A DNA stretch of 64,000 nt from an uncultured bacterium (lineage in GTDB: Bacteria > Bdellovibrionota_C > UBA2361 > CALJRW01), in contig CALJRW010000025.1 of assembly GCA_937976335.1 (NCBI GenBank), positions 7,103 to 71,102 on the forward strand, in the 5' to 3' direction. Below the pieces are notes generated by a model. The model did not search any database, had not been told where the DNA came from, and saw only the letters and a program-made list of their open reading frames with translations. Position 1 is the first letter of the stretch. The number at the start of each line of letters is the position of its first letter. The position numbers were made by a program, and so were the translations under genes. Below are positions 1 through 64,000 of the stretch, one piece after another.

Positions 1-1033
1 AGAGCGCTTTATGCATCGCAGCATAACTTCTATTCGACTTTGGAGCTGTTGCAAGATAAGTAATACATTGTGCAATAGGAATTCGTCCTTCAGGTAAACC
101 TAATGCATTAAATGCGGCAAGTGTTGAAGTCGCTAAAGTTAGAGCTCTAGGGTCAGCATTTCCAACATCTTCACTCGCAAAGATAATCATTCTTCGAATT
201 AAATATCTTGGATCTTCTCCCGACTCGAGCATTCTAAAACCCCAAAAAAGCGCAGCATCTGGGTCACTTCCTCGCATACTTTTAATAAAGGCAGAAATCA
301 TATGATAGTGTTCATCAAGATCGTAGAATAAAGTTTTATTTTGTTCTAAAATTTTAAGTACTTCTTCTTTCGTAAATTGATTTTTCTCTGGCCTTAACTT
401 TCGAAGTTGCTCTATCGTATTTAACATTAGACGAGCATCTCCACCTCCAAATTCGCATAAAAATTTCTTAGAATTTTCATCAAACTTTAACTTCAAATAA
501 TTTTCAGCTCTAATTATGATATTATTTAAAGACTCTGATTCAAGAGATTTTAAAATTACAACTTTGGCTCTTGATAATAGCGCAGAGTTTAAATAAAAAC
601 TTGGATTTTCTGTGGTTGCCCCAAGAAGAACTATCGTGCCTGCTTCAATATGAGGTAGAAATGCATCTTGTTGAGATTTATTAAATCGATGTATTTCATC
701 TACAAATAAAACCGTTGGCTTGTTTTTTATTTTAGCTTCAGCGACAACTGTTTTTATGTCTTTTACTCCTGAAAGCACTGCCGATAACTCTCTAAAGGAA
801 CAGTCAAATAACTTTCCAACAAGTTTTGCTAAAGTTGTTTTTCCACATCCTGGAGGGCCCCAAAGAATCATTGAAGGAGGCAAGCCTTCGCCAGTTTGAA
901 GTAACTTATAAAGCTCAGGATGAGTTTTAGAAACTCCTTCAAGGTCACTTAATTTATTAGGCCTTAGGAGATCGGCTAAAGGTCTGTATTTTTCCTTAGA
1001 AGTTGCTTTTTGAAATAGTTCTAAGTTTGACAT
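1..1033 (-). CDS. rarA: Replication-associated recombination protein A (RarA/MgsA AAA+ ATPase). The gene starts at ~1033 (ATG) and runs off the window edge, so it is 3'-partial.
   Basis: Manual translation of the reverse strand from 1033 gives MSNLELFQKATSKEKYRPLADLLRPNKLSDLEGVSKTHPELYKLLQTGEGLPPSMILWGPPGCGKTTLAKLVGK...VLFVDEIHRFNKSQQDAFLPHIEAGTIVLLGATTENPSF..., with Walker A GPPGCGKTT and Walker B/sensor motifs typical of RarA. It is not in the ORF track because it is truncated by the window edge. Confidence 0.88.
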   Translation of the reverse strand, partial: MSNLELFQKATSKEKYRPLADLLRPNKLSDLEGVSKTHPELYKLLQTGEGLPPSMILWGPPGCGKTTLAKLVGKLFDCSFRELSAVLSGVKDIKTVVAEAKIKNKPTVLFVDEIHRFNKSQQDAFLPHIEAGTIVLLGATTENPSFYLNSALLSRAKVVILKSLESESLNNIIIRAENYLKLKFDENSKKFLCEFGGGDARLMLNTIEQLRKLRPEKNQFTKEEVLKILEQNKTLFYDLDEHYHMISAFIKSMRGSDPDAALFWGFRMLESGEDPRYLIRRMIIFASEDVGNADPRALTLATSTLAAFNALGLPEGRIPIAQCITYLATAPKSNRSYAAMHKAL

Positions 1034-1153
1034 AAAGGAACCTTTTTTTGACTCATTTTCTATATTCTTCGACTAATGACAAAAGATCAAGTTCTGAACT
1101 TTTGTTTAATAGGGCTGTTAAAAAATAGAATTCGTCACGAGAAAAAATAATTT

Positions 1154-2581
1154 TTAATCACCTAAAGCCTGCAAAATCGAACATATAGATCTAAATCCTT
1201 GCTCAAGCTGTCTGATAGAAAAAGATTCATTTGGCGCATGAATTGCGTCACCTGGCTCCCAAAACCCCAAGAGCAATGCGTTATTCTTTGTTAACTCTAC
1301 TAAACTAGCAACTATTGGCACAGAAGCTCCTAACCAACAATAGGCTACATCAGAGTTAAAAGTTTCCCCTAAGACCTTTTCAGCAACTTTTATATATTTA
1401 TTTTCAGATTTAAGCATTACCGCCCCACCCACTGCATCAAAAGAATTAAATTTAATTTTCATAGATTTAGGAAGTTTTCTTTCAAGGTGTGTTTTTATTG
1501 AATTTAATACATTTTTCGGGTCCTGTCCTGCAAAAAGACGACTTGAAAGAGTTGCTTTCGCGCTATTAGAAATTACAGACTTATTTCCTTCTCCAGTATA
1601 ACCAGAACTTATCCCATTAATTTCAATATTTGGTCTCCAGCCCATACGTTCTAAAGCAGAATATTGAATTTCTCCCCCATCTAATGTAGTGCCCGACATA
1701 TGAGATATCTCTTCTTCACTTAATGGAGTTGAGTTCATCTTAGACAGGTCTTCTTTCGAAATTTCTTCCATACCATCATAGAAACCTTCAACTGCAATAC
1801 TTCCATCTTCGTTATATAAACTTGCTAAGAGTTTCCCCAATTCAAGTGCTGGATTTTTTATCAAACCACCAAAAATTCCCGAATGCAGATCGCTTACTGC
1901 TCCAGAGATAGTAAAGTTAAGACTAACTACCCCTTTCATACCCATAGTAATAGTTGGGAAATTTGGTTTCACAACCCCCATATCACAAACCATTAAAACA
2001 TCAGATGCCAATCTTTTACTTATCAGGGGAAGCTTCTCTAAAATGCCTTGGCAACCAGACTCTTCCTCGCCTTCAATTAGAATTTTTAAATTACAGTTTA
2101 GTGCGTCATTTTCAATTAAATATTTTAAAGCTTGAAAGAAATAACTTACTTGTCCCTTATTATCACAAGCACCACGCCCGTATAGCCGACCATCTCTTAT
2201 TTCTGGAGAAAAAGGTTCAGATTCCCACTCTTCATATGGGTCAGCTGGTTGCACATCATAGTGCCCATAAAAAAGCACTGTAGGTTTGTTTTGATCGACT
2301 ACCATTTCCGCATACACCAAGGGCATAGTTTGAGTTTCTATCAGCTCACTTTTTAGTCCAATCTTAGCAAATTGAGTTAACAGCCAATCTGCACATTCAA
2401 GTGAATCTTTTTTAAATTCAGAGTCAGTACTTACACTCTTAAATTTTACAAAATCCTTTAAAAAAGAAATTATTTCATCCTGATTTTCAGAAAAATATTT
2501 TTTTACTTCAGAATCTGATTTTTTCATTGATTTTTCCTTGCGCTTTACTGCAACTACTATTAATTTATAATTGTAATTCAA
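1154..2581 (-). CDS. M20 family metallopeptidase (dipeptidase / ArgE-DapE-CPG2 superfamily)
   Basis: 475-aa ORF. HYDVQPADPYEEW and GRGACDNKG motifs match the M20 zinc-peptidase active-site region. It is one long uninterrupted frame. Confidence 0.75.
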   Translation of the reverse strand: MNYNYKLIVVAVKRKEKSMKKSDSEVKKYFSENQDEIISFLKDFVKFKSVSTDSEFKKDSLECADWLLTQFAKIGLKSELIETQTMPLVYAEMVVDQNKPTVLFYGHYDVQPADPYEEWESEPFSPEIRDGRLYGRGACDNKGQVSYFFQALKYLIENDALNCNLKILIEGEEESGCQGILEKLPLISKRLASDVLMVCDMGVVKPNFPTITMGMKGVVSLNFTISGAVSDLHSGIFGGLIKNPALELGKLLASLYNEDGSIAVEGFYDGMEEISKEDLSKMNSTPLSEEEISHMSGTTLDGGEIQYSALERMGWRPNIEINGISSGYTGEGNKSVISNSAKATLSSRLFAGQDPKNVLNSIKTHLERKLPKSMKIKFNSFDAVGGAVMLKSENKYIKVAEKVLGETFNSDVAYCWLGASVPIVASLVELTKNNALLLGFWEPGDAIHAPNESFSIRQLEQGFRSICSILQALGD

Positions 2582-2609
2582 AGACTAATTAGAACTAAGG
2601 TAAACAGCA

Positions 2610-3218
2610 ATGAATAAAATAACAAAAAAATTAATAATTTCAGTCACTTTTTTTATATTTTTAAGTCTATGCTCTTCTTGCTCAGGTAAAAATGGTAGTT
2701 TTTGGGGATGGGGATCAGGCAAAAAAGGGTCTGGTAAAAATGGTCAATTCTCAGAATCAGATTTAAACTATCAAAGAGAAGCGCGTTTTGGTGATGGAAG
2801 TGGAGAGTACGGGGATGGAACTGGAAGCGGTCAATATGGCTCAAACTTACCATATGCTGAGGGCGATGGTGAAGGATCGGGTGGTCTATTTCGTGATATC
2901 AACTTTGATTACAATTCAAGCCAGATTTCTCCATCTGAAATGCAAGATATAGAATATAATGCAAACGTACTTGAACAATATCCAGATCTAAGGCTTGTCC
3001 TAGAGGGGCATTGTGATGAAAGAGGAACATCTGAATACAACCTGAGTTTAGGAGCACAAAGAGCTAGGTCCGTTTCTGATATTTTAGTTTCTTATGGGGT
3101 TAATAGATCCAGACTTGAAACTATTAGCTATGGAGAAGAATTACCTCTTGAAAGTGGCAACAGTGAAAGAGCCTGGGCTGCTAATAGACGAGTTCATTTT
3201 TCTGGATTTTCAGGATAG
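2610..3218 (+). CDS. pal: Peptidoglycan-associated lipoprotein (OmpA-family C-terminal domain) with a Gly-rich low-complexity linker
   Basis: Lipobox LSLCSSCSG after a signal peptide. The C-terminal section LEGHCDERGTSEYNLSLGAQRARSVSDILVSYGV...RLETISYGEE matches OmpA/Pal peptidoglycan-binding domains. There is a G/S/D-rich spacer (GSGKKGSGKNG...GDGSGEYGDGTGSGQYG). Confidence 0.8.
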   Translation: MNKITKKLIISVTFFIFLSLCSSCSGKNGSFWGWGSGKKGSGKNGQFSESDLNYQREARFGDGSGEYGDGTGSGQYGSNLPYAEGDGEGSGGLFRDINFDYNSSQISPSEMQDIEYNANVLEQYPDLRLVLEGHCDERGTSEYNLSLGAQRARSVSDILVSYGVNRSRLETISYGEELPLESGNSERAWAANRRVHFSGFSG

Positions 3219-3281
3219 ACTCAAAAAACATATTTTGCATTAATTCAAAGATTAGTCTTCACAGAATTAATTTTCACAGAA

Positions 3282-4541
3282 CTAATCTTTTCTGAGACTC
3301 CAACCTATTATATTACCGTCTCTGTCTTTAATTGGCGCGTACCATCTTCCATCTTTTGGAGCTGATTGATAGGGATTGTTTTTCTCATTACTACGATCCT
3401 TAACCGATCTCCATTCACTGTCACTCGCCGTACCACCACGTTGCCCTTTAGCTGACCTCCATTGACTCTCAATAGCTCGATTCTGATTTCCATCTCTACC
3501 ATTCTCAGACCTCCAACCTTCACTGCTAGGACCTACTCTTGGAGTATTGTTTGTAAATTGAGGATTCTTGTTCTTTAAATCTTCTCTACGTATATTAGGG
3601 TTAAAAACAGGGCTAACTCTTGGATCAGGTTCTCCGGCCAGAAACCAATTTATCCATGATGATTGAAAATCTGACATATCTTTAAAGCCATAATGTTTCC
3701 TTATTGTCTTTTCCCAATTTAATGTCTTAAGACCATCTTTCACAAAATGAGAAAAAGGTATTTTCCCCTTAAGCCCTACTAGCATAGCAGCCATCGAACG
3801 ACCTTGAGCATAAATAGCCAACTTATCCTTAGGATAATTTTGCATCTCAATAATCTTATTAAATGGAATAGTTCTTAAATTCTTTGGGTTAAAAACTTCA
3901 TATAGTGCTTCTTGGCGCTCTCTTATACTCCTCGCATCTTGTACATTTGAAGAAACACCTTCATCAATCCAAATTGGGATACCATTTCCATAAAAGATAG
4001 CATTGGCTACATGCATAATTTCATGTGGCAAGACAGATTGAATAACCTCCTTGTTAGTTCCAGATACTTTTTGAGAAATATCAAAAACTCGGCCATCTTT
4101 AAAAATTACTGTAGTTTGTCCTCTAAATTCTTCATCAGTTCTATTAAAAACCTCTATAGGAATCCTCAAATTTTCTGCCCACGCTGGAAGCTTCTCTCCA
4201 AACCATTCCTTAAAATGACTATGCAAGTAATACTCAGCAGCTTGAGCTACTTCATGTGCAAACTCAGGAGATGAAGCCGTTACAATAAAATGATGGCTTC
4301 TTCTGGAATGGGTATTAGCTGTTTTTACATCTTCAGATAATTCACTAGCAATACCAGATTCATATCTAGGACTTCTGAATATATCTTCAGTTCTTCCTTG
4401 TTCTCTTATCTCGTTTACTGAAAAATTACGGCTAGGCAAAGTTCCTTGAGCGTTAGGATTATTCTCATTTAACTTTTGAGTGCGTTCACTATCTAGAACA
4501 GAAACTCCTACACCACCCTGCTTATCACTAAAATCTGGCAT
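3282..4541 (-). CDS. Hypothetical protein with HExxH zinc-metalloprotease motif and C-terminal Trp-containing tandem repeats
   Basis: 419-aa ORF. HEIMHVANAIFYGNG contains HExxH. The C-terminus carries repeated ...SEGWRSENGRDGN / ESQWRSAKGQRGG / DSEWRSVKDRS / DGRWYAPIKDRDGN units. No obvious signal peptide. Confidence 0.55.
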   Translation of the reverse strand: MPDFSDKQGGVGVSVLDSERTQKLNENNPNAQGTLPSRNFSVNEIREQGRTEDIFRSPRYESGIASELSEDVKTANTHSRRSHHFIVTASSPEFAHEVAQAAEYYLHSHFKEWFGEKLPAWAENLRIPIEVFNRTDEEFRGQTTVIFKDGRVFDISQKVSGTNKEVIQSVLPHEIMHVANAIFYGNGIPIWIDEGVSSNVQDARSIRERQEALYEVFNPKNLRTIPFNKIIEMQNYPKDKLAIYAQGRSMAAMLVGLKGKIPFSHFVKDGLKTLNWEKTIRKHYGFKDMSDFQSSWINWFLAGEPDPRVSPVFNPNIRREDLKNKNPQFTNNTPRVGPSSEGWRSENGRDGNQNRAIESQWRSAKGQRGGTASDSEWRSVKDRSNEKNNPYQSAPKDGRWYAPIKDRDGNIIGWSLRKD

Positions 4542-4696
4542 TATAACCTTCTTAAACCACTAATAAACCTATATATATTATTTGATTAGCTTCTCATTAA
4601 CTATTATGATTGAAATTAGGCAATAGGTAGCAAATTTATCTAAGAAATTTAACTCAAGATTGTGAGCATAAATAAAAAGCATTTAGGAGTTCTAAA

Positions 4697-5677
4697 ATGT
4701 TAACACAAGCAAAATTAGCACTAAAAAGCATATGTGCATCTTCTACTAAAATAGCTAAAAAATTTGGTATCGAAGCTACAAGCATTGCAGCTACAGTTAC
4801 TGCTCCTTTTACGGCTGGGATATTACCTCCTTTACCTACAGCTTTAAGCCTCACAGGTGCAACTTTTCTAACTGCTAACCTTTTACCAAGCAAAGCAGAA
4901 GCTCAAAACTTTCGTGATATTCAACAAGGATTAAACATTTTAAATCAAGGTATCTTTACTGGAAGAAATATTTTTGGAAGTGTTGAAAGGGCTCGTAATC
5001 TAAAATTTAATAGGCAAATTGCTGAAGCGGAAGCAAGAGCTTTCACCGCACAAGCAAGACTTCGTGAAGCTCAGGCAAATGCAAGAATTATTGAACTACA
5101 AAGACAAGGATATAATGTAGGAGGTTATCAAGGCGGCTACCAAAGTCCCTATCAAAATCAGCCATATCAACAATATAGAACTACTGTTCCTCAAGTTGCT
5201 CCTCAAGTTTTTTATCCAAATGCAAGAAGTCCTCAGCCAGCAAATTTTAATACATACACTCTACCTCCAGCACCAAATTCATCTCCTTACAACAGAAGTT
5301 CTGAAGCAATTCCCTTAACAGAGTGGACTCCAGTTCCAACGAATAAAAATACAAATACGTATCGAAATCAACCAAATCAAAACTACAACAATAATCAAAG
5401 CTACGCACCTCAAAGCCTAACTCCAAGAGTAAATCAAGCTTCAAATCAAGCACTAGATAATGTGTATAAAATAAAGCTAGCTACTGACGGTAAACCTTAT
5501 ATTACAGAAACTAATTGCTATGTAATTACGAATAGAAATGGAAATTTCAGAATAAGCGCTAGTATTAGCTACGATCATGGAGTTCCGGTCAAAGTACGAG
5601 ATGAAGATACTGGCAAGGTATTAGAAGTTACATATAATAGAAATGACTATACGATGAACGTAAAGGCTAGGAATTAA
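4697..5677 (+). CDS. Hypothetical protein with Q/N/Y/P-rich prion-like low-complexity central region
   Basis: 326-aa ORF with good RBS (AGGAG 8 nt upstream of the ATG). Ala-rich hydrophobic N-terminus, then QGGYQSPYQNQPYQQYRTTVPQVAPQ...NQPNQNYNNNQSYAPQ, then a structured C-terminus (YVITNRNGNFRISASISYDHGVPVKVRDEDTGKVLEV). Confidence 0.6.
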   Translation: MLTQAKLALKSICASSTKIAKKFGIEATSIAATVTAPFTAGILPPLPTALSLTGATFLTANLLPSKAEAQNFRDIQQGLNILNQGIFTGRNIFGSVERARNLKFNRQIAEAEARAFTAQARLREAQANARIIELQRQGYNVGGYQGGYQSPYQNQPYQQYRTTVPQVAPQVFYPNARSPQPANFNTYTLPPAPNSSPYNRSSEAIPLTEWTPVPTNKNTNTYRNQPNQNYNNNQSYAPQSLTPRVNQASNQALDNVYKIKLATDGKPYITETNCYVITNRNGNFRISASISYDHGVPVKVRDEDTGKVLEVTYNRNDYTMNVKARN

Positions 5678-5736
5678 AAAGGCAATTTAAGTGAAATTTT
5701 TTTACGCCTTCTCAAGCATGTCCAAGAAAAACAAAC

Positions 5737-7380
5737 TTACAATTCAGGCGAAACAACTCTATTAAAGGTGTTAAGCTCCCATATAACTTGAAACCTTTCT
5801 AAGGACCAAATACTACCTCTAGTTAATATTAAAATTTTTTCATAAAATTCAGCTAATTGAGTATTCTCTAATAAGTTTTCCTTACTCTTTAAACTTTCTA
5901 TATAAGCAGTTGGAATTTCTTTTGTTATATGTCCAATTCGAAAATTTTTTGGCGCAATTTTTATTCTAGAAAGTAAGGGATCTGCTAAACCAACGTTATC
6001 AACTATATGAATTCCAGGGCCCGAATAAAACCCCAACAAACCAATTACTTGTTCTACAAAATAGATTTGATGTTTACCTAATCGCTTTTCTGTTTTCTTA
6101 TGTGCCCTTCGATGCCTTAGGCCAATCTTTGAAGAATAAGCTTGAATTGGCTTCTTTGTTAAATTAATTCCATATTTTTTAAGGCGTGGCAGAAGTCCAG
6201 TATATTTATAGTAAAAGGCTCTTTCATCTATCACTCCATTTTCAGTAAACATCTGTTGGCCTTTAACATCTTCTTCCCCATAATTAGAGTCTGTAGTTAG
6301 AGGAGAGTACGGATCGAAAACTAATGAGAAAAGTAATATTAGTATCGTAAAGACACTAAGAGCTTTTTCACTATAACCAGCTTTATTATATATCCTTAGA
6401 GAAGTCACAATAAAAACAAAAATTGGGCAACTTAAAAACCTACCACTCATAAAATCACCACCAACTACAATAGTCACATAAAATATATAGATAAAACTTC
6501 CTAATAAAATTAAAGCTTCAATTGTATATTTTTTTAAAACTGCTATAAAAAAAGTAGCTAGCCCTAAAATACAAAATAACGCGCTAGCTGGATCGTTTAA
6601 AAAAGAAACTCTCAGATACTCAATTCCCATAGAAAATTTAACGCTTGAACTTATATCTAAAGAATACAACTTAGCGAAGGCTGTGTTAGGAAAAGGTGTA
6701 CCATAATATATAGTAGAGAAAATAAGCCAACAAAAAGCTGGAGAAATTGATAAAAATAGTTTTCCAAAATAAGCAATATAAGCATTCTGAATCTTTGATA
6801 AATCTCTAATCAATATATAAACAAGTAACGGCAGAGAAAATAATAGCAAATCAATACGATTTACAAAGAGTAAGGAGCTTAGAAAGAATAATTTCAAGGT
6901 ATTTATTCTTACAAAACTTAAGCGTAGAAAAATACCTAGTAGTAAATAACTTAAAGGATTTTCTAAGCCAGAAGTTGAATAGTCTACAAAAGCTTTTGAG
7001 CAGATTAATAGACTAACTAAGACAAAGTTTCGTAAAAATCTTCCATTACTCTCTAAAAACAGTAAGACCGCACTCGAGCTCAAAATCAAACTAAGAATTA
7101 TATTACTTAAGTAAATCTCTTTTGTAAAAAAATAAATAATTGTATTTACTATGAGCCACAATGGATGAGTATAAGACTGAACTCTTTCTTCAACATTCCA
7201 TCGGAGCCCGTAACCATTTATAAAGTTATCTATGGTTCTAAATGAAATATATGCATCATCACAAAGCCATGCACTTTTGATCAAAATGGCTAGAAGAAAA
7301 AGTAGTAATAAAATTTTGCCATATTTATCTAACCTGCTTCTAATGGCATCTAGAAAAGATATAGGCTGAGCTATAATCAT
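5737..7380 (-). CDS. Polytopic membrane protein, putative GT-C fold glycosyltransferase (ArnT/PMT-like)
   Basis: 547-aa ORF with >10 predicted TM helices. The first periplasmic loop has CDDAYISFR, resembling the acidic DD/DE motif of GT-C (GT39/GT83) transferases. It has a large soluble C-terminal domain. Confidence 0.4.
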   Translation of the reverse strand: MIIAQPISFLDAIRSRLDKYGKILLLLFLLAILIKSAWLCDDAYISFRTIDNFINGYGLRWNVEERVQSYTHPLWLIVNTIIYFFTKEIYLSNIILSLILSSSAVLLFLESNGRFLRNFVLVSLLICSKAFVDYSTSGLENPLSYLLLGIFLRLSFVRINTLKLFFLSSLLFVNRIDLLLFSLPLLVYILIRDLSKIQNAYIAYFGKLFLSISPAFCWLIFSTIYYGTPFPNTAFAKLYSLDISSSVKFSMGIEYLRVSFLNDPASALFCILGLATFFIAVLKKYTIEALILLGSFIYIFYVTIVVGGDFMSGRFLSCPIFVFIVTSLRIYNKAGYSEKALSVFTILILLFSLVFDPYSPLTTDSNYGEEDVKGQQMFTENGVIDERAFYYKYTGLLPRLKKYGINLTKKPIQAYSSKIGLRHRRAHKKTEKRLGKHQIYFVEQVIGLLGFYSGPGIHIVDNVGLADPLLSRIKIAPKNFRIGHITKEIPTAYIESLKSKENLLENTQLAEFYEKILILTRGSIWSLERFQVIWELNTFNRVVSPEL

Positions 7381-7528
7381 TTAACTTATTTAACACATTG
7401 TCTTAAGTACTCATACATGACTTAACCCCTCAAAATCATTAAAATATCACATATAAAACTAACCCCCTATAACATCAGTGTTAGAAAATTTGAATAAATC
7501 ACTTTTAAGAGATAGATTTGAACCCTGT

Positions 7529-9472
7529 ATGAGCAATAAATTAATCGATAAAATCTCCCTCCCTGATGAGCTAAGCTCGTTAAATATTTCAGAACTTGAA
7601 CAAGTAACTCTAGAACTAAGAGAGGAATTAATTGATACAATTTCAGATGTTGGAGGACACTTTGCCTCAAGCTTAGGAGCTGCAGAAATTACAGTTGCTC
7701 TACACCACTGCTTCAATACACCTAAAGACAGACTAGTTTGGGACGTTGGTCATCAAGCCTATTTTCATAAAATGCTTACTGGCCGAAGAGAGCGAATGCA
7801 CACCATCAAACAAAAAAATGGCATTTCTGGCTACCTTAAAAGAAAAGAAAGCGAATACGATACTTTTGGTGCTGGCCATGCTGGAACAAGTATTTCTGCT
7901 GGAGTTGGAATGGCCTCTGCTCTAAGAGAAATTGACCCAGATAGAAAAATCGTCTCTATTATTGGAGATGCTTCTATTGCATCAGGCATGGCTTTTGAAG
8001 CCCTAAACCATGCTGGCTCATTAAAGTTAAATAATTTAATAGTTGTACTTAATGACAATGAAATGTCTATAGCTCCAAATGTCGGTGCCATTAGCTGGCT
8101 ATTTTCTAAGGCTGTAACTAGCAATTTATCAAATCATGCTCGCACAGGAATTAAAACTCTTAAAGAAAGAGGAATGATTCCTGAACTAGTATACAAGGCA
8201 ATAGATAAAGCTGAAGAAATGGCTCAAGGTTATATGGTAGGAGCTGCAGTCTTATTTGAAGCATTTGGATTTCGCTATATTGGGCCAGTTGATGGCCATA
8301 ATATGAACGACCTAGTTGTCGCTCTAGAAAGAGCTAAAACTCAAGACGTACCTGTCTTAATACATGCAGCCACTCAAAAAGGTAGAGGTTATAGTCCTGC
8401 TGAAGTCGACCCTGTCAAATGGCATGGCGTAAAACCTTTTAATAAAGATAAAGGAGAATTTCTAGCAGCTTCTAAAACCAAAACCCCTACCCCTCCTAGT
8501 TATTCAAAAGTTTTTTCTGATGCAATAAGAAAAATAACAAGAGATAACAACAAAATCAGGGCCATCACGGCAGCAATGCCTTCTGGAACAGGTCTTGATA
8601 AATTTGCTAAAGAATTTCCTGAAAAATTTTTTGATGTTGGTATTTGCGAACAACATGCCATTACCTTTGCTGCTGGACTTGCATGTGAAGGACTCAAACC
8701 AGTTTGCGCTATTTACTCTACATTCTTGCAAAGAGCTTTTGATCAAATAGTTCATGATGTTTGTATTCAAAACTTACCTGTAGTTTTTTCTATGGATAGA
8801 GCGGGAGCCGTAGGAAATGATGGAGAAACTCATCAAGGAGTTTTTGATATTGCCTATTTAAGAACTCTCCCAAATATAGTTGTTAGTGCTCCTAAAGATG
8901 AGAATGAACTACAACACTTGCTGTATACTGGTATTAATTCTAATAAACCTTTTGCCTTGAGATATCCAAGAGGCTCTGCCGTTGGAGTTGAGATGGATAA
9001 AGAACTTAAAAAAATCGAAATCGGGAAAGGTGAAAAATTAGTTGAAGGCAAAGAAGTTTTAGTAATAGCATATGGAGCTTCTGTTCAAACAGCTTTGAAT
9101 GTTTCTAAAAAGTTTCAATCTGTTTATGGATATAGTTTAAGTGTTATCAATGCTAGGTTTGTTAAACCTCTTGACAAAAAACTGATTGAAGCAGAAATCA
9201 ACAAACACAATGTAATTTGCACTATCGAGGATCATGCTCTAATGGGAGGATTTGGTTCGGCAATCTTAGAATTCGCATCAGAAATGGATCTTTTAAATAA
9301 CAAAAAAGTTTTTAGATTTGGAATCCAAGATAAGTTTGTAGAGCCTGGAAGTCAAAATGAACAATACGAACTGAACGGGTATGATGAAAAGTCTGTTTTT
9401 AATACAATTTCTAAAAATCTTAATCTCAACAAAGTAGTATCTCTTCAAAATAGATTAAAAGTTGCAGGTTAA
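7529..9472 (+). CDS. dxs: 1-deoxy-D-xylulose-5-phosphate synthase
   Basis: Colinear with E. coli DXS from MSNKLIDKISLPDELSSL. Motifs GGHFASSLGAAEITVALH, WDVGHQAY, TPP-binding GDASIASGMAFEALNHAG...LNDNEMSI, ICEQHAITFAAG. The ORF track extends to a GTG at 7478; the ATG at 7529 fits homologues better. Confidence 0.93.
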   Translation: MSNKLIDKISLPDELSSLNISELEQVTLELREELIDTISDVGGHFASSLGAAEITVALHHCFNTPKDRLVWDVGHQAYFHKMLTGRRERMHTIKQKNGISGYLKRKESEYDTFGAGHAGTSISAGVGMASALREIDPDRKIVSIIGDASIASGMAFEALNHAGSLKLNNLIVVLNDNEMSIAPNVGAISWLFSKAVTSNLSNHARTGIKTLKERGMIPELVYKAIDKAEEMAQGYMVGAAVLFEAFGFRYIGPVDGHNMNDLVVALERAKTQDVPVLIHAATQKGRGYSPAEVDPVKWHGVKPFNKDKGEFLAASKTKTPTPPSYSKVFSDAIRKITRDNNKIRAITAAMPSGTGLDKFAKEFPEKFFDVGICEQHAITFAAGLACEGLKPVCAIYSTFLQRAFDQIVHDVCIQNLPVVFSMDRAGAVGNDGETHQGVFDIAYLRTLPNIVVSAPKDENELQHLLYTGINSNKPFALRYPRGSAVGVEMDKELKKIEIGKGEKLVEGKEVLVIAYGASVQTALNVSKKFQSVYGYSLSVINARFVKPLDKKLIEAEINKHNVICTIEDHALMGGFGSAILEFASEMDLLNNKKVFRFGIQDKFVEPGSQNEQYELNGYDEKSVFNTISKNLNLNKVVSLQNRLKVAG

Positions 9473-9476
9473 ATAA

Positions 9477-10637
9477 ATGCATAATAATTATGAATTTTTA
9501 AGTTCATACTCGGCAAACTCAAGCAAAAGACCAACCTTTGCAGAAGTAAATTTAAAAGTCATTCAGGAAAATTATCAAGTCATTAAAAAACATGTTGCTC
9601 CTTCAAAGGTTATGGCAGTGTTAAAGGCCAATGCATATGGCCACGGTATTGTACCGGTCGCAAAGCATTTAGAATCTTTTGGAGCAGACTACTTTGGAAT
9701 TAGCCTACTAGAAGAAGGTATTCTTTTAAGAAAAGCTGGAATTAAAACTCCAATTTTAGTATTTGGCGGAATTAACTACCAACAAATTGATGAATTTATT
9801 AAACATGACCTAACTATCACTGCCACGTCAGATCAAAAACTTTTAAATATAGAAAAAGCTGCAAGAAAACTAAGTAAAAAAGCTAAAGTACATATACAAT
9901 TTGATATTGGTATGAACCGTGTTGGGTTTAGACCTGATAAGATTGTAGAAATTTTTCAACTAGTAAATTCTTTAGAAAATATTAAAGTTGAAGGACTCTA
10001 CTCACACTTTAGTGAATCTGAATCTGAGGATTTAAACGAAACTAGAAAACAGTTAAAAAAGTTTAACTCTGCAATAAACAAGCTAAAAGAAAATAAAATA
10101 TCACTACCACCTATTTTACACATTTCTAATTCAGGCTCAATCTACCAACTACCCGAAGCTAATTTTGATTGCGTTAGATTAGGTTCCGCTCTTTACGGCT
10201 ACGAACCAGCAATGCATCTAAAAAACAAATTAGCTATCAAACCCGCCTTAACCTGGAAATCTAAGATAATATACTTTAAGGTTATACCAGCTGGAGCTAA
10301 AGTAAGTTATGGCTCTACTTGGACCGCAAAAGAAAAAACTAGAATTGTCACTATCCCTGTTGGTTACGGAGATGGCTACCCGCTTGCTCTATCGAATAAA
10401 GGAAAAGTAATTATTAAAAATAAAACTTATGAAATAGTCGGCAAAGTCTGTATGGATCAAATTTTAGTTAATATTAATTGGGATGAAGCTTTTAATGGAG
10501 ATGAAGTCATTTTACTCGGCAGCTCAGAAGCTCATGAAATTAATGCTTGGGATATCGCTAAGAACACTAGCAATAATCCTAGAGAAGTGTTGTGCGCTAT
10601 TAGTGCTCGGGTTCCAAGGGTTTATATTGAGGACTAA
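9477..10637 (+). CDS. alr: Alanine racemase
   Basis: PLP-binding motif VLKANAYGHG near the N-terminus. ~386 aa with typical two-domain length. Immediately follows dxs with a 4-nt gap. Confidence 0.88.
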   Translation: MHNNYEFLSSYSANSSKRPTFAEVNLKVIQENYQVIKKHVAPSKVMAVLKANAYGHGIVPVAKHLESFGADYFGISLLEEGILLRKAGIKTPILVFGGINYQQIDEFIKHDLTITATSDQKLLNIEKAARKLSKKAKVHIQFDIGMNRVGFRPDKIVEIFQLVNSLENIKVEGLYSHFSESESEDLNETRKQLKKFNSAINKLKENKISLPPILHISNSGSIYQLPEANFDCVRLGSALYGYEPAMHLKNKLAIKPALTWKSKIIYFKVIPAGAKVSYGSTWTAKEKTRIVTIPVGYGDGYPLALSNKGKVIIKNKTYEIVGKVCMDQILVNINWDEAFNGDEVILLGSSEAHEINAWDIAKNTSNNPREVLCAISARVPRVYIED

Positions 10638-10770
10638 AATCAAACTCCTAGATTAGGCTTATTGCCCAAAAAAAGTTAAACTTTCAAAAAAATCTTAAAC
10701 ACTTAAAACTATTGCCTTTTTTCTCTCCATTTTAAAGGATCAATCCCCTAACACTTGCAGATTAGTTTAT

Positions 10771-11118
10771 ATGAGCAACACAAAAGATACAGAACACACG
10801 TTAAACGGCGAATTTTCACTTAGTCTATCTTGCTTAAAGGCGCATATAGATTGTCTTTTAGAAGGCATAGGAGGAGTACATGCACAAGTTCTTCTAGATT
10901 CACTCGGAAAGTTAAATACGAAAAACCAAGACATACTTATTCCAGTTTTAATTAAAGTTATAGAAAAAATAGCAAATAGCCAATTAAATCTTGATTCGGA
11001 CAATGATAATTCTCTTCATCAACTTGAAGATGAGCTATTTGAAGATATCTTAAAAGCAATTACTTTAAATTCAGAAGCGAAGCCTACTTTTCAAGTGATA
11101 TGTGGTGGGAAGGAATAA
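10771..11118 (+). CDS. Hypothetical small protein (115 aa)
   Basis: Only the ORF has support. It has a weak RBS, and an overlapping antisense ORF of 78 aa exists. Coding status is uncertain. Confidence 0.3.
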   Translation: MSNTKDTEHTLNGEFSLSLSCLKAHIDCLLEGIGGVHAQVLLDSLGKLNTKNQDILIPVLIKVIEKIANSQLNLDSDNDNSLHQLEDELFEDILKAITLNSEAKPTFQVICGGKE

Positions 11119-11173
11119 GGATCTTTAAAAAAAATAGTGTTTGTCACAAAATAGGTTTTCAAAAAAAGATTAT

Positions 11174-11755
11174 TTAGACATTACTTTTTGGGAAAACTAT
11201 ACTTAACTCTTTAAATATTTCTTTTGCTACTTCAGAAGCAGAAAGCTTTGAAACATACAGCTCCTTAACGTCACAATTTTTAGGTTTGAAAATCTCACTT
11301 TCACGAACATTTTTAACTGCAAATTTAGGGTCTATGGACTTAGGAAATAGTTTTCTTTCAGGAGATTGAATTCTTCTTACTAGCTCATCCTCTTCAATCT
11401 TTAACAAACAAGTAAGAAATCGTGCTTTTCTTTTTTGAGCTAATTCTTTAACATTATTAAAAAGAATTTTATCTGTCTCTTTTCCTTCTCTCAGATCGTT
11501 TGTAAAAATAAAACTCATTTCGGACGGAGACAACTTAGTAATAGTATCAATAACAACATTTCTAATAATTCTTGTGCTCTCCCAAATTTCATCAGGCAAA
11601 CTACCCATTCCATCAGCACCTATTAAATCAAACAGAACATTATTTACTCTATGACTATCTACTATTTTAAATTCTGAAATTTTAGCTAATTCTTTAGCAA
11701 TAGTAAGCTTTCCAGTACCAGGAAAAGCAAGTAAATATATTATCGTATTTTTCAT
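11174..11755 (-). CDS. P-loop NTPase (small kinase-like ATP-binding protein)
   Basis: N-terminal Walker A LAFPGTGKLTIAKEL. 193 aa, in the size range of shikimate/chloramphenicol-phosphotransferase-like kinases. The C-terminal 8 codons lie inside a copy of the short hairpin repeat (11161-11210). Confidence 0.6.
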   Translation of the reverse strand: MKNTIIYLLAFPGTGKLTIAKELAKISEFKIVDSHRVNNVLFDLIGADGMGSLPDEIWESTRIIRNVVIDTITKLSPSEMSFIFTNDLREGKETDKILFNNVKELAQKRKARFLTCLLKIEEDELVRRIQSPERKLFPKSIDPKFAVKNVRESEIFKPKNCDVKELYVSKLSASEVAKEIFKELSIVFPKSNV

Positions 11756-11840
11756 ATAAAAAGCCTCTCAAGAACAGTTAACTTGTTTAGAATTACTTAA
11801 CAAGCTATAATTTTGGTAGTTTTTTTAGGAGTCTTTAGAA

Positions 11841-12950
11841 GTGCAAATATTCTCAGAAATAGTAAAATTAACTAAAAATTTAAGCATTATACTAATATTA
11901 ATTTTAGTAGTTTCTTGCTCAAGCAAAAAAAAGTCTGGCCCTGTCGAAATAATCTCTCAAAGCCTTTCAAATACCGAAACTCCTGAAGAAAAACTTTTTA
12001 ATGCAGCGCAAGACGCATATGAACGAGAAATTTATACACTTGCACAAGATAACTATCAATTACTTCTTGATACATACCCAGATAGCACTTTTAAAACATA
12101 TGCTGAACTAAAACTTGCTGACACTTACTTTAACTTAAGAAACTTTCAAGTTGCATCTCAGAAATATGAAAATTTCAAAAGCGATCATCCCACATCTCCT
12201 GATGTTGCTTATGCCACACTACATGCTGCTAGAAGCTACCAGCTTACTAGTAAAGGAGCTGGAAGAGACTGCTCCCCATTAAAAAAAGCAATTGAAAATT
12301 ATAATTTTGTAATAGAAAAATTTCCAAACTCTCCTTTTGCTGATTCGGCAAGAGTTTACAGAGATAATGCTCAAAAAATCCTAGCTGATTCAGAATTAGA
12401 TGTAATAAATTTTTATGTGAAAGAAAAAAAAGAAGCTGCACAAAATGCAAGAATTGCAGATTACAAAAAACTCTATTCTGACGTAAACAAAACTGGAGAA
12501 TTAAAACATCAAACTTTTGGAACACTGGCTTACAATAACTCTAACTGGAAGCCTAAAAAAATCAATCTACATAAAACAAATAAACAAAAAAGTTCTCTAA
12601 GCAAAAAATCTACTTTTAAAGACAAAACAGAGGTATTAGCTAAAGCTGAAATTGAGCATTTAGCCTGCTCAAATAAAAACCCTAAACTTCTTTTTATCAA
12701 TTTAATGGGTTCTGAGGCTGAAAAAGTTATGAATTCTTATGAGAACGACACTATTTTAAATCCTAATGAGAAAGGAGAGGTTACTCTTAATCTTAATGAC
12801 TCTATTAAATACACTCCAGTAAAGCAGAATTGTTTTGCTAGCAAAGATTTAGAACTATCTAAAAATCACAGCTTAGTTCTAAAAAGCAAAGATCCTGTAA
12901 AACTGATTACAATGAAAAATCCAACCAGACTTGTTTTAGTTGTTCAATAG
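11841..12950 (+). CDS. bamD: TPR-containing outer-membrane lipoprotein, BamD(YfiO)-like, with extended C-terminal region
   Basis: Signal peptide plus lipobox LVVSCSS. TPR-like N-terminal ~230 aa (AQDAYEREIYTLAQDNYQLLLDTYPDSTFKTYAELKLADTYF...AIENYNFVIEKFPNSPFADSARVY) arranged as in BamD. GTG start. Confidence 0.5.
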   Translation: MQIFSEIVKLTKNLSIILILILVVSCSSKKKSGPVEIISQSLSNTETPEEKLFNAAQDAYEREIYTLAQDNYQLLLDTYPDSTFKTYAELKLADTYFNLRNFQVASQKYENFKSDHPTSPDVAYATLHAARSYQLTSKGAGRDCSPLKKAIENYNFVIEKFPNSPFADSARVYRDNAQKILADSELDVINFYVKEKKEAAQNARIADYKKLYSDVNKTGELKHQTFGTLAYNNSNWKPKKINLHKTNKQKSSLSKKSTFKDKTEVLAKAEIEHLACSNKNPKLLFINLMGSEAEKVMNSYENDTILNPNEKGEVTLNLNDSIKYTPVKQNCFASKDLELSKNHSLVLKSKDPVKLITMKNPTRLVLVVQ

Positions 12951-13084
12951 AATGCTGTTTTAATATGGGTATCTTCTTCTAGCTTTGACTAGTAATATAT
13001 CTAAAATTTAAAAGATCTGAACATTTTAAATATATAGTTATTTCAAAAAAAGAGATTTTTTGACTTTCTATATCCCTGAAGGGA

Positions 13085-13190
13085 AAACAAATAGTTATCC
13101 CAAAATCAATAACTTACATGGAAATCGAAGGTTTTCAAGAAAGAATTATTCGTAAATTACTTTTTGGGATAACTATAGTTTCTAACTAGA
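13085..13190. repeat. Hairpin repeat family B copy, plus upstream partner arm forming a long-range inverted repeat
   Basis: AAATAGTTATCCCAAAAT (13090-13107) is the reverse complement of TTTTTGGGATAACTATAG (13163-13180). The downstream arm belongs to the family-B core GTTTTCAAGAAAGAATTATTCGTAAATTACTTTTTGGGATAACTATA. Confidence 0.65.
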
Positions 13191-13444
13191 ATATACAAAA
13201 AATGGAAACAGAATGCTTATATCTTAGAATAGAAAAGGGTATTTTTTATAAAAATTACATCCATAGTAGACACAAAAAGCGACTTATGAAATCAATTTGC
13301 CTTTTGAATATAACTATAAATTCTTTCAAATATTACAGTTTTTCCAATATTATTGCTTGTGGCAGATATAATGTATGATTATTCTAAACATAGTAGCTTT
13401 AGTAATAATGGCTTTGAATACAAATTACATATTTACCTTAAATT

Positions 13445-14362
13445 ATGACCACCTCTATTAGCCCAAAAGACTTTTTTTCTTCTTTAAGCCTAGAAAGCTT
13501 AAAAAAAGAAAAATCCATTGAAAAAATTTCTCTTTTTCTAAGACTAATTCTATTGATTATCTGTGCGATCCTACTTTTTTATATTTTTCAGAGCATTTTT
13601 TCTTATCTTAATGTTGGTACTGAAGCTATTAACAAGATGGAAACTCAAGTTAAAAACAAAGTAAACTTTCTCAGAAACAGTGAAAGTCAGAACAACAAGG
13701 AAATAGACTATTCTATCATAACTAATACTCAGATTATTGAGATTGGCAAAGCAAAAGCAGCAAGCCCTGTCAAACCTGATAAACCAATAAGTAAAATTGC
13801 TCTTAATTTAATTGGCACATTCTTAAGTGGTGGCATAGGCGAGCCATACGCGATCATCGAAGATAGCAAAAAAAGAGAACAAGAAGTTTTCTTAGTCGGT
13901 GATAAAATTTTCGAAGAAGATGCTACAGTTGAAAAAATCTTTTCAGATAGAGTTGAAATCAAGAGAAATGGAGAAGTTGAAATACTCATTTTTGATGAGA
14001 AGAGCTCTTCTGGAGAAAGAGAAGGCGGAACAAATACTGAAGGAGAAACTATTGGAGTTGATGAAAATGAACTAAATAAAGCATTGGACAACTTGCCTCT
14101 CTTACTAACTCAAGCTAGAGCAGTACCATACTTTAAAGATGGCAAATCTATAGGACTTAGGATGTTTGCGATTAAGAGAGGTAGCCTTTATGAAAAAATT
14201 GGGATTAAGAATGGAGATATCCTAAAGAGTATAAATGGCAATAATTTGGGCGACATAACCCAAGCAGTTAAACTATTTGAAAAACTCAAAAAGGAACGTA
14301 AAATAGAGCTTGAATTAGATAGAAATAGAAGCCCTAAAAAGATTTTTTATGAGATTAAATAA
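13445..14362 (+). CDS. gspC: Type II secretion system protein C (N-terminal TM, C-terminal PDZ domain)
   Basis: Single N-terminal TM helix (LFLRLILLIICAILLFYIF). C-terminal PDZ-like segment GLRMFAIKRGSLYEKIGIKNGDILKSINGNNL. It sits immediately upstream of the secretin. Confidence 0.75.
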   Translation: MTTSISPKDFFSSLSLESLKKEKSIEKISLFLRLILLIICAILLFYIFQSIFSYLNVGTEAINKMETQVKNKVNFLRNSESQNNKEIDYSIITNTQIIEIGKAKAASPVKPDKPISKIALNLIGTFLSGGIGEPYAIIEDSKKREQEVFLVGDKIFEEDATVEKIFSDRVEIKRNGEVEILIFDEKSSSGEREGGTNTEGETIGVDENELNKALDNLPLLLTQARAVPYFKDGKSIGLRMFAIKRGSLYEKIGIKNGDILKSINGNNLGDITQAVKLFEKLKKERKIELELDRNRSPKKIFYEIK

Positions 14363-14429
14363 ATTTTTATTTTCCCTCTATTGTTATATAACATTAGAAA
14401 AGGAAAATTTTTGGAGAGTAAGCTAAACC

Positions 14430-17177
14430 GTGAATAAGATTATTTTTGTAATATTAACTTTTTTTACTCTTCTCATTCTACCCACTACTTCGCTTTCACA
14501 AGATGAAGTTGATGAGAAGTCTACTGAAATTAATGTTAAAGATGCCGATATCGCAGCTGTAATTAGAATTTTTAGTAAGAAAACTAAAAGAAATTACTTA
14601 ATGGATGAAAAAGTCAAAGGGAAAGTTTCTATATATCTTCCTGGAAAAGTTTCTGAAGAAGAAGCTGATAGAATTCTTGATGCAGTGTTAGCGATTAAAG
14701 GATTCACAGCTGTACCAATAGGAGACAATCTTTGGAAGATAGTTCCCTCAGGTGAAGCTAAGCAAACAACAATTCCAACTATCAAAAAAACAGATGGTAG
14801 AGGCTCCCCTTCTATAGTAACCAGAGTTCTTAATTTAACTTACGTTGCTGCTGACGAAGTAAAACAACTCATACAGCCTTTGGTCTCAAAAGATGGCCTT
14901 TTAAATGCATACACAGGAACTAATTCCCTCATTCTAATTGACCATGAAGAAAATATTAAAAGACTAGAAGAAATTATTGAATCTTTTGATATTCCTTATA
15001 CAAATAGAGAAATGACAATCATTCCTATTGAGTATGCAGAGGCGCCTGATGTTGCAGATAAGATTAATCAAATACTATCTGAAAATAATGATTCTTCTAG
15101 CCAAAGTGGGAATCAAGGTTTGTTAAATGCTAGAGCGACTTTAAATGCCAATGTCGCTGCGCGTTCAAATAGCCAGGCAGGAAAAGCCAGTGCTGGAGGG
15201 ATTGGAAGTTCTTCTCTGACTGTTAGCGCTCGTTCTAGAGCCCCAAAAATTATCGCTGACGAAAGAACTAATTCAATTATCTTAGTTGCAGATGAAGATA
15301 CGACTGCAAGAATTAGAGCTTTAGTTTCTGAACTAGATAGCCAAATTGATAGATCTGGTAGCAAATTTTATGTATACAGATGTCAGCACGCAGATGCTGA
15401 AGACTTAGCTGATGTTTTGTCAGGCCTGTCTGGTGAAGGAGGATCAGTGGGTAGTAGAAACAACGCATCTTCCTTTGCTGGAAGAGGCTTAAATACACCT
15501 AGTGGTAGAAATAATTCAAATAATAGAAATAGTAGAAGTCAAAATAGATTAAGCAGTCAAAGTAGAACACCAGGAAGATCGAGAACAAGTAATTCTAACA
15601 CTGGCAATTTATCTGCAAATCTTGGTGAAGATATTTCAATTACGGCTGACCCATCTACAAATTCATTAATCATTAATGCTAGTAAAACTGACTATGCTAA
15701 GATTTTAAGTCTTCTAAAAAAGCTTGATATCAAAAGACGTCAAGTGCTTGTTCAAGCTGTTATTTTAGAAGTTGGTGTGAATGATACTGTGGACTACAAT
15801 ACTGAGTTTACAGCATCAGGCGGCGGTTCAGATGGCGGTATATTTGCTGCCAATGGCGGTGGTAGCTTAACACAATTACTTAGCAATCCAACTGCACTAG
15901 ATAGATTCACAGTTGCTGCTGCTAGCCAAGGAGTACTAACCTTGCCAGGGAATTTAGTAATTCCTTCGCAAACTGTGCTTTTACAAGCTGCACAAACTGC
16001 TTCTAACGTTAACGTTTTAAGTGCTCCAAACATTTTAGCTACTGACAACGAAGAAGCAGAAATTGTTGTTGGACAAAACGTTCCATTCTTAGCTAGTACT
16101 GCTTCAAACAGTCAAAACTTAAATAACACCTTTAATCAAATTGACAGACAGGATGTTGGAATAACCTTAAGAATCACACCTCAAATAAGCTCGAGTGATT
16201 TTGTAACCCTTAGAATGTTTACTGAAGTTTCAAGTGTTGTAACTGGTACATCAGGCTCTGATTTAGGCCCAACCACAACAATCAGAACTAGTGATACAAC
16301 AGCAATAGCCAAAGATAGCCAGATGATAGTTGTAGGTGGTTTAATGGCTGATGACATCACGGAAAGCGAAAGTGGAATTCCTTTCATTAAAGATGTTCCT
16401 TTTATCGGACATTTCTTTCAATCAAAAACTGAAGTTCAACGAAGAACTAATTTACTAATCTTCCTAACTCCAACGATAATCAGAGACCAATTTGATCATA
16501 GAGATCTAACGCTCGAGCACAGAGATGTTCTTCAAAAAGACATTGATAATTATAAAATTTATCCTACTAGGAAGGAAAAACTTTATCACAAAGATCTACA
16601 TTCAGTTATTGAAGGGAAACCTTATAGTGGCCCTGTTCCTGGAACTATACTTCCTCCAATAAAGTCTAGAACTAAAAACACTAACTCAATGTCTAAAGAG
16701 AAAGATTCTCTCGCTCTTAATTCTCCGTTAGCAAATTCAGACACCAGACAATTCTCTGTTAAACCAAAACTTCCTGAAGTTCCTAATAAGAACTTCAGAA
16801 GCAATAATGAGATCGATCCTGTAGCTTCAACTCTATTAGGAAAAACTCAAAAAAGTAACTTTGGTAAGTTTGTAGTCCTTGAGACTGATAACCTTAGTTC
16901 AGGGACTCCTTTAACTATCGATCCTGATTCAAAGCTTACTATGATTCAAATTCCTAAAAATGTTCCCAGTGAAGTAAACAGTTTTTTCCGCTCGGGAGAG
17001 ACATATTCATACAACACAGGAGATCATAACAATTTAGGATTAAAGGTTATGGGAATCTTTAACTCTGCAGAAGAAGCTTCTAGTTTTTACTCAGATCTAC
17101 CGAACAATTGGCATACATTATCTTCTTTTGAAAGTCTCAATATTGGAAAATCACCCTGGATAAAAACAAAAAAATAG
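14430..17177 (+). CDS. gspD: Type II secretion system secretin GspD, with internal low-complexity insertion and long C-terminal extension
   Basis: Signal peptide. N0/N1 domains (NVKDADIAAVIRIFSKKTKRNYLMDEKVKGKVSIYL). Secretin core (VLVQAVILEV...NVLSAPNILATDNEEAEIVVGQNVPF...IVVGGLM...LLIFLTPTII). Extra S/N/R-rich tract at aa ~330-400 and ~230 aa after the conserved C-terminus. Confidence 0.9.
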   Translation: MNKIIFVILTFFTLLILPTTSLSQDEVDEKSTEINVKDADIAAVIRIFSKKTKRNYLMDEKVKGKVSIYLPGKVSEEEADRILDAVLAIKGFTAVPIGDNLWKIVPSGEAKQTTIPTIKKTDGRGSPSIVTRVLNLTYVAADEVKQLIQPLVSKDGLLNAYTGTNSLILIDHEENIKRLEEIIESFDIPYTNREMTIIPIEYAEAPDVADKINQILSENNDSSSQSGNQGLLNARATLNANVAARSNSQAGKASAGGIGSSSLTVSARSRAPKIIADERTNSIILVADEDTTARIRALVSELDSQIDRSGSKFYVYRCQHADAEDLADVLSGLSGEGGSVGSRNNASSFAGRGLNTPSGRNNSNNRNSRSQNRLSSQSRTPGRSRTSNSNTGNLSANLGEDISITADPSTNSLIINASKTDYAKILSLLKKLDIKRRQVLVQAVILEVGVNDTVDYNTEFTASGGGSDGGIFAANGGGSLTQLLSNPTALDRFTVAAASQGVLTLPGNLVIPSQTVLLQAAQTASNVNVLSAPNILATDNEEAEIVVGQNVPFLASTASNSQNLNNTFNQIDRQDVGITLRITPQISSSDFVTLRMFTEVSSVVTGTSGSDLGPTTTIRTSDTTAIAKDSQMIVVGGLMADDITESESGIPFIKDVPFIGHFFQSKTEVQRRTNLLIFLTPTIIRDQFDHRDLTLEHRDVLQKDIDNYKIYPTRKEKLYHKDLHSVIEGKPYSGPVPGTILPPIKSRTKNTNSMSKEKDSLALNSPLANSDTRQFSVKPKLPEVPNKNFRSNNEIDPVASTLLGKTQKSNFGKFVVLETDNLSSGTPLTIDPDSKLTMIQIPKNVPSEVNSFFRSGETYSYNTGDHNNLGLKVMGIFNSAEEASSFYSDLPNNWHTLSSFESLNIGKSPWIKTKK

Positions 17178-17186
17178 GTTTTAAAA

Positions 17187-18794
17187 TTGACAGATTCTGA
17201 AAATACAAATATTGAGACGACATTAAAGCTAACAGCCGAATTTCTTGGCTTAGAATTTCTTAAACAATTACCTGAGCCTGTGCCCCCAAGAGACTTAGTT
17301 AGGGGAGACTTTGAAAGAATAGCTGGTTCTTGGGGCAGAAATTTTCAAACTATTCCTATTGGAGAAAATGGTAATTATATACAAGTTGCAACGGCCGATC
17401 CCTTAAATGTTGAAATATTTGATCAACTCAGACTTTGCTACAATAAGCCACTTGAGATTTTAGTAACTGGCCCTGAAGAAATTACTAAAGCCATTAATGC
17501 AATTAGAACTAATTTAATGACCGATCGATCTAACGAACTTACATCTGAAGAAGATGAAGACGAAAAAAATATAAGCGGAGCAGATCTTAAAATTGATGTT
17601 ACTGATGCTGAAGATGACGACGCTCCAATAATAAGATACGTAAATGCAATCATCTTTAAAGCCAGTTCTGAACGAGCATCTGATGTTCATGTAGAACCAT
17701 ATGAAGATACTCTAAATGTAAGATTTAGAATTGATGGAGTCTTATCTGACGTAGCGACTGAGGATAAAACTTTTCAAGCTGCAATTCTGTCTAGAATTAA
17801 AGTCATGGCAAACCTAAATATTGCTGAAAAAAGACTTCCTCAAGATGGAAGAATTGGACTTAAGATTGCAGGAAAGGACGTAGATATCAGAGTTTCTACT
17901 GTGCCCACTCAATTTGGCGAAAGAATTGTTATGCGTCTTTTAGACAAAACAGCAACGGTACTCGATCTAGCGCAAGTTGGCCTTACTGGCAACAATCTTA
18001 AAATGATCAATAAATTGATTCAAAAGCCGAATGGCATAGTCCTAGTAACAGGGCCAACTGGTTCTGGTAAAACAACTACCTTGTATTCTTGCTTAACTCA
18101 AATCAACACTCCAGATAAAAATATCTTAACAGTAGAAGATCCAATAGAATACCAACTTCAAGGAATTGGTCAGATGCAAGTAAATCCTAAAATTGACTTT
18201 ACATTCGCTTCTGGATTAAGAGCTATTTTAAGACAAGATCCTGATGTTGTGATGGTAGGTGAGATTCGTGACACTGAAACTGCAGAGATAGCCATTCAAG
18301 CTTCCCTAACTGGTCATCTTGTTTTCTCAACTCTCCACACCAATGACTCTGCCGGAGCTATTGCGAGACTTCTTGATATGGGTGTTGAACCTTTCTTAGT
18401 TTCATCAAGTCTGCTTGCAGTTATGGCGCAAAGACTAGTTAGAAAGCTTTGCCCTGCTTGCAAAATACCACATACACTCACTGCTGAAGAAATGACAGAA
18501 CTTGGTCTTAGCCAAAATGACATTGGAAATAGTCAGGTATTTAGACCAAAAGAAGGAGGCTGCGAAGCTTGCCAATTTAATGGCTACTCTGGAAGATGCG
18601 GGATTCATGAATTACTTGTAGTGAATGATGAAGTACGGACTAAGATTTTACAAAAAACAGATGCAGGTTCAATTAGAAATGCTGCTTTTTCTGGAGAATT
18701 TAAAACTCTACGAAGAGACGGAGCTGATAAAGTTTTAGAAGGCATTACATCTGTTGAAGAAGTAATTTTGGTTAGCCATGAAGACGGGTCTTAA
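17187..18794 (+). CDS. gspE: Type II secretion ATPase GspE
   Basis: Walker A GPTGSGKTTTLY. Tetracysteine zinc motif CPACK...CEACQFNGYSGRCG. GspE N-terminal domain. TTG start. Confidence 0.92.
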   Translation: MTDSENTNIETTLKLTAEFLGLEFLKQLPEPVPPRDLVRGDFERIAGSWGRNFQTIPIGENGNYIQVATADPLNVEIFDQLRLCYNKPLEILVTGPEEITKAINAIRTNLMTDRSNELTSEEDEDEKNISGADLKIDVTDAEDDDAPIIRYVNAIIFKASSERASDVHVEPYEDTLNVRFRIDGVLSDVATEDKTFQAAILSRIKVMANLNIAEKRLPQDGRIGLKIAGKDVDIRVSTVPTQFGERIVMRLLDKTATVLDLAQVGLTGNNLKMINKLIQKPNGIVLVTGPTGSGKTTTLYSCLTQINTPDKNILTVEDPIEYQLQGIGQMQVNPKIDFTFASGLRAILRQDPDVVMVGEIRDTETAEIAIQASLTGHLVFSTLHTNDSAGAIARLLDMGVEPFLVSSSLLAVMAQRLVRKLCPACKIPHTLTAEEMTELGLSQNDIGNSQVFRPKEGGCEACQFNGYSGRCGIHELLVVNDEVRTKILQKTDAGSIRNAAFSGEFKTLRRDGADKVLEGITSVEEVILVSHEDGS

Positions 18795-18800
18795 AAGAAA

Positions 18801-20027
18801 ATGCCAGTATACGAATATCAAGGGATAGATAAATCAGGGAAAAACACAAAAGGCACTATTGATGCTGAAAGTGAACGTTCCGCAAGACAAAAACTTAGAG
18901 GTCTTAGTATTTACCCAACTTCTGTTAAAGAAGCTTTTGATGTTGCCAATAAAAAATCAAAAGATGTTCTGCAATACTTTCAAAGCAACAAACTCTCTAC
19001 GAAAGATTTATCTATAGCAACTAGACAATTAGCAACTCTTATTGGAGCAGGCCTGCCTCTTGTCACTGCACTTAGCTCTTTATCTAATCAAGCTGAATCT
19101 CCTATTTTAAAAAGAATAGCAACTGATGTGAAAGAAAATGTACAAGAAGGAGAATCGCTTTCTAAATCTCTTGATAAGTTTCCAAAATCTTTTCCTAAGC
19201 TCTACATAAATATGGTTGCTGCAGGAGAAGCAGCTGGAAACTTACATGGTGTTCTTGAAGATCTCGCTGATTATCTTGAAGCTCAAGTCGCATTAAAAAG
19301 TAAAATTCGCTCAGCGTTAATGTATCCTGTTGTTATGATGATTGTTTGCTTTCTAGTAATCGCTCTCCTTTTTATCTTTGTAATTCCAAACATTGTTGAA
19401 ATTTATACCAAACAAGGTGCGATACTTCCACTGCCAACTCAAATTATGATTGGGATTTCTGATTTTCTAAAAAACTATTGGTGGAGCATACCAATTTTTG
19501 CTTTCTTACTAATTTCTCTTATTCGTTGGTATTACAAGACAAGCCAAGGGCGTTCCAATATTGATAGACTATTGATGAAATTACCAGTCTTTGGTCCTAC
19601 ATACTTAAAAATTAATACAGCAAGAGTTGCTCAAACCCTTGGAACCCTACTTAATTCTGGCGTTCAGCTTTTAAAAGCAATGGATATTACGAAAAAAATC
19701 ATTTCGAATATTCACATAGTAGAGGCACTAGAGAATGCTAAAGAAGGAGTTAGGGAAGGAAAAAGTTTAGCTCAAGAACTAAGTAAATCTAACCTTTTTC
19801 CTTCAATGCTAATGCAAATGATTTCAGTAGGAGAACAAAGTGGTGAATTAGAAAGCATGCTCGACAGAGCAGGCACTGCATATGAAAAAGAAGTAAACTC
19901 AACTGTTGAAAGTTTAACATCAATAATGGAGCCAGTATTAATGGTTATAGTTGGTGGAATTGTGTTGTGTATTGTGATTTCTGTTTTATTACCGATGGCT
20001 GATTTGATTGAGGTTATTGGCGGCTAG
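18801..20027 (+). CDS. gspF: Type II secretion inner-membrane platform protein GspF
   Basis: 408 aa with the duplicated GspF/PilC architecture and three TM segments. Follows gspE after 7 nt. Confidence 0.9.
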   Translation: MPVYEYQGIDKSGKNTKGTIDAESERSARQKLRGLSIYPTSVKEAFDVANKKSKDVLQYFQSNKLSTKDLSIATRQLATLIGAGLPLVTALSSLSNQAESPILKRIATDVKENVQEGESLSKSLDKFPKSFPKLYINMVAAGEAAGNLHGVLEDLADYLEAQVALKSKIRSALMYPVVMMIVCFLVIALLFIFVIPNIVEIYTKQGAILPLPTQIMIGISDFLKNYWWSIPIFAFLLISLIRWYYKTSQGRSNIDRLLMKLPVFGPTYLKINTARVAQTLGTLLNSGVQLLKAMDITKKIISNIHIVEALENAKEGVREGKSLAQELSKSNLFPSMLMQMISVGEQSGELESMLDRAGTAYEKEVNSTVESLTSIMEPVLMVIVGGIVLCIVISVLLPMADLIEVIGG

Positions 20028-20201
20028 ATTGAGCATGCTAGGAGAAAAAAAGCTTCCCTCATTTTTTTCTATTTAACCTGACTAAGTAGCTAGAAACACT
20101 ACGATAATACAATTCAACAAGATATATAAACAACACTCCCCATTGGCTGTTTTAACTATTTTTGTTTAAACTAGGGAAATATAGACAAGGAGAACTCACA
20201 A

Positions 20202-20609
20202 ATGAAAAGAATAAATTCTGAATCAGGACTGACTTTAATTGAAATTATGGTTGTACTTATAATCATAGGGGTTATGGTTTCAACTTTTGGGAAAAAGTTG
20301 TTCGGTGCTGGTGATAAAATGAAAGCACAACTTGCGCAAACACAACTTCAAACATTAAAAAGCTATATTGAGCAATATAATCTGCGATACAACAATATTC
20401 CTAACACAATTCGAGATCTTTCTTCATGCACAGAAGCGACGGGACAAGGTTGCATTCCTATTGCTAATGAAGAAGAACTATTAGATCCGTGGGGAGTTGA
20501 ATTTCAATATTCTCGAAATGGTAATAGATATCAAATTAAAACTATGGGAGCAGATTCAACTGCTGGCGGCGATGGAGTTAATTTTGATACCTTTATTGAA
20601 GGGCCATAA
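20202..20609 (+). CDS. gspG: Major pseudopilin GspG
   Basis: Prepilin leader plus GLTLIEIMVVLIIIG (G-F/L cleavage site with E at +5). 135 aa. Confidence 0.88.
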   Translation: MKRINSESGLTLIEIMVVLIIIGVMVSTFGKKLFGAGDKMKAQLAQTQLQTLKSYIEQYNLRYNNIPNTIRDLSSCTEATGQGCIPIANEEELLDPWGVEFQYSRNGNRYQIKTMGADSTAGGDGVNFDTFIEGP

Positions 20610-20634
20610 AATTTTTTTTTAATGGTATTTTCTA

Positions 20635-21216
20635 TTGCGGAAACTAAGCATCAAGAGAGCTAAAGCAGGCTTTACTCTAATTGAACTAGTAGTAGTTCTC
20701 GTAATTATTGGTGCAGTATTTGGCATAATTAATTTAAGTTCTGGTACTATTGAATACTGGCAAAAAGAATCTTTTGTTAGAAAACTATCTGAAATACTAG
20801 AATTCCTTCACCACAACGCAATTGCAGATCAAAAAAACTATCGCATTGAATTCTATATGGGAGATGATAAGCACTATTATAAAATCGGCTTACCCTCAAG
20901 CGAAGGAACAGGCACTTCAGGAATGCCTAACTACCCTTCACTATCTAATGAAGAATATTTACCTAAAGATACTTATATAGTAGATATAAAAACTGCTCGC
21001 GGCATTGAGGAAACTTCAACTAACGATAAAAATCCCTATCTTAACTTTCACAAAAGAGGTTTCTCAGACTTTGGTGTAATTCATCTCGGAATGTATAATA
21101 GACAAGACGAGATTGCCTACGTTACTATCTTAGTAAACCCCTTTACTGGCCTTACTAAAATATATCGAGAATATAGAGATTTTGAATATACATACAAAAA
21201 AAATGAAGAATCCTAG
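20635..21216 (+). CDS. gspH: Minor pseudopilin (GspH-like)
   Basis: KAGFTLIELVVVLVIIG prepilin N-terminus. TTG start. 193 aa. Confidence 0.7.
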   Translation: MRKLSIKRAKAGFTLIELVVVLVIIGAVFGIINLSSGTIEYWQKESFVRKLSEILEFLHHNAIADQKNYRIEFYMGDDKHYYKIGLPSSEGTGTSGMPNYPSLSNEEYLPKDTYIVDIKTARGIEETSTNDKNPYLNFHKRGFSDFGVIHLGMYNRQDEIAYVTILVNPFTGLTKIYREYRDFEYTYKKNEES

Positions 21217-21661
21217 CAAAGCAAATGAATTAGGCTTTACTCTAATTGAAATCACTCTTGCAATTTTAATGCTTGGTGGAGCTTTAACTGTATTTCTTGG
21301 CCTTCAAACGGCAGCTGTTCAAAAAGCTCTTAGAGATAAACAGCAATTTAAAGCCATGCTCCTCGCAAGATCTCTTATGTCAGGTATAGAGCTAAACAAT
21401 AATAATATTGACGAGCAAGAAACTATTAAAAGTGCATATGACAGGCTTGAAGAGTTGAATATACCTGTAGACGAAAAAGAGGAGAATCAATACGATCGAT
21501 TTGAAACGATCCTCAAGGTTGAAAAAATCCTAATACCTCTTCCAATTCCTGATCCTTCAGGACTTCCTCAAGATATCGAAATGAAAAAATTTGTGTTAAC
21601 TCTAACATGGGGAGACAACCCCGAAGATACCTTTGATATAACTTATTTTTCTCCGTTATGA
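21182..21661 (+). CDS. gspI: Minor pseudopilin (GspI-like)
   Basis: ELGFTLIEITLAILMLGG prepilin N-terminus. The true start is probably the ATG at ~21203. Overlaps the previous gene. Confidence 0.7.
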   Translation: MNIHTKKMKNPSKANELGFTLIEITLAILMLGGALTVFLGLQTAAVQKALRDKQQFKAMLLARSLMSGIELNNNNIDEQETIKSAYDRLEELNIPVDEKEENQYDRFETILKVEKILIPLPIPDPSGLPQDIEMKKFVLTLTWGDNPEDTFDITYFSPL

Positions 21662-22350
21662 TGATTAAATTAAAAAAACATATAGAAGATGGAATGACCT
21701 TAATGGAGGTTGTATTAGCAGTAACTATTCTTACATTTATTATTTCCATTGCTTACAGATCTATTGCTAAAATAACGGAATCTAAAACTTTATTAGATGA
21801 AGAGAGAGAACTCTTTGCAGTAGGAAATGCATTATATAATAGATTAAGTAGCGAGTTATCTCAGGTCGGCACCACAGCAAATTTACTTCCTTTTGATGGC
21901 ACAACGGCCTACCCAAGTAACTTTCATCTTCTTGGAAAAAGCAGAAATATTGGAGGTGAACGTGGAGATGTTATTTCATTTATTGCTGACAATGCTGGTC
22001 AATTTATTCCAGATGGAGGAAGCAATGCTGGATTAGTTGTTATAAGATACAGGATGGAAAAAAATCCAGAACAAGAAAATGGTAATGAAAAAACTTTTCT
22101 CTTAATAAGAGATGAAATGCCTCATAATGATAATGTAAAATTAGCTCAACAAAGAATTATGACCTTTCCTATCAGTGACAGAGTAACAACTTTAAAATTT
22201 CAATACTTTGACAATGCCTCTAAAGACTGGCAAGAAGAATGGTCAGAGACGCAGAATTACATCCCAGCACTTGTTAAATTTACAATTGGATTAAGTTCGG
22301 AAAAAGGGAGAGAAGTTCTGTTTTCTACTGTTATTTTTATTGGGACTTGA
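21658..22350 (+). CDS. gspJ: Minor pseudopilin (GspJ-like)
   Basis: GMTLMEVVLAVTILTFI prepilin-like N-terminus. 230 aa. 4-nt overlap with the upstream gene. Confidence 0.65.
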   Translation: MMIKLKKHIEDGMTLMEVVLAVTILTFIISIAYRSIAKITESKTLLDEERELFAVGNALYNRLSSELSQVGTTANLLPFDGTTAYPSNFHLLGKSRNIGGERGDVISFIADNAGQFIPDGGSNAGLVVIRYRMEKNPEQENGNEKTFLLIRDEMPHNDNVKLAQQRIMTFPISDRVTTLKFQYFDNASKDWQEEWSETQNYIPALVKFTIGLSSEKGREVLFSTVIFIGT

Positions 22351-22522
22351 ACTACGCTTTTTAAGCTAACTTAAATTTAAGATAGGCATAGAAGACTAAG
22401 CTAATACTACACGATGAGTATTTTCAAATACTTAAAAACAACAATATTAGTTAACGTAAATACTCAGCAAAACACTCTAATACCTTGCTATCACTCTATT
22501 TTCAGGTTAGATTTTACAATAC

Positions 22523-24079
22523 ATGCAAAAAATTCTTTGTTTAGACATATCTCAAGAACCAGCTCAATTAAATCTAGTTGAAGTTAAAGAGAACTCAATA
22601 AAGGTTATAGAAAAAAAGACTTTTGAATTAGATAAAGAATTCTATTTTGATGCTTACTTAACAAATAATAGAGGATCTGGAGTATTTGATTCTGGAGCTA
22701 TTGACTCTCGAACTATTGACTCTGAAGCTATTGACTCTGGAACTGAGACTAACTCTTCAGAAGAGGCGACTAACAACATTGGAAATGACATAAAGCAAGG
22801 CTCTGTAAAAATAGATCTAAAACTATCTCAACTTGCGGAAGCTTTGAATTCATTTGAAAATTCGTGGAGCAATAGTGTAGTTGTTGTACCCCCTAATGAA
22901 CATATTTCTCTTTCTGTTGAACTTCCCTTTAGTGACGACAAAAGCATTGAAAAAGTAATTAACTTAGAAGTACAGGACTTAGTTCCTTTTAACTTAGATG
23001 ATTTTTTAGTTCAATATTCTAAAATTGAAGAAGATAGTAATAAATTATATGTAAACCTCGTTCCTAAACTTGCAGTAAAATATCTTCTAAAAAAACTTAA
23101 AGTCTTAACACTAGAGCCTGAAGTAGTTACGACACCAAGCGGTTCACTTGGTGCGGCTTTACACCTTGCTCCTAAATATTTTTCTAACAACAGTGCTATT
23201 CTTTACTCAAGTAAGTTATATAATCATCTTGCTATCGTAATTAATGGAAAAATCGTTGGAGAAAAATCACTTACGCTTGTGGATGATAATGAAGTCAACC
23301 TAAAAAATCTCAAAATTTGCCTAACTAGTTTTGAAAAAAAATTTGATACCAGACTTGAAAAAATTTATATTTTAGGCGCTGAAATTCTCGCTTCTGAACT
23401 GCAAGCTAAAATTGGTAGGCCTTGCGCTAACTTTACTACGTCCGAACTCATTAAAGAATCAACAGATGGCGTGACAAGCCTTGCCTCAGTTTTTGCAAAA
23501 GATATAGATCCTCCAAAACTAATCACAAATTTTAGAGCTAGAGAATTCTCGTATAGTCCTTATCTTAAAAATATAATTAAAGGCTTGTTAAAAATACGTT
23601 GGGAAGCTCTGGCTGCATTATTTTTGTTACTTTTGCTACCTTTAATAAACTACTTTTTTACTAGTCTTAATATCTCAAAAATTAATTCCTCAATCAGTAA
23701 AAATGTCAAACAATATGCTGAAATTACTGGTAAGAAACCGCTTAGTTTAGTTGCCGATGAAAATGCTCAATTAAGTCGAGAACTCTCTGCTCTTGGAGCG
23801 CCAACTAGTTCGTCTATTCTTAATTCTTTTATAACAGTAGCTAAAGACATTAAAAAAGCAAAAGAAACTTCTCAGATAAATATTACTAATCTTAGATTTA
23901 AAGGTGACAGAATAAGCGTAGAGGGCACTGCACCTAACTATTCTGATGTTAGTAATTTTGAATCTGTATTAAATCAAGAAAAAAAAGATAAATTATATTG
24001 CAAGGTAAGTCATGATTCTAAATCAGGATCTAAAGGAGCCCAAAGAGGGTTTAAATTTACAATAAAACTGTGTGATTAA
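22523..24079 (+). CDS. gspL: Type II secretion protein GspL-like (cytoplasmic actin-like domain, single TM, periplasmic domain), containing a coding 15-bp tandem repeat
   Basis: N-terminal ILCLDIS... domain ~340 aa. TM WEALAALFLLLLLPLINYFF. Periplasmic C-terminus. The repeat VFDSG/AIDSR/TIDSE/AIDSG is encoded by 15-nt units at 22682-22741. Confidence 0.6.
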   Translation: MQKILCLDISQEPAQLNLVEVKENSIKVIEKKTFELDKEFYFDAYLTNNRGSGVFDSGAIDSRTIDSEAIDSGTETNSSEEATNNIGNDIKQGSVKIDLKLSQLAEALNSFENSWSNSVVVVPPNEHISLSVELPFSDDKSIEKVINLEVQDLVPFNLDDFLVQYSKIEEDSNKLYVNLVPKLAVKYLLKKLKVLTLEPEVVTTPSGSLGAALHLAPKYFSNNSAILYSSKLYNHLAIVINGKIVGEKSLTLVDDNEVNLKNLKICLTSFEKKFDTRLEKIYILGAEILASELQAKIGRPCANFTTSELIKESTDGVTSLASVFAKDIDPPKLITNFRAREFSYSPYLKNIIKGLLKIRWEALAALFLLLLLPLINYFFTSLNISKINSSISKNVKQYAEITGKKPLSLVADENAQLSRELSALGAPTSSSILNSFITVAKDIKKAKETSQINITNLRFKGDRISVEGTAPNYSDVSNFESVLNQEKKDKLYCKVSHDSKSGSKGAQRGFKFTIKLCD

Positions 24080-24091
24080 AGCGTACTTAAT

Positions 24092-24664
24092 ATGAAACAA
24101 GTAAAAGAATTACAAGCAAAATTTGTGAAATGGATGAAATCCTTAACTCAAAAAGAGCATATTTTGTTAGCTGTAGCCTGTGTCTTTGTATTATTTTGGT
24201 TAAGCGGAATTGTATATGAATCAGTAACAGGAAAGTTAGATAAGCACGAAAAAACCTTAAAAACTGAACTGACTAAATTAAAAAGCGTGCCAGAGGTTAT
24301 AGAAACAAATATTAAGCTAAGAAAAAGAAAAGCTGAAGTTGAAGAAAAGTTAAAAGGCGTTGAACTATCTCAAGGAGGCCTGGCGCATTTAGAACAATTG
24401 ATTAAAACAAAAGCCAAAATTAGTGAAAAAGATTTTAGCATTAAACCTAAATCAACAAGAAAAATTAGCGAACGCTTTGAGCAAACCCCCTATTCTGTAA
24501 AGATGGAAGTAACAGAATATAAAAACTTACTGAGCTTTTTAAGAGAATTAGTCAACGGACCTAAGAGAATGGTCTTAAATACACTCAACCTTACAAAATC
24601 AAGAAATGGTCAAAAACTAGCAGTTGATTTGGAAGTTAGCTCACTTAAAAGAATCGGATCCTAA
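24092..24664 (+). CDS. gspM: Type II secretion protein GspM-like
   Basis: 190 aa. N-terminal TM ILLAVACVFVLFWLSGIVY followed by a periplasmic domain. Position directly after gspL. Confidence 0.6.
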   Translation: MKQVKELQAKFVKWMKSLTQKEHILLAVACVFVLFWLSGIVYESVTGKLDKHEKTLKTELTKLKSVPEVIETNIKLRKRKAEVEEKLKGVELSQGGLAHLEQLIKTKAKISEKDFSIKPKSTRKISERFEQTPYSVKMEVTEYKNLLSFLRELVNGPKRMVLNTLNLTKSRNGQKLAVDLEVSSLKRIGS

Positions 24665-24678
24665 TTTTTTAAGTACTT

Positions 24679-25605
24679 ATGATTAAAAAAATATTCTTAA
24701 CATTTTTTATAGTAGGAATAATTGCATTACTCGCATTTGGAAATGTTAAAATCAAAACAATGGGAAAAGATTTAGAAATCCTAGCAGCTAATTATGCTAA
24801 AAAAAATGGATTTCTACTAAGTATCTCAGATTTAGAACCTAAAATCTTAGGTGGTAAATCTAAAAAAGCCACTGTAACTGTTCCTATGAAAGCAGGCTTT
24901 TTTAATCTTGACTTAGATAACCTTGACTTAAATCTTTCTTTATTGAAAATATTTTTTAAAACTCTCAAAGGAGAAATTCACGCTAACTCTTATGAAGGTA
25001 ATTTTTCTTCTAAATTTAATATCTCACCTAAGAAAGTTATTAATATTCAAAAAATAGTACTCAGAGATCTTAAACTTGGAAATCATCCTCAACTTGGAGC
25101 TCTGGGAATAAGAAGAGGGAAATTGAGCCTTTTAGGTGATAAATTGAATTTAAACTTAGATAGAAAATCTGTTAATATCAAAAAATTAAATCTTAATATT
25201 TCAGAGTTTTTTTTAAAAAAAGATCTACAACTTAAACCCCCTCTAATCATGTATCCGATCACTCTACCTAATATTGAAAAATTAAATATTTCTCTCAAAG
25301 GAAATTGCGAGCATAGTTTTTGTAAAGGAGAGTTAAATTCAAATTTAAACTTAGGCAAGATTTACGGAGATCTTAGTTTTGTCTTAGATAAAAATTTAAA
25401 CTTTGATTTAAAAAAACTTGTTTTGAATATAACAGTCAGCTTGACTGATTTAGGAGTAAAAGAGATTGGAACTTATCTTCAATTCATTAGCCCAGCAATC
25501 AACAAGAATATTAAGTTTTCTAACTTAAGCAGTAGCACTAAGAAATTTCGAATTATTAAAGATAATTTAGGTTTTAAATTTCGTGAGATTAAAGGCGAAG
25601 CTTAG
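24679..25605 (+). CDS. Type II secretion protein GspN-like (alternatively a divergent GspK)
   Basis: 308 aa. N-terminal TM FLTFFIVGIIALLAF, remainder periplasmic. It is the last gene of the gsp cluster. Assignment is by position and topology only. Confidence 0.45.
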   Translation: MIKKIFLTFFIVGIIALLAFGNVKIKTMGKDLEILAANYAKKNGFLLSISDLEPKILGGKSKKATVTVPMKAGFFNLDLDNLDLNLSLLKIFFKTLKGEIHANSYEGNFSSKFNISPKKVINIQKIVLRDLKLGNHPQLGALGIRRGKLSLLGDKLNLNLDRKSVNIKKLNLNISEFFLKKDLQLKPPLIMYPITLPNIEKLNISLKGNCEHSFCKGELNSNLNLGKIYGDLSFVLDKNLNFDLKKLVLNITVSLTDLGVKEIGTYLQFISPAINKNIKFSNLSSSTKKFRIIKDNLGFKFREIKGEA

Positions 25606-25757
25606 TTGCAATCCCTTCACCTGTTCTGGCTGCGGCGTTAGCAGTTGCTTTGGGATATTTAAGTATTACAAGGCCCTCTTCCCTAGCAAATAAATGAGCT
25701 TGCAAAGTTCTAAACTAACTAATTTATAAAAAATTCAATAAGTTAAGGTTTGCCTTA

Positions 25758-25808
25758 CGGAAATATACGAAATAACTTGATTTATATTCGTATACTTCCG
25801 TATAGTAT
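25758..25808 (+). promoter_or_regulatory. Imperfect ~20-bp-arm palindrome overlapping the likely -10 region upstream of the fic gene (candidate autoregulatory operator)
   Basis: CGGAAATATACGAAATA ... TATTCGTATACTTCCG followed by TATAGTAT, 16 nt before the ATG at 25824. Confidence 0.45.
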
Positions 25809-25823
25809 GAATAAGAAAAGAAT

Positions 25824-26960
25824 ATGCTCTCATTTAAGATTAAACCAAAAACTATACTACTTCTTCGAGAACTAACAAAAAGACTTACAAAAACTCAAAT
25901 TTTAATTGAATCACTGGAAGCTCAAGAGTTGGAATTCATTAAGCGTAATGCCCTTATTAGTAATATTGGAGCATCTACTAGGATTGAAAATGCAGTGCTC
26001 ACTAACTCTGAAATTGATTGGGTAGATACTGCCTTAACAAGTGACGGAAAAACAACATCTTTTGAAAATCAAAGAGAGGCAATTCAAGACAAGTTATCAA
26101 AAGACAAAGAGCGAAGTATTGATGAAGTTGTAGGTTGTAGAGCAATGCTACAATTAATTAACCAGCAAGCAAACAACCTTTTTCCACTTACAGAGGTGAC
26201 CTTGCGTGGGCTTCACAAGGAGTTACTTAAGTATCACGCCCCTGACAACTACCATAGTGGCGGTTACAAGCAAGTTCCTAATAGTGTTGTTCGCAAGGTG
26301 AAAATGTCAGGTTGTCCTGTAAAAGAATATCCTGTTCTTACAACTTCCCAACCAGGACTCGAAACTGAAGAAGCTATGACAGCTTTAGTTGGCTGGTATA
26401 ATAATACCCTTAAAGTTCATCCTTGGACTATTGCTGTAGCGGTAGAGTTTGTATTTAGGTTCTTAGCTATTCATCCATTTCAGGATGGTAATGGTAGGGT
26501 GGGACGTGGCTTATTTTATTTAACACTATTGCAAAGCCCTGATGATAGCATTTCTAGTACGATTTCTTACTTAGCTATTGATAGATATGTAGAAGTAGAA
26601 AGAGAGGAATATTATGCCGTTCTTAGTAGGTGCTCAGATGGTAAATTTATAGCTGACCCTACTAAGTATGCTTATGAGCATTTTTTAAATTTTATGCTTA
26701 AGGTGATCGATTGCTCGATTGACGATGTTGAGCTTTATAGGGATAAATTTAAGCGTTTAAATAGTCTTACTACCTCACAACGAGTTGTCCTAACTTGTTT
26801 TAAAGAGCAACCTGAGCTTAGATTACAAGCTAAAAATATCGTTGAGTATACCAATCTACCTCGAACAACTATCAACGATGCATTAAAAGCTTTGATAAAA
26901 AATAAATTTATTCAAAAGTATGGGCGAGGTGCTGACGTTAAGTATCAGCTGCTTTTTTGA
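25824..26960 (+). CDS. fic: Fic family protein (AMPylase/Fido domain) with C-terminal winged-helix domain
   Basis: Canonical Fic motif HPFQDGNGRVGR (HPFx[D/E]GNGR). ~200-aa N-terminal region. C-terminal HTH-like LPRTTINDALKALIKNKFI. Confidence 0.88.
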   Translation: MLSFKIKPKTILLLRELTKRLTKTQILIESLEAQELEFIKRNALISNIGASTRIENAVLTNSEIDWVDTALTSDGKTTSFENQREAIQDKLSKDKERSIDEVVGCRAMLQLINQQANNLFPLTEVTLRGLHKELLKYHAPDNYHSGGYKQVPNSVVRKVKMSGCPVKEYPVLTTSQPGLETEEAMTALVGWYNNTLKVHPWTIAVAVEFVFRFLAIHPFQDGNGRVGRGLFYLTLLQSPDDSISSTISYLAIDRYVEVEREEYYAVLSRCSDGKFIADPTKYAYEHFLNFMLKVIDCSIDDVELYRDKFKRLNSLTTSQRVVLTCFKEQPELRLQAKNIVEYTNLPRTTINDALKALIKNKFIQKYGRGADVKYQLLF

Positions 26961-27260
26961 ACTACTCTAGGAAATAAGTTTAGTTAGGAATTATGCCTAG
27001 CAATATATTTCCTGAATCCTGGTCAAGTCTTGGTAAATCCTAGTGCCAGTAACATAATAAGTCTAAATTTTCACAAATTCTACTCACTTTAGCCGAAGTT
27101 TGCTTGAAAAACGAAAAGCTGCTACTTGCTACCCTTCTCAATATGAATGTTTGCAAAATTTTCTACAAAATTACCTTGAGTTCCCCACTTACTTCACAGC
27201 ACTTATTCTCGAAAATGCTAAATAACTAGCCTCTCTGCTTTTATAAGATTTACTACTTGA

Positions 27261-27367
27261 ATATGTGCTTATTACGGCAAAAAATGGCTTTGCCATTATT
27301 TTCTCGCCCAACAAATCATTTAGTTTTCCCGCTTAAAAGCGGAAAAACCAAATGTCGTTGGGTATAT
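27261..27367 (+). repeat. MITE-A, 3'-half copy (truncated)
   Basis: TATGTGCTTATTACGGCAAAAAATGGCTTTGCCATTATTTTCTCGCCCAACAAATCATTTAGTTTTCCCGCTTAAAAGCGGAAAAACCAAATGTCGTTGGGTATA matches the 3' halves of the copies at 38.1, 45.4, 55.1(rc) and 63.8 kb. Confidence 0.8.
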
Positions 27368-27895
27368 CTAGGAGGAAAGCAAAAAAGATTCAATAATAGC
27401 ACTATTCGTAATCCCACGATTCACGGCCATTTTATTTAATTTACTGATAGCCTCAAGACTAAGGGTAAATGATTTAACTTTTTTGTGTTTATTGATGGGT
27501 TTTACTCTTTTGTCAGGAATTTCGAAATTAGCCCAATACTTCATTTTTGAGCATTCAATGCCCTTATATTTAAGTGGTAATTCGCTGCCATTTTTAATCT
27601 TTTCAATAATAGTTTGCAGTTCTTTTGGCATCTCTTCAATTCCAATAAAGTTGTTTTGAAAGTGAAGCAAGGCAGCTGGGAAAACTTCCAAAACTCTAGG
27701 CTCTACATTGCGGGCTACCCATAGAACATCTTTGATTCTTAAAATAACCTTATGTTTTGATTTTATTTTAGGATATTTTAAATAACCCTTTGCTATCAAG
27801 AATCCTAGAGTATTTTCTGCTCGTTCAGAGTTGAGATTTTTTAAGAATAGCTTTTGTAGTTCTTTGGTTTTTTTTATTATTTTATTGTTAGTCAT
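27368..27895 (-). CDS. Hypothetical protein with C-terminal ribbon-helix-helix (CopG/MetJ-like) DNA-binding domain; downstream gene of a two-gene module
   Basis: C-terminal KSFTLSLEAISKLNKMAVNRGITNSAIIESFL has the beta-strand/helix/helix RHH pattern. It starts at the nucleotide immediately after the stop of the upstream 163-aa gene. Confidence 0.55.
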   Translation of the reverse strand: MTNNKIIKKTKELQKLFLKNLNSERAENTLGFLIAKGYLKYPKIKSKHKVILRIKDVLWVARNVEPRVLEVFPAALLHFQNNFIGIEEMPKELQTIIEKIKNGSELPLKYKGIECSKMKYWANFEIPDKRVKPINKHKKVKSFTLSLEAISKLNKMAVNRGITNSAIIESFLLSS

Positions 27896-28387
27896 TTATA
27901 TTATCTCTTCTAATGAAATTTTATACTTTAAAAAGAGCTTTTCAAGCTCTACAGAGAATTCAGCTATAGCCTGTATAAGTAATTGTTTATTTTTTTCAGG
28001 TGCAAATTTAGCTTTTGAAACTAAAGTTGAAAATGAATCAATGACATGTACTGTAATCTTCTTAGAAGAATAATATTTCCAAAACTTAGCTTCTGTTGGA
28101 ATCCATATTTCTTTACTTAGTTCGTCATAGTCGTAGCCATGTGATCTTAGGATTTCTTTGAAATGAAATTTAATTGTAGAATCACCTTCAAGGAGCGCAT
28201 CTAAATCGTTAGTAGCAATTATATTTAACTTTTTATTTATGCTTTCATCTAATAATAGACTTGCTTGGCCGAGAACTTTGATTTGAATTTTCCCAGTTTT
28301 AGGTAGGCCATCTTGACAAAGTTGTTGATCGAGTTTGTTTACTATGCTTTCAAGCTCTTTTAGTATTTTATCTAAATCTTCTTTCAT
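27896..28387 (-). CDS. Hypothetical protein with possible minimal nucleotidyltransferase-like motif; upstream gene of a two-gene module (candidate toxin/abortive-infection component)
   Basis: VLGQASLLLDESINKKLNIIATNDLDALLEG resembles the G[GS]x(n)...DxD core of MNT/AbiEii-type NTases (weak, by eye). It is translationally abutted to the RHH gene. An AT-rich palindrome lies just upstream. Confidence 0.45.
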   Translation of the reverse strand: MKEDLDKILKELESIVNKLDQQLCQDGLPKTGKIQIKVLGQASLLLDESINKKLNIIATNDLDALLEGDSTIKFHFKEILRSHGYDYDELSKEIWIPTEAKFWKYYSSKKITVHVIDSFSTLVSKAKFAPEKNKQLLIQAIAEFSVELEKLFLKYKISLEEII

Positions 28388-28391
28388 AATA

Positions 28392-28432
28392 CTATATTAT
28401 AGTATTATATATTAATATAATATACTAATAAA
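28392..28432 (-). promoter_or_regulatory. AT-rich near-perfect palindrome immediately upstream of the 163-aa gene (candidate operator/promoter)
   Basis: TAGTATTATATATTAATATAATATACTA reads nearly the same on both strands. It lies 5-45 nt upstream of the start codon at 28387 (minus strand). Confidence 0.4.
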
Positions 28433-28562
28433 CTATTCTTTATTAACTTTCTGAAAATATTGAAGAAAAACCTATAAATTCGCAATCTTTGCTGCTTACT
28501 AGGTTCATTATTCTTATTTAGCTAACTGGATTAGCTCTTCTTGCTTATGGATTGTAAATTGG

Positions 28563-28748
28563 TAGCTAACTGCTACCAGCAACATTTTTATTTATTTTAC
28601 TCTACTGCTTTGCGTGAGTAACATTCTTCCGTTGTTCTTAGTTTTAAATTAAGAATTTGTTTATATCGACAAAAATTTTGAAAAGTTTCTTAATTTTTGA
28701 TTTTTTTTAGATTATTTCTGAAATAAATGTTGCTGGCACCAGTTAGTC
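28563..28748 (+). repeat. MITE-C copy 1 (~186 bp, with ~25-bp terminal inverted repeats)
   Basis: Starts TAGCTAACTGCTACCAGCAACATTT and ends AAATGTTGCTGGCACCAGTTAGTC, which are reverse complements. It is >90% identical to 30319-30507. Confidence 0.85.
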
Positions 28749-28922
28749 CACTCCTTTTCGGTGTCAAGAATTGTGACGCAACGTATATTAATTAGGTGCT
28801 AAGATACCTTTTCGGTGTCTTTTTTTATGACGCATATCGTCTCTAATTTTTTTTTGATTAAAAATACATATTTGTTAAAATAATATAAGTTAAAATTTTT
28901 CAAAATTATCTAGATATATCTT

Positions 28923-30245
28923 ATGTCATTGCAGGTTGAATATAAAAAATGCAATATTATTGATGCGACGAAGCTATTTCGAAAAAATGCCGAAATTTCA
29001 TTTAATGTTCCTGGCCGATCGCCAATTGAAATCGTAAAAAATTTAGGTGTTTTACAAGCTGATGTTGCAGAGGCTCTTGGGTTAAAATGTACTGAACGAG
29101 TTAGGCAGCTACTTGACGGAAAAAACGGTAGATTTCCATTGGAAAGAAACATAATTCGTGTGGCAACAGCTATTAAAGAACTTTGTTCTGCAAAAGTTAG
29201 AAATGGAGAGATTCTTTATCGCAAGGAAAAGAGTCAAATAGAGGAAGAAAGAAAAAAAAGTCTTTTTTTTCGTGAAATCTTTGGAAGTAATATTGATTCA
29301 ATTTTAAAACATTTTGAAGGTAAGAGTTTTAAAGAAACTTGCTTAGATCTAATTTCAAGAATTTATTTAAGTAAACGTAAGTTTTTAAGTGATCTTCAAA
29401 AATTTTCATCAGATTTTAGAAGTGATTTTTCTATTTTTACGGCAAGTGATGAAGAAATTATAACAATAGCGAAACTTTTAAAATCAGATCTAAGATTTTT
29501 TCATGAAAATCAAATTCTCTTAAAATCAAGCAAAGAAAAAACTAATGCAATTAAAAAACTTGTTTTAAACTTTTTTCTGGAGCAGGTAGGGTGGATAGGT
29601 GAAGATAATCAAGGCATTGAAAAAGATATGCCTGATGATATATTTCTAGGGTTAGAGTCCGGAGAGATACTTAAGGTTTTGCGTAATTCAGTCGGTCTTA
29701 TTCAACCTGAAATTGGAGAAGCAATAAACTTATCAAAAAAAAGGATAGCGCAAGAGTTACAAGAGCATTATAAGAAACCTTTTTTGGCTTACAGTATCGA
29801 AGATTTTGAAGCGCTAGTAGATAAAACTTTTGAGAAACATGAACTTTCAGAAATTAATTCAGGTTTGCAGTTAGCGATTATATTTGAAAAATACAATTTA
29901 ACTTCACTTAGTAGAAGAGAGAATACAGCCTCTCCCCTTCAGCTTATTGAAAGAAGTATGGTTATTGCAAATATGCTAAGGCCTAAATTGTTTTTCTTAA
30001 AATTTAAAGGCTTGCTTCAAGATAAAATTGAAGAAAGTATTAAAAGAGTAAAAACTGGGAAAGCAGAGAAGACGAAAACATTGGTCCGTCCTTGGTCAGC
30101 TAAACTAGAAAATGAGTTTAAAGAGTGGATTGCTTTGGGAGAGGAGCGTCAAATTAGAGAACGTCAAAAGTATGGCAAGGATTCGATGGTAGATCCAGGG
30201 GAGATAGTTGTTGGGGAGAAATATCAGTTTGCCTTGGAAGACTAA
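28923..30245 (+). CDS. Hypothetical 440-aa protein with two XRE-like helix-turn-helix motifs, flanked by direct MITE-C copies
   Basis: IEIVKNLGVLQADVAEALGLKCTERVRQLLDGKNG and EILKVLRNSVGLIQPEIGEAINLSKKRIAQELQ both fit HTH_3-like patterns. The rest is Lys/Glu-rich helical sequence with no recognisable catalytic motif. Confidence 0.6.
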   Translation: MSLQVEYKKCNIIDATKLFRKNAEISFNVPGRSPIEIVKNLGVLQADVAEALGLKCTERVRQLLDGKNGRFPLERNIIRVATAIKELCSAKVRNGEILYRKEKSQIEEERKKSLFFREIFGSNIDSILKHFEGKSFKETCLDLISRIYLSKRKFLSDLQKFSSDFRSDFSIFTASDEEIITIAKLLKSDLRFFHENQILLKSSKEKTNAIKKLVLNFFLEQVGWIGEDNQGIEKDMPDDIFLGLESGEILKVLRNSVGLIQPEIGEAINLSKKRIAQELQEHYKKPFLAYSIEDFEALVDKTFEKHELSEINSGLQLAIIFEKYNLTSLSRRENTASPLQLIERSMVIANMLRPKLFFLKFKGLLQDKIEESIKRVKTGKAEKTKTLVRPWSAKLENEFKEWIALGEERQIRERQKYGKDSMVDPGEIVVGEKYQFALED

Positions 30246-30318
30246 ATAGCAGATGTCTGTTAAACCTCAAATCGATCTAGAAAGGGCATATAAATTTTTA
30301 AAAAGTTAATTATGCAAA

Positions 30319-30507
30319 GTAGCTAACTGCTGCCAGCAACATTTTTATTTATTTTACTCTACTGCTTTGCGTGAGTAACATTCTTCCGTTGTTCTTAGTT
30401 TTAAATTCAGAATTTGTGTATATCAACAAAAATTCTGAAAAGTTTCTTAATTTTTGATTTTTTTTTTAGATTCTTTCTGAAATAAATGTTGCTGGCACCA
30501 GTTAGTC
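30319..30507 (+). repeat. MITE-C copy 2 (same orientation as copy 1)
   Basis: Near-identical to 28563-28748, including the TIRs TAGCTAACTGCTGCCAGCAACATTT / AAATGTTGCTGGCACCAGTTAGTC. Confidence 0.85.
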
Positions 30508-30519
30508 TACTATAGCTTT

Positions 30520-30846
30520 CTACAAAAAACTAGTCATATGAACAACATTCTGATTAGCTAGAGCTTTAACACCCAATTCAGTAACACTCCAAATTCTTGA
30601 GGTAAAATCTCCTATAGGATGAGGAGAAACATACTTATGACCTTCTAAAATAAATAAAGACCTCTGAACATCATGTTCATCTTTTCCAAGAGCAAGGGCT
30701 AGTTCATCAATTCTATAAGGCCTAGCATTTTTAGCACTAGTAGCCCCTTCAGCCATTTTTGTTAATACAACTACTTGATTTTGGTACCTTTCGTTCTCTT
30801 CTTCCGTTAATTTTGACTTATCTTCAGCTGAATTTTCACCTATCAT
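30520..30846 (-). CDS. Hypothetical small protein (108 aa), possible winged-helix DNA-binding fold
   Basis: YRIDELALALGKDEHDVQRSLFILEGHKYV resembles the recognition helix plus wing of wHTH regulators. Its stop codon abuts MITE-C copy 2. Confidence 0.45.
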   Translation of the reverse strand: MIGENSAEDKSKLTEEENERYQNQVVVLTKMAEGATSAKNARPYRIDELALALGKDEHDVQRSLFILEGHKYVSPHPIGDFTSRIWSVTELGVKALANQNVVHMTSFL

Positions 30847-31021
30847 AATAGTTTATATCCTCTCATTTGTAAGCATATTAGCTTTAACTCAAGAATTATA
30901 TCAAATTAAGGAGTTTAAGCAAATATAGCTGTTTTTACCTACTCACTCTCAAACTATAGTTATAACTTACTAAATCACAATAACTTTAAATCTTTCATAA
31001 CATTAAAGAAGAAAATATTAG

Positions 31022-32533
31022 ATGAAATTTTTTGGCAAATTACAGAATTTAGAAAATCTTGGTCGAAGCTCTAAAGTTAAGATGACCAGAAGGTCTGCCC
31101 TTCTTTTCGGTCTTGCGACTTTTGGTGTTGGCTGTGTTGCAGAAAAAAAGAAATCTCCTTTGAATAAGAACTCCAATAGCCAAGCTAGTGGAAAGTTTAG
31201 AGCTCTAGTAAAACCAATTATTGCTAGAGCAGGCTTGTTAAAATCTCAATTGAAAGATATTTCTTTGAGTGCACTTGAAGAATTCAAAAATCAAGGACAT
31301 AAACTTACACTATTTCCTGTAACAGAACTTTCAAATAGAATTGTTTTATCTTTAAAATTAAATGAAAATTTTAGAAGAATCGATCCATCAGGTAATATTT
31401 ATCTAGAAAAAATCAAAATTCTTATCAAAACATCAAAGCAACTTGGCGAAGATGAGCTATCACAAAAGTTAGAAAAATTGCTTAATCTTGAAAAATATTT
31501 CGATAGAAATATTAAACCGGATATAATAAAAAAGAGAACTAACACCGAAGCTTATCTTAAGAAAGAAGAGCGGTATACCACTGAAAAAAGTAATCTTTTA
31601 ACTGATATCGCTAATAATCATGGTATAAGTATAACTTACCTTGCAGACGCCATACCTATTACAGGAAAATTTATACAAGAAGGAAAAACTGGGCAGTATC
31701 AAGCTTTTATTGTTCATTCTTTAGATAAAGAAGAATATTTAGGTTTAGAAGGATTAAATCTTGATGGTGGGCTTACATCTGTTTTTTTAAATAGCGCCCC
31801 AGCACAAAATGCCTCAAAGTTCTTTAGCTCAGTGATTGCAAACGAATTTTCGCATACATACTTTAGAAGAGTTTGGGAAAAATTTTGCAATTTACATTTA
31901 GAAAGAATTGATTTTTCAAAAATAAAGCTGTTTAGAAAAGCTGGCAAAAAGAAAACACAATTTTTCAAACGTGCTCTTGAACCTCGCACCACAGGCGAGC
32001 TATCTGAGCTATTTTCTGATTCATGGTCAAGTCAAATAAATCCAAGAGAACTTTCAAGAATAGGAATTAACAGCCTTAGTATGCTACTAAATAGTGGAGT
32101 AAGAAGCTCAATCAGTCAAAGTAACTTCTCTCCTGCTACAGTAGATCACGCTAATTATTATTGTGGCGACAGAAATTCTAATTATCGTTTAACACATGTA
32201 GTGTTTTTGCAAACAATGCACGAATGTTTTCTAGCAGATTCTAATTTAAAAGGTTATGAAAATATTTTATCTCTAGTAAATGCTAAAGAAGAAGCGATAG
32301 TTAAAATCTTAAAGCAAATTAATGAAACTCGTAAAAGTAAAAATCCTAATGACAAATCTAAAATACATCTTCTAGATATAGAGTTACATGAAAAGTGCCA
32401 ATTAGAGGATTTTTACTTAGAGATTATAAATAAAATCCCAGAAAGGTATCTACTTGAGTTTCAAAAAGCATTAAAACACTATGAAGATGAATATACTAAT
32501 GTGCTTAGACAACATAAAAATCAACTAAACTAA
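31022..32533 (+). CDS. Putative Tat-exported lipoprotein, function unknown
   Basis: Twin-arginine-like signal MTRRSALLFGLATFGVGC with a lipobox Cys. The real start may be the ATG at ~31082. The remaining ~480 aa are unrecognised. Confidence 0.6.
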   Translation: MKFFGKLQNLENLGRSSKVKMTRRSALLFGLATFGVGCVAEKKKSPLNKNSNSQASGKFRALVKPIIARAGLLKSQLKDISLSALEEFKNQGHKLTLFPVTELSNRIVLSLKLNENFRRIDPSGNIYLEKIKILIKTSKQLGEDELSQKLEKLLNLEKYFDRNIKPDIIKKRTNTEAYLKKEERYTTEKSNLLTDIANNHGISITYLADAIPITGKFIQEGKTGQYQAFIVHSLDKEEYLGLEGLNLDGGLTSVFLNSAPAQNASKFFSSVIANEFSHTYFRRVWEKFCNLHLERIDFSKIKLFRKAGKKKTQFFKRALEPRTTGELSELFSDSWSSQINPRELSRIGINSLSMLLNSGVRSSISQSNFSPATVDHANYYCGDRNSNYRLTHVVFLQTMHECFLADSNLKGYENILSLVNAKEEAIVKILKQINETRKSKNPNDKSKIHLLDIELHEKCQLEDFYLEIINKIPERYLLEFQKALKHYEDEYTNVLRQHKNQLN

Positions 32534-32579
32534 ATTAATTTTCTTTAACTTATTACCATATGATACAGAGCCTAACACC

Positions 32580-34793
32580 TCAAACTCCCCTAGCAATTCT
32601 CTTCTTCCTCCCCTTCATATCTTGATAAATTGGTAATTCAATAACAAATTTTGCTCCTCCCATCTCACTATCAAAGACCTTAATTTCTCCGTTATGCTCA
32701 GAAACAATGGTACTAACTATAGCCAATCCTAAACCTGTACCTGAAGATTCAGTAGTAAAATATGGGTCAAAAATTTGAGACTTATCATTATCAGAAATTC
32801 CATAGCCTGAATCAACTACCTCCATTCTTAACAAATTTTGACTTTCTATTTCAGTTTTTAAGAAAACTTTAGAGTTACAATCTTCTGATTTTTGGCGCTT
32901 ACGTACAGAAATTAATGCATTATCTAGCAAATTAATAAATAAACGTCTAATTTGCTCTCTATCAATCTCTACTTCTTTAACTCGATTATCAGCAATAAAG
33001 TGAAAGCTTACATCAGTATTTGTTTCTGCATATGAATCAATTATTTGAGATAGTAAAATATTTATATCTTCTTTCTTAAATTCAGCTTTAGGCATTCTTG
33101 CAAAGCGAGAGAATTCATTTGCTAATCTATTAATTGACTCAACATGTTCTAAAATTGTTTGGCTTGACTCGATAAAAACTTGATTTGATTTAGTATCTTC
33201 AGCGTTCTTTTCAATTCTTTGTGCACATAGCTTAATTGGTGTAAGAGGATTCTTAATTTCATGAGCAATTCTCCTAGCAACTTCACTCCAAACATTCATT
33301 TCTTGAGCTTTTTTAAGTTCAGTAACATCATCAAATAAAAGTACAGCTCCAACTACTTCTCCTTGTACGTTTGTTAGTTGACCACTTGTGCAAACAACAT
33401 TTCTTGAAATGCCTTCAGCCTTAAATGAAACCTGCTTTTCAAGAACTAAATTTGGTCTTTCTTGATCATCTAGAACTCTTCTAACTAGCTTTTCTACTTG
33501 CGAATATACATCTGAATTAACTATATCCTCAAGATCTTGTCCAAGCGTATTAGATATTTTATTAATAGAAAAAAGCGAAGTTGCTGCGCGATTTGCAGAA
33601 GTGATTTTTTCATTTTTATCTACACTAATTACAGCAATTGCTAAATTAGATAAAATTGTTTCAGTATAAGATCTCCTTCTTTCAACTTCATTTCTAGATT
33701 GTTTTAAATCGGCTGTCATTTGGTTAAAAGATCTTATTAGAACTGAAACTTCATCATCTCCTGTAGGTCGAACATAGTAATCTAAATTTCCCCTAGCAAC
33801 AGCTTGCGTGCCTTCAGCAAGTCTTTGTATAGGAACAGAAATTTCTTTTGCTGTATAGAATCCAAACCAAATTGCTGAAAATAAAAGAAGACCCGTAATC
33901 ATTGCTAGAGTTAGTAGATAACTTGATTTAATTGGACTTTTAAACAACTTAACTTGTTCATATTCTTTGAAAGCATTACTAACAACTCTTAAAGAATCTG
34001 CAATATCTTTAGATAGCAACTTTGTTGTGATTAAAATTAAGCTTTGATCATCAAGCCTAACTCTGGTAAATGCACTTAAGTAATTTTTATTAGGCTTATT
34101 ATCATAACTAACTCCCTCTTTTTGAGAAGCAAGTTTAATAATTTTATTTTCTTCAATTTCTGTTCTTTCAACTTCAGTTCCAAGTGTTAGAAAATTATCT
34201 TTATTTGATTTAAAAATTTGAACCCCAGAAATATCATGATTTAAAATAGCTTTCTCTAAATATTGAGAAAGGATAATTTTTTCTCTATAAACTAATGGTT
34301 TCGTTTCAATCTCTACTTTAATCATTTCAGTAACTTTAGCAGTTTTAACTTTTAGAAGTTCGTAATGATTTCTACCAATACTCATTGCACTATGCACTGC
34401 TGTTTCAACTTGATTACTAAACCAATCATCTAAGGCACGTGAAAGGAGTCCGCTTGCTAGAACAAATACAATAATTGTCGGAACCAAAGTAAGTCCTACA
34501 AAAGCAGTAACTAAACGAAGCCTAAGCTTAGAACCTAAGATTCTACGCCTTCTATCAAAAATAAGCTTAACTACATTTCGTCCTACCAAAAAAGCTAATA
34601 GAATTAGAAGAACTAAGTTAAAATTGACAATTGAGAAAATGAGAAGATTATTACCAACATCCTTATACTCTGGCCTATTCCAATAAATTGCCAAAGAAAC
34701 AAGAAAGGCTATTGAAAAGAAAATTGAAGCTCTAAGAACATAGCCACTCTTCTTCCACCATTTAATAATACTTAGTTTATTGATTCCTAACAC
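32580..34793 (-). CDS. NtrY-like sensor histidine kinase (multi-TM N-terminus, HAMP, PAS, HisKA, HATPase_c)
   Basis: 4 N-terminal TM helices, a HAMP-like region, a PAS-like segment, H-box AHEIKNPLTPI, N/G boxes LDNALISV...DSGYGI...GTGLGLAI. 737 aa. Confidence 0.8.
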   Translation of the reverse strand: MLGINKLSIIKWWKKSGYVLRASIFFSIAFLVSLAIYWNRPEYKDVGNNLLIFSIVNFNLVLLILLAFLVGRNVVKLIFDRRRRILGSKLRLRLVTAFVGLTLVPTIIVFVLASGLLSRALDDWFSNQVETAVHSAMSIGRNHYELLKVKTAKVTEMIKVEIETKPLVYREKIILSQYLEKAILNHDISGVQIFKSNKDNFLTLGTEVERTEIEENKIIKLASQKEGVSYDNKPNKNYLSAFTRVRLDDQSLILITTKLLSKDIADSLRVVSNAFKEYEQVKLFKSPIKSSYLLTLAMITGLLLFSAIWFGFYTAKEISVPIQRLAEGTQAVARGNLDYYVRPTGDDEVSVLIRSFNQMTADLKQSRNEVERRRSYTETILSNLAIAVISVDKNEKITSANRAATSLFSINKISNTLGQDLEDIVNSDVYSQVEKLVRRVLDDQERPNLVLEKQVSFKAEGISRNVVCTSGQLTNVQGEVVGAVLLFDDVTELKKAQEMNVWSEVARRIAHEIKNPLTPIKLCAQRIEKNAEDTKSNQVFIESSQTILEHVESINRLANEFSRFARMPKAEFKKEDINILLSQIIDSYAETNTDVSFHFIADNRVKEVEIDREQIRRLFINLLDNALISVRKRQKSEDCNSKVFLKTEIESQNLLRMEVVDSGYGISDNDKSQIFDPYFTTESSGTGLGLAIVSTIVSEHNGEIKVFDSEMGGAKFVIELPIYQDMKGRKKRIARGV

Positions 34794-34837
34794 TTTGTAA
34801 TATTACACTTTTTTGAGAAGCTTTTCCAATTATAGTT

Positions 34838-34962
34838 TAAACCTGAATTCGGGATAAAAAGCGTTACGAAAAAATTAAGATGCTGAAATATTTGAACGAA
34901 AAAATAAAAATTAGATTGCAGCAGTAGCTTTCTTATCCCAAATTCAGGTTTAAAGCGAAAAA
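34838..34962. repeat. Inverted-repeat-bounded 125-bp element (hairpin/MITE-like)
   Basis: GTTTAAACCTGAATTCGGGATAA ... TTATCCCAAATTCAGGTTTAAAGC: ~22-nt arms that are reverse complements, enclosing ~75 nt of AT-rich sequence. The arm motif CCTGAATTCAGG also occurs at 63902-63913. Confidence 0.7.
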
Positions 34963-34964
34963 CT

Positions 34965-35549
34965 CTAGCTATCTCCCAAATTAAAATCCAACCATCCAGT
35001 ATTAAATCCTTGAACCCTAACCAAACCAAGCGACAATACTTTAGATATTCCTTTTGTTATATCACTCCTATCTCCCTTACAATCAGCCATAACTCGAACA
35101 CTAAGATAGTATTTAGAAATATCTGGTTTTGGAAATTTAGAGTTAAGTGATTTTAGAGGGTATTTCTTAACTGAACGCATTGCATTAAGTGCTTCTTCTT
35201 TTTCTTGTAACTGCAGTTCAATAGGTTCTTTCTTATCTCTTAAACGATCGGTGATAAATTTATAAGAGTCACTTACAGAATCAAATTCTAATTGATGTAT
35301 TTCTTTTCTAACGTCCTCACAACTATCAAACCAAGCTGTTCTTCTCCTACACAATTCAAGCTCGTATCTATACTGATGTACAAATCCACTATTTAAACAT
35401 TGATTTATCAATTCATCATTACCGAAAAGGTTAATGTCAATTTTTTTAGTGCTTCTTTTCTTTGACCAATTTACTAAAACTTTTGGATCAGAGTATGATA
35501 TTGCAGGCAATAAAAGTATAAGAAGTAATATAATTTTAGTTTTATTCAT
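34965..35549 (-). CDS. Secreted hypothetical protein (possibly DUF4390-like periplasmic partner of NtrY-type kinases)
   Basis: Signal peptide [20 protein letters not shown]. 194 aa. It lies immediately upstream of, and co-directional with, the NtrY-like kinase. The family assignment is an inference from synteny. Confidence 0.45.
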   Translation of the reverse strand: MNKTKIILLLILLLPAISYSDPKVLVNWSKKRSTKKIDINLFGNDELINQCLNSGFVHQYRYELELCRRRTAWFDSCEDVRKEIHQLEFDSVSDSYKFITDRLRDKKEPIELQLQEKEEALNAMRSVKKYPLKSLNSKFPKPDISKYYLSVRVMADCKGDRSDITKGISKVLSLGLVRVQGFNTGWLDFNLGDS

Positions 35550-36613
35550 TAAAAAATACTCGTCTGATTGTTTGCTTTATACTCAAAACCCATATGCTCA
35601 TAGGCACGCTTTGTTGCTTCACGTCCTCTTCTTGTTCTTGCGATAAAGCCTTCTTGAATAAGAAAAGGTTCGTAAAAGTCTTCTACCGTATCTCGCTCTT
35701 CACCTAAGGCAACTGAAATAGTATCTACACCTACAGGGCCACCATCAAATTTTTCGATGATTAACTCCAAAACTGCTCTATCCATTTTAGTTAGACCACT
35801 ATCATCGATATCTAGCAACTTAAGTGCACTTCTAGCAACCTCTTTTGAAGCAACTCCATCTGCTTTTTGATCAGCATAATCTCTAACTCGCTTAAGCAAT
35901 CTGTTAGCTATTCTTGGTGTTCCTCTTGAACGTCGTGCAATTTCATATGCAGCATCTTTTTCTAACTCAAGTTCTAAAATTTCAGCAGATCTAGTTATCA
36001 CTTTTACCAAATTTTCTGTACTATAATATTCAAGACGATACGTTAACCCAAACCTATCTCTTAGAGGTGAAGTCAACAAACCGCTTCTAGTCGTTGCTCC
36101 AACAAGCGTAAAAGGCTTAAGGTTTATTTTAATAGTTTTTGCAGCAGGCCCTTGGCCTATTAAAATATCAATTTCAAAATCCTCCATTGCTGGATATAAA
36201 ACCTCTTCTACAATACGAGGCAAACGGTGAATTTCATCAATAAACAAAATATCATGTGGTTCTAATGCGGTTAAGATAGCGGCTAAATCTCCAGGTCTTT
36301 CAACAATTGGTCCGGAAGTAGATTTAAACCCAACATTTAACTCTTTTGATAAAACTCTTGCTAAAGAAGTTTTCCCAAGGCCAGGAGGTCCATGAAATAA
36401 AACATGATCTAAAGCCTCTCCTCTTTTTTGAGAAGCTCCACAAGAAATTAATAAATTCTCACAAATGCTTTCTTGACCAATATATTCCTTAAAATTACTA
36501 GGTCGTAGATTTTTAACTATATATTCATCTTCAACTTGCTCATTAGCATCAACTAAGCCCATCCAGCTTTGAACATCATCATTGGGTAAGGTTTTACTTG
36601 AACTATCGCTCAT
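35549..36613 (-). CDS. ruvB: Holliday junction branch migration helicase RuvB
   Basis: Walker [12 protein letters not shown], Walker [11 protein letters not shown], sensor and arginine-finger regions, C-terminal wH. 354 aa. Confidence 0.95.
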
Positions 36614-36622
36614 ATTTTAATC

Positions 36623-37210
36623 CTATACGTATTTTAAAGCTTCTTTCACAATTTCTCCTGTATCTAGTTTAGAAGAATTCTTAACATTAGAAACAGCAAC
36701 TTCTGCATCTTTTCTTGCAAATCCTAAAGCAACTAAGGCACTCACAGCTTCCTGCCTATCGGGAATGATGGATTTCTCAATAGCAAGACCATCATAATGT
36801 AAATTTGCAAATTGAGTAACTTGATCTTTTAACTCAAGCACTATTCTTTCAGCTGTTTTCTTTCCAATTCCTTTAATTTGTTGAAGTGCTTGAACATTCT
36901 CATTTCCGATAATACGTAAAAGTTCAATTTTATTGATTTTTGATATGACCTCAGAAGCGCTCTTTGCTCCTAAGCCCTTTACTTTGGTTAAGAGAAGAAA
37001 TACGCGCTTTTCTAACTTGTCTGAGAATCCATACAAGTTAATTGCATCTTCTCTAACGTCAGTATAAATAATTACAGTTACTTCTTTTTTAGCATCTAAA
37101 TTTGATACGGTTTCTCCAGAACAAAGAATTTCATATCCAACACCATTAACATCAAGTGTAATTGTATTGACATCAATTTCTTGAACCTTTCCTCTTAGAG
37201 ATGAAATCAC
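36623..37210 (-). CDS. ruvA: Holliday junction DNA-binding protein RuvA
   Basis: MISSLRGKV...VNGVGYEI N-terminal OB domain. Two HhH motifs (LLTKVKGLGAKSASEVI, IKGIGKKTAERIVLEL). C-terminal domain III. Confidence 0.93.
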   Translation of the reverse strand: MISSLRGKVQEIDVNTITLDVNGVGYEILCSGETVSNLDAKKEVTVIIYTDVREDAINLYGFSDKLEKRVFLLLTKVKGLGAKSASEVISKINKIELLRIIGNENVQALQQIKGIGKKTAERIVLELKDQVTQFANLHYDGLAIEKSIIPDRQEAVSALVALGFARKDAEVAVSNVKNSSKLDTGEIVKEALKYV

Positions 37211-37953
37211 TGACTAGCCACCTCCATATCTTCATCTGATATATCAAAATTAGCAGAAACACTTTGAACGTCATCCAAATCTTCTAAAACTTCAAGTAGC
37301 TTAATTAATGTAACAGCTTCAGAACCTTCAACTTTTACTAAATTTTTAGGCACAGACTGTATTTCGGCCTCGAACGTTTTTCCTAATTTTTCTAGAGTAT
37401 CTCTAATTGATCCAAAATCATTTACCTCAGAAGTAACTTGCCAAACATCTGTTTCATCTGAAATGTCATCAATGCTATAATCTAGTAAGCTCTCAAAAAG
37501 CTCATCTTCAGTAGCTTGATCTTTAGCTAAAGTAAAAATTCCTTTATCTTCAAATTGAAAAGCTACAGAATTTGCAGCCCCAAGACTACCACCATTTTTA
37601 GTTAAGGCATGCCTAACTTCAGCAACTGTTCTATTCCTATTATCCGTTAGAGTTTTAATTAAAATTGCAACTCCAGCTGGGCCATAACCTTCGTAGTTTA
37701 TTTCTAAATAATCAGCCCCACCATCATCTTCAGACCCTCTCTTAATAGCTCTATCAATGTTATCATTAGGAACACTATTCGATTTAGCAGTCTGAACAGC
37801 AGTCTTCAATCTTGGATTACCGTCTAAGTCAGGACCTCCAGCTTTTGAGGCAACTTGAATCTCTTTTAGTATCTTAGTGAAGAGCTTTCCACGCTTTGCA
37901 TCATTTGCTCCTTTTTTCCTCTTTATTTTCGACCATTTATTGTGACCTGCCAT
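37207..37953 (-). CDS. yebC: YebC/PmpR family DNA-binding transcriptional regulator
   Basis: MAGHNKWSKIKRKKGANDAKRGKLFTKI is the signature N-terminus of the YebC family. 248 aa. Overlaps the ruvA start by 4 nt. Confidence 0.92.
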   Translation of the reverse strand: MAGHNKWSKIKRKKGANDAKRGKLFTKILKEIQVASKAGGPDLDGNPRLKTAVQTAKSNSVPNDNIDRAIKRGSEDDGGADYLEINYEGYGPAGVAILIKTLTDNRNRTVAEVRHALTKNGGSLGAANSVAFQFEDKGIFTLAKDQATEDELFESLLDYSIDDISDETDVWQVTSEVNDFGSIRDTLEKLGKTFEAEIQSVPKNLVKVEGSEAVTLIKLLEVLEDLDDVQSVSANFDISDEDMEVASQ

Positions 37954-38065
37954 TTAGCTCCTATTGGGTGATATTCAACTAACTAAAACTATTACATATT
38001 TTGAAAAAATGCAATTTTAATTACAATGCTAGGAAATAAAATTTATTTTGAAAAATATTAGTTAC

Positions 38066-38252
38066 ATAGTGCTAGACATTCGGTTTTTCCGTTTTTTTTT
38101 CTTGCAATTTTTGCATAGCATAAATTCAGTTTTATTTGTTCGAGCAGTATATGTGTTTATTACGGCAAAAAATGGCTCCGCCATTATTTTGCTCGCCCAA
38201 CAAATCATTTAGTTTTCCCGCTTGAAAGTGGAAAAACCAAATGACGACAGAT
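38066..38252 (+). repeat. MITE-A copy (full-length, ~190 bp)
   Basis: Begins ...TAGTGCTAGACATTCGGTTTTTCCG and ends CGCTTGAAAGTGGAAAAACCAAATGACGACAGATATA. The internal sequence TTGCAATTTTTGCATAGCATAAATTCAGTTTTATTTGTTCGAGCAGTATATGTG...TTACGGCAAAAAATGGCTCCGCCATTATTTTGCTCGCCCAACAAATCATTTAGTTTTCCCGCTTGAAAG is shared with the other copies. Confidence 0.85.
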
Positions 38253-38387
38253 ATATAAATTTTATAAGCTTTCCCTTACACTTTAATGTTTCTTATTAAG
38301 TCGATTACATTTTTTAGAAAAAAAGTACTAAATTTATACCTTGGATTTATCGAAGAAAGTATTTATTAAAATTTAAGAAATTCGAAA

Positions 38388-39950
38388 TTAGTCATAATCA
38401 GGAAAATCAGCATAACTATCTACTCTTTCTTGAAGTTCTTTTAATTTCTCTTTTGCATCTATTGGATAGCTTGTATCAAATAAAGCAATTTGTACTTTTG
38501 GGAATTTTTCACTTAACCAACTTACAAGTTCATATTCAGTATTTAGATCCTCTTTCATGTCACCAGTTTTTTCGAGACTGTAGCAGATAATTATGGTTGA
38601 ATAGAGATCTTCTTCTGGATACATAATTTCGAGCATTTTTTCTAACATTTCTCTAGTTTGCTCTAAATCTCCAAAAGGTAATTTGATATCATAACTTGCA
38701 TTTGGGGTATCATTATAAAGGGCTAAAACTAATTTTTGAGTGACTTCATGAGCTCTATTTTTTGGCTCTTTATTAAAACGTGAGTTTTTGAAATTTAAGT
38801 TTGTAAATTTTTTAATACCTTCTTTCCCATATTGGAAAACAAGAGCATCTATAACACCTGGCGAGAGCTCACAATTTACAAACCCAAACTTTTTTGTATC
38901 CATAAATGCAAGAGCTCTAAGCGCTTTTTCATCGTCTACTAAAGCTCCTTCTAAAAATAAATAAGAAAGTTCTTCTGGAAGTAGAAGTAGAATCTCGTTC
39001 ATGTTTATTCTTTCTTTGTTAGGAGTTCCGTGCCTCATTTCTGTAGAATAAGAAAGTGAAAAGTAATTTAATTTACTAAAATTTAAGGTTTTTAAAATTT
39101 CTACTATATCATTCCCACTTATATTAGGCTCGTAAGGAAGGGTTTTAAGCTCTAACGACTGTAAATTTTCTATTTCACTAAGTGATTTAGCAATAATAAC
39201 ATCATCATCGCTACCATTTAAAATAGCTGTAAAAGAATAAACTTTCATTTCATTTATTACTTCAATAATAGCAGATATTGCTTTTGGCTTATCTTTTAGA
39301 CCTTCTAGCTCTATCAATCGATTAAGATCTATTGTAGGGTTGCTCCATCTTACGTCTTCATCTATCGGTATAATACCTAAATCAATGAGTGAAAAAGTTA
39401 AACTTAGATCTTCAATTCCTTCTTTCTCTAGTGCTTTAGTGATTTTTTGGTAAGCTGAATTAAGCCGCTCCAACTTTTTATCACTGTAATCACAAGTTCT
39501 GTCATCTAGCTCTACATGTTTTTTAATTTCTTCTATTGCAATATCAAGATCTTCTCTTTCTCTAAAAATATCTGCATATAGGATTAGAAGATCTCTTCTT
39601 AGCGTGAATGTATTTTCTGAACTACCGCTTTTTTTAATAAAGTTATATTTCTCTAAGTTTGCAATTATTTTTTTGCTGCTAAGTGATTTCAAACTTAAGT
39701 CATTTTCTCTAGAACTAAATAATGGAGCAAAGCTTTGGTTCCCATTTAATTCTAATTTAAGTACTTCAGTGCTTACATCTAGACTTCTTGAACTATTACC
39801 TGCTACGTCTAAATTTCCAAGATATAGGTCCGCAGCTTCAGTTAAGGATTCAGCGTTTTTATCTACTACTGCATCTTTTACTGAAATTTTACCTTCAGTG
39901 TTAATGCTTACGACTTGATCGGGTCTCGCATCTTGTAATTCGTCTCTCAT
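38388..39950 (-). CDS. Hypothetical 520-aa protein with leucine-rich-repeat-like segments
   Basis: Repeated L-x-x-L-x-L-x-x-N/L-like units (e.g. LNFSKLNYFSLSYS, LLLLPEELSYLFLEGALVDDEKALRALAF, LELKTLPYEPNISGNDIVEILKTL). No signal peptide. No catalytic motif recognised. Confidence 0.55.
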   Translation of the reverse strand: MRDELQDARPDQVVSINTEGKISVKDAVVDKNAESLTEAADLYLGNLDVAGNSSRSLDVSTEVLKLELNGNQSFAPLFSSRENDLSLKSLSSKKIIANLEKYNFIKKSGSSENTFTLRRDLLILYADIFREREDLDIAIEEIKKHVELDDRTCDYSDKKLERLNSAYQKITKALEKEGIEDLSLTFSLIDLGIIPIDEDVRWSNPTIDLNRLIELEGLKDKPKAISAIIEVINEMKVYSFTAILNGSDDDVIIAKSLSEIENLQSLELKTLPYEPNISGNDIVEILKTLNFSKLNYFSLSYSTEMRHGTPNKERINMNEILLLLPEELSYLFLEGALVDDEKALRALAFMDTKKFGFVNCELSPGVIDALVFQYGKEGIKKFTNLNFKNSRFNKEPKNRAHEVTQKLVLALYNDTPNASYDIKLPFGDLEQTREMLEKMLEIMYPEEDLYSTIIICYSLEKTGDMKEDLNTEYELVSWLSEKFPKVQIALFDTSYPIDAKEKLKELQERVDSYADFPDYD

Positions 39951-40194
39951 GGTTTATTTATCTCAAATTTATCAAATTAGCATTTCTTACGTAAAGTTAT
40001 GAAGTATTTTAGAAATTTGTTGCTTTTGGAGCAGTAAATTATCAGTTTTCTTTCATTACCTCACTTAATAGCCTAATATTATTAGCTATTTACGTAGTGA
40101 GTGAGTTAATTTTGATTCTTAGTTTTTATCACTACTGTCCCAAACGGCATTCACTTATGCGTATCTGCTTTTAATCATTAAAGAATCGCGAAAT

Positions 40195-40375
40195 TTTAAA
40201 GACTAAGTTTTAGTCTTTTTAGGATTCATGTTAGAGCTGCCGTAAGCTTTGTGCCAGGCAGAGCTCACTTTAAGCCTGATGAGATACCTACAGACTTAAA
40301 TCTACCTAAAAGTAAGTGGACAGCTTCTCTTGGAAACTAACTGATGCCAGTTACTTCCACCACAACAAAGATAAC
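40195..40375. ncRNA. Candidate structured non-coding element (GC-richer segment with two compensatory stems) in a 480-bp divergent intergenic region
   Basis: GAGCTGCC-N15-GGCAGAGCTC and AAGTAAGTGG-N~40-CCAGTTACTT pairings. Local GC ~45-48%, against ~30% nearby. No ORF. Confidence 0.25.
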
Positions 40376-40435
40376 AGTAAACAAAACAAAACTTTTGTCG
40401 ATTACTTTATTGAACAGTTTTAAAAGGCAAAATTT

Positions 40436-41125
40436 ATGATAATCAGAACAAACTTAAACCAAATAAACCAAATAGCTAAATTCAATCCATCTCGTAGCAT
40501 GCCTAGAATGCAATTTAAGAATGGCTTACCTAATATTAAAAAAGAGAATATATCTAAAACTTTAAGCTCTTTAAATCCAAAAGAAGCTAAAGCTTTACTA
40601 AATGACAAAAAAGCACTTAAAAAATTCACAAATGATTTAGCTAAAAAACATGGTATTCCAAAAGAAAAGATAAAAGAATTAGAAAATTTCGTTCTAAAAT
40701 TACTAAAACAAATTGGTGAACAATCTGCAGGTGCAACTTCTGAAACAAAAACAAGTAAAAATAAAAAAACAACAGAAACAGGCGCTGCATCTAAAACTTC
40801 AGGAGGGGGACATACTGGAGGAACTTCTAACCAATTCTTGTGGAAACCACAATCTGAATCAAATGGAAACTTAGTGGTTCTTCTACCTGCAAATATGTCA
40901 GGAAATGTTAAATCATTAGAAGTTCTTTCACCTGACGGCAGCACAGTTTTAGCTAGCGGTCAGCAAGCAGGAATTGCAAATGGCGGTAGAGAACATTTTC
41001 GATTTAATAAACCTGGAGCAAGTTTCCCAGATGGCGCACTCGTTAAAATTCAAATGAAAGACGGCAGTAGCAAAACAGTGAAAATTGGAGATTCTGCAGG
41101 GAGAAATGAGAAAAACAGTTTATAA
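40436..41125 (+). CDS. Hypothetical protein (229 aa), Lys-rich N-terminus and beta-rich C-terminal domain
   Basis: The ORF has a protein-like composition. The overlapping antisense ORF (40420-40944) is hydrophobic junk. No motif recognised. Confidence 0.45.
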   Translation: MIIRTNLNQINQIAKFNPSRSMPRMQFKNGLPNIKKENISKTLSSLNPKEAKALLNDKKALKKFTNDLAKKHGIPKEKIKELENFVLKLLKQIGEQSAGATSETKTSKNKKTTETGAASKTSGGGHTGGTSNQFLWKPQSESNGNLVVLLPANMSGNVKSLEVLSPDGSTVLASGQQAGIANGGREHFRFNKPGASFPDGALVKIQMKDGSSKTVKIGDSAGRNEKNSL

Positions 41126-41184
41126 CAGCATTTTTTGACAAAACCTCAGTATAAACCCAAAATGATGCTCAACAATTAAAACAC

Positions 41185-41276
41185 TAGAAACTCTATATCT
41201 CTAGAACTCTGTGTCACTATGAAAAACACACTTGATTCCTTAGTGACGCAGAGGTCTAGAGATGTAGAGTTTCTAG
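41185..41276. repeat. Long imperfect inverted repeat (~36-nt arms, ~20-nt loop) upstream of mrcA
   Basis: CTAGAAACTCTATATCTCTAGAACTCTGTGTCACTA ... TAGTGACGCAGAGGTCTAGAGATGTAGAGTTTCTAG; the arms are reverse complements with 3-4 mismatches. Confidence 0.7.
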
Positions 41277-41303
41277 ATGAGCTCCTGAAGGCTATCTAAA
41301 AGA

Positions 41304-43703
41304 ATGTCAAAAAAGAAAAAAGTAGTTAAAAAAAGAAAACGAAAAAAATCTAAAAAAAATTCTTCAAAATTACTATTAAGTAGCATTTTTAAAATATGTA
41401 TATTTTTATTCCTAATTTTCGTAATAAGTATTTTTGGACTTTACCTTTATGTTGATAATAAAGTCGTCAAAGAATTTCTAGAAACTAAAATTTCACGAGG
41501 TGGCAATATATTAACTGCTGAAAGAAAGCTTTATAGCGATTCTGGATTAACACTTAATAAGTTTATTGATATTTTAAAAAGAAGAAATTATCGAGAAAAT
41601 TTAGTTAAGAATATAAAGCCAGGTGAATACTTTAAAAATAAAGATTCAGTTATTTTTAAAGTTCTTTCTTTTGATAATCCAACTAAAGCTGAAAAGACTT
41701 TTATATTTACAAACTCAAATTTTTATAATTCTAATTTTAAAAAAATTGGCCAAGTAAATTTAAGCTCTACAACTTTAGAAACTAACGCTACCTCCGCTCA
41801 AAGATTAGACGACTTTGTTAGTCTTGATAAAATTCCAAAATCAGTAACGAAAGCAATTATCTTAACCGAAGATAAAAGATTTTTCGACCATCTTGGAATT
41901 GATTTTAAAGGCATATTTAGAGCTCTTTTTGAAAACATCATTGCTGGCCGTGTTGTCCAAGGCGGCAGCACTATTACTCAACAACTTGCTAAAAACACTC
42001 TGCTCTACCCAAAAAGAACTATCAAAAGAAAAGTTCTAGAAATATTTGCAGCAATATCTCTTGAAAGAAGATTATCAAAATTTAAAATATTGGAAAGATA
42101 TTTAAATGAAGTATACTTGGGACAAAAAGGCAATTATGCAATTCATGGAGTAGGCTTAGCAAGTAAATATTTTTTTCAAAAACCTTTAAAAGATTTAAAT
42201 CTTTCAGAATCTGCAATGCTTGCTGGCTTAATTAAAGCTCCATCTTATTATTCACCTGTTCGTCATTTAGATAGAGCAACACAAAGAAGAAATGAAGTTT
42301 TAAATATAATGCTTAGCTCAAAGGCAATTTCAAATAAGGAATTAAAAAAAGCAAAATCTCATTCACTTTCTATTAAAGCTAGTAAATTACAAAAACAAAG
42401 TGCTCCCTTTTTCAACATTCAGCTTAGAAAAAAATTAAGAGAATTTGATTCGCTTGAAAGACTAGATGTGCATACAACTTTAGATCTAGAACTACAAATT
42501 TGCGCTGATAATGCAATAAATACTGCTTTAAAAGTTTTAGAGAAAACTCACGCAAACATTAAAGCAAATACACTTCAAGCGGGATTAATTTCAATAGAAC
42601 CACATAGTGGATATATAAGAGCGTGGTCTGGGGGTAGAGATTATAGTAAGAATCAATTCGATCATGTACTGTCTGCAAAAAGACAAATTGGTTCAACAGT
42701 TAAACCCTTTGTTTATTTAACTGCTCTTGATAAATCTCTAAATAACTATAAGGCTGCAACCCCTACTACAATAGTAAGAGATGCACCCTTTGAAGTAAGA
42801 GTTCCTAGCCAAGATCCTTGGCGACCTGAGAATTTTGATAAAGAATATCGAGGAGATGTAACCATCAGATATGCACTAGAAAAATCTCTTAACGTACCTG
42901 CTGCTTACTTAGGTCAAAAGGTAGGAATTAAAAACATAGCTAAAGTTCTCGAAAAATTTCGTATTGGAGAAAAAATACCAGAAGTACCTTCTCTTGTCCT
43001 GGGAGCTCTTGATACCAATCTGCTTCAACTCACAAGCGCCTACTCAACACTTGCTAACTCTGGAATCTACCTAAAACCTAAATTATTTCAAAAAATAACA
43101 GACTCTAAATCAAGAGTAATTTTTGATTCTGGATTTCAAGAAGAAAAAATTGTTAATGATGGAGAAATATATGTTCTAACAAACATGCTTCAAGGAGTGC
43201 TTGAAAGAGGAACAGGTAAAATAATTAGAAACTCTAAGATTACTAGACCACTTGCTGGAAAAACAGGAACATCAAACGAAATGCGTGATTCATGGTTTAT
43301 AACTTATAGCCCAAATCTTGCTACAGGCGTTTGGCTTGGGAGAGATGATAATTCTCCTACCGGATTAACAGGTGGAGGTGGTGCTGGGAAAGTTATGGTT
43401 GAGTACCTAAAATGTATTAATCCTTATATACCTAAAGCTGATTTTGTTAAACCAAAAAATGTAGAAATAGTTGAAATTGACTATAAAACTGGCTCTCTTG
43501 CTAGTAGTAATTGTCCTCCAGAAAATGTAATTAGTGAAGTTTTTGTTGCAAATTCTCAACCAAATGATATTTGTAGAGCACACGATTTTATTGACCCAAA
43601 TAAAGCTAAAGTAAGTAAAAAGAAAAGAATTCCTAGACAAGAAAACATTCAAAAACCTAAGCAAAGGAAGAGAAGTTTTTGGAATAGGTTGTTTGGGGGG
43701 TAA
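41304..43703 (+). CDS. mrcA: Bifunctional class A penicillin-binding protein 1A (glycosyltransferase + transpeptidase)
   Basis: GT51 motifs EDKRFFDHLGID and GGSTITQQLAKN. Transpeptidase motifs STVKPF (SxxK), SLN and KTGT. N-terminal TM anchor. 799 aa with a Lys-rich tail. Confidence 0.92.
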   Translation: MSKKKKVVKKRKRKKSKKNSSKLLLSSIFKICIFLFLIFVISIFGLYLYVDNKVVKEFLETKISRGGNILTAERKLYSDSGLTLNKFIDILKRRNYRENLVKNIKPGEYFKNKDSVIFKVLSFDNPTKAEKTFIFTNSNFYNSNFKKIGQVNLSSTTLETNATSAQRLDDFVSLDKIPKSVTKAIILTEDKRFFDHLGIDFKGIFRALFENIIAGRVVQGGSTITQQLAKNTLLYPKRTIKRKVLEIFAAISLERRLSKFKILERYLNEVYLGQKGNYAIHGVGLASKYFFQKPLKDLNLSESAMLAGLIKAPSYYSPVRHLDRATQRRNEVLNIMLSSKAISNKELKKAKSHSLSIKASKLQKQSAPFFNIQLRKKLREFDSLERLDVHTTLDLELQICADNAINTALKVLEKTHANIKANTLQAGLISIEPHSGYIRAWSGGRDYSKNQFDHVLSAKRQIGSTVKPFVYLTALDKSLNNYKAATPTTIVRDAPFEVRVPSQDPWRPENFDKEYRGDVTIRYALEKSLNVPAAYLGQKVGIKNIAKVLEKFRIGEKIPEVPSLVLGALDTNLLQLTSAYSTLANSGIYLKPKLFQKITDSKSRVIFDSGFQEEKIVNDGEIYVLTNMLQGVLERGTGKIIRNSKITRPLAGKTGTSNEMRDSWFITYSPNLATGVWLGRDDNSPTGLTGGGGAGKVMVEYLKCINPYIPKADFVKPKNVEIVEIDYKTGSLASSNCPPENVISEVFVANSQPNDICRAHDFIDPNKAKVSKKKRIPRQENIQKPKQRKRSFWNRLFGG

Positions 43704-43811
43704 TTTTTTACAAATCATAAAAAATACTTAGTGCCATTGTTAAACTACTAGTGTATCTTAATAGTCGAGTTCGCTCTGAGAAAAAAGAATTTTGAATCAA
43801 TTTCGGAAAAA

Positions 43812-44462
43812 ATGAATAAGCAAAAAAAAGCTACAATTTATCTAAACGGAGATCTAGAATCCTATAAGAACTTTGATTTTCCTAAAAACTCTCGTCTAAC
43901 TGTCTCTGCCGATGGGGCCTATAACTTTCTTTCTCAAAAAAATATAAAAATAGATTTCATAATTGGAGATTTTGATTCCATAGATCAAGAACTTTTATCT
44001 AAAATAAAAAAATCAACACCTGAGAAATTAATACATAAAGAATCTCAATATTTAAGTGACTTTGAAAAAACTGTTGATTTTCTAATTCAAAAAGAAGTTA
44101 AAGAAATTACAGTTTTTGGCGCTTTAGGAAAAAGAAAAGATCATGAGTTGATAAATTTACATTTGCCTTTTAATGAAAAGTATCACGATATAAATTTTTC
44201 ATTTGTATCGCCTTCTGAATTACTAATTCCTTTAGTTGGCTCAAGCAATTTTAGAATGGACAAGCATCATGTAGGTAAAACTTTTTCTCTGCTACCTATT
44301 AGCGAAAGCGTAGAAATAATAAAATTAAGTGGTGCTAAGTGGGAGTTACGTGATGAAATCCTTACACATGGCAGTCCTCTAGGCTTATCAAATATTGTTA
44401 CAAGCGAAGAGTTTGAAATTACAGTTGGAGTTGGAAAGGTTTTTTTAATTGTGAACTATTAA
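43812..44462 (+). CDS. Thiamine pyrophosphokinase
   Basis: SADGAYNFL...IIGDFDSI is the TPK catalytic-domain signature. A C-terminal thiamin-binding beta domain is present. 216 aa. Confidence 0.75.
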   Translation: MNKQKKATIYLNGDLESYKNFDFPKNSRLTVSADGAYNFLSQKNIKIDFIIGDFDSIDQELLSKIKKSTPEKLIHKESQYLSDFEKTVDFLIQKEVKEITVFGALGKRKDHELINLHLPFNEKYHDINFSFVSPSELLIPLVGSSNFRMDKHHVGKTFSLLPISESVEIIKLSGAKWELRDEILTHGSPLGLSNIVTSEEFEITVGVGKVFLIVNY

Positions 44463-44485
44463 CAATTAAAATTTTGAGTCAAAGC

Positions 44486-45277
44486 CTAATATTCAGTCAA
44501 AATCTCAGCCCCATCCCTAGTAACCAATACCGTATGCTCCCATTGCGCCGATAACTTTCCATCTAAAGTCCTTACCGTCCATTCATCAATTTTTGAAAGT
44601 ACTGTTCTCCAAGTTCCCATATTGATCATAGGCTCGATAGTAAAAGTCATTCCAGAACGCATTGTTGGGCCAGTTCCTTTTTTACCAACATGAAGCACTT
44701 GAGGTGGCTCATGAAAAGAACTTCCTATTCCGTGTCCAGTATATTCACGAACAATACCATAACGGTGATCTTGCTTAGAAATATATTTTTCAATTGCTGC
44801 ACCAATATCTCCAAACTTTGCTCCAGGCTTAACAATTTTTATTGCAGCATTTAAACTTTGTTTAGCAACATCAACTAAAGTTTGAACTTCTTTAGAAGCA
44901 GTCTCTCTACCACCAACAAAATACATTCTGCTACTATCGCCAAAAAAACCATCTTTGATTGAGGTGACATCAACATTTAAGATATCTCCTTCTTTTAAAA
45001 TTACAGATTTACTTGGAATTCCGTGACAAACTACTTCATTTGGAGAGGTACAAACAGATTTAGGAAAGCCTTTATAATTTAAAGTCGCTGGAGTTGCTCC
45101 TAAATCAAGTGTCATTTTATGAACAAAGGTGTTGATATCTTCTGTATTTATCCCTGGTTTAACGATATCTCCTACTGCGGTAAGAATTTGAGATGTAATC
45201 TTACACGCGGCTTTAAGTAGCTCTATTTCTTCAGGAGTTTTGATTTTGATTTTTGACATTAGCTTTCTATGTAACAC
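44486..45277 (-). CDS. map: Methionine aminopeptidase type I
   Basis: Metal ligands in conserved context (FFGDSSRMYFVGG, HGIGSSFHEPP, TFTIEPMIN, WEHTVLVT). 263 aa. Confidence 0.93.
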   Translation of the reverse strand: MLHRKLMSKIKIKTPEEIELLKAACKITSQILTAVGDIVKPGINTEDINTFVHKMTLDLGATPATLNYKGFPKSVCTSPNEVVCHGIPSKSVILKEGDILNVDVTSIKDGFFGDSSRMYFVGGRETASKEVQTLVDVAKQSLNAAIKIVKPGAKFGDIGAAIEKYISKQDHRYGIVREYTGHGIGSSFHEPPQVLHVGKKGTGPTMRSGMTFTIEPMINMGTWRTVLSKIDEWTVRTLDGKLSAQWEHTVLVTRDGAEILTEY

Positions 45278-45340
45278 ATTGAGATGATAGGCTCAATTAG
45301 CAGATAATTTTGATAAACTACAGTTTTTCTGTATATACTA

Positions 45341-45532
45341 AAACATATTAGGTTTTACTGTTTTTTTCTTAAAATTTATGCATAGCATAAATTCAGATTT
45401 ATTTGTTCGAGCAGTATATGTGCTTATTGCGGCAAAAAATGGCTCCACCATTATTTTGCTCGCCCAACAAATCATTTACTTTTCCCGCTTGAAAGCGGTA
45501 AAACCAAATGTCGTTGGGTATAATTGATTGTA
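45341..45532 (+). repeat. MITE-A copy (full-length)
   Basis: GTATATACTAAAACATATTAGGTTTTACTG ... AGCGGTAAAACCAAATGTCGTTGGGTATA. Terminal segments are mutually reverse complementary (~27 nt). Confidence 0.85.
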
Positions 45533-45554
45533 AGAAAATTGTAGAGGTATCACA

Positions 45555-46346
45555 ATGTCGATAGATGGATTATTACAACAAGAAGATGCTAATCAGCGTA
45601 CAGCGCTCACAGGCACTCCTGAAACGCAATCAGTTCTTGACTTCTTTGCTAGTAAAATTGCTGGACCAGCTCAACGAACTGTAACAAAAATGTTTATTGC
45701 TAGGGAGTTACTTAGTGACTTTAATGAGCCCCATATGGCTGTTTCAAATTGCAGATTAATCAATGATCTAAAATCAGATAAAGCGAATCCAAATAGTGCT
45801 CAGTTACTTCTATCTACTAGCCTAAGTGTCTATAAAACAATTCGAGAACTAATTGATCAAAGCTCTGTCCAAGGCACTGACTACCTAAGAGGATATGTAA
45901 ATGATGCGGTAGAGAGACTAGAACGCGATCTTGCATGTGACATCACAACTACAAGTGATGAGACAACAGTTAAAGGTATGTCTAAAGAACGTATTAAAGC
46001 TATACCAACTACTAAAGACTTCCCAGCTATTGATTCACCCTTTGTTTTGAAAGCATACGAGTTTGTATTAGTTGGTTCTAATATGGGTGCTCGTAAAACT
46101 AGCATTCGTTTTAAAACTCACTTTGGTCTTGACGGATCAGAAAACGGAGGTGCAGAGTTTCTTCATATATATATGACGCCCGCTGCTATGGCTACTGCTT
46201 TTCAAAGAGTTATTAAATCTATCCCAAGATTAATAGTCGATGGAGATTGTAAACAAAAATTATCTCAAGCAGCTGTGAAAATAATGAAGGGATTTGAAAA
46301 AGGGTTCTTAAATGCGTCAAGTAATATGCCTTGGCTGTCAATATAA
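45555..46346 (+). CDS. Hypothetical protein, heme-oxygenase-like fold suspected
   Basis: YEFVLVGSNMGARK resembles the Y-x-LEGS-x-LGG helix of HemO/PigA/HO-1 heme oxygenases. 263 aa, all-helical composition. Local GC appears somewhat higher than in neighbouring genes. Confidence 0.4.
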   Translation: MSIDGLLQQEDANQRTALTGTPETQSVLDFFASKIAGPAQRTVTKMFIARELLSDFNEPHMAVSNCRLINDLKSDKANPNSAQLLLSTSLSVYKTIRELIDQSSVQGTDYLRGYVNDAVERLERDLACDITTTSDETTVKGMSKERIKAIPTTKDFPAIDSPFVLKAYEFVLVGSNMGARKTSIRFKTHFGLDGSENGGAEFLHIYMTPAAMATAFQRVIKSIPRLIVDGDCKQKLSQAAVKIMKGFEKGFLNASSNMPWLSI

Positions 46347-46438
46347 GTACTAACTATTCGTTATGGCTTTCATTTTCAGCCATTCTATAGCACTTTACGC
46401 GTATTGACTTTTCCACTACTTATAATAAAATTCAAAAA

Positions 46439-48040
46439 GTGAAAATCGGCCAAAAAATTAATCCTAGTTTAAATGAATATAAAGAAAATTTATCTAGCTA
46501 CAAAAACATTCTTGAAAGACATAAAAAGTTATTTACTGAGATTGTAAATCCTAACAGTCCTTCAATTGAAAAACATAAAAAACGTGGCAAACTCTTTGCT
46601 AGAGATAGAGTTAGTAAGTTAATCGATCCTAAAACTAACTTTCTTGAAATTGGAACATTTGCTGGATTAAACCTTTATGATGGCGTTAGAGGTGGTGGCA
46701 GCACCATTGGCGGAATCGGAACTGTTTCTGGCAAAAAATGTCTTATAGTTGCTAATGATGCAACTGTAAAAGGTGGAACTTATTTCCCAATTACTGTTAA
46801 AAAACATTTACGCGCCCAAGAGATTGCTATTGAAAACAAACTTCCATGCATTTACTTAGTTGACTCAGGTGGCGCTTTCTTACCTCTTCAATCTGAGGTT
46901 TTTCCAGATAGAGATGATTTTGGAAGAATTTTTTACAATCAAGCAAGAATGAGTCAAATGAATATTCCGCAAATTGCTGTTGTGATGGGCTCATGCACTG
47001 CAGGTGGTGCGTATGTTCCTGCGATGAGTGACATTTCAATAATAGTAAAAAACCAAGGAACCATCTTTCTTGGTGGGCCACCTCTAGTAAAGGCAGCAAC
47101 AGGTGCTGAAATTACCGCTGAGGAATTAGGAGGAGCCGATCTTCATTGCAGTCACTCGGGAGTTTGCGATTACATGGCTGAAAACGATATAGATGCGCTG
47201 AATATCACTAAAAAAGTTGTCTCTAACTTAGGTCCAAGACCAAAATCATTTAGAGACAAAATCGATTCAGTAGATCCTCTCTTTTCTGCTGATGACTTAT
47301 ATAGATTAATACCATCAGACAGTAGAAAACCTTATCCAACACGAGAAATACTAGCAAGAATTCTTGACGGAAGTGAGTTAGATGAATTTAAAACTAACTA
47401 TGGAAAAACTATCATTTGTGGCTTTGCAAGAATTAAAGGAAATTTAGTAGGAGTTATTGCAAACAATGGCATTTTATTTTCTGAATCTGCACTTAAGACA
47501 ACTCATTTCATACAACTATGTAATAGAAGAAGAATTCCTTTAGTATTTTTCCAAAATATAGTTGGCTTTATGGTTGGAAAAGAATACGAGAAAAGAGGAA
47601 TAACAAAAGACGGAGCTAAAATGGTAACTGCTGTTGCTTGCGCAAGCGTTCCTAAATTCACAGTAGTCATAGGAGGCTCCTATGGGGCAGGAAACTACGC
47701 AATGGCTGGACGAGCATATCAACCAAGATTTTTATATATGTGGCCAAATGCAAAAATTTCAGTAATGGGAGCAGAACAAGCAGCAAGTGTATTAGTGCAA
47801 GTAAAAGAAGATTCAGCTAAAAGAAATGGCAAAAAAATTAATGAAGATGAACTAAATGAATATAAAAGTGAAATAATAAACACCTACACTAAACAATCCG
47901 ATGCATATTACTCGAGCTCTAGACTTTGGGATGATGGCATTATCATTCCTACCGACACTAGAGAAATACTTGGAATGTCACTTGACGCAACATACAATTC
48001 AAAAGAAAATGTTGCTGACTTTGGAATTTTTAGAACTTAA
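46439..48040 (+). CDS. Acyl-CoA carboxylase carboxyltransferase (beta) subunit (methylcrotonyl-/propionyl-CoA carboxylase family)
   Basis: Duplicated crotonase-like CT domain with [25 protein letters not shown] and [13 protein letters not shown] motifs. 533 aa. GTG start. Confidence 0.85.
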
Positions 48041-48045
48041 GAATT

Positions 48046-49401
48046 ATGACTTTAGAAAACGAAATTTATCAATTTGGCGAAAAAATTTTCAACTCAATAG
48101 GTCAAAATGCACCATCTGGCTTTGGCAAAAAAGGATTAGCTAGTAAGTTAATGCAATGGTCTATGACCAAACCTAGTTTAAAAACCAACCTCTTTAGATT
48201 AGTGGATGTTTTGCCAGCTTTAACAAATTCGGATGTTGTTGCAAAGCATGTCCATGAATATCTGGGAGAAGATCTAACAGAGCTTGGTCCAATGTTTAAG
48301 TTTGGAATGAAGTTAGCACCAGGATTGCCTTCAGTTACAAATATAGCAGTTAAAAAGTCAGTAAAAGAAATGGCTCAAATGTTTATAGTTGGAGAAACTC
48401 CTGAAATTGCCTTACCAAAATTAAAAAACCTAAAAAAAAATAAACTTGCCTTTACAGTAGATCTTTTAGGTGAATATTCAGTTAGTGAAGAAGAAGCTGA
48501 AATTTATCTTAAAAGATACTTACATGCTATAAAAGTTTTTGGAGAAGATACTGAGCTACAAGACACTAATAAACCAATCTTTAAAGGCCACCCTGGCTGC
48601 ATCTTCCCTAGTAATGTTTCTGTAAAACTAACTGCCCTTTATTCTCAATGCACTCCACTTAACTTTGCGAAAAGTGTTGAAGTATTAAGTAAAAGGCTTA
48701 GCACTATACTAAAGCTAGCAATGAAAAATAAGATTGGAGTTTACATTGATGCGGAAGATAGTGAACATAATCCAATTATTTATGAAACTATAAAGAAAGT
48801 TTATGGCAGTGAAGAATTTTTAGATTTTCCTTTTCCGGGACTTGTTATACAAGCATACGCAAAAGATAGCCTTGAACTAACTAAAGATATTCTTGATTTT
48901 GCAAAAAGAAGAGGAAAACCAGTAGCAATAAGATTAGTAAAAGGCGCCTACTGGGATTCTGAAACTGCTTCATCTGAACTGCATGGCTGGGAAAACCCCT
49001 TATTTATTAAAAAAGAAAAAACCGATGCAAACTATGAAAAAATAACAAAACTTTTGCTTGAAAATGTAGATATTTGTTTGCCTGCTATTGGTTCTCACAA
49101 TATCAGATCTCTATCTCATGCGTGTTGCTACGCTGAAAAAATTGGAGTGAGCAAAGATAAATTTGAACTTCAAATGCTCTACGGAATGGCAGACCCAATA
49201 GCTAAAGCTTTTGTTGGAGAAGGATATTTGGCTCGAATGTATGTGCCTCTTGGAGAAATGATCCCTGGCATGGGCTACCTTGTAAGAAGGTTACTTGAGA
49301 ACACTTCTAATGAATCTTTTCTTAGAAACACTTTTCACGACCAAAATGAAATTAAAAGTTTGTTAAAAAATCCTAGCGAGAATAATAATGAAATTGTTTA
49401 A
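48046..49401 (+). CDS. Proline dehydrogenase (stand-alone PutA-type FAD domain)
   Basis: TIM-barrel PRODH motifs (YIDAEDSEH, VIQAYAKDS, LVKGAYWDSE, LYGMADP, RMYVPLGE..YLVRRLLEN). 451 aa. Confidence 0.85.
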   Translation: MTLENEIYQFGEKIFNSIGQNAPSGFGKKGLASKLMQWSMTKPSLKTNLFRLVDVLPALTNSDVVAKHVHEYLGEDLTELGPMFKFGMKLAPGLPSVTNIAVKKSVKEMAQMFIVGETPEIALPKLKNLKKNKLAFTVDLLGEYSVSEEEAEIYLKRYLHAIKVFGEDTELQDTNKPIFKGHPGCIFPSNVSVKLTALYSQCTPLNFAKSVEVLSKRLSTILKLAMKNKIGVYIDAEDSEHNPIIYETIKKVYGSEEFLDFPFPGLVIQAYAKDSLELTKDILDFAKRRGKPVAIRLVKGAYWDSETASSELHGWENPLFIKKEKTDANYEKITKLLLENVDICLPAIGSHNIRSLSHACCYAEKIGVSKDKFELQMLYGMADPIAKAFVGEGYLARMYVPLGEMIPGMGYLVRRLLENTSNESFLRNTFHDQNEIKSLLKNPSENNNEIV

Positions 49402-50971
49402 TAATATAAGTCCAACAGATTTTTCTATTGCCTCTGAAAGAGAAAAATTTCAAAAAGCGATAGACACACTAAATCTTAAAATCTCTAAATCTTCATTTGA
49501 AGTGCATCCTATCATTAACGGCAGTGAAGAAAGTGTTGAAAAATCAATATCAAGAGAAAACCCGAATGATACATCTGAAAAAATTTGCCAAGTGCATCTT
49601 TCCGGAACAAAGGAATTAGAAAAAAGTATTGAGAAACTCAAGCAAGGCTTTTTGAGCTGGAAAAATGTAAATCTTAGCAATAGAGCAAATACACTAAGAA
49701 AAGTTGCAGACATAATGAATAAAAAAAGATTTGAACTATCTGCCATTATGACAAAAGAATCTGGCAAACCTTGGAAAGAAGCCGATGCTGACGTTGTGGA
49801 AGCTATAGATTTCTGTAATTACTATGCTTATCTTGCTGAAATAACTTTAGACCCTATTAACACTCAAATAAAAAAAGCTGAGCTGAACGAGTTAGTATAC
49901 ATACCTAGAGGCTTAGTTGCTGTTATTTCACCATGGAACTTCCCTCTAGCTATTCCCTGTGGAATGGTAGTTGCAGCCCTAGTGTCAGGAAATAGTGTAA
50001 TTTTTAAACCTGCAGAACAAAGCTCACTAATTGCAAAAGAATTTGTAAGTATTCTTCTTGAAGCTGGAATCCCTGAAAATGTTATTTCTTTTCTTCCCGG
50101 CTTAGGCTCTGAAATTGGAAATGCCATTGTAAAGCATCCAAGCATAGATATGATTACCTTTACTGGCTCCAAAGAAGTCGGATTAGATATAATATACGAA
50201 TCATCAGTAGTCAGACCAAACCAAAGAAATATTAAAAAAGTTATAGCTGAAATGGGTGGGAAAAATTGTATTATCGTTGATGAAGGAGCTGATATTGACG
50301 AAGCTGTTAAAGGAATACTCTATTCTGCTTTTGGATTCTCTGGCCAAAAATGCTCGGCTTGTTCGAGAGTTATAGGTGTTGGAGACATATATGAGAGACT
50401 AGTTGATAGACTAACAAGTGCAGCAAGCGATCTAATTGTTGGAAGGGCCGAAAACTCAGCATCTTTTCTTGGACCAGTTATTGATAAAGATAGTTTTGAA
50501 AGATTAAATAAATTTATAGAAAATTGTAATAAAGAATATGAAATTGGATATTCAACGATTGCTCCCTTAGGCGGTTACTTTATTGGGCCACATATTTATA
50601 AAAACGTTCCTGCTAATTCCAAACTTTGGCAAGAAGAGCTTTTTGGGCCAATTCTTGCCTCTCTTAAGTGCAATAGCTTTGCTGAAGCTATAGATGTTGC
50701 AAACGACTCCCCATATGCGCTCACAGGAGGCATATATTCAAGAAGCCCTAAGAGTATAAAATATGCTCGAGCGAACTTAGAAGTTGGCAATTTATATATT
50801 AACCGCCCTTGCACTGGAGCAATTGTGCAGCGCCAACCTTTCGGGGGCTATAAGCTCTCTGGAATTGGCGAAAAAGCGGGTGGCCCAAATTATCTCAAAC
50901 AATTTGTCTATGAAAGAGCTATTTCTGAAAATACTACAAGAAAAGGCTTTGTTCCTGGCTTAGCTGATTAG
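49388..50971 (+). CDS. Delta-1-pyrroline-5-carboxylate dehydrogenase (aldehyde dehydrogenase superfamily)
   Basis: ALDH motifs FTGSKEVG, EMGGKNCIIV (catalytic Glu) and GQKCSACSRV (catalytic Cys). Overlaps the PRODH gene by 14 nt. Confidence 0.88.
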   Translation: MKLFNNISPTDFSIASEREKFQKAIDTLNLKISKSSFEVHPIINGSEESVEKSISRENPNDTSEKICQVHLSGTKELEKSIEKLKQGFLSWKNVNLSNRANTLRKVADIMNKKRFELSAIMTKESGKPWKEADADVVEAIDFCNYYAYLAEITLDPINTQIKKAELNELVYIPRGLVAVISPWNFPLAIPCGMVVAALVSGNSVIFKPAEQSSLIAKEFVSILLEAGIPENVISFLPGLGSEIGNAIVKHPSIDMITFTGSKEVGLDIIYESSVVRPNQRNIKKVIAEMGGKNCIIVDEGADIDEAVKGILYSAFGFSGQKCSACSRVIGVGDIYERLVDRLTSAASDLIVGRAENSASFLGPVIDKDSFERLNKFIENCNKEYEIGYSTIAPLGGYFIGPHIYKNVPANSKLWQEELFGPILASLKCNSFAEAIDVANDSPYALTGGIYSRSPKSIKYARANLEVGNLYINRPCTGAIVQRQPFGGYKLSGIGEKAGGPNYLKQFVYERAISENTTRKGFVPGLAD

Positions 50972-51084
50972 CTTACATCATTAGTAAACTTTTTTAAAAA
51001 ATTGTCGATATTTTTGTCAGAACCTGAGTTCTGTCAAAACCTAAGTTTTGTTAAAAAACGTAACGATAATAAGGAGCTTCCAAA

Positions 51085-52389
51085 ATGAAAAGCTTAAATT
51101 TACTAACACTATTAATATTTGCAATATCCTCACAGTGCTTTTCTATAACATTAGAAACATGGGACGTACTTAGCTCTGATGGACGTACTTATCCTTACAA
51201 ATATGTAGATCTATCTTCTTCAATTGCAGAATATCCAAGTTTTTTAAAAACTAGAAACGACGCCGGCGATTTCTCAATTGGGGGAACTAGGTCCTTTAAA
51301 GGATATTTTGAATCAAATAGCTCGTCATCAGATCCAAATAGATTTCTCAATCTTGATATTGAACTCTTAAAAAATGGGGACAGAGGCTACTTATCACAGA
51401 GTGCAGGCTTACTAGCACATCAAAAAACTAAATTAAGCTTTGTTTACGATGGCGATAACTATCCAGGACTTACAAACTTTACTGGCTTAGGTTGTCTAAA
51501 TCTTTTTTCAGACAACTCAAATCAAATCGAAGCATTAGTTCACTCAGACAAGGATAATCTTACGATGAGAATAACTATCTTTGACGCTCGCGACCCTAGT
51601 GGTTCAACTTTTGTTTCATACGCCAATACCAAAAATTTTAATTCTCTTAATAGCATAAATTATGTCTTTCCTTTTTCTTCCTTCACTGGAACTGGAAATA
51701 TTAATGTTTTATCATGTGTAGGAGCCATTTTTATAGAAATTGACACACCTTTTGAATGGGGACACGATTGGGAAATAGAAAAGCTAACAACAAACGGATC
51801 ATGCACTCAAGTGCCACAAAAAGGAGAGTTAGTAGCTGACGATTGTGGCATCTGCAAAGGCAATAATTCAGATAAAGATCGATGTGGAGTATGCTATGGC
51901 AATGGATTAAGTTGCTGTAAAAATATCAAGCAAGAAGACGTACAACAAGAAATTGACAAAAGAGGGTATGACGGAGCAAAAGAAATTCAAAAACTATCTA
52001 ATCTAATAAAAAAAGTTGCAAGAGTACAAAAAAATAAAAAAATCCAGAAAAAACTTTTAAAACTAGCTTCTTATACTAAAAAAGAAAGCAAATTAGCAGC
52101 TTATGCAGCATGGCTTGCCATTTGGGCTTTTGAATCAGATACCTTAAATTGTGAAGATATTGACGGAACTTGCGTTACAACTGTCTTCTCAGAAGAAGAA
52201 GCAAATTATCTGACTGCCGTTGAACGTCTTAGTCAAGCAAAAAAATCAGCATATAAGGCAATTAAAAAATATGCTTCTAGAGCAATTAAGAAAAAAGCTA
52301 AAAAAATAGTCAAAAAGTTCAATGCTAATGAATCAGAAACTATTTTCTTATTTAACTCACTTATCAAAACTACAGAAGTTTGTAGTTAG
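51085..52389 (+). CDS. Secreted Cys-rich hypothetical protein with Lys/Ala-rich C-terminal tail
   Basis: Signal peptide MKSLNLLTLLIFAISSQCFS. Cys cluster DDCGICKGNNSDKDRCGVCYGNGLSCC. C-terminal KKAKKIVKK-type basic helix. Confidence 0.6.
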   Translation: MKSLNLLTLLIFAISSQCFSITLETWDVLSSDGRTYPYKYVDLSSSIAEYPSFLKTRNDAGDFSIGGTRSFKGYFESNSSSSDPNRFLNLDIELLKNGDRGYLSQSAGLLAHQKTKLSFVYDGDNYPGLTNFTGLGCLNLFSDNSNQIEALVHSDKDNLTMRITIFDARDPSGSTFVSYANTKNFNSLNSINYVFPFSSFTGTGNINVLSCVGAIFIEIDTPFEWGHDWEIEKLTTNGSCTQVPQKGELVADDCGICKGNNSDKDRCGVCYGNGLSCCKNIKQEDVQQEIDKRGYDGAKEIQKLSNLIKKVARVQKNKKIQKKLLKLASYTKKESKLAAYAAWLAIWAFESDTLNCEDIDGTCVTTVFSEEEANYLTAVERLSQAKKSAYKAIKKYASRAIKKKAKKIVKKFNANESETIFLFNSLIKTTEVCS

Positions 52390-52512
52390 AATTTCTTTAG
52401 TGAGCCTGTTAAAAAACATCCATATTTCTCACTAAAGAAATTCTACTACTCCACCGATTGATTAAAGTACTACGAATTTTTCGTAAATGTATTATGTTAA
52501 CTTATTAATATT

Positions 52513-54192
52513 ATGAACTTTTTTAAATCTGAAAAAAGAAAGAGAATATCAAAAAGTGCAGATTCTCATTTAATTGAAAATTTTTGCCAAATTGCCTTAG
52601 AGCACTCTAATAGCGATAAACTTCCATTTGAGATACTAATGGCTCTAAAAAAACACATTAATGCAAGTGACGTTTTTTACGTAAAAGAGAATGATGGGAT
52701 ATTCAGTTTAACACTAAATGTCACTGATCATCAATTTAATCTCTGGCTAAATTCAAACTCTTACAAGCAAATTCTAGAAAAAACCAATGAGAAAAAAAAT
52801 ATAATAGACGTTAATTTATTAAACGACAAAGAAAAAACAGTTTTTAACAAGCTTCATGTAGATCATTTATTTACTATCTCCTTAAACAGTAAAACTAAAA
52901 ACCCAAGTTATTTAATAATTTGTTTTGAAGAATATGATAATGCACTATTTGCAGAAAAAGAATTTAAAAATGATCTTTTTAAAAACACTATTGAACTAGC
53001 TCTACTTTCTGCTGAAAAAAGTTTAAAAATAAACCATACTAAACTTTTTGCTAAAAGAGCAGAAGAGGAAAATGTTAAAAAATCTAAGTTCATTGCTAAC
53101 ATGAGTCATGAACTAAGAACTCCCCTTACTGCAATCTTAGGTTACTCACAAGTATTGAGAGACGGTGCTTATGGTAATTTAAATGAAAAACAAATTAATG
53201 CTATCAATGCAGTCATTAAATCAAGCCAGCATTTAAAACAATTAATGGATGAAGTTCTAAGCATGGCTCGAGTTGAATCGGGCAAAGAAGTTGCAAAACC
53301 TGACGAAGTAATCATTTCAAATTTAATTGAACAAGTTAGAAATTTAATGCACCAACAAGTCATTACAAAAGGTGTAGTTTTAGAAATGCCGACTCTTAGT
53401 GAGCAAGTAAAAAATTCTAAAATATTTGCAGATCCGAAACATGCAAAACAAATATTAATTAATATTCTTTCAAATGCTATTAAATATACTCCAGAAGGAG
53501 GAACAATTACGCTTGAAGCAACTACAACAATGAAAGAAGCTAGTATCATAATAAGCGATACTGGAATTGGAATTTCTTCTGACAAACTTGAAACTCTTTT
53601 TGGTCGTTACGAAAGAGTTGACGATCCTTATTCCAATATTCAAGAAGGAACTGGAATTGGGCTTAATATTTCAAATAAACTTGCTAAATTGAACAATTCC
53701 ACTATCGAAGTAAAAAGCATAAAGAATGAAGGATCATGTTTTACAGTAACTTTTCCTTTAGTCAAAAAGGGCTTTAAAAGTGCAGCAATTGAATTTACAA
53801 GTGAGAATAAAAGTATAAACTTAGAGGGCACAAAAGTTTTAGTAATTGACGATAATGTCGACACCTGTACGGTCCTTGAGCACATTATTAAAGGTTCTGG
53901 TGGAGAAGTTCTTACTGTAAATTCAGTACATGATGCAAAAAAAATATTTAACGAAAACACACTTGATATGATTCTAACTGATCTTGCAATGCCTGGGGAA
54001 AATGGCATTGATTTTATTAACTTTGCAAGAAATTCTGATTCTAAAAATTCAAAAACACCTATTATGGTTTTAAGCGCTTGTGCATTTGAAAAAGATAAGA
54101 CTAATGCAATTGAAGCTGGAGCAAACTGCTTTTTACCAAAACCGTTTAAACCTCAGGAGATTCTTCGTATGGTTAGGAAATTGGTTAAATAA
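52513..54192 (+). CDS. Hybrid sensor histidine kinase/response regulator (cytoplasmic; HisKA-HATPase_c-REC)
   Basis: H-box MSHELRTPLTAILGYSQ. N/G boxes NILSNAIKYT, DTGIGIS, GTGIGLNIS. C-terminal receiver with D (ILTDLAMPGENG) and K (LPKPF). No TM segment. Confidence 0.85.
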   Translation: MNFFKSEKRKRISKSADSHLIENFCQIALEHSNSDKLPFEILMALKKHINASDVFYVKENDGIFSLTLNVTDHQFNLWLNSNSYKQILEKTNEKKNIIDVNLLNDKEKTVFNKLHVDHLFTISLNSKTKNPSYLIICFEEYDNALFAEKEFKNDLFKNTIELALLSAEKSLKINHTKLFAKRAEEENVKKSKFIANMSHELRTPLTAILGYSQVLRDGAYGNLNEKQINAINAVIKSSQHLKQLMDEVLSMARVESGKEVAKPDEVIISNLIEQVRNLMHQQVITKGVVLEMPTLSEQVKNSKIFADPKHAKQILINILSNAIKYTPEGGTITLEATTTMKEASIIISDTGIGISSDKLETLFGRYERVDDPYSNIQEGTGIGLNISNKLAKLNNSTIEVKSIKNEGSCFTVTFPLVKKGFKSAAIEFTSENKSINLEGTKVLVIDDNVDTCTVLEHIIKGSGGEVLTVNSVHDAKKIFNENTLDMILTDLAMPGENGIDFINFARNSDSKNSKTPIMVLSACAFEKDKTNAIEAGANCFLPKPFKPQEILRMVRKLVK

Positions 54193-54212
54193 GAAGAACT
54201 TGACCTAGACTA

Positions 54213-54950
54213 CTAAAACGTAAAATTTTGTAAATCTTCACCAATAATTATCCTACCTTTAAAACCCTTATTTTTCGCAGCAGATTGCAGTTTAGGCAAA
54301 TTAAGCTCAGCATAAATATGGGAACAACAAAGAGTGCCAACTTGAGTTTCGCTTGCAAGCTTAACTATTTCTTCAGGCGTAGGGTGACCTGCATCAATAA
54401 CAGCAAAATCTTTGTCTTTTAAAAAATCAACTTCATTTTGATGGAAGTAAGAATCTCCCGTAAGGGCAATTTGATTACCATTAAGGGTAAAAGATACTCC
54501 GTGATTACTAGCGGGCGGTAAAGAGGCAAAGGAAAAAGTTTTTCCGGCAATTTCATAACTTCCTTCTTTAATCTCATGAATTTTAATCTGTTGATGACTT
54601 ATAAGTGCTTCACTACCATAAAAATCAAGCATCTTATTAATAAAGTCTTGTAGCCCTTCTGGGCCCCAAATATGAAGGACTCGATTTTCTTCTCTAGGTT
54701 CTTGCCTAGACCACGCTCCTGATTGTAAAAAAGGTACTAAATCAGATACATGATCAGGATGAAAATGGGATATAATTATATTATTTATTTCATTATTTTT
54801 GATTTCTAATTCTGCCAATCTATCAAAAATACCATGCCCCATGTCAAAGACAATTTTTTCATTTTTTGTTGTAATTAAAACACTAGATGCTCTTCTATTA
54901 GCATTTAACTCACAAGTTCCGGTACCTAAAAGTGTAATTGATTCCATCAT
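54213..54950 (-). CDS. MBL-fold metallo-hydrolase
   Basis: HFHPDH motif (HxHxDH), downstream His/Asp ligands (TGDSYF, DAGHP). 245 aa. Confidence 0.8.
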   Translation of the reverse strand: MMESITLLGTGTCELNANRRASSVLITTKNEKIVFDMGHGIFDRLAELEIKNNEINNIIISHFHPDHVSDLVPFLQSGAWSRQEPREENRVLHIWGPEGLQDFINKMLDFYGSEALISHQQIKIHEIKEGSYEIAGKTFSFASLPPASNHGVSFTLNGNQIALTGDSYFHQNEVDFLKDKDFAVIDAGHPTPEEIVKLASETQVGTLCCSHIYAELNLPKLQSAAKNKGFKGRIIIGEDLQNFTF

Positions 54951-55030
54951 AACTAATTATAAAAGATAAGTTATCTTTAAGCAATAATAGTAAAATCAAT
55001 GTAGTCTTTATATACGATAGCCCAGTAAGA

Positions 55031-55232
55031 TATACTCAATGACATTTGGTTTTTCCGCTTTTAAGCGGGAAAACTAAATGATTTGTTGGGCGAGCAAAAT
55101 AATGGCGGAGCCATTTTTTGCCGTAATAAGCACTTATACTGCTCGAACAAAAAAAACTGAATTTATGCTATGCATAAATTTCAAGAAAAAAAACGGTAAA
55201 ACCAAATGTCGAGCAGTATATACTCAACGACA
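55031..55232 (-). repeat. MITE-A copy (full-length, inverted orientation relative to the other copies)
   Basis: The reverse complement of 55031-55232 reads TCGTTGAGTATATACTGCTCGACATTTGGTTTTACCG...GCTTAAAAGCGGAAAAACCAAATGTCATTGAGTAT, colinear with the other copies. The small + strand ORF 55078-55293 lies inside it and is rejected. Confidence 0.85.
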
Positions 55233-55343
55233 CTTACAACTTAAAAGCAGTTTTCTATTAATTATATCTCCTAGGTCGTTAAAATTTAATTAATAAGTCA
55301 AACTACGCTAGACTTTTATATTTACTCAAAATAAAGTAGTAAA

Positions 55344-56375
55344 ATGCAAAAAACTACTCGATTTGCTTTTATCTTATTTGGAATACTAACTACACTTCTA
55401 CTGCTTGAAGTTATTTTCAGGATAAGCAATTTAAATCATCAGCAAATAAAAAGCGATCGCCCAAGCTTTTACTACAAACACTGGGCCTCTCCCAGTATGA
55501 GAGATTTTATATACGATATTCAAAAACCTAAAAATACCTTCAGAGCTGCAATTATTGGCGATTCATTTACCTTTGGAAGCAGTATACAATTTGACGATAC
55601 TTACCCGAAACGAATAGAAAGAATGTTAAATCTTTCTCAAAATGAAATTTGGTCAGAATTTATGAATTTTGGCATTCCTGAGTATTCGCTCAAAGATAAA
55701 AAAGAATTAATATCTAAAGCCTTGAAGTATAACCCTGATTTACTTATCTTACAAATCAACCTTAATGACTTTTATTTAAATACAGACAATAAATCTACTC
55801 TTAAAGATAAAAATAAATTCTTAAAAGTAAACAAAACTGAAAATTTTTTAACTAAGAATTTCACTTTAGTTAACATAGCATCAAAAATATTAGATACTTA
55901 CAAAGCTCAAGCTACATACAAGAAGTTTTATTTAGATTTAGTAAGCAATGAAACTTCTTGGACGAACTTTAAAAACACTATAGCTTCAATACAAAAAAAT
56001 TGCGTTGAACAAAATAGACACTTTGCCGTTATCATGTTTCCTCTTTTTGGCTTTCCAATTGATAAAAATTATCCTTTTCTAAAAACTCATCTAAAAATTA
56101 AAAATTTCCTTACGAGCCAAAATATAAAAAACTTAGATCTTTTAGAAAAATTTAAAAATCTCTCTATCAAAGCGCTAAGAGTAAACTCTAATACTAACTT
56201 TCTTCCAAATGAAAGGGCTCATAGAATAGCTGCAGAAGAAGTATATCTCTGGCTTGAAAAAAATAAGCTCATTCTTCAAAAAATTAAATTGAAAGAAAAA
56301 TTTACTCAAAGAGTTAATATTAAGCCAAACAAGAATTTTCCTTCAAATATGCATTTCTCAAATTTAGAAAATTAA
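55344..56375 (+). CDS. SGNH/GDSL-family hydrolase (esterase/lipase-like)
   Basis: N-terminal TM/signal. Block I AIIGDSFTFGSS (GDSxxxG). 343 aa. Confidence 0.65.
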   Translation: MQKTTRFAFILFGILTTLLLLEVIFRISNLNHQQIKSDRPSFYYKHWASPSMRDFIYDIQKPKNTFRAAIIGDSFTFGSSIQFDDTYPKRIERMLNLSQNEIWSEFMNFGIPEYSLKDKKELISKALKYNPDLLILQINLNDFYLNTDNKSTLKDKNKFLKVNKTENFLTKNFTLVNIASKILDTYKAQATYKKFYLDLVSNETSWTNFKNTIASIQKNCVEQNRHFAVIMFPLFGFPIDKNYPFLKTHLKIKNFLTSQNIKNLDLLEKFKNLSIKALRVNSNTNFLPNERAHRIAAEEVYLWLEKNKLILQKIKLKEKFTQRVNIKPNKNFPSNMHFSNLEN

Positions 56376-56424
56376 ATTAGTAAAAGGTATTGGTAAAACA
56401 GATTCTAAGCTTTATAGTATTTGA

Positions 56425-57021
56425 ATGCAGGAATTTCTTCTTACACAAAAAGGTTTATGGCTATACTTAACTGCATTTTTTGCTCTACTAGGCGGCGCTT
56501 TTGGTCTGCCAATTCCTGAAGATTTACCACTAATTGGCTCTGGAATTGCAATACACAAAGGCTATGCAAATCCAATTTTAATTTTTTTAGTCTGCTATGT
56601 AGCTGTAGTCTTAGGTGATTTAATTCTATTTATGATGGGCAGAAGATTAGGGTCTGCTCTTTTTATGAAACGTTGGTTTCGTACAAGAATACCTCCTAAA
56701 AAAATTAGAAAACTCCAAAATAGCTTAGAAAAGAGAAGCTTTATTACTATTTTTATTGCTAGACATCTTTTTTATATAAGAAGCTTTACATTTCTGACTT
56801 GTGGAGCTGTAAAAATGAACTTAACTCAATTTATCATTAATGATTGCATTGCAGCCCTAATTAGCATTCCTATCATGATGAGTGTTGGATATTTGTTTTC
56901 CGAACACTACGAAGAAATTCTAAAAACTATAAAAGGTGCTGAATGGGTAATTGGCTTAGTTATAATTTTGGTAATTTTTGGTCTATATTTTTTTAAAAAA
57001 TATCGAAAGTCTAAAGTATAG
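56425..57021 (+). CDS. DedA/SNARE-associated family membrane protein
   Basis: 198 aa, 4-5 TM. The LIGSGIAI...GDLILFMMGRRLG pattern is typical of DedA (TVP38) proteins. Confidence 0.7.
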   Translation: MQEFLLTQKGLWLYLTAFFALLGGAFGLPIPEDLPLIGSGIAIHKGYANPILIFLVCYVAVVLGDLILFMMGRRLGSALFMKRWFRTRIPPKKIRKLQNSLEKRSFITIFIARHLFYIRSFTFLTCGAVKMNLTQFIINDCIAALISIPIMMSVGYLFSEHYEEILKTIKGAEWVIGLVIILVIFGLYFFKKYRKSKV

Positions 57022-57143
57022 TTTTTTTTATTTCTCTTATTTAAAGATTTCGTGTTTGAAAAATACTGGAATTGCTAATCTAAAGTTTTTAACGTTTCCT
57101 ATCTGCTTACTCTTTAACTACTTTTCTCAATTAATTTTCTCAA

Positions 57144-57506
57144 TTATTTTTTCAGGGATAGAACATAAGCATAAATGTTTGCAATATCTTCATCTGTCAC
57201 ATCAGCTTGTGCAGGCATAAGAGCATTCAAACCAACTGCGGCCCCACCCTCTTTTACTAACTTAGTAAATTTAGCTAAATCTGTAGCAAACTTAAATTCA
57301 TCTTTTTGAAAATTTCTTGGTTTCATTCCTTCAGGTAAAGCAGCTCCAACTGGACCATCTCCTGCTCCAGTTTCACCGTGACAGGTAACACATAGCTTTA
57401 CATATGAATCCTTACCTTTGGCTTTATCAGCCTCTGCTGACAAAGAACTGCTAGAAAATGTTAATAATAAAAGGGCCACTATTTTCAGTATTTTTTTCAT
57501 AAACAA
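57144..57506 (-). CDS. Small soluble c-type cytochrome (class I)
   Basis: Signal peptide. Heme-binding CVTCHG (CxxCH). Distal Met region NALMPAQ. 120 aa. Confidence 0.85.
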   Translation of the reverse strand: MFMKKILKIVALLLLTFSSSSLSAEADKAKGKDSYVKLCVTCHGETGAGDGPVGAALPEGMKPRNFQKDEFKFATDLAKFTKLVKEGGAAVGLNALMPAQADVTDEDIANIYAYVLSLKK

Positions 57507-57617
57507 AACCTAAACTATAGAAATAAATAGATCAAGAGCTAGGAAGAATGAATATTTTGTAATTTAGAACCAAAATATAATGTCTTGCATCTAACATTTA
57601 AGAAGACTAAAAAATTA

Positions 57618-57806
57618 GTCTTTATGGGTTTGTCGGAAAATAGAATTCGTCGCGAGAAAAAAGATTTTTGAGTTAAAGGTTGAAAAAATGAAAATAAAAA
57701 ACGCAGGCGTATCAGTAGGATACCTTGAGTATTTTTCTTTTCATTTTTTTAATCTTTAGCCAAAAAGCTTTTTTTGTAGCAGAATTCTATTTTCCGACAG
57801 ACCCTT
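57618..57806. repeat. Inverted-repeat-bounded ~190-bp element (MITE-like) with nested internal palindrome
   Basis: GGGTTTGTCGGAAAATAGAATTC ... GAATTCTATTTTCCGACAGACCC (23-nt arms, 1 mismatch). Internal GAAAAAATGAAAATAAAAA / TTTTTCTTTTCATTTTTTT. The 5' arm region AATAGAATTCGTCGCGAGAAAAAA recurs at 1125-1148. Confidence 0.75.
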
Positions 57807-57846
57807 TATGTCGGATTTATGAAGGTTAAAAAATCGAGAGGCGTTA

Positions 57847-58254
57847 ATGGACAAATATACATATCAAGAAGAAAGCGAGAAAGATGTAGAAAAATTTTTA
57901 TCAACTGCTATGGACTTAGATTTTGCAGGTCTTATCTGGGAACCTGAGATTGGGGATGAAGTTGCTCAAAGAAATGCACCTCAAAACATATCCATTTTAA
58001 TTGATCCTGAGGGAATGGCACTAGCTGAACTACGTTCAACATACGTATGGCTTCCAAATACAGAACAAATCATTGCTCAACTTGAAGCTAAGCAGGCTGT
58101 TCTTTTTCACGCTGGATTAGAGCTAGAAGATTCAACTACATGTTATAAAACTTTTATACAGACACCAATTGGCCCTATCCAATCAAAAGCTACAACCTTA
58201 AGAACTGCAATGGCGCTTTCATTGTTACAGGTTATTGCTGGCGGGGTGCATTAG
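57847..58254 (+). CDS. Hypothetical protein (135 aa)
   Basis: The ORF has a balanced, acidic composition. No motif recognised. RBS GAGAGG 7 nt upstream. Confidence 0.5.
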   Translation: MDKYTYQEESEKDVEKFLSTAMDLDFAGLIWEPEIGDEVAQRNAPQNISILIDPEGMALAELRSTYVWLPNTEQIIAQLEAKQAVLFHAGLELEDSTTCYKTFIQTPIGPIQSKATTLRTAMALSLLQVIAGGVH

Positions 58255-58365
58255 AATAAGAGTCCTTAGCTATTATTTACTAGAGTTAAAATTAGAAAGT
58301 TTGATCTGAAAAAATTTAATTTTAAATCTATATCAAAAAAAATTAAAATTAAATTATAAATTCAT

Positions 58366-58400
58366 TGACTAGAAAAAATAACACGTGTAGTATTACAATT
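58366..58400 (+). promoter_or_regulatory. Candidate sigma70-type promoter followed by a ~250-nt leader upstream of the 58648 operon
   Basis: TTGACT - 17 nt - TAGTAT. The downstream leader contains a GC-rich segment GGCGGCTCATACACGGCGCCATCGCGCTTAACGCGC that stands out from the AT-rich surroundings. Confidence 0.35.
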
Positions 58401-58647
58401 AATGAGCAATTTATCTTTAACAATTATAACTTTTTTAGCTAAACCTTTAGCATATACACAAGCTTATAGATTGGCGGCTCATACACGGCGCCATCGCGCT
58501 TAACGCGCATAATATTTTTCTATCAACACAATCGTAATTTATTTTTTTTCTGTGCAAGTTCGTATTGTTTAGCTTGTACTTGTTCAGAATTTCACAAAAC
58601 GCTTAAGAAAAAAAGTATTCGTAGGCGTTTAACTTAAGGAGAAAAAC

Positions 58648-59769
58648 ATGCCCGGAGATATTAATTATTTTATGGCAAAGTTGACTGCGGAACAAATGAC
58701 TCCTAACAAGTCAAATAAAATCAGTCTTAGTCAATTAGCAATTGAACTTTATAAAACTAACAATCCAGATCTTTCAGACAGAATCAAGCAATCGAACACA
58801 GAAAGCCTCGATTCTCTCTGGCAAAAAAAAGGAACTGGTTCAAGGCTAGTACTAGCAGAAGTAAATGAGCAAATACTCAAAACAAAAGAAAAAGTAAGTG
58901 TTTTAGGTGGAATTTGCTCAATTGCAAAAGGGGATGAGCCTTTTTTAAGAGAGAAAAAAGGTCAGTGGGATATTAATGACTTAAATAACTGGATAAAAAG
59001 TTGGTACCCAAGACTTGATCAAGTAATTGATTGTGTCGGCGTACCACCAAAAGGCACTGGCAAGGTTTTATATGTCTGTGAAGATTCTATCTGGGGACTT
59101 AAATTAGCTAAATGGCTTGATATTCCTCAAGAAGAAACTATAGCCCTACTTAAGAAAGTTCATGAAGAGCAAGGAGAAGCCTGCATATTAAATTGGTTTC
59201 AAGCTCAAGGATATAGAGGAGAAGTTAAAGTTGTCTATACTTCAGATTTAGAAAAAAGTTTGGAAGTTGGCCTTTCAAGTTGGGAAAGAATTATGAAAAC
59301 TAAATTCAGGAAAAAAGATCGTCCTGGAGCTAAGGTTGAACTAATGTACACGCCTTTTTGGTTAGACATACTCGGTGAAACAGAGCCAGCTATTATATAT
59401 GAACCAGTTGATCACATTCAATTTGATTCCTATAGATATCCAGAAACTTCTAACTGGGAAGCAACTAATGCTTTCGGTGATCCAAATGGTTACTGTGATA
59501 ATTTAGGCTATTTAGGATTTTTTCCTTCTTGGTCATCCGAAGGAGCAACTAGGAATTTAAGTTTGGAAAAAGTTCCAAATTTAGCTAACTGGGATTCATT
59601 TGAAATTGCTACTCCAGATCTTAGCTTCTATATTTCCTCTCTCTTAACTGAAGAGTATATAGACTATCAGTATAGAGAAACAAAAAATGCAATAGAACTC
59701 AGGAAGTACATAGGAAACGTAATGAGAAAAATTTACTCCAATGGAGGTACAAGAAATGAAAAAAGTTAA
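58648..59769 (+). CDS. Hypothetical 373-aa protein, first gene of a two-gene operon with DUF917
   Basis: Good RBS (AAGGAG). Conserved-looking Cys/Trp-rich core (VIDCVGVPPKGTGKVLYVCEDSIWGLKLAKWLDIP, YTPFWLDILGETEPAIIYEP). No known motif recognised. Confidence 0.6.
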   Translation: MPGDINYFMAKLTAEQMTPNKSNKISLSQLAIELYKTNNPDLSDRIKQSNTESLDSLWQKKGTGSRLVLAEVNEQILKTKEKVSVLGGICSIAKGDEPFLREKKGQWDINDLNNWIKSWYPRLDQVIDCVGVPPKGTGKVLYVCEDSIWGLKLAKWLDIPQEETIALLKKVHEEQGEACILNWFQAQGYRGEVKVVYTSDLEKSLEVGLSSWERIMKTKFRKKDRPGAKVELMYTPFWLDILGETEPAIIYEPVDHIQFDSYRYPETSNWEATNAFGDPNGYCDNLGYLGFFPSWSSEGATRNLSLEKVPNLANWDSFEIATPDLSFYISSLLTEEYIDYQYRETKNAIELRKYIGNVMRKIYSNGGTRNEKS

Positions 59770-60775
59770 TATTAACGACCTTGTTGTTGGTAGCACTTTC
59801 TTTGGAACAGGGGGAGGAGGGTCCCCTATTTTTGCTCATAAATACCTAAAAAAACTTATTCTAGAGGGCGATTTACCTGATTTAAAAGCTATTGAAGATT
59901 TTCCTAAAAACTCTCTTTTTGTTTCTGGCTTTGGAGTAGGCAATTTAGCTCAAAACGATTCAACAAAATCTTTAATTAAAAAGTGTGTTAATGAACTACA
60001 AGAGTATTTAAAGCAAAAGATAACCGGAGTGATCCCAGTTGAAATTGGACCACTTAGTATCAATGATGCTTTTGAACTTGCAGCTTGCATTGAAGTACCA
60101 GTAGTTGATGCAGATGTAGTCGGTGGACGTAGCGCACCTGAGGTATTTCTAGAAACAATTACTCTGTTTAACATACCGAGAACCCCTTCCGTTGTTGCTA
60201 ATACTAAGGGAGATACTGCTCTACTAATTGAAACTATGTCTTACAAACAAGAAGAAAAATTTTATAGAGATTTCTCTAAACTTAATAACTGCACTGCTTA
60301 CGTACTTGGCTATCCTTTATCAAAAAAGCAGATCCAAAAAACTTGTGAACAAAAAACTGTTACTACAGCTATTAAAATTGGCAATCTCTTAAATCAAAAT
60401 CAGATGCAAGAAGCTTTAGAACTTATAAATGGTATTAAACTGTATGAAGGTGTGGTTACTAATATAAAAGAAATAGATAACTCAGGTTTTACAGAAAAGT
60501 ATATTTATCTAGAAGGAGACACCTTTAAAGCAAAACTTTACATAAAAAATGAAAACTTAGTTTTTTGGTTAAACGAAGAACCAATATTAACATGCCCTGA
60601 TTTAATAATACTATGTAGCTCAGATGGAAAAGCAATATACAATACTGACATTAAATTAGGAGAAAATATATCTGTAATTGGAGCACCTGCTAGAAAATTG
60701 TGGAGAACTGAGGCAGGGCTCAAGCTATTTAGTCCTAAAAAATTTGGGTTTAGCTTTGATCCAGTATTACTCTAG
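59741..60775 (+). CDS. DUF917-family protein (hydantoinase-like fold, function unknown)
   Basis: N-terminal NINDLVVGSTFFGTGGGGSP glycine-rich loop followed by IPVEIGP...VVDADVVGGRSAPE, the characteristic DUF917 pattern. Overlaps the upstream gene by 29 nt. Confidence 0.55.
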   Translation: MEVQEMKKVNINDLVVGSTFFGTGGGGSPIFAHKYLKKLILEGDLPDLKAIEDFPKNSLFVSGFGVGNLAQNDSTKSLIKKCVNELQEYLKQKITGVIPVEIGPLSINDAFELAACIEVPVVDADVVGGRSAPEVFLETITLFNIPRTPSVVANTKGDTALLIETMSYKQEEKFYRDFSKLNNCTAYVLGYPLSKKQIQKTCEQKTVTTAIKIGNLLNQNQMQEALELINGIKLYEGVVTNIKEIDNSGFTEKYIYLEGDTFKAKLYIKNENLVFWLNEEPILTCPDLIILCSSDGKAIYNTDIKLGENISVIGAPARKLWRTEAGLKLFSPKKFGFSFDPVLL

Positions 60776-60826
60776 TTAAAAGTTCTTTTCGAAGGTGATT
60801 TTAAGAAGCAATCATTAAGCCTAACA

Positions 60827-61597
60827 CTACCAATACTTCTCTAAATGCAAATTACCAGGATCTCTCTTCTTGTGTTCCTTAAATCCAGCCTCAGCGAATC
60901 TCACTTCTAAATCCTCAATCATAGCAGGATTACCACAAAGCATAATGTGATCAGTTTTGGGATTAACTTCTATTTCGTCAAAAAATTCTTGAACATAACC
61001 CTTTCTCCCTTCCCAAGTATCATCTGGCCTACTAACTGTTTTAAGATATTTAAAATGACTATATTCTTTTTCTAAGTTTTCTAATTCTTCGTCATATGCA
61101 AAATCTTGCTTATATCTCACTCCATTTATAAGTGTAACTTTATTCATTTTAGATAAAACTCGCCCTTCTCTTAGCATTGAAATAAAAGGAGCGATTCCAG
61201 TACCTGTTGAAACAAAATAGACATTTGAAGCATCTGGAACACCATCAAGATTAAAAGCACCAATTGGCTTTCTTCCTATAAAGAGCCTTTCTTCTTTTTC
61301 CAAGAGAGATAATCTCGGAGATAAAACTCCATCATTAACAACAGCAACGTAAAATTCATAAAAATCTTTTTGATTTGGCGCAGATCCGATAGAGTAGCTT
61401 CTTTTTATAATTTTATCATCTTTGGGTGGATTTTCTTCTTCACCAAGACGTTCCGGCCATTGGTAATCTCCTGGAACCCCTAGAGCAATATACTGGCCAG
61501 GTAGAAAATCAGGAATCTCTGTATCTGGCTTGACCTTTAAAATAAATAGATTTTCAGTTATTAATATCTTATCAACTATTTTTGCATTTAATGACAT
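60827..61597 (-). CDS. fpr: Ferredoxin-NADP(+) reductase (bacterial Fpr-type)
   Basis: FAD-binding RSYSIGSAP. NADP-binding GTGIAPFISM. C-terminal LEKYW-type aromatic terminus. 256 aa. Confidence 0.85.
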   Translation of the reverse strand: MSLNAKIVDKILITENLFILKVKPDTEIPDFLPGQYIALGVPGDYQWPERLGEEENPPKDDKIIKRSYSIGSAPNQKDFYEFYVAVVNDGVLSPRLSLLEKEERLFIGRKPIGAFNLDGVPDASNVYFVSTGTGIAPFISMLREGRVLSKMNKVTLINGVRYKQDFAYDEELENLEKEYSHFKYLKTVSRPDDTWEGRKGYVQEFFDEIEVNPKTDHIMLCGNPAMIEDLEVRFAEAGFKEHKKRDPGNLHLEKYW

Positions 61598-61616
61598 AAG
61601 GTTAAGGTATTAAGAA

Positions 61617-62099
61617 TTGGATAAGAAAGTCAATAATTTGAAAATTGCACTCATAGATCCCCAAATTCCCCAAAACACTGGATCTATTGCTAGAACCTGT
61701 GCGGCTACAGAGAGCGCTCTATATGTTCTTGGAAATCCTGCCTTTGAAATTAGTGATAAGAAGGCAAGACGTGCTGGACTTGATTACTGGCCTTACGTGA
61801 ATCTTAATCAGTATAAGTCCTGGGAGGAATATCTTGAGAAAACAAGTAGTGAAAATTTCTGGTATTTTTCAAAATTTGGTAAAATTGACTATTGGGATGT
61901 TAAATATACTTTAAATGACACGCTTGTATTTGGAAGTGAGACCAAAGGGCTCGGTGAAGAATTTTTAGCTAATGTTCCAAATAACAATATAGTTAAGATA
62001 CCTATGTCTTCTCCAAATGTAAGAAGTTTAAATTTAAGTAATGCTGTTTCAATTGGCTTATATGAAGCTTTGAGGCAAAACATGAGCCATAGTCAGTAA
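61617..62099 (+). CDS. trmL: tRNA (cytidine/uridine-2'-O)-methyltransferase TrmL (SpoU/TrmH family)
   Basis: Colinear with E. coli TrmL: IALIDPQIPQNTGSIARTC, ARRAGLDYW, LVFGSETKGL, SLNLSNAVSIGLYEALRQ. TTG start. Confidence 0.88.
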   Translation: MDKKVNNLKIALIDPQIPQNTGSIARTCAATESALYVLGNPAFEISDKKARRAGLDYWPYVNLNQYKSWEEYLEKTSSENFWYFSKFGKIDYWDVKYTLNDTLVFGSETKGLGEEFLANVPNNNIVKIPMSSPNVRSLNLSNAVSIGLYEALRQNMSHSQ

Positions 62100-62163
62100 T
62101 TCTTTAAGTTTTTTCTAAGCTCAAAAACTCACATACTCTTGAACTCTACATCAATAGACATTA

Positions 62164-63030
62164 CTAAACTCTAATCACATTCTTCTTAACTGGCAAAACA
62201 AAAATAATTAGAACAAGAGAAATAGCAATTAAAGAAATTGGTTGGCTTAAAAGAAAAATTCTATTTATGACCGCAAGATCAGGTTTAAAATTTTCAGAAA
62301 CATGACAAAATAAGTTAACCGATCTCTGAATAATTATCCATCCGAAATGAAGTCCCATACAAATTGAGAGTGAGTTGGTTTTTATTTTTGCATAACATAA
62401 TGTCATTCCTAAAAGAAATAAACCAAGAAATGGAATTAAGAAGTCTGGATTAAATAGACCATTAAAAATTGAAAATACATAATGAAAACCTGAGAGAGGG
62501 CTAAAACTTATGTAAGTAAAAATTTTATTAGGAGCGATAAAATGAACAACTGCAAAAACTAGACTAACAACTAGAGAAGCAGTGAAAACTGTCATCTTTG
62601 TTCTTAACTTTTCAAACAAGACTCCTCTAAAAAAAGACTCTTCAATAAGAGATACAACAGTAGCTGTCATAAGTATTTTTAAAGCTCTTTTACAGAAATA
62701 AGAAAAGCTAAAGGTATTGACTATAATTACTTTTGTGTAAAATAAATATGGTAAAAAAATTAACGAACTGAAAATACTTAAGATTAGTCCATAAAAAAAG
62801 TATTTTTTTATTTTGTTTTTTTCTTTAGATTTAAAATCAGAAAACGTAAAATCTTTTCTTAATACATAAAGAGCAATTAAAACACCTAAAATTAAAACTC
62901 GATCAAAAATCCTACTAAATGGCCAAGGCAAGGTTTCGGTAAAAAAAAGAATTATTTCACAAGCAAAGGGTGTAAGCAAAACACCTGTAATAAGGGTAAT
63001 TAATACTAAAAGACCAATAGATCTTAACAT
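62164..63030 (-). CDS. CPBP (CAAX protease) family intramembrane metalloprotease
   Basis: Motif 1 EESFFRGVLF (EExxxR). Motif 2 FAVVH. 6-8 TM helices. 288 aa. Confidence 0.8.
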   Translation of the reverse strand: MLRSIGLLVLITLITGVLLTPFACEIILFFTETLPWPFSRIFDRVLILGVLIALYVLRKDFTFSDFKSKEKNKIKKYFFYGLILSIFSSLIFLPYLFYTKVIIVNTFSFSYFCKRALKILMTATVVSLIEESFFRGVLFEKLRTKMTVFTASLVVSLVFAVVHFIAPNKIFTYISFSPLSGFHYVFSIFNGLFNPDFLIPFLGLFLLGMTLCYAKIKTNSLSICMGLHFGWIIIQRSVNLFCHVSENFKPDLAVINRIFLLSQPISLIAISLVLIIFVLPVKKNVIRV

Positions 63031-63074
63031 TTTAGACTGTTCCTTTTTAAATCCTAGATGATAATATCAAATTT

Positions 63075-63521
63075 ATGGTATTCTTAGATCTTATACAAGC
63101 TAATGAAATTATGCCTTTGTTAATAGCTACCGGATTAGGCAGTCTCATTGGCTTAGAGCGTGAAATTGCAGGAAAAGACCCAAGCCTTAGAACATTTTCT
63201 CTTATCTGTCTTGGCAGTTGCTTATTCACTATAATGTCTACAGAAGCAGCCTTAGGGGTGCCAAATGCTGATCCTGGACGAATAGGCGCACAACTAGTCT
63301 CAGGTATTGGCTTTCTTGGAGCTGGTGCTATTTTTAGATCCAAGGATGGGGTTGCAGGACTTACCACAGCAGCCTTGATATGGATGACGGCAGCTATTGG
63401 TATGAGTGTTGGATTTGGAAAGTATAAAACCGCAATTACGAGTACTATAATTGCTTTAGCCATTCTTACTAGTCTTAGTTTAGTGCATAAAATTTTTCGT
63501 GCTTTACGATCTGATAAATGA
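63075..63521 (+). CDS. mgtC: MgtC/SapB family membrane protein
   Basis: ATGLGSLIGLEREIAGK...GAQLVSGIGFLGAGAIFR...GLTTAALIWMTAAIGMSVG is the conserved MgtC N-terminal domain. 148 aa. Confidence 0.82.
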   Translation: MVFLDLIQANEIMPLLIATGLGSLIGLEREIAGKDPSLRTFSLICLGSCLFTIMSTEAALGVPNADPGRIGAQLVSGIGFLGAGAIFRSKDGVAGLTTAALIWMTAAIGMSVGFGKYKTAITSTIIALAILTSLSLVHKIFRALRSDK

Positions 63522-63522
63522 A

Positions 63523-63832
63523 TATACTGCGCGACATTAGGTTTTACCGTTTTTTTTCTTGCAATTTGTGCAGAGCATAAATTCAGTTTTATTTGTTTGA
63601 GCAGTATATACTAAAACACATTAGGTTTTTCCGCTTTTTTGTCAAAGACTAAAGCCTAAACTTTGTGTTTTAGTATATGTGCTTATATTGGTTCGATTTG
63701 GCTAAAGCCAAAGTCTCACTCATCACCAAACTTTTTGAGTTTTTAGGAAAAACTCAAAATCGGTGACTATATGTGCTTATTAAGGCAAAAAATAGCTTCG
63801 CCATTGTTTTGCTCGCCCAACAAATCATCTAT
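63523..63832 (+). repeat. MITE-A composite copy: one unit interrupted by a nested ~150-bp insertion, 3' end truncated
   Basis: 5' part AATATACTGCGCGACATTAGGTTTTACCG...GTTTGAGCAGTATATA. The insert begins again with CTAAAACACATTAGGTTTTTCCG and contains the IR TATATACTAAAACACA / TGTGTTTTAGTATATG. The original unit then resumes with GTGCTTATTAAGGCAAAAAATAGCTTCGCCATTGTTTTGCTCGCCCAACAAATCATC. Confidence 0.75.
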
Positions 63833-63839
63833 AGAAAGT

Positions 63840-63915
63840 ACAAAAAGTAATTTCCGAAAAAAAGAATTATTCGGAAATTACTTTTTGGGATAAATATAAA
63901 CCTGAATTCAGGTTA
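63840..63915. repeat. Hairpin repeat family B copy (perfect 17-bp inverted repeat) adjacent to a CCTGAATTCAGG palindrome
   Basis: AAAAAGTAATTTCCGAA aaaaagaattat TTCGGAAATTACTTTTT GGGATAAATATA. Related copies at 11161-11210 and 13131-13190 share AGAATTATTCG-AAATTACTTTTTGGGATAACTATA. Confidence 0.75.
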
Positions 63916-64000
63916 TAAATTACGAAGTCGTACTTAAACCGCCAACTTAAACCTATTCTTAATATCCTCATTAACTTTAGAACGTGACTTTCTTCGTTGA

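Follow-up and report, generated by a model that had tools for sequence, protein, structure and literature searches.

Two direct repeats of ~190 bp, each with its own inverted ends, flank a single orphan gene of 440 codons (hereafter, ORF440) in an A+T-rich, Bdellovibrionota/Oligoflexia-like genome, of which the 64-kb stretch analyzed here is referred to as the window. The repeat unit is probably a MITE-type repeat. The fuller explanation, in which it is a non-coding MITE belonging to one of several intergenic families and happens to have two direct copies around ORF440, has in our judgment an even chance of being right, and it is rather doubtful that the pair ever moved the gene. The repeat pair is a mobile-element candidate of ordinary appearance and unproven status. 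Its present value is mainly descriptive, in that several families of ~190-bp hairpin-ended intergenic repeats absent from databases occur here and an orphan gene sits between recombination-prone direct repeats. If mobile, the pair would provide a chromosomal case, beyond plasmids and resistance genes, in which small non-coding repeats have captured a regulatory gene and moved it, and an example from a poorly sampled lineage resembling predatory bacteria.

Anatomy of the repeat units

The repeats are located at 28562-28752 (copy 1, + strand, 191 bp, GC 28%) and 30319-30511 (copy 2, + strand, 193 bp, GC 30%), and share ~96% identity, with seven substitutions and a single 2-nt indel within a T run. 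The initial annotation had reported two direct copies of ~190 bp, >90% identical, at 28563-28748 and 30319-30507; the alignment agrees on the pair and its location and shifts the right edges, as the similarity extends 4-5 nt farther. Given the ~4% divergence between the copies, any duplication was not recent. Both units are non-coding with an A+T-rich core (GC 28-30%), and the longest ORF touching either is ≤26 aa. Between the end of copy 2 and the stop codon of a conserved gene on the opposite strand (30520-30846, - strand) there are 8 nt.

The unit ends have the sequence CTAACTGSTRCCAGCAACATTT and read (A)GTAG(A)CTAACTG...CATTT. Both units carry the 22-nt arm CTAACTG[C/G]T[A/G]CCAGCAACATTT, and the arms of copy 1 (CTAACTGCTACCAGCAACATTT at 28566-28587 and AAATGTTGCTGGCACCAGTTAG at 28725-28746, both given on the + strand) are complementary at 20 of 22 positions, those of copy 2 (CTAACTGCTGCCAGCAACATTT at 30323-30344, + strand, and its partner at 30484-30505, + strand) at 21 of 22. 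Re-alignment in this way recovered, at a length of 22 nt, the terminal inverted repeats of ~25 bp previously proposed for each copy. The outermost arms (28566-28587 and 30484-30505) also pair with each other (20/22 complementary) and give the 1.95-kb segment as a whole its inverted ends. Only these four arms matched the arm sequence in the 64 kb, with 0 expected from shuffles. The stem of copy 2 reaches 26 pairs in three successive blocks of 5, 7 and 14 bp; a 1-nt bulge separates the first two blocks, and a C-C mismatch precedes the 14 perfect pairs. The RNA fold of copy 1 has a predicted energy of -53 kcal/mol (z -7.1), and both units fold with z between -6 and -8 relative to shuffles. Searches of the units against Rfam gave only noise, at gathering and permissive thresholds alike.

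In size, in its inverted ends, in its A+T-rich core without coding capacity and in its strong fold, the unit agrees with a MITE. Bacterial MITEs are about 50-500 bp long, have inverted ends of at least 10-15 bp and lack a transposase or coding capacity, all of which applies to the units; a flanking target-site duplication of 2-10 bp, also typical of MITEs, does not.

ORF440 and its upstream region

Apart from an antisense shadow ORF, the two copies enclose just ORF440 (28923-30245, + strand) and the spacer upstream of it, and the earlier statement that only this gene and its promoter region lie there holds once the shadow is set aside. ORF440 is a real gene, and its codon usage resembles that of the host. 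Its coding score was +0.38 bits/codon in frame, versus -0.9 and -1.05 in the other frames; the expectation for a chance ORF was 1e-10. The predicted protein is basic (pI 8.9) and an orphan, as a word-index search, a full phmmer search of 1.84 billion representatives, and searches of Pfam, PHROGs, NCBIfam, PADLOC and PDB found nothing except ORF440 itself. There is no paralogue in the 64-kb window and no internal repeat between the two halves of the protein. AlphaFold2 returned unusable models, nearly all helix, with pLDDT 35 for the whole protein and 43 for aa 20-105.

The two HTH motifs previously assigned to the protein have no significant profile match in Pfam (fragments included), NCBIfam or PHROG. 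Sub-threshold XRE-type hints were obtained at both places (~aa 36-84 and 244-297), namely TIGR03070 (E 0.11), PHROG 686 (E 0.14), and the PDB entries 2a6c (E 1.1) and 3mlf (E 0.53). A "double-HTH" label is a plausible guess. The suggestion of a DNA-targeting defence factor found no support, with PADLOC giving no match. ORF440 may be a DNA-binding protein particular to this lineage, with a pair of XRE-like HTH segments.

Its own upstream region holds two exact copies of a 28-nt motif, CCTTTTCGGTGTC-N8-TGACGCA (2 matches, 0.01 expected), in agreement with the duplicated motif described before. The first (28753-28780, + strand) directly follows repeat copy 1; within it is an imperfect dyad, GTGTC-N9-GACGC. 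The second (28807-28834, + strand) lies 54 bp downstream of the first and overlaps a terminator-like hairpin with a T run (28801-28821). ORF440 might act on both of these dyad-containing motifs. The best promoter-like site (28854-28881, + strand; TTGATT-16-TAAAAT with TG) is a consensus match only, and the number of such sites upstream of the gene was not above shuffle expectation. One exact match to the motif pattern (20 specified bases) was obtained in L006, a G+C-rich phage contig, where it falls within an ORF; it was dismissed as chance.

Genomic setting and searches for mobility

Target-site duplications were absent at copy 1, at copy 2, at the outer edges of the composite (where the initial annotation had proposed looking for them) and at any plausible boundary. 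Copy 1 is immediately flanked by attg and cctt, and copy 2 by caaa and atag; no 5-6-bp direct repeats were found outside the outermost ends, with ...taaattg on the left and atagctt... on the right. The 64 kb contain no parent IS, transposase or integrase. The earlier interpretation as a MITE-bounded cassette is partly supported: it finds support in the anatomy of the unit, in the direct pair around one gene and in the other repeat families of the window (below), and none in target-site duplications, in a parent IS or transposase within 64 kb or in further copies of the unit.

The window holds no third copy of the unit. Scans of GTDB species genomes, JGI metagenomes and IMG/VR for the exact end pattern gave 0 matches, 0 matches were likewise obtained with a core pattern and with a relaxed two-arm pattern, and BLASTN of the unit against plasmids and phages gave no match. 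Six-frame peptides of the unit, intended to catch ORFs running through other copies, retrieved nothing from 5.8 billion protein clusters. A third copy could be read from Logan L005, which ends 4 nt past the prediction of a two-copy graph; this candidate was rejected as the contigs of that run also break in ordinary genes.

At least two other families of small inverted repeats occur in the window, and all of their copies are intergenic. One has 31-33-bp inverted ends separated by 126-127 nt (~190 bp overall), with full copies at 38064-38256, 45331-45523 and 55028-55221, and fragments at 27260-27369 and 63520-63831; its similarity to the ORF440-flanking unit was not significant (z ≤2.2). Another, at 57612-57818, has 57-nt arms. 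Families of the same architecture indicate that such elements populate this genome, and their presence raises the prior for a MITE and makes two copies in neighboring spacers less surprising. With ~50 spacers in the window, we estimated the chance of such neighboring copies at ~2-4%, which is low but not compelling, because the case was picked out by the initial annotation.

A conserved T2SS operon on one side and ntrY-ruvBA on the other delimit the lineage-specific zone in which the repeat pair is located; the corresponding zone of a distant relative is much shorter. The gene at 30520-30846 is inverted in orientation relative to the relatives. The synteny comparison involves distant relatives only, the nearest NtrY homologue being 48% identical.

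Origin of the pair, rival explanations and known systems

If the units are MITEs, their 22-bp ends would be bound by a transposase that acts in trans and is encoded at another place in the genome. The pair could have arisen by two separate insertions in neighboring spacers, or a circle composed of one unit and ORF440 could have entered a resident unit by homologous recombination. Recombination of this kind between the 96%-identical direct repeats might also delete the 1,757-bp segment or release it as a circle, and the outermost inverted ends would permit the whole 1.95 kb to travel as a composite. A bolder version, in which unit and ORF440 form a self-contained mobile or excisable module and the HTH-only protein recognizes the units or the 28-nt motifs and brings about the excision of a 1.76-kb circle as well as its integration, is very improbable in our estimate; if true, it would represent a new class of recombinase or transposase, or a cassette system outside integrons.

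Among the alternatives, the one given the most weight, though still improbable, is a local duplication without mobility, in which one local rearrangement duplicated the unit, itself a structured element of the spacer such as a transcript-end hairpin following the gene at 30520-30846. The missing target-site duplications, the restriction to two adjacent copies and the lack of a nearby transposase are consistent with this, as is the position of copy 2, which starts, in the direction of that conserved core gene, 8 nt past its stop codon; the inverted orientation of the gene relative to relatives shows that a local rearrangement took place. A stem of 22-26 bp around a ~137-nt loop is nevertheless atypical for a terminator, no Rfam family was matched, and the dispersal of families of identical architecture over the window argues for a spreading mechanism. 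We give a small chance to an assembly ambiguity, whereby just one unit lies in the chromosome between 28387 and 30520, and the assembler threaded into the contig a 1.76-kb circle of unit plus ORF440 that exists apart from it, extrachromosomally or in excised form. The copies share an identical stretch of 75 nt (28576-28650), across which short k-mers cannot phase the flanks; independent Logan contigs end within the units and none spans one (L002 breaks 34 nt inside copy 2), and ORF440 is missing from the Logan assembly record while its neighbors are present. Reads of 100-150 nt, however, would bridge 75 nt, the two copies differ in sequence, and the Logan contigs of run ERR9287621 are short throughout (1.3-4.4 kb), which is a mundane cause for both the breaks and the missing ORF.

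Two further alternatives remain. In one, which we rate as no likelier than the assembly ambiguity, the unit is an attC-like or other site for a site-specific recombinase, and unit plus ORF440 is a cassette that can be excised and inserted. The direct orientation of the units around a single orphan ORF and the interruption of the stem by one mismatch and one bulged base would suit this, and AGCTAAC and GTTAGTC in the unit ends each agree at 6 of 7 positions with the attC R-box consensus (RYYYAAC / GTTRRRY). The 64 kb have no integrase and two sites only, though, the unit, at 186-193 bp, exceeds the typical attC length, the stem does not have the attC layout of an R box, an unpaired spacer and an L box with canonical extrahelical bases, and ORF440 has its own upstream region of 170 nt with promoter-like sites, unlike promoterless cassettes. 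Least probable of all, on a par with the self-contained module, is an autonomous IS-like element, i.e., a 1.95-kb transposon in which ORF440 is a new transposase or recombinase binding the ends via its HTH segments. In its size, its lone ORF and its outer inverted ends of 22 bp, the segment is built like an IS, and the protein is basic with a possible N-terminal HTH; on the other hand, the protein matches no transposase or recombinase family, its models are almost purely helical with very low confidence, and it has no homologues, unlike active IS families, which as a rule are widespread and multi-copy. In addition, the full 190-bp ends are direct rather than inverted repeats, and a target-site duplication is absent.

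Returning to the MITE interpretation, the closest known analogues are the MITE-bounded composites TIME-COMP and IMU. In these, as in units bounded by IS101 or MITESen1, two non-coding inverted-repeat elements of 200-290 bp bound a short cargo (PMC13367494; PMC3184786), and the ORF440 segment likewise has two copies of a miniature element bounding its cargo. TIME-COMP and IMU composites have Tn3-type ends and 5-6-bp flanking duplications, are mostly plasmid-borne, carry resistance genes and in some cases were moved in trans, whereas the ORF440 pair is chromosomal, has an orphan cargo and is without duplications or a transposase in 64 kb. Tn3-type ends start with GGGG, and the inverted repeats of the Tn3 family are ~38 bp; the units have neither this length nor a GGGG start.

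Integron cassettes (attC) resemble the segment in having a lone orphan ORF followed by an imperfect palindromic site, in direct orientation and with AAC/GTT termini; the ORF440 pair differs by the lack of an integrase in 64 kb, of an array and of canonical extrahelical bases, by its atypical length and by a cargo with its own upstream region. In mobile insertion cassettes such as MIC231 and the qnrD mic, a transposase-less passenger gene lies within ~24-bp inverted ends in a unit of 1.5-2 kb (PMC3913671). The inverted ends of those cassettes are simple and usually accompanied by a target duplication, whereas each end of the ORF440 segment is a complete two-armed element of 190 bp.

As a single unit, the repeat is similar to classical bacterial MITEs such as Chunjie, Correia/CREE of Neisseria, RUP and ERIC, which are intergenic, 100-235 bp long, with inverted ends of ~20-26 bp, A+T-rich cores and stable long stem-loops (PMC3184786). 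These families have tens to hundreds of copies and usually target duplications (9 bp in Chunjie), in contrast to the two copies in 64 kb and the missing duplication here. The Chunjie MITE of Geobacter is comparable in size, with 21-bp ends and an A+T-rich composition (PMC3184786). Directly oriented MITE-gene-MITE structures of 1.9 kb do exist, and the integration of a circle consisting of a MITE and a gene has been proposed for them (PMC13367494).

Architecture of the repeat pair

A repeat search and MAFFT alignment placed the two directly repeated copies of the unit at 28562-28752 (copy 1, 191 bp) and 30319-30511 (copy 2, 193 bp). The copies were ~96% identical: a T run differed in length by 2 nt, and there were seven substitutions. 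Apart from one substitution, all of these changes fell in the right-hand half of the unit, and a 75-nt stretch was common to both copies without any difference. Each copy started with CTAACTGCT[A/G]CCAGCAACATTT and finished with a near-complement of it, forming 22-nt arms; those of copy 1 were complementary at 20/22 positions and those of copy 2 at 21/22. The two near-identical repeats and the inverted repeat at the ends of each, as described in the initial annotation, were thus borne out. So was the claim that only a 440-aa ORF and its upstream region lie between the copies: we found the ORF (28923-30245, + strand; hereafter, ORF440), 170 nt of upstream spacer and nothing else.

In copy 2 the stem continued outward, its paired stretches of 5, 7 and 14 bp separated first by a bulged base and then by a C-C mismatch. 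The fold stability of the units was well above that of shuffled controls on both strands (z -6 to -8), their G+C content was 28-30%, and they held no ORF longer than 26 codons. A search of the 64-kb window allowing three mismatches matched the arms at these four sites only, where shuffles expect none, and the outermost arms of the whole segment were complementary at 20/22 positions. No target duplications were found at the pair. The end patterns of the unit, exact or relaxed, had no match in GTDB genomes, JGI metagenomes or IMG/VR, nor did the unit by BLASTN against plasmids and phages, or its six-frame peptides against 5.8 billion protein clusters.

Two short resemblances to the arms were seen elsewhere in the window. 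The sequence AGCTAACTGG at 28519-28528, 34 nt left of copy 1, is the same as the first bases of the arm and is a chance-level 10-mer. In the long spacer 39951-40435, a small hairpin AACTAACTGATGCCAGTTACTT (40336-40352) looks like a collapsed version of the arms' outer 7-bp box (CTAACTG...CAGTTAG), closed by a 4-nt loop. Its match to the unit, 13/14 positions, is at chance level (E-value ~2), and the hairpin could be either a footprint or a coincidence.

The enclosed gene and its upstream spacer

ORF440 is a real gene. Its codon score was +0.38 bits per codon in frame (-0.9 and -1.05 in other frames), resembling the scores of its neighbors and of the Pfam-supported genes in the window, and the chance expectation of so long an open frame in the window composition is ~1e-10. 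Its codon use and G+C content were host-like, indicating that it was not acquired recently from a donor of different composition. A word-index search of 5.8 billion clusters and a full phmmer scan of 1.84 billion representatives each matched ORF440 itself alone. It had no match at threshold in Pfam, PHROGs, NCBIfam or PADLOC, no internal repeat was found, and no paralogue was detected in the window.

The two HTH motifs initially annotated in ORF440 were not established at any of these thresholds, but the weak matches at both places (~aa 36-84 and 244-297) were all to HTH families, and no weak match fell outside these segments. They included PHROG 686 (aa 40-67, E 0.14), the Rv2175c wHTH (E 0.14), the HipB-like TIGR03070 (aa 247-276, E 0.11), and the PDB entries 2a6c (XRE-type HTH, E 1.1) and 3mlf (XRE regulator, E 0.53). 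It is reasonable to infer that ORF440 is a DNA-binding protein with two XRE-like HTH segments. Single-sequence AlphaFold2 models of the whole protein and of aa 20-105 were unusable (pLDDT 35 and 43).

The proposed duplication of a motif in the promoter region was confirmed: CCTTTTCGGTGTC-N8-TGACGCA occurs twice in the upstream spacer without mismatch, at a spacing of 54 bp, and the first occurrence directly adjoins the end of copy 1. Each contains an imperfect dyad, GTGTC-N9-GACGC, and the second overlaps a terminator-like hairpin and T run. The motifs may be operators, or they may form an attenuator. The pattern (20 specified bases) was also matched exactly at 7132-7159 of a G+C-rich viral contig (IMGVR_UViG_3300035181_002369), within an ORF; this match was rejected as chance and as unrelated to the window.

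A proposed composite-like segment and the alternatives

We favor the reading that the unit belongs to the MITE type of repeats and that its two copies together make up a composite-like segment, enclosing a gene that is lineage-specific and probably codes for a DNA-binding protein. Judging from this anatomy and from published analogues, the direct repeats would make the 1,757-bp segment prone to looping out by homologous recombination, the looped-out segment could re-integrate at any resident unit copy, and the outer arms would permit movement as one unit if a matching transposase exists. Directly oriented units of 1.9 kb bounded by MITESen1 or IS101 offer a parallel, for which integration of a circle of the MITE and its gene has been proposed (PMC13367494); IMU and Chunjie (PMC3184786) and mobile insertion cassettes (PMC3913671) are also cited as analogues. 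The arrangement is like that of MITE-bounded composites (TIME-COMP, IMU), but Tn3-type ends and flanking duplications are absent here. Because these two features define the named families, we describe the pair as similar to these families without assigning it to one; the segment resembles miniature inverted-repeat elements, a known class, arranged like a MITE-bounded composite. For the composite-transposon-like cassette initially proposed, support was partial: the anatomy of the pair was confirmed, whereas target duplications were lacking and no transposase or integrase was encoded across the 64 kb.

These two absences, the restriction to two adjacent copies and their ~4% divergence count against the composite-like reading. 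A rival to it is that a structured spacer was duplicated locally in a single event. Another is an attC-like or other recombination-site cassette, since the termini AGCTAAC and GTTAGTC each agree at 6/7 positions with the R-box consensus; against this, the 64 kb held no integrase and no array, the canonical extrahelical bases are missing, and the cargo possesses its own upstream region. A third rival would make the segment an autonomous element and ORF440 its transposase, of a new kind; against this, ORF440 matched no transposase and had no other copy in the sequences searched.

The assembly may also have joined into the chromosome a 1.76-kb circle that exists separately, and the 75 nt without difference between copies leave room for such an error. 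Independent Logan contigs from ERR9287621, the run of the source contig, stop within the units: one (L002, window 30478-34869) includes 34 nt of copy 2, up to precisely the point where a two-copy k=31 graph is forced to branch, and another (L005, window 27339-28609) ends 48 nt into copy 1, 4 nt beyond the graph prediction. Because neither runs across a whole unit, these contigs do not independently confirm the two-copy arrangement. Contigs of this run were short everywhere (L007, for example, at 2.3 kb, terminates within genes), so we gave no further meaning to the break points or to the absence of ORF440 from the Logan records; the latter and the end point of L005 probably reflect general fragmentation of that assembly.

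Genomic neighborhood and other repeat families

The window is chromosomal, with a type II secretion operon (13.4 to 25.6 kb, + strand), genes for an NtrY-like kinase, DUF4390, RuvB, RuvA and YebC (32.6 to 38 kb, - strand), and many housekeeping genes. Homologues of the NtrY-like kinase (the best 48% identical) were named Oligoflexia, Bdellovibrionales or Deltaproteobacteria, and no close relative was present among GTDB species genomes. A distant relative (L004) has the secretion operon, a 103-aa gene, FBPase and ntrY next to one another, whereas in the window ~7 kb separates operon and ntrY, occupied by a SoFic-like Fic protein, a two-gene operon, the repeat-gene-repeat segment, a 108-aa gene and a 503-aa orphan. 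Of these, the 108-aa gene (30520-30846, - strand), whose stop codon lies 8 nt from copy 2, encodes a conserved small protein; it is 47-56% identical to its 103-aa counterparts next to ntrY in two distant relatives (L003 6426-6737; L004 13222-13533) and is inverted relative to them, indicating that the region has undergone rearrangement. Together with the ~7 kb of content, this places the segment in a lineage-specific, rearranged zone.

The Fic-domain protein (25824-26960, + strand) has a C-terminal winged-helix domain and matched the PADLOC SoFic defense model (E 1.2e-31) and Pfam Fic (E 3.5e-12), which suggests that the zone is a small accessory or defense islet. The tightly abutting orphan operon on the - strand encodes a 175-aa protein (27368-27895) with weak C-terminal ribbon-helix-helix/antitoxin-like hints (PHROG 7325, E 0.006; BrnA, E 0.13) and a 163-aa protein (27896-28387) whose weak match to Mrr_cat_2 hints at a nuclease (E 0.019); the two are possibly a toxin-antitoxin-like pair.

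A whole-window repeat scan revealed further families, all intergenic. The second family is unrelated to the unit (global alignment z <= 2.2) and alike in architecture, with a total length of ~190 bp and inverted ends of 31-33 bp (TATATAC..GACATTTGGTTTTtCCG) separated by 126-127 nt. Three full copies (38064-38256, +; 45331-45523, +; 55028-55221, -) and three fragments (27260-27369, 63520-63640 and 63768-63831) were present, with no obvious target duplications. The first fragment lies in the same island as the unit pair, 1.2 kb left of copy 1, and contains a hairpin (27317-27354) resembling a bidirectional terminator. The third family comprises a 207-bp unit (57612-57818), whose 57-nt inverted arms are 72% complementary and 93 nt apart, and two solo sequences resembling its arms (1106-1154 and 43745-43793). 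A 52-nt direct repeat occurs three times (11153-11204, 13129-13180 and 63850-63901; 69-83% identity to the reference copy). The genome is thus densely populated with miniature hairpin-ended repeats, which raises the prior for the unit being one more such family and makes it less striking that neighboring spacers each contain a copy.

Follow-up and report, generated by a model that had tools for sequence, protein, structure and literature searches.

A conserved gene pair encoding a protein of predicted TrpRS/TyrRS fold without ATP motifs and a DUF917-family partner

A gene of 373 codons in the window (the whole 64,000-nucleotide stretch of bacterial DNA analysed here) belongs to an enzyme family not described before, with the predicted fold of tryptophanyl- and tyrosyl-tRNA synthetases (TrpRS/TyrRS) but without their ATP motifs. 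In the main form of the family, the gene is followed at every comparable locus by a gene for a distinct clade of DUF917 proteins. We propose, while giving the reading slightly less than an even chance, that the two proteins work as a two-enzyme module, on a substrate derived from an aminoacyl group or a dipeptide.

Layout of the gene pair

The sequence does contain the three open reading frames of the original prediction: one of 135 aa at 57847-58254, one of 373 aa at 58648-59769 and one of 344 aa at 59741-60775. The features of the region are as follows.

57847..58254, + strand: 135-aa ORF, a conserved small protein; neighbour, apparently outside the module
58255..58647, + strand: AT-rich intergenic region of 393 nt, 5' of the pair, carrying promoter-like hexamers and a GC-rich 36-mer
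58365-58393, + strand: promoter-like hexamers TTGACT-17-TAGTAT, a sequence match
58473..58508, no strand assigned: GC-rich 36-mer, 69% GC, a compositional outlier with one copy in the window
58648..59769, + strand: gene of the protein with predicted class Ic aaRS fold, without HIGH/KMSKS; Cys90 codon at 58915-58917
59743..59769, + strand: coupling junction, GGAGG (59743-59747) and ATG 59756 within the last codons of the aaRS-like gene, up to the end of its stop codon at 59769
59756..60775, + strand: gene of the DUF917/S-Me-THD-fold protein, 339 aa from the likely start; longest ORF from 59741

The overlap of 29 nt previously read between the two genes is obtained with the first ATG of the DUF917 frame, and shrinks to 14 nt from the likely start. 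The true start is most likely ATG 59756, because GGAGG lies at 59743-59747, the public gene call gives 339 aa and the homologues begin MK. Translational coupling still holds with the shorter overlap; order and orientation are the same in every comparable locus, and at four of them (L001, L011, L012 and L014) the same junction overlaps by 4 nt. The gene sequences support 58648-59769 and 59756-60775 as a coupled two-gene unit. The sequence of a second assembly (L006) is the window's own and hence adds no comparative information.

The 135-aa ORF had been counted in the same gene set. Its product is a genuine small conserved protein, with 21 homologues that share 49-60% identity and lack any Pfam domain, but no homologue was found in the 14 other pair loci searched (L001-L005 and L007-L015), and its protein is apparently not part of the two-gene module. 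A third conserved partner gene was rejected more generally, the upstream ORFs elsewhere being unrelated to one another and to the 135-aa ORF. A defence-system reading of the locus was also discarded, PADLOC giving no meaningful match.

Fold and conserved residues of the 373-aa protein

The 373-aa protein, noted earlier as unknown, belongs to no described sequence family: there is no Pfam match at E ≤ 0.1 and profile searches find none. A profile of 56 family sequences matched no aaRS among PDB sequences at E ≤ 10, hhalign of the family against two TyrRS sequences gave a probability of ≤ 0.14%, and no sequence-level link to the PDB, TyrRS, AlbC or MjTyrRS was found. At the level of sequence, the protein has not proved to be a well-known enzyme family on profile search, the result named earlier as one that would refute the original prediction; at the level of fold, it would be a class Ic aaRS derivative. 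Foldseek with the predicted model (pLDDT 86.8, pTM 0.87) returned TrpRS/TyrRS first (E 6e-4, probability 1.00) and cyclodipeptide synthases (CDPSs) next, with PP-loop NAD synthetases also among the matches at low probability. The models behind the assignment, built from a 17-sequence alignment, present a class I-topology Rossmann-fold catalytic domain and a C-terminal helical domain. The family is rare, with 96 cluster representatives among 1.8 billion proteins, and its hosts are Patescibacteria, Dadabacteria, Bdellovibrionota and a probable archaeon.

Five residues, G87, G88, C90, Q125 and E145, are invariant in the 56 sequences, down to 14% identity, and conservation reaches 90% or more at D124, Y234, E252, P253 and N314. 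His occupies position 256 in 49 sequences, Tyr in five and Lys in two. The family motifs are GGxC, PRxDQ, (Y/V)(V/I)xEDS, V(Y/F)(T/D)S(D/E), MYTxxW, EPxxH and G.(T/S)R.L. HIGH is absent at the N-terminus of the first helix, where none of the 56 sequences shows a conserved His; the loop and helix start in this region read GGxC-x-(L/I)-x-(T/S)-(G/A)-(D/E), and an acidic TGD replaces HIGH. KMSKS is likewise absent after the fifth strand, the equivalent stretch being G-x-(T/S)-R-x-L, in which R302 (Arg in 37 and Lys in six of the 56) is the sole possible remnant. According to DSSP of the model, G88 lies in strand 84-89, C90 is the first loop residue and the next helix starts from residue 94. A degenerate PP-loop (SGGxDS) has a sequence similar to the GGxC loop as well, a likeness that would argue for nucleotide binding in place of the role proposed below.

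Gene pairing, sub-clades and neighbourhood

The neighbourhood of DUF917, singled out earlier for a check of its conservation, is conserved. The DUF917 gene comes directly after the aaRS-like gene in 14 of the 14 distinct loci of the His256/Arg302 type with downstream DNA (the window, L001, L002, L003, L005, L007, L008, L011-L015, L019 and L031), and the result is the same when the search starts from the aaRS-like side or from the DUF917 side. Pairing with the DUF917 clade is obligate in this main form. In the Lys256/Ser302 sub-clade, represented by seven loci, the retrieved DNA carries no DUF917 and the gene stands in a different gene cluster. The state of the active site therefore co-varies with the partner.

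This behaviour bears on whether the 373-aa protein is a catalytically dead aaRS relic whose only task is to support or regulate the DUF917 enzyme as a subunit. The missing HIGH and KMSKS would fit such a role, and strict adjacency with translational coupling suggests a stoichiometric complex. However, C90, Q125, E145 and E252 are kept at 14-20% identity, as are, nearly, D124, Y234 and H256, a pattern typical of active sites, and the sub-clade functions without DUF917 in its different cluster. We regard a dead relic as quite improbable.

Genes for peptidases recur beside the pair: M24 PepQ-like in five loci, S66 in nine, M42 directly downstream in three and M29-like in one. No such gene lies close to the pair in the window, nor in roughly half of the loci. 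A YerC/TrpR-like gene recurs too, and translation genes (HisRS, TyrRS, MnmA, EF-P and tRNAs) are found near the pair in several loci. Many of the host genomes are tiny, and any neighbour there is likely to be a housekeeping gene.

The translation genes could be taken to indicate a tRNA-directed function, in which the 373-aa protein would be an RNA-binding specificity subunit and DUF917 would hydrolyse a modified base (for example, by thio removal) or an aminoacyl group. The model aligns to full-length TrpRS over 272 residues versus about 177 to CDPSs, suggesting that a region beyond the catalytic core has been kept, and the chemistry of the named DUF917 enzymes, at C=S or C-SCH3, could be transferred to thiolated bases. 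Nevertheless, the part resembling an anticodon domain is the least conserved and the one of lowest confidence in the model; the proteins, with a median pI of 6.2, range from acidic to neutral and hence give no electrostatic hint of tRNA binding; translation-gene neighbours are expected by chance in small genomes; and a family of so few representatives is too rare for a core tRNA function. A role on tRNA is, in our estimation, improbable.

The DUF917 partner

The protein encoded downstream has both Pfam domains above the gathering score, in its 339/344 aa, and the fold of 2o3i (CV_3147). Its glycine-rich loop had been pointed out, and DUF917 had been described as having no established function. 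The loop is present as FFGTGGGGSP, its four glycines are invariant in the family and the family-wide acidic residues are also kept, but the statement on function is out of date: the Pfam names for the DUF917 domains are now S-Me-THD_N and S-Me-THD_C, and the NCBIfam equivalogs are two thiohydantoin desulfurases. The protein of the window scores far below both equivalogs (46.2 bits versus a cut-off of 450, and 38.1 versus 440). Identity is 40-49% inside its clade and at most 30% to other DUF917s. Judged by their NCBIfam names, the named DUF917 enzymes act by hydrolysis of C=S or C-SCH3 in five-membered rings; the characterised ones (thiohydantoin desulfurases, ergothioneine catabolism) are described as acting without an ATP-dependent partner.

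A literature search on DUF917, PF06032 and thiohydantoin desulfurase yielded one relevant paper, on cyclodipeptide oxidase. Distant DUF917 genes adjoin Opp/Dpp transporters, Hydantoinase_A and cyclodipeptide-oxidase-like genes, in agreement with published work (bioRxiv 10.1101/2023.09.25.559410). One locus (L016) has three DUF917 genes beside an Opp-type transporter, and the first of them is overlapped by Hydantoinase_A, which occupies the same upstream position and orientation as the aaRS-like gene does here.

It could be argued from this arrangement, since many DUF917 genes follow Hydantoinase_A (ATP-dependent, of the 5-oxoprolinase/hydantoinase type), that the aaRS-like HUP-fold protein replaces Hydantoinase_A as the nucleotide-using subunit of an ATP-dependent ring-opening system. 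The carbonyl of a lactam, hydantoin or diketopiperazine would be adenylated or phosphorylated, DUF917 would hydrolyse the ring so activated and the peptidases recurring nearby would finish the salvage. HUP-class folds generally bind nucleotides, and the low-probability matches to PP-loop NAD synthetases and the likeness of GGxC to SGGxDS agree with such a role. So does the placing, by topological inference, of H256 and R302 in the regions that bind the ATP ribose and phosphates in TyrRS, together with their co-variation with the presence of DUF917. On the other hand, HIGH and KMSKS, the ATP signatures of the fold, are both gone, and CDPSs lost the same motifs on ceasing to use ATP (PMC3105412). 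It is not obvious what an invariant Cys would do in an enzyme that is purely a kinase or adenylase, and the characterised DUF917 enzymes are not known to need an ATP-dependent partner. An ATP-dependent system is thus possible, if unlikely.

The upstream region

The original prediction had placed a promoter, a leader of ~250 nt and, within it, a hairpin-like GC-rich segment ahead of the pair, and had read the leader as a likely riboswitch or attenuator controlling the operon. The segment is indeed compositionally alien, being the most GC-rich of all 63,965 36-nt segments in the 64 kb. It is not significantly hairpin-like, with z = -1.7 on the + strand, -1.3 on the - strand and a stem of just 4 bp. 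When the leader was folded whole on both strands, and its sub-segments separately, against shuffled sequence, the whole gave z = -2.0, with 4 of 100 shuffles folding equally well, and the sub-segments z = -1.3 to -1.8, none significant. The promoter-like hexamers are present at their position, but such sites occur at chance frequency (10 found versus 12.0 ± 3.6 expected from shuffled sequence), and a promoter and terminator scan gave counts not above those of shuffled sequence. The promoter is therefore putative, and with it the 250-nt leader.

An Rfam scan found no match at E ≤ 10 anywhere in 58255-58647; that of 57400-58800 returned chance microRNA-like matches only, all on a palindrome at 57612-57818. 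No known cis-regulatory RNA lies 5' of the pair in 12 other loci, and the nearest homologue is 42% identical, too distant a relative for covariation analysis of the leader. Small ORFs in the leader are unconserved, of 23-36 aa and without ribosome-binding sites. The leader DNA had no match in plasmids, and viral contigs contained no exact copy of the 3' 22 nt of the 36-mer (58487-58508). We also rejected CGCGCATAA in the 36-mer as a dif-like site, the match being not above chance and a GC-skew switch being absent. In five other lineages a YerC/TrpR-like protein gene lies directly upstream of the pair, which suggests that control there is exerted by a protein.

The length of the intergenic region, its GC outlier and the stability of the whole leader speak for a riboswitch; the lack of an Rfam match in the leader, the sub-segment z-scores, the chance-level promoter, the other loci devoid of known RNA elements and the YerC/TrpR-like genes speak against it, and make it very improbable. 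The region is an ordinary AT-rich spacer with no sign of a riboswitch, and should stay without riboswitch annotation.

Proposed function of the pair

The two-enzyme module that we prefer takes its outline from the CDPS AlbC, where G35 lies in strand β3 and S37 in the β3-α2 loop, while the next strand is preceded by the helix that bears Y178 and followed by the loop that bears Y202 (PMC3105412). The invariant GGxC, directly after the first β strand, would occupy the place of the Gly-x-Ser acyl-enzyme nucleophile of CDPSs: G88-I-C90 is in register with their G-x-S loop by secondary structure, not by coordinate superposition, with Cys instead of Ser. By this register argument, Cys90 of the model would be the equivalent of AlbC Ser37. 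In the S37C variant of AlbC the covalent intermediate was still formed, and the variant was reported to remain active (PMC3105412).

In the module, the former amino-acid pocket of the 373-aa protein would receive a group of aminoacyl or dipeptidyl type, whose donor may be an already activated one, such as aminoacyl-tRNA, or a cyclic peptide. Catalysis would be covalent via Cys90, with His256 and Glu252 as candidate helpers, and Tyr234 would take the substrate-positioning role of AlbC Tyr178. DUF917 could then hydrolyse the resulting cyclic or imidate-type product, the only named members of its fold being hydrolases of thiohydantoin-type rings, and linear products would pass to the aminopeptidases or dipeptidases recurring beside the pair. 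The fold assignment of the predicted models, the loss of motifs, the invariant residues and the obligate pairing are results; that Cys catalyses covalently, what kind of substrate is used and in which order the steps run, we infer from them. A bolder version, rather unlikely to hold in full, sees an ancient unrecognised system, mainly of minimal-genome Patescibacteria, in which TrpRS/TyrRS-derived thioester chemistry through a Cys-His(-Glu) centre, possibly dependent on aminoacyl-tRNA as in CDPSs, which make a diketopiperazine from two aminoacyl-tRNAs, precedes the opening or trimming of a heterocycle by DUF917.

CDPSs, MshC/BshC and SbzA are class I aaRS scaffolds at work in other chemistry, and each opened a field of biosynthesis. 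If the bolder version is true, the class Ic scaffold would have been recruited a second time, independently, for the chemistry of non-ribosomal peptides or heterocycles, and a DUF917 clade would for the first time have a functional context other than thiohydantoin catabolism. The 373-aa family has a motif set of its own, including the invariant cysteine; among the lineages of the TrpRS/TyrRS branch it would be the third, and only structure prediction reveals it. The label "hypothetical" no longer fits its gene. The sub-clade provides a built-in control, since it swaps His256 for Lys and Arg302 for Ser along with the gene partners, marking the residues to mutate. The pair offers a concrete route to function for part of the large and poorly understood DUF917 family, and for two conserved "hypothetical" genes of Patescibacteria, whose metabolism is mostly inferred from absences.

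Comparison with known systems

TrpRS and TyrRS, of class Ic, are 7-12% identical to the 373-aa protein, in which HIGH, KMSKS and a Pfam tRNA-synt_1b match are all absent; judged by its sequence, it cannot be a canonical aminoacyl-adenylate-forming synthetase. Other aaRS-derived enzymes (SbzA, AcmF, MshC, BshC and GluQRS) mostly keep aaRS sequence signatures and sites for ATP or aminoacyl-tRNA, and none of them is known to have a Cys loop or to be partnered by DUF917.

The CDPSs (AlbC, Rv2275 and YvmC), which fold into a Rossmann domain of class Ic type, some 230 aa long, and have no tRNA-binding domain, are alike in that (i) both HIGH and KMSKS are lost; (ii) the first strand ends with a conserved Gly, and the next residue but one is small and nucleophilic, in G-x-S there and putatively in G-x-C here, and (iii) the helix leading to the fourth strand bears a conserved Tyr, with His or Tyr in the loop after that strand. 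They differ in that the 373-aa protein has neither sequence similarity to them nor a Pfam CDPS match, and its family carries the extra invariant residues Q125 and E145. The Y-x-x-x-E of CDPSs is lost: Y234 is found in 51 of the 56 sequences, and four positions on stands Trp (42) or Tyr (11), never Glu. As the position of CDPS Glu182 is thus Trp or Tyr, the α-amino contact is not conserved. The partner here is DUF917, whereas it is a tailoring oxidase or methyltransferase for CDPSs. The hosts differ as well, CDPS gene clusters being typically found in Actinobacteria and Firmicutes and the 373-aa family in Patescibacteria, Dadabacteria, Bdellovibrionota and an archaeal-looking contig.

With S-methyl thiohydantoin desulfurase and thiohydantoin desulfurase, the DUF917 protein of the window shares the Pfam domains, the 2o3i fold and the GGGG loop, but it falls in a separate clade with its own fixed partner. 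Clusters of Hydantoinase_A and DUF917, with their Opp/Dpp transporters, racemases and cyclodipeptide-oxidase-like genes, differ in having an ASKHA-fold ATPase as the partner instead of an aaRS-fold protein, and in DUF917s that are at most 30% identical to that of the window and often in tandem copies. Both arrangements have in common a DUF917 gene that overlaps a larger partner gene directly upstream of it, and a context of peptide or heterocycle metabolism.

Gene organisation and translational coupling

The three open reading frames of the region, encoding a 135-aa protein, a 373-aa protein and a DUF917 protein, were found at exactly the positions of the original prediction, in the following setting:

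57144-57506, minus strand, c-type cytochrome gene
57612-57818, imperfect palindrome
57847-58254, plus strand, 135-aa ORF
58255-58647, leader, intergenic
58365-58393, TTGACT-17-TAGTAT
58473-58508, GC-rich 36-mer
58636-58641, AAGGAG, ribosome-binding site
58648-59769, plus strand, gene of the 373-aa (aaRS-like) protein
59756 (or 59741) to 60775, plus strand, DUF917 gene
60827-61597, minus strand, ferredoxin-NADP reductase-like gene (FAD_binding_6 and NAD_binding_1)

The ribosome-binding site of the 373-aa ORF is a good one, with the ATG six bases on. The DUF917 ORF could start at 59741, giving the 29-nt overlap proposed originally, but a second ATG at 59756 is preceded by GGAGG (59743-59747). 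Because this element, the public gene calls (which start there and give 339 aa) and the homologues, which begin with MK, favour the second ATG, the overlap is likely to be 14 nt. The proposed translational coupling stands, as an overlap of 14 nt still couples the genes. The DUF917 gene converges with the ferredoxin-NADP reductase-like gene, their stops being 51 nt apart, and a terminator-like site was not detected in the gap.

The leader and its surroundings

The leader had been read as a possible riboswitch or attenuator. When 57400-58800 was scanned permissively against Rfam, nothing matched within the leader at E <= 10, folding of the leader with the start codon (58255-58660, 406 nt) was weak (z = -2.0 sense, -0.5 antisense), as was that of its start-codon-proximal segment (z = -1.8), and no known cis-regulatory RNA precedes the pair in 12 other loci with the same two genes. 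For covariation, the only other assembly with the locus is identical and, for the protein encoded downstream, the closest homologue shares 42% identity. The leader thus holds no recognisable regulatory RNA, and reading it as a riboswitch is not supported. The hexamers of the suggested promoter are present, but sigma-70-like matches in this AT-rich region are no commoner than in shuffles (10 versus 12.0 +/- 3.6 expected).

The compositional anomaly noticed in the leader was confirmed and occurs nowhere else in the window: the 36-mer, which includes GGCGCC and several GCGC/CGCG sites, is the most GC-rich 36-nt window of the whole 64 kb (69% GC versus 33% overall). Its supposed hairpin-like character was not borne out by folding (z = -1.7 and -1.3, with a stem of just 4 bp), and no structure or repeat was found in it. 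A search for a dif-like site gave nothing, and the 3' 22 nt matched nothing among viral contigs.

The imperfect palindrome of about 200 nt lies between the divergent c-type cytochrome gene and the 135-aa ORF, with arms at 57612-57668/57762-57818 and 57652-57700/57732-57780. For its core the predicted folding energy is -51 kcal/mol (z = -7.8; equally stable shuffles, 0/200). It occurs once only in the window and accounts for every microRNA-like chance match of the Rfam scan.

A new family with a predicted synthetase fold

As anticipated, the 373-aa protein belongs to no described sequence family, without any match in Pfam, NCBIfam, PADLOC or PDB sequences. Its homologues are rare, 17 among 5.8 billion clustered proteins; an exhaustive profile search of 1.84 billion returned 96 representatives at E <= 0.001, 29 of them at E <= 1e-30. 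Nine of ten distant members scanned (390-516 aa) carry no Pfam domain. The tenth, a 681-aa fn3-domain protein matching through short repeated stretches alone, is regarded as spurious.

AlphaFold2, run on the 17-sequence alignment, gave a model of high confidence (pLDDT 86.8, pTM 0.87), and Foldseek ranks TrpRS/TyrRS first and cyclodipeptide synthases (CDPSs) next. At sequence level no link to aaRSs or CDPSs appeared, even with a 56-sequence profile. Conservation over these 56 sequences (mean column identity 20%) is concentrated in the invariant G87, G88, C90, Q125 and E145, with D124, G131, Y234, L242, E252, P253, N314 and N331 kept in at least 90%; position 256 is His in 49, Tyr in five and Lys in two. 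The class I signatures HIGH and KMSKS have been lost in the family, their places reading GGxC-x-(L/I)-x-(T/S)-(G/A)-(D/E) and G-x-(T/S)-R-x-L, respectively. The protein represents a family not described before, whose predicted fold is that of class Ic aaRSs; it is devoid of the ATP motifs and has Cys90 at the centre of a constellation of conserved polar residues. A role of the protein as a scaffold only is, beside such a constellation, a less likely reading; a tRNA-directed function of the pair is likewise less likely.

Linkage to the DUF917 partner

Loci from other genomes (numbered L001, L002 and so on) were reached both from the aaRS-like side (L001, Dadabacteria; L002, L003/L004, L005, L007, L008, L011 and L012, which from gene content such as a 335-aa adenylosuccinate synthase may be archaeal) and from the DUF917 side (L013, Magasanikbacteria; L014, L015). 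The DUF917 gene immediately follows the aaRS-like gene on the same strand in every locus of both approaches, with a 4-nt overlap at the junction in four, and a local profile search confirmed the homology of the upstream ORFs. A metagenome scan added the pair in L019 and L031. For the family in its main form, pairing with a DUF917 clade of its own is obligate.

In seven loci (L024, L026-L030, L033) E-(A/S)-x-x-K256 and S302 replace E-P-x-x-H256 and R302, and DUF917 is absent from all seven within the retrieved DNA, which reaches about 1 to 6 kb downstream. DUF917 is present in 14/14 His/Arg-type versus 0/7 Lys/Ser-type loci, counts drawn from loci that are not phylogenetically independent; even so, it is striking that the presence of the partner co-varies with two residues near the active site. 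The clusters of the Lys/Ser type (L024 860-5370; L028 3320-8070; also L026, L027, L029, L030 and L033) are conserved, look like small biosynthetic or self-resistance clusters and contain:

a truncated class I LysRS-like gene, with HAGN and KMGKSKGN
a 368-aa gene, function not assigned
a nucleoside 2-deoxyribosyltransferase-like gene
a convergent S66 (LdcA/MccF-like) peptidase gene
in some of them, also HMGL-like and ABC-F genes

Homologues of the partner form a tight clade (40-49% identity), followed by a second, still paired tier at 34-39%, ordinary DUF917s being at 30% or less. The partner scores far below the NCBIfam equivalogs of both named thiohydantoin desulfurases. Retention of the family-wide invariants GGGG, E96, D118, D120, R125, E167, N265 and E266 suggests that it is probably catalytically competent. 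In L007, a Pseudomonadota-labelled MAG, a degraded second DUF917 copy in two fragments (9896-10697) lies directly past the intact one. Predicted pI (alignment A3) is bimodal in the partner clade, 9.3-10.3 in many Patescibacteria-type proteins and 4.4-5.8 in others (5.8 in the window), with ordinary DUF917s at 4.6-5.2; this may be mere proteome composition.

Genomic context and regulation

Peptidase genes recur near the pair: M24 PepQ-like genes within a few kb (L003, L005, L008, L014, L015), M42 (L005, L008, L011) or M29-like (L014) genes immediately downstream, and S66 genes, convergent past DUF917 in L019 and adjoining the Lys-type genes. In the window none of the four occurs within 6 kb; the flanks hold the c-type cytochrome, the 135-aa ORF and the reductase-like gene. 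The 135-aa protein has 21 homologues (49-60% identity) and was not found in the other 14 pair loci searched (L001-L005, L007-L015).

Five separate lineages (L003 4594-4938; L010 7538-7870; L014 4261-4575; L019 5382-5732; L036 207-527) have, directly before the aaRS-like gene, a gene for a YerC/YecD TrpR-like small DNA-binding protein, which suggests that control, where any is conserved, is by protein. The gene possibly encodes a dedicated regulator, a TrpR-like protein beside a TrpRS-like fold; the window carries none. In the related genomes L007 and L009 the aaRS-like gene is preceded, at a distance of 2-3 kb, by a canonical TyrRS gene (2776-4035 and 4448-5707, respectively), probably through coincidental synteny.

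Ordinary DUF917s are accompanied by Hydantoinase_A, Opp/Dpp transporters, Asp/Glu racemase, or nitroreductase with DUF6092, in agreement with the reported enrichment of DUF917 in cyclodipeptide-oxidase clusters (10.1101/2023.09.25.559410). The main rival explanation draws on this context: the aaRS-like protein would stand in for Hydantoinase_A as an ATP-using activator for ring opening by DUF917, which, for a family without HIGH or KMSKS, we consider less probable than the covalent catalysis proposed below, though still plausible. In one ordinary context (L016 3446-9133) three DUF917 paralogues stand in tandem, the first overlapped by Hydantoinase_A, with an Opp-type ABC transporter before them and cyclodipeptide-oxidase-like nitroreductase and DUF6092 genes after.

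Comparison with cyclodipeptide synthases

AlbC, a CDPS, draws on aminoacyl-tRNA rather than ATP, which accounts for its lack of HIGH and KMSKS (PMC3105412). Its G35, in strand beta3, superposes on G34 of MjTyrRS, and the catalytic S37 lies in the loop after; Y178 and E182 are in the helix before the next strand, and Y202 in the loop past that strand (PMC3105412). In our model (DSSP) the first core strand, 84-89, holds G87-G88, C90 opens the loop and the next helix starts at 94. From this order of secondary structure, rather than superposition, and with AlbC residue numbers checked against its sequence, we infer that C90 would correspond to S37, Y234 to Y178 and H256 to Y202/H203. Unlike AlbC, which has E182 four residues after Y178, the family has Trp or Tyr at +4 from Y234. 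The S37C variant of AlbC still forms the covalent aminoacyl-enzyme (PMC3105412).

We tentatively propose, as a possibility somewhat short of an even chance, that the aaRS-like protein would act covalently, by way of Cys90 and in the manner of a CDPS, on a substrate of aminoacyl or dipeptidyl type, that DUF917 would then hydrolyse the cyclic or imidate product, and that the hydrolysis product would feed peptidases. A 2026 review of aaRS-like and aminoacyl-tRNA-dependent enzymes covers AcmF, SbzA, CDPSs, GNAT-fold and LanB-like proteins, none of them like the 373-aa family (PMC12945691); the protein is of interest as a further type of aaRS-derived enzyme, one whose DUF917 partner is fixed.
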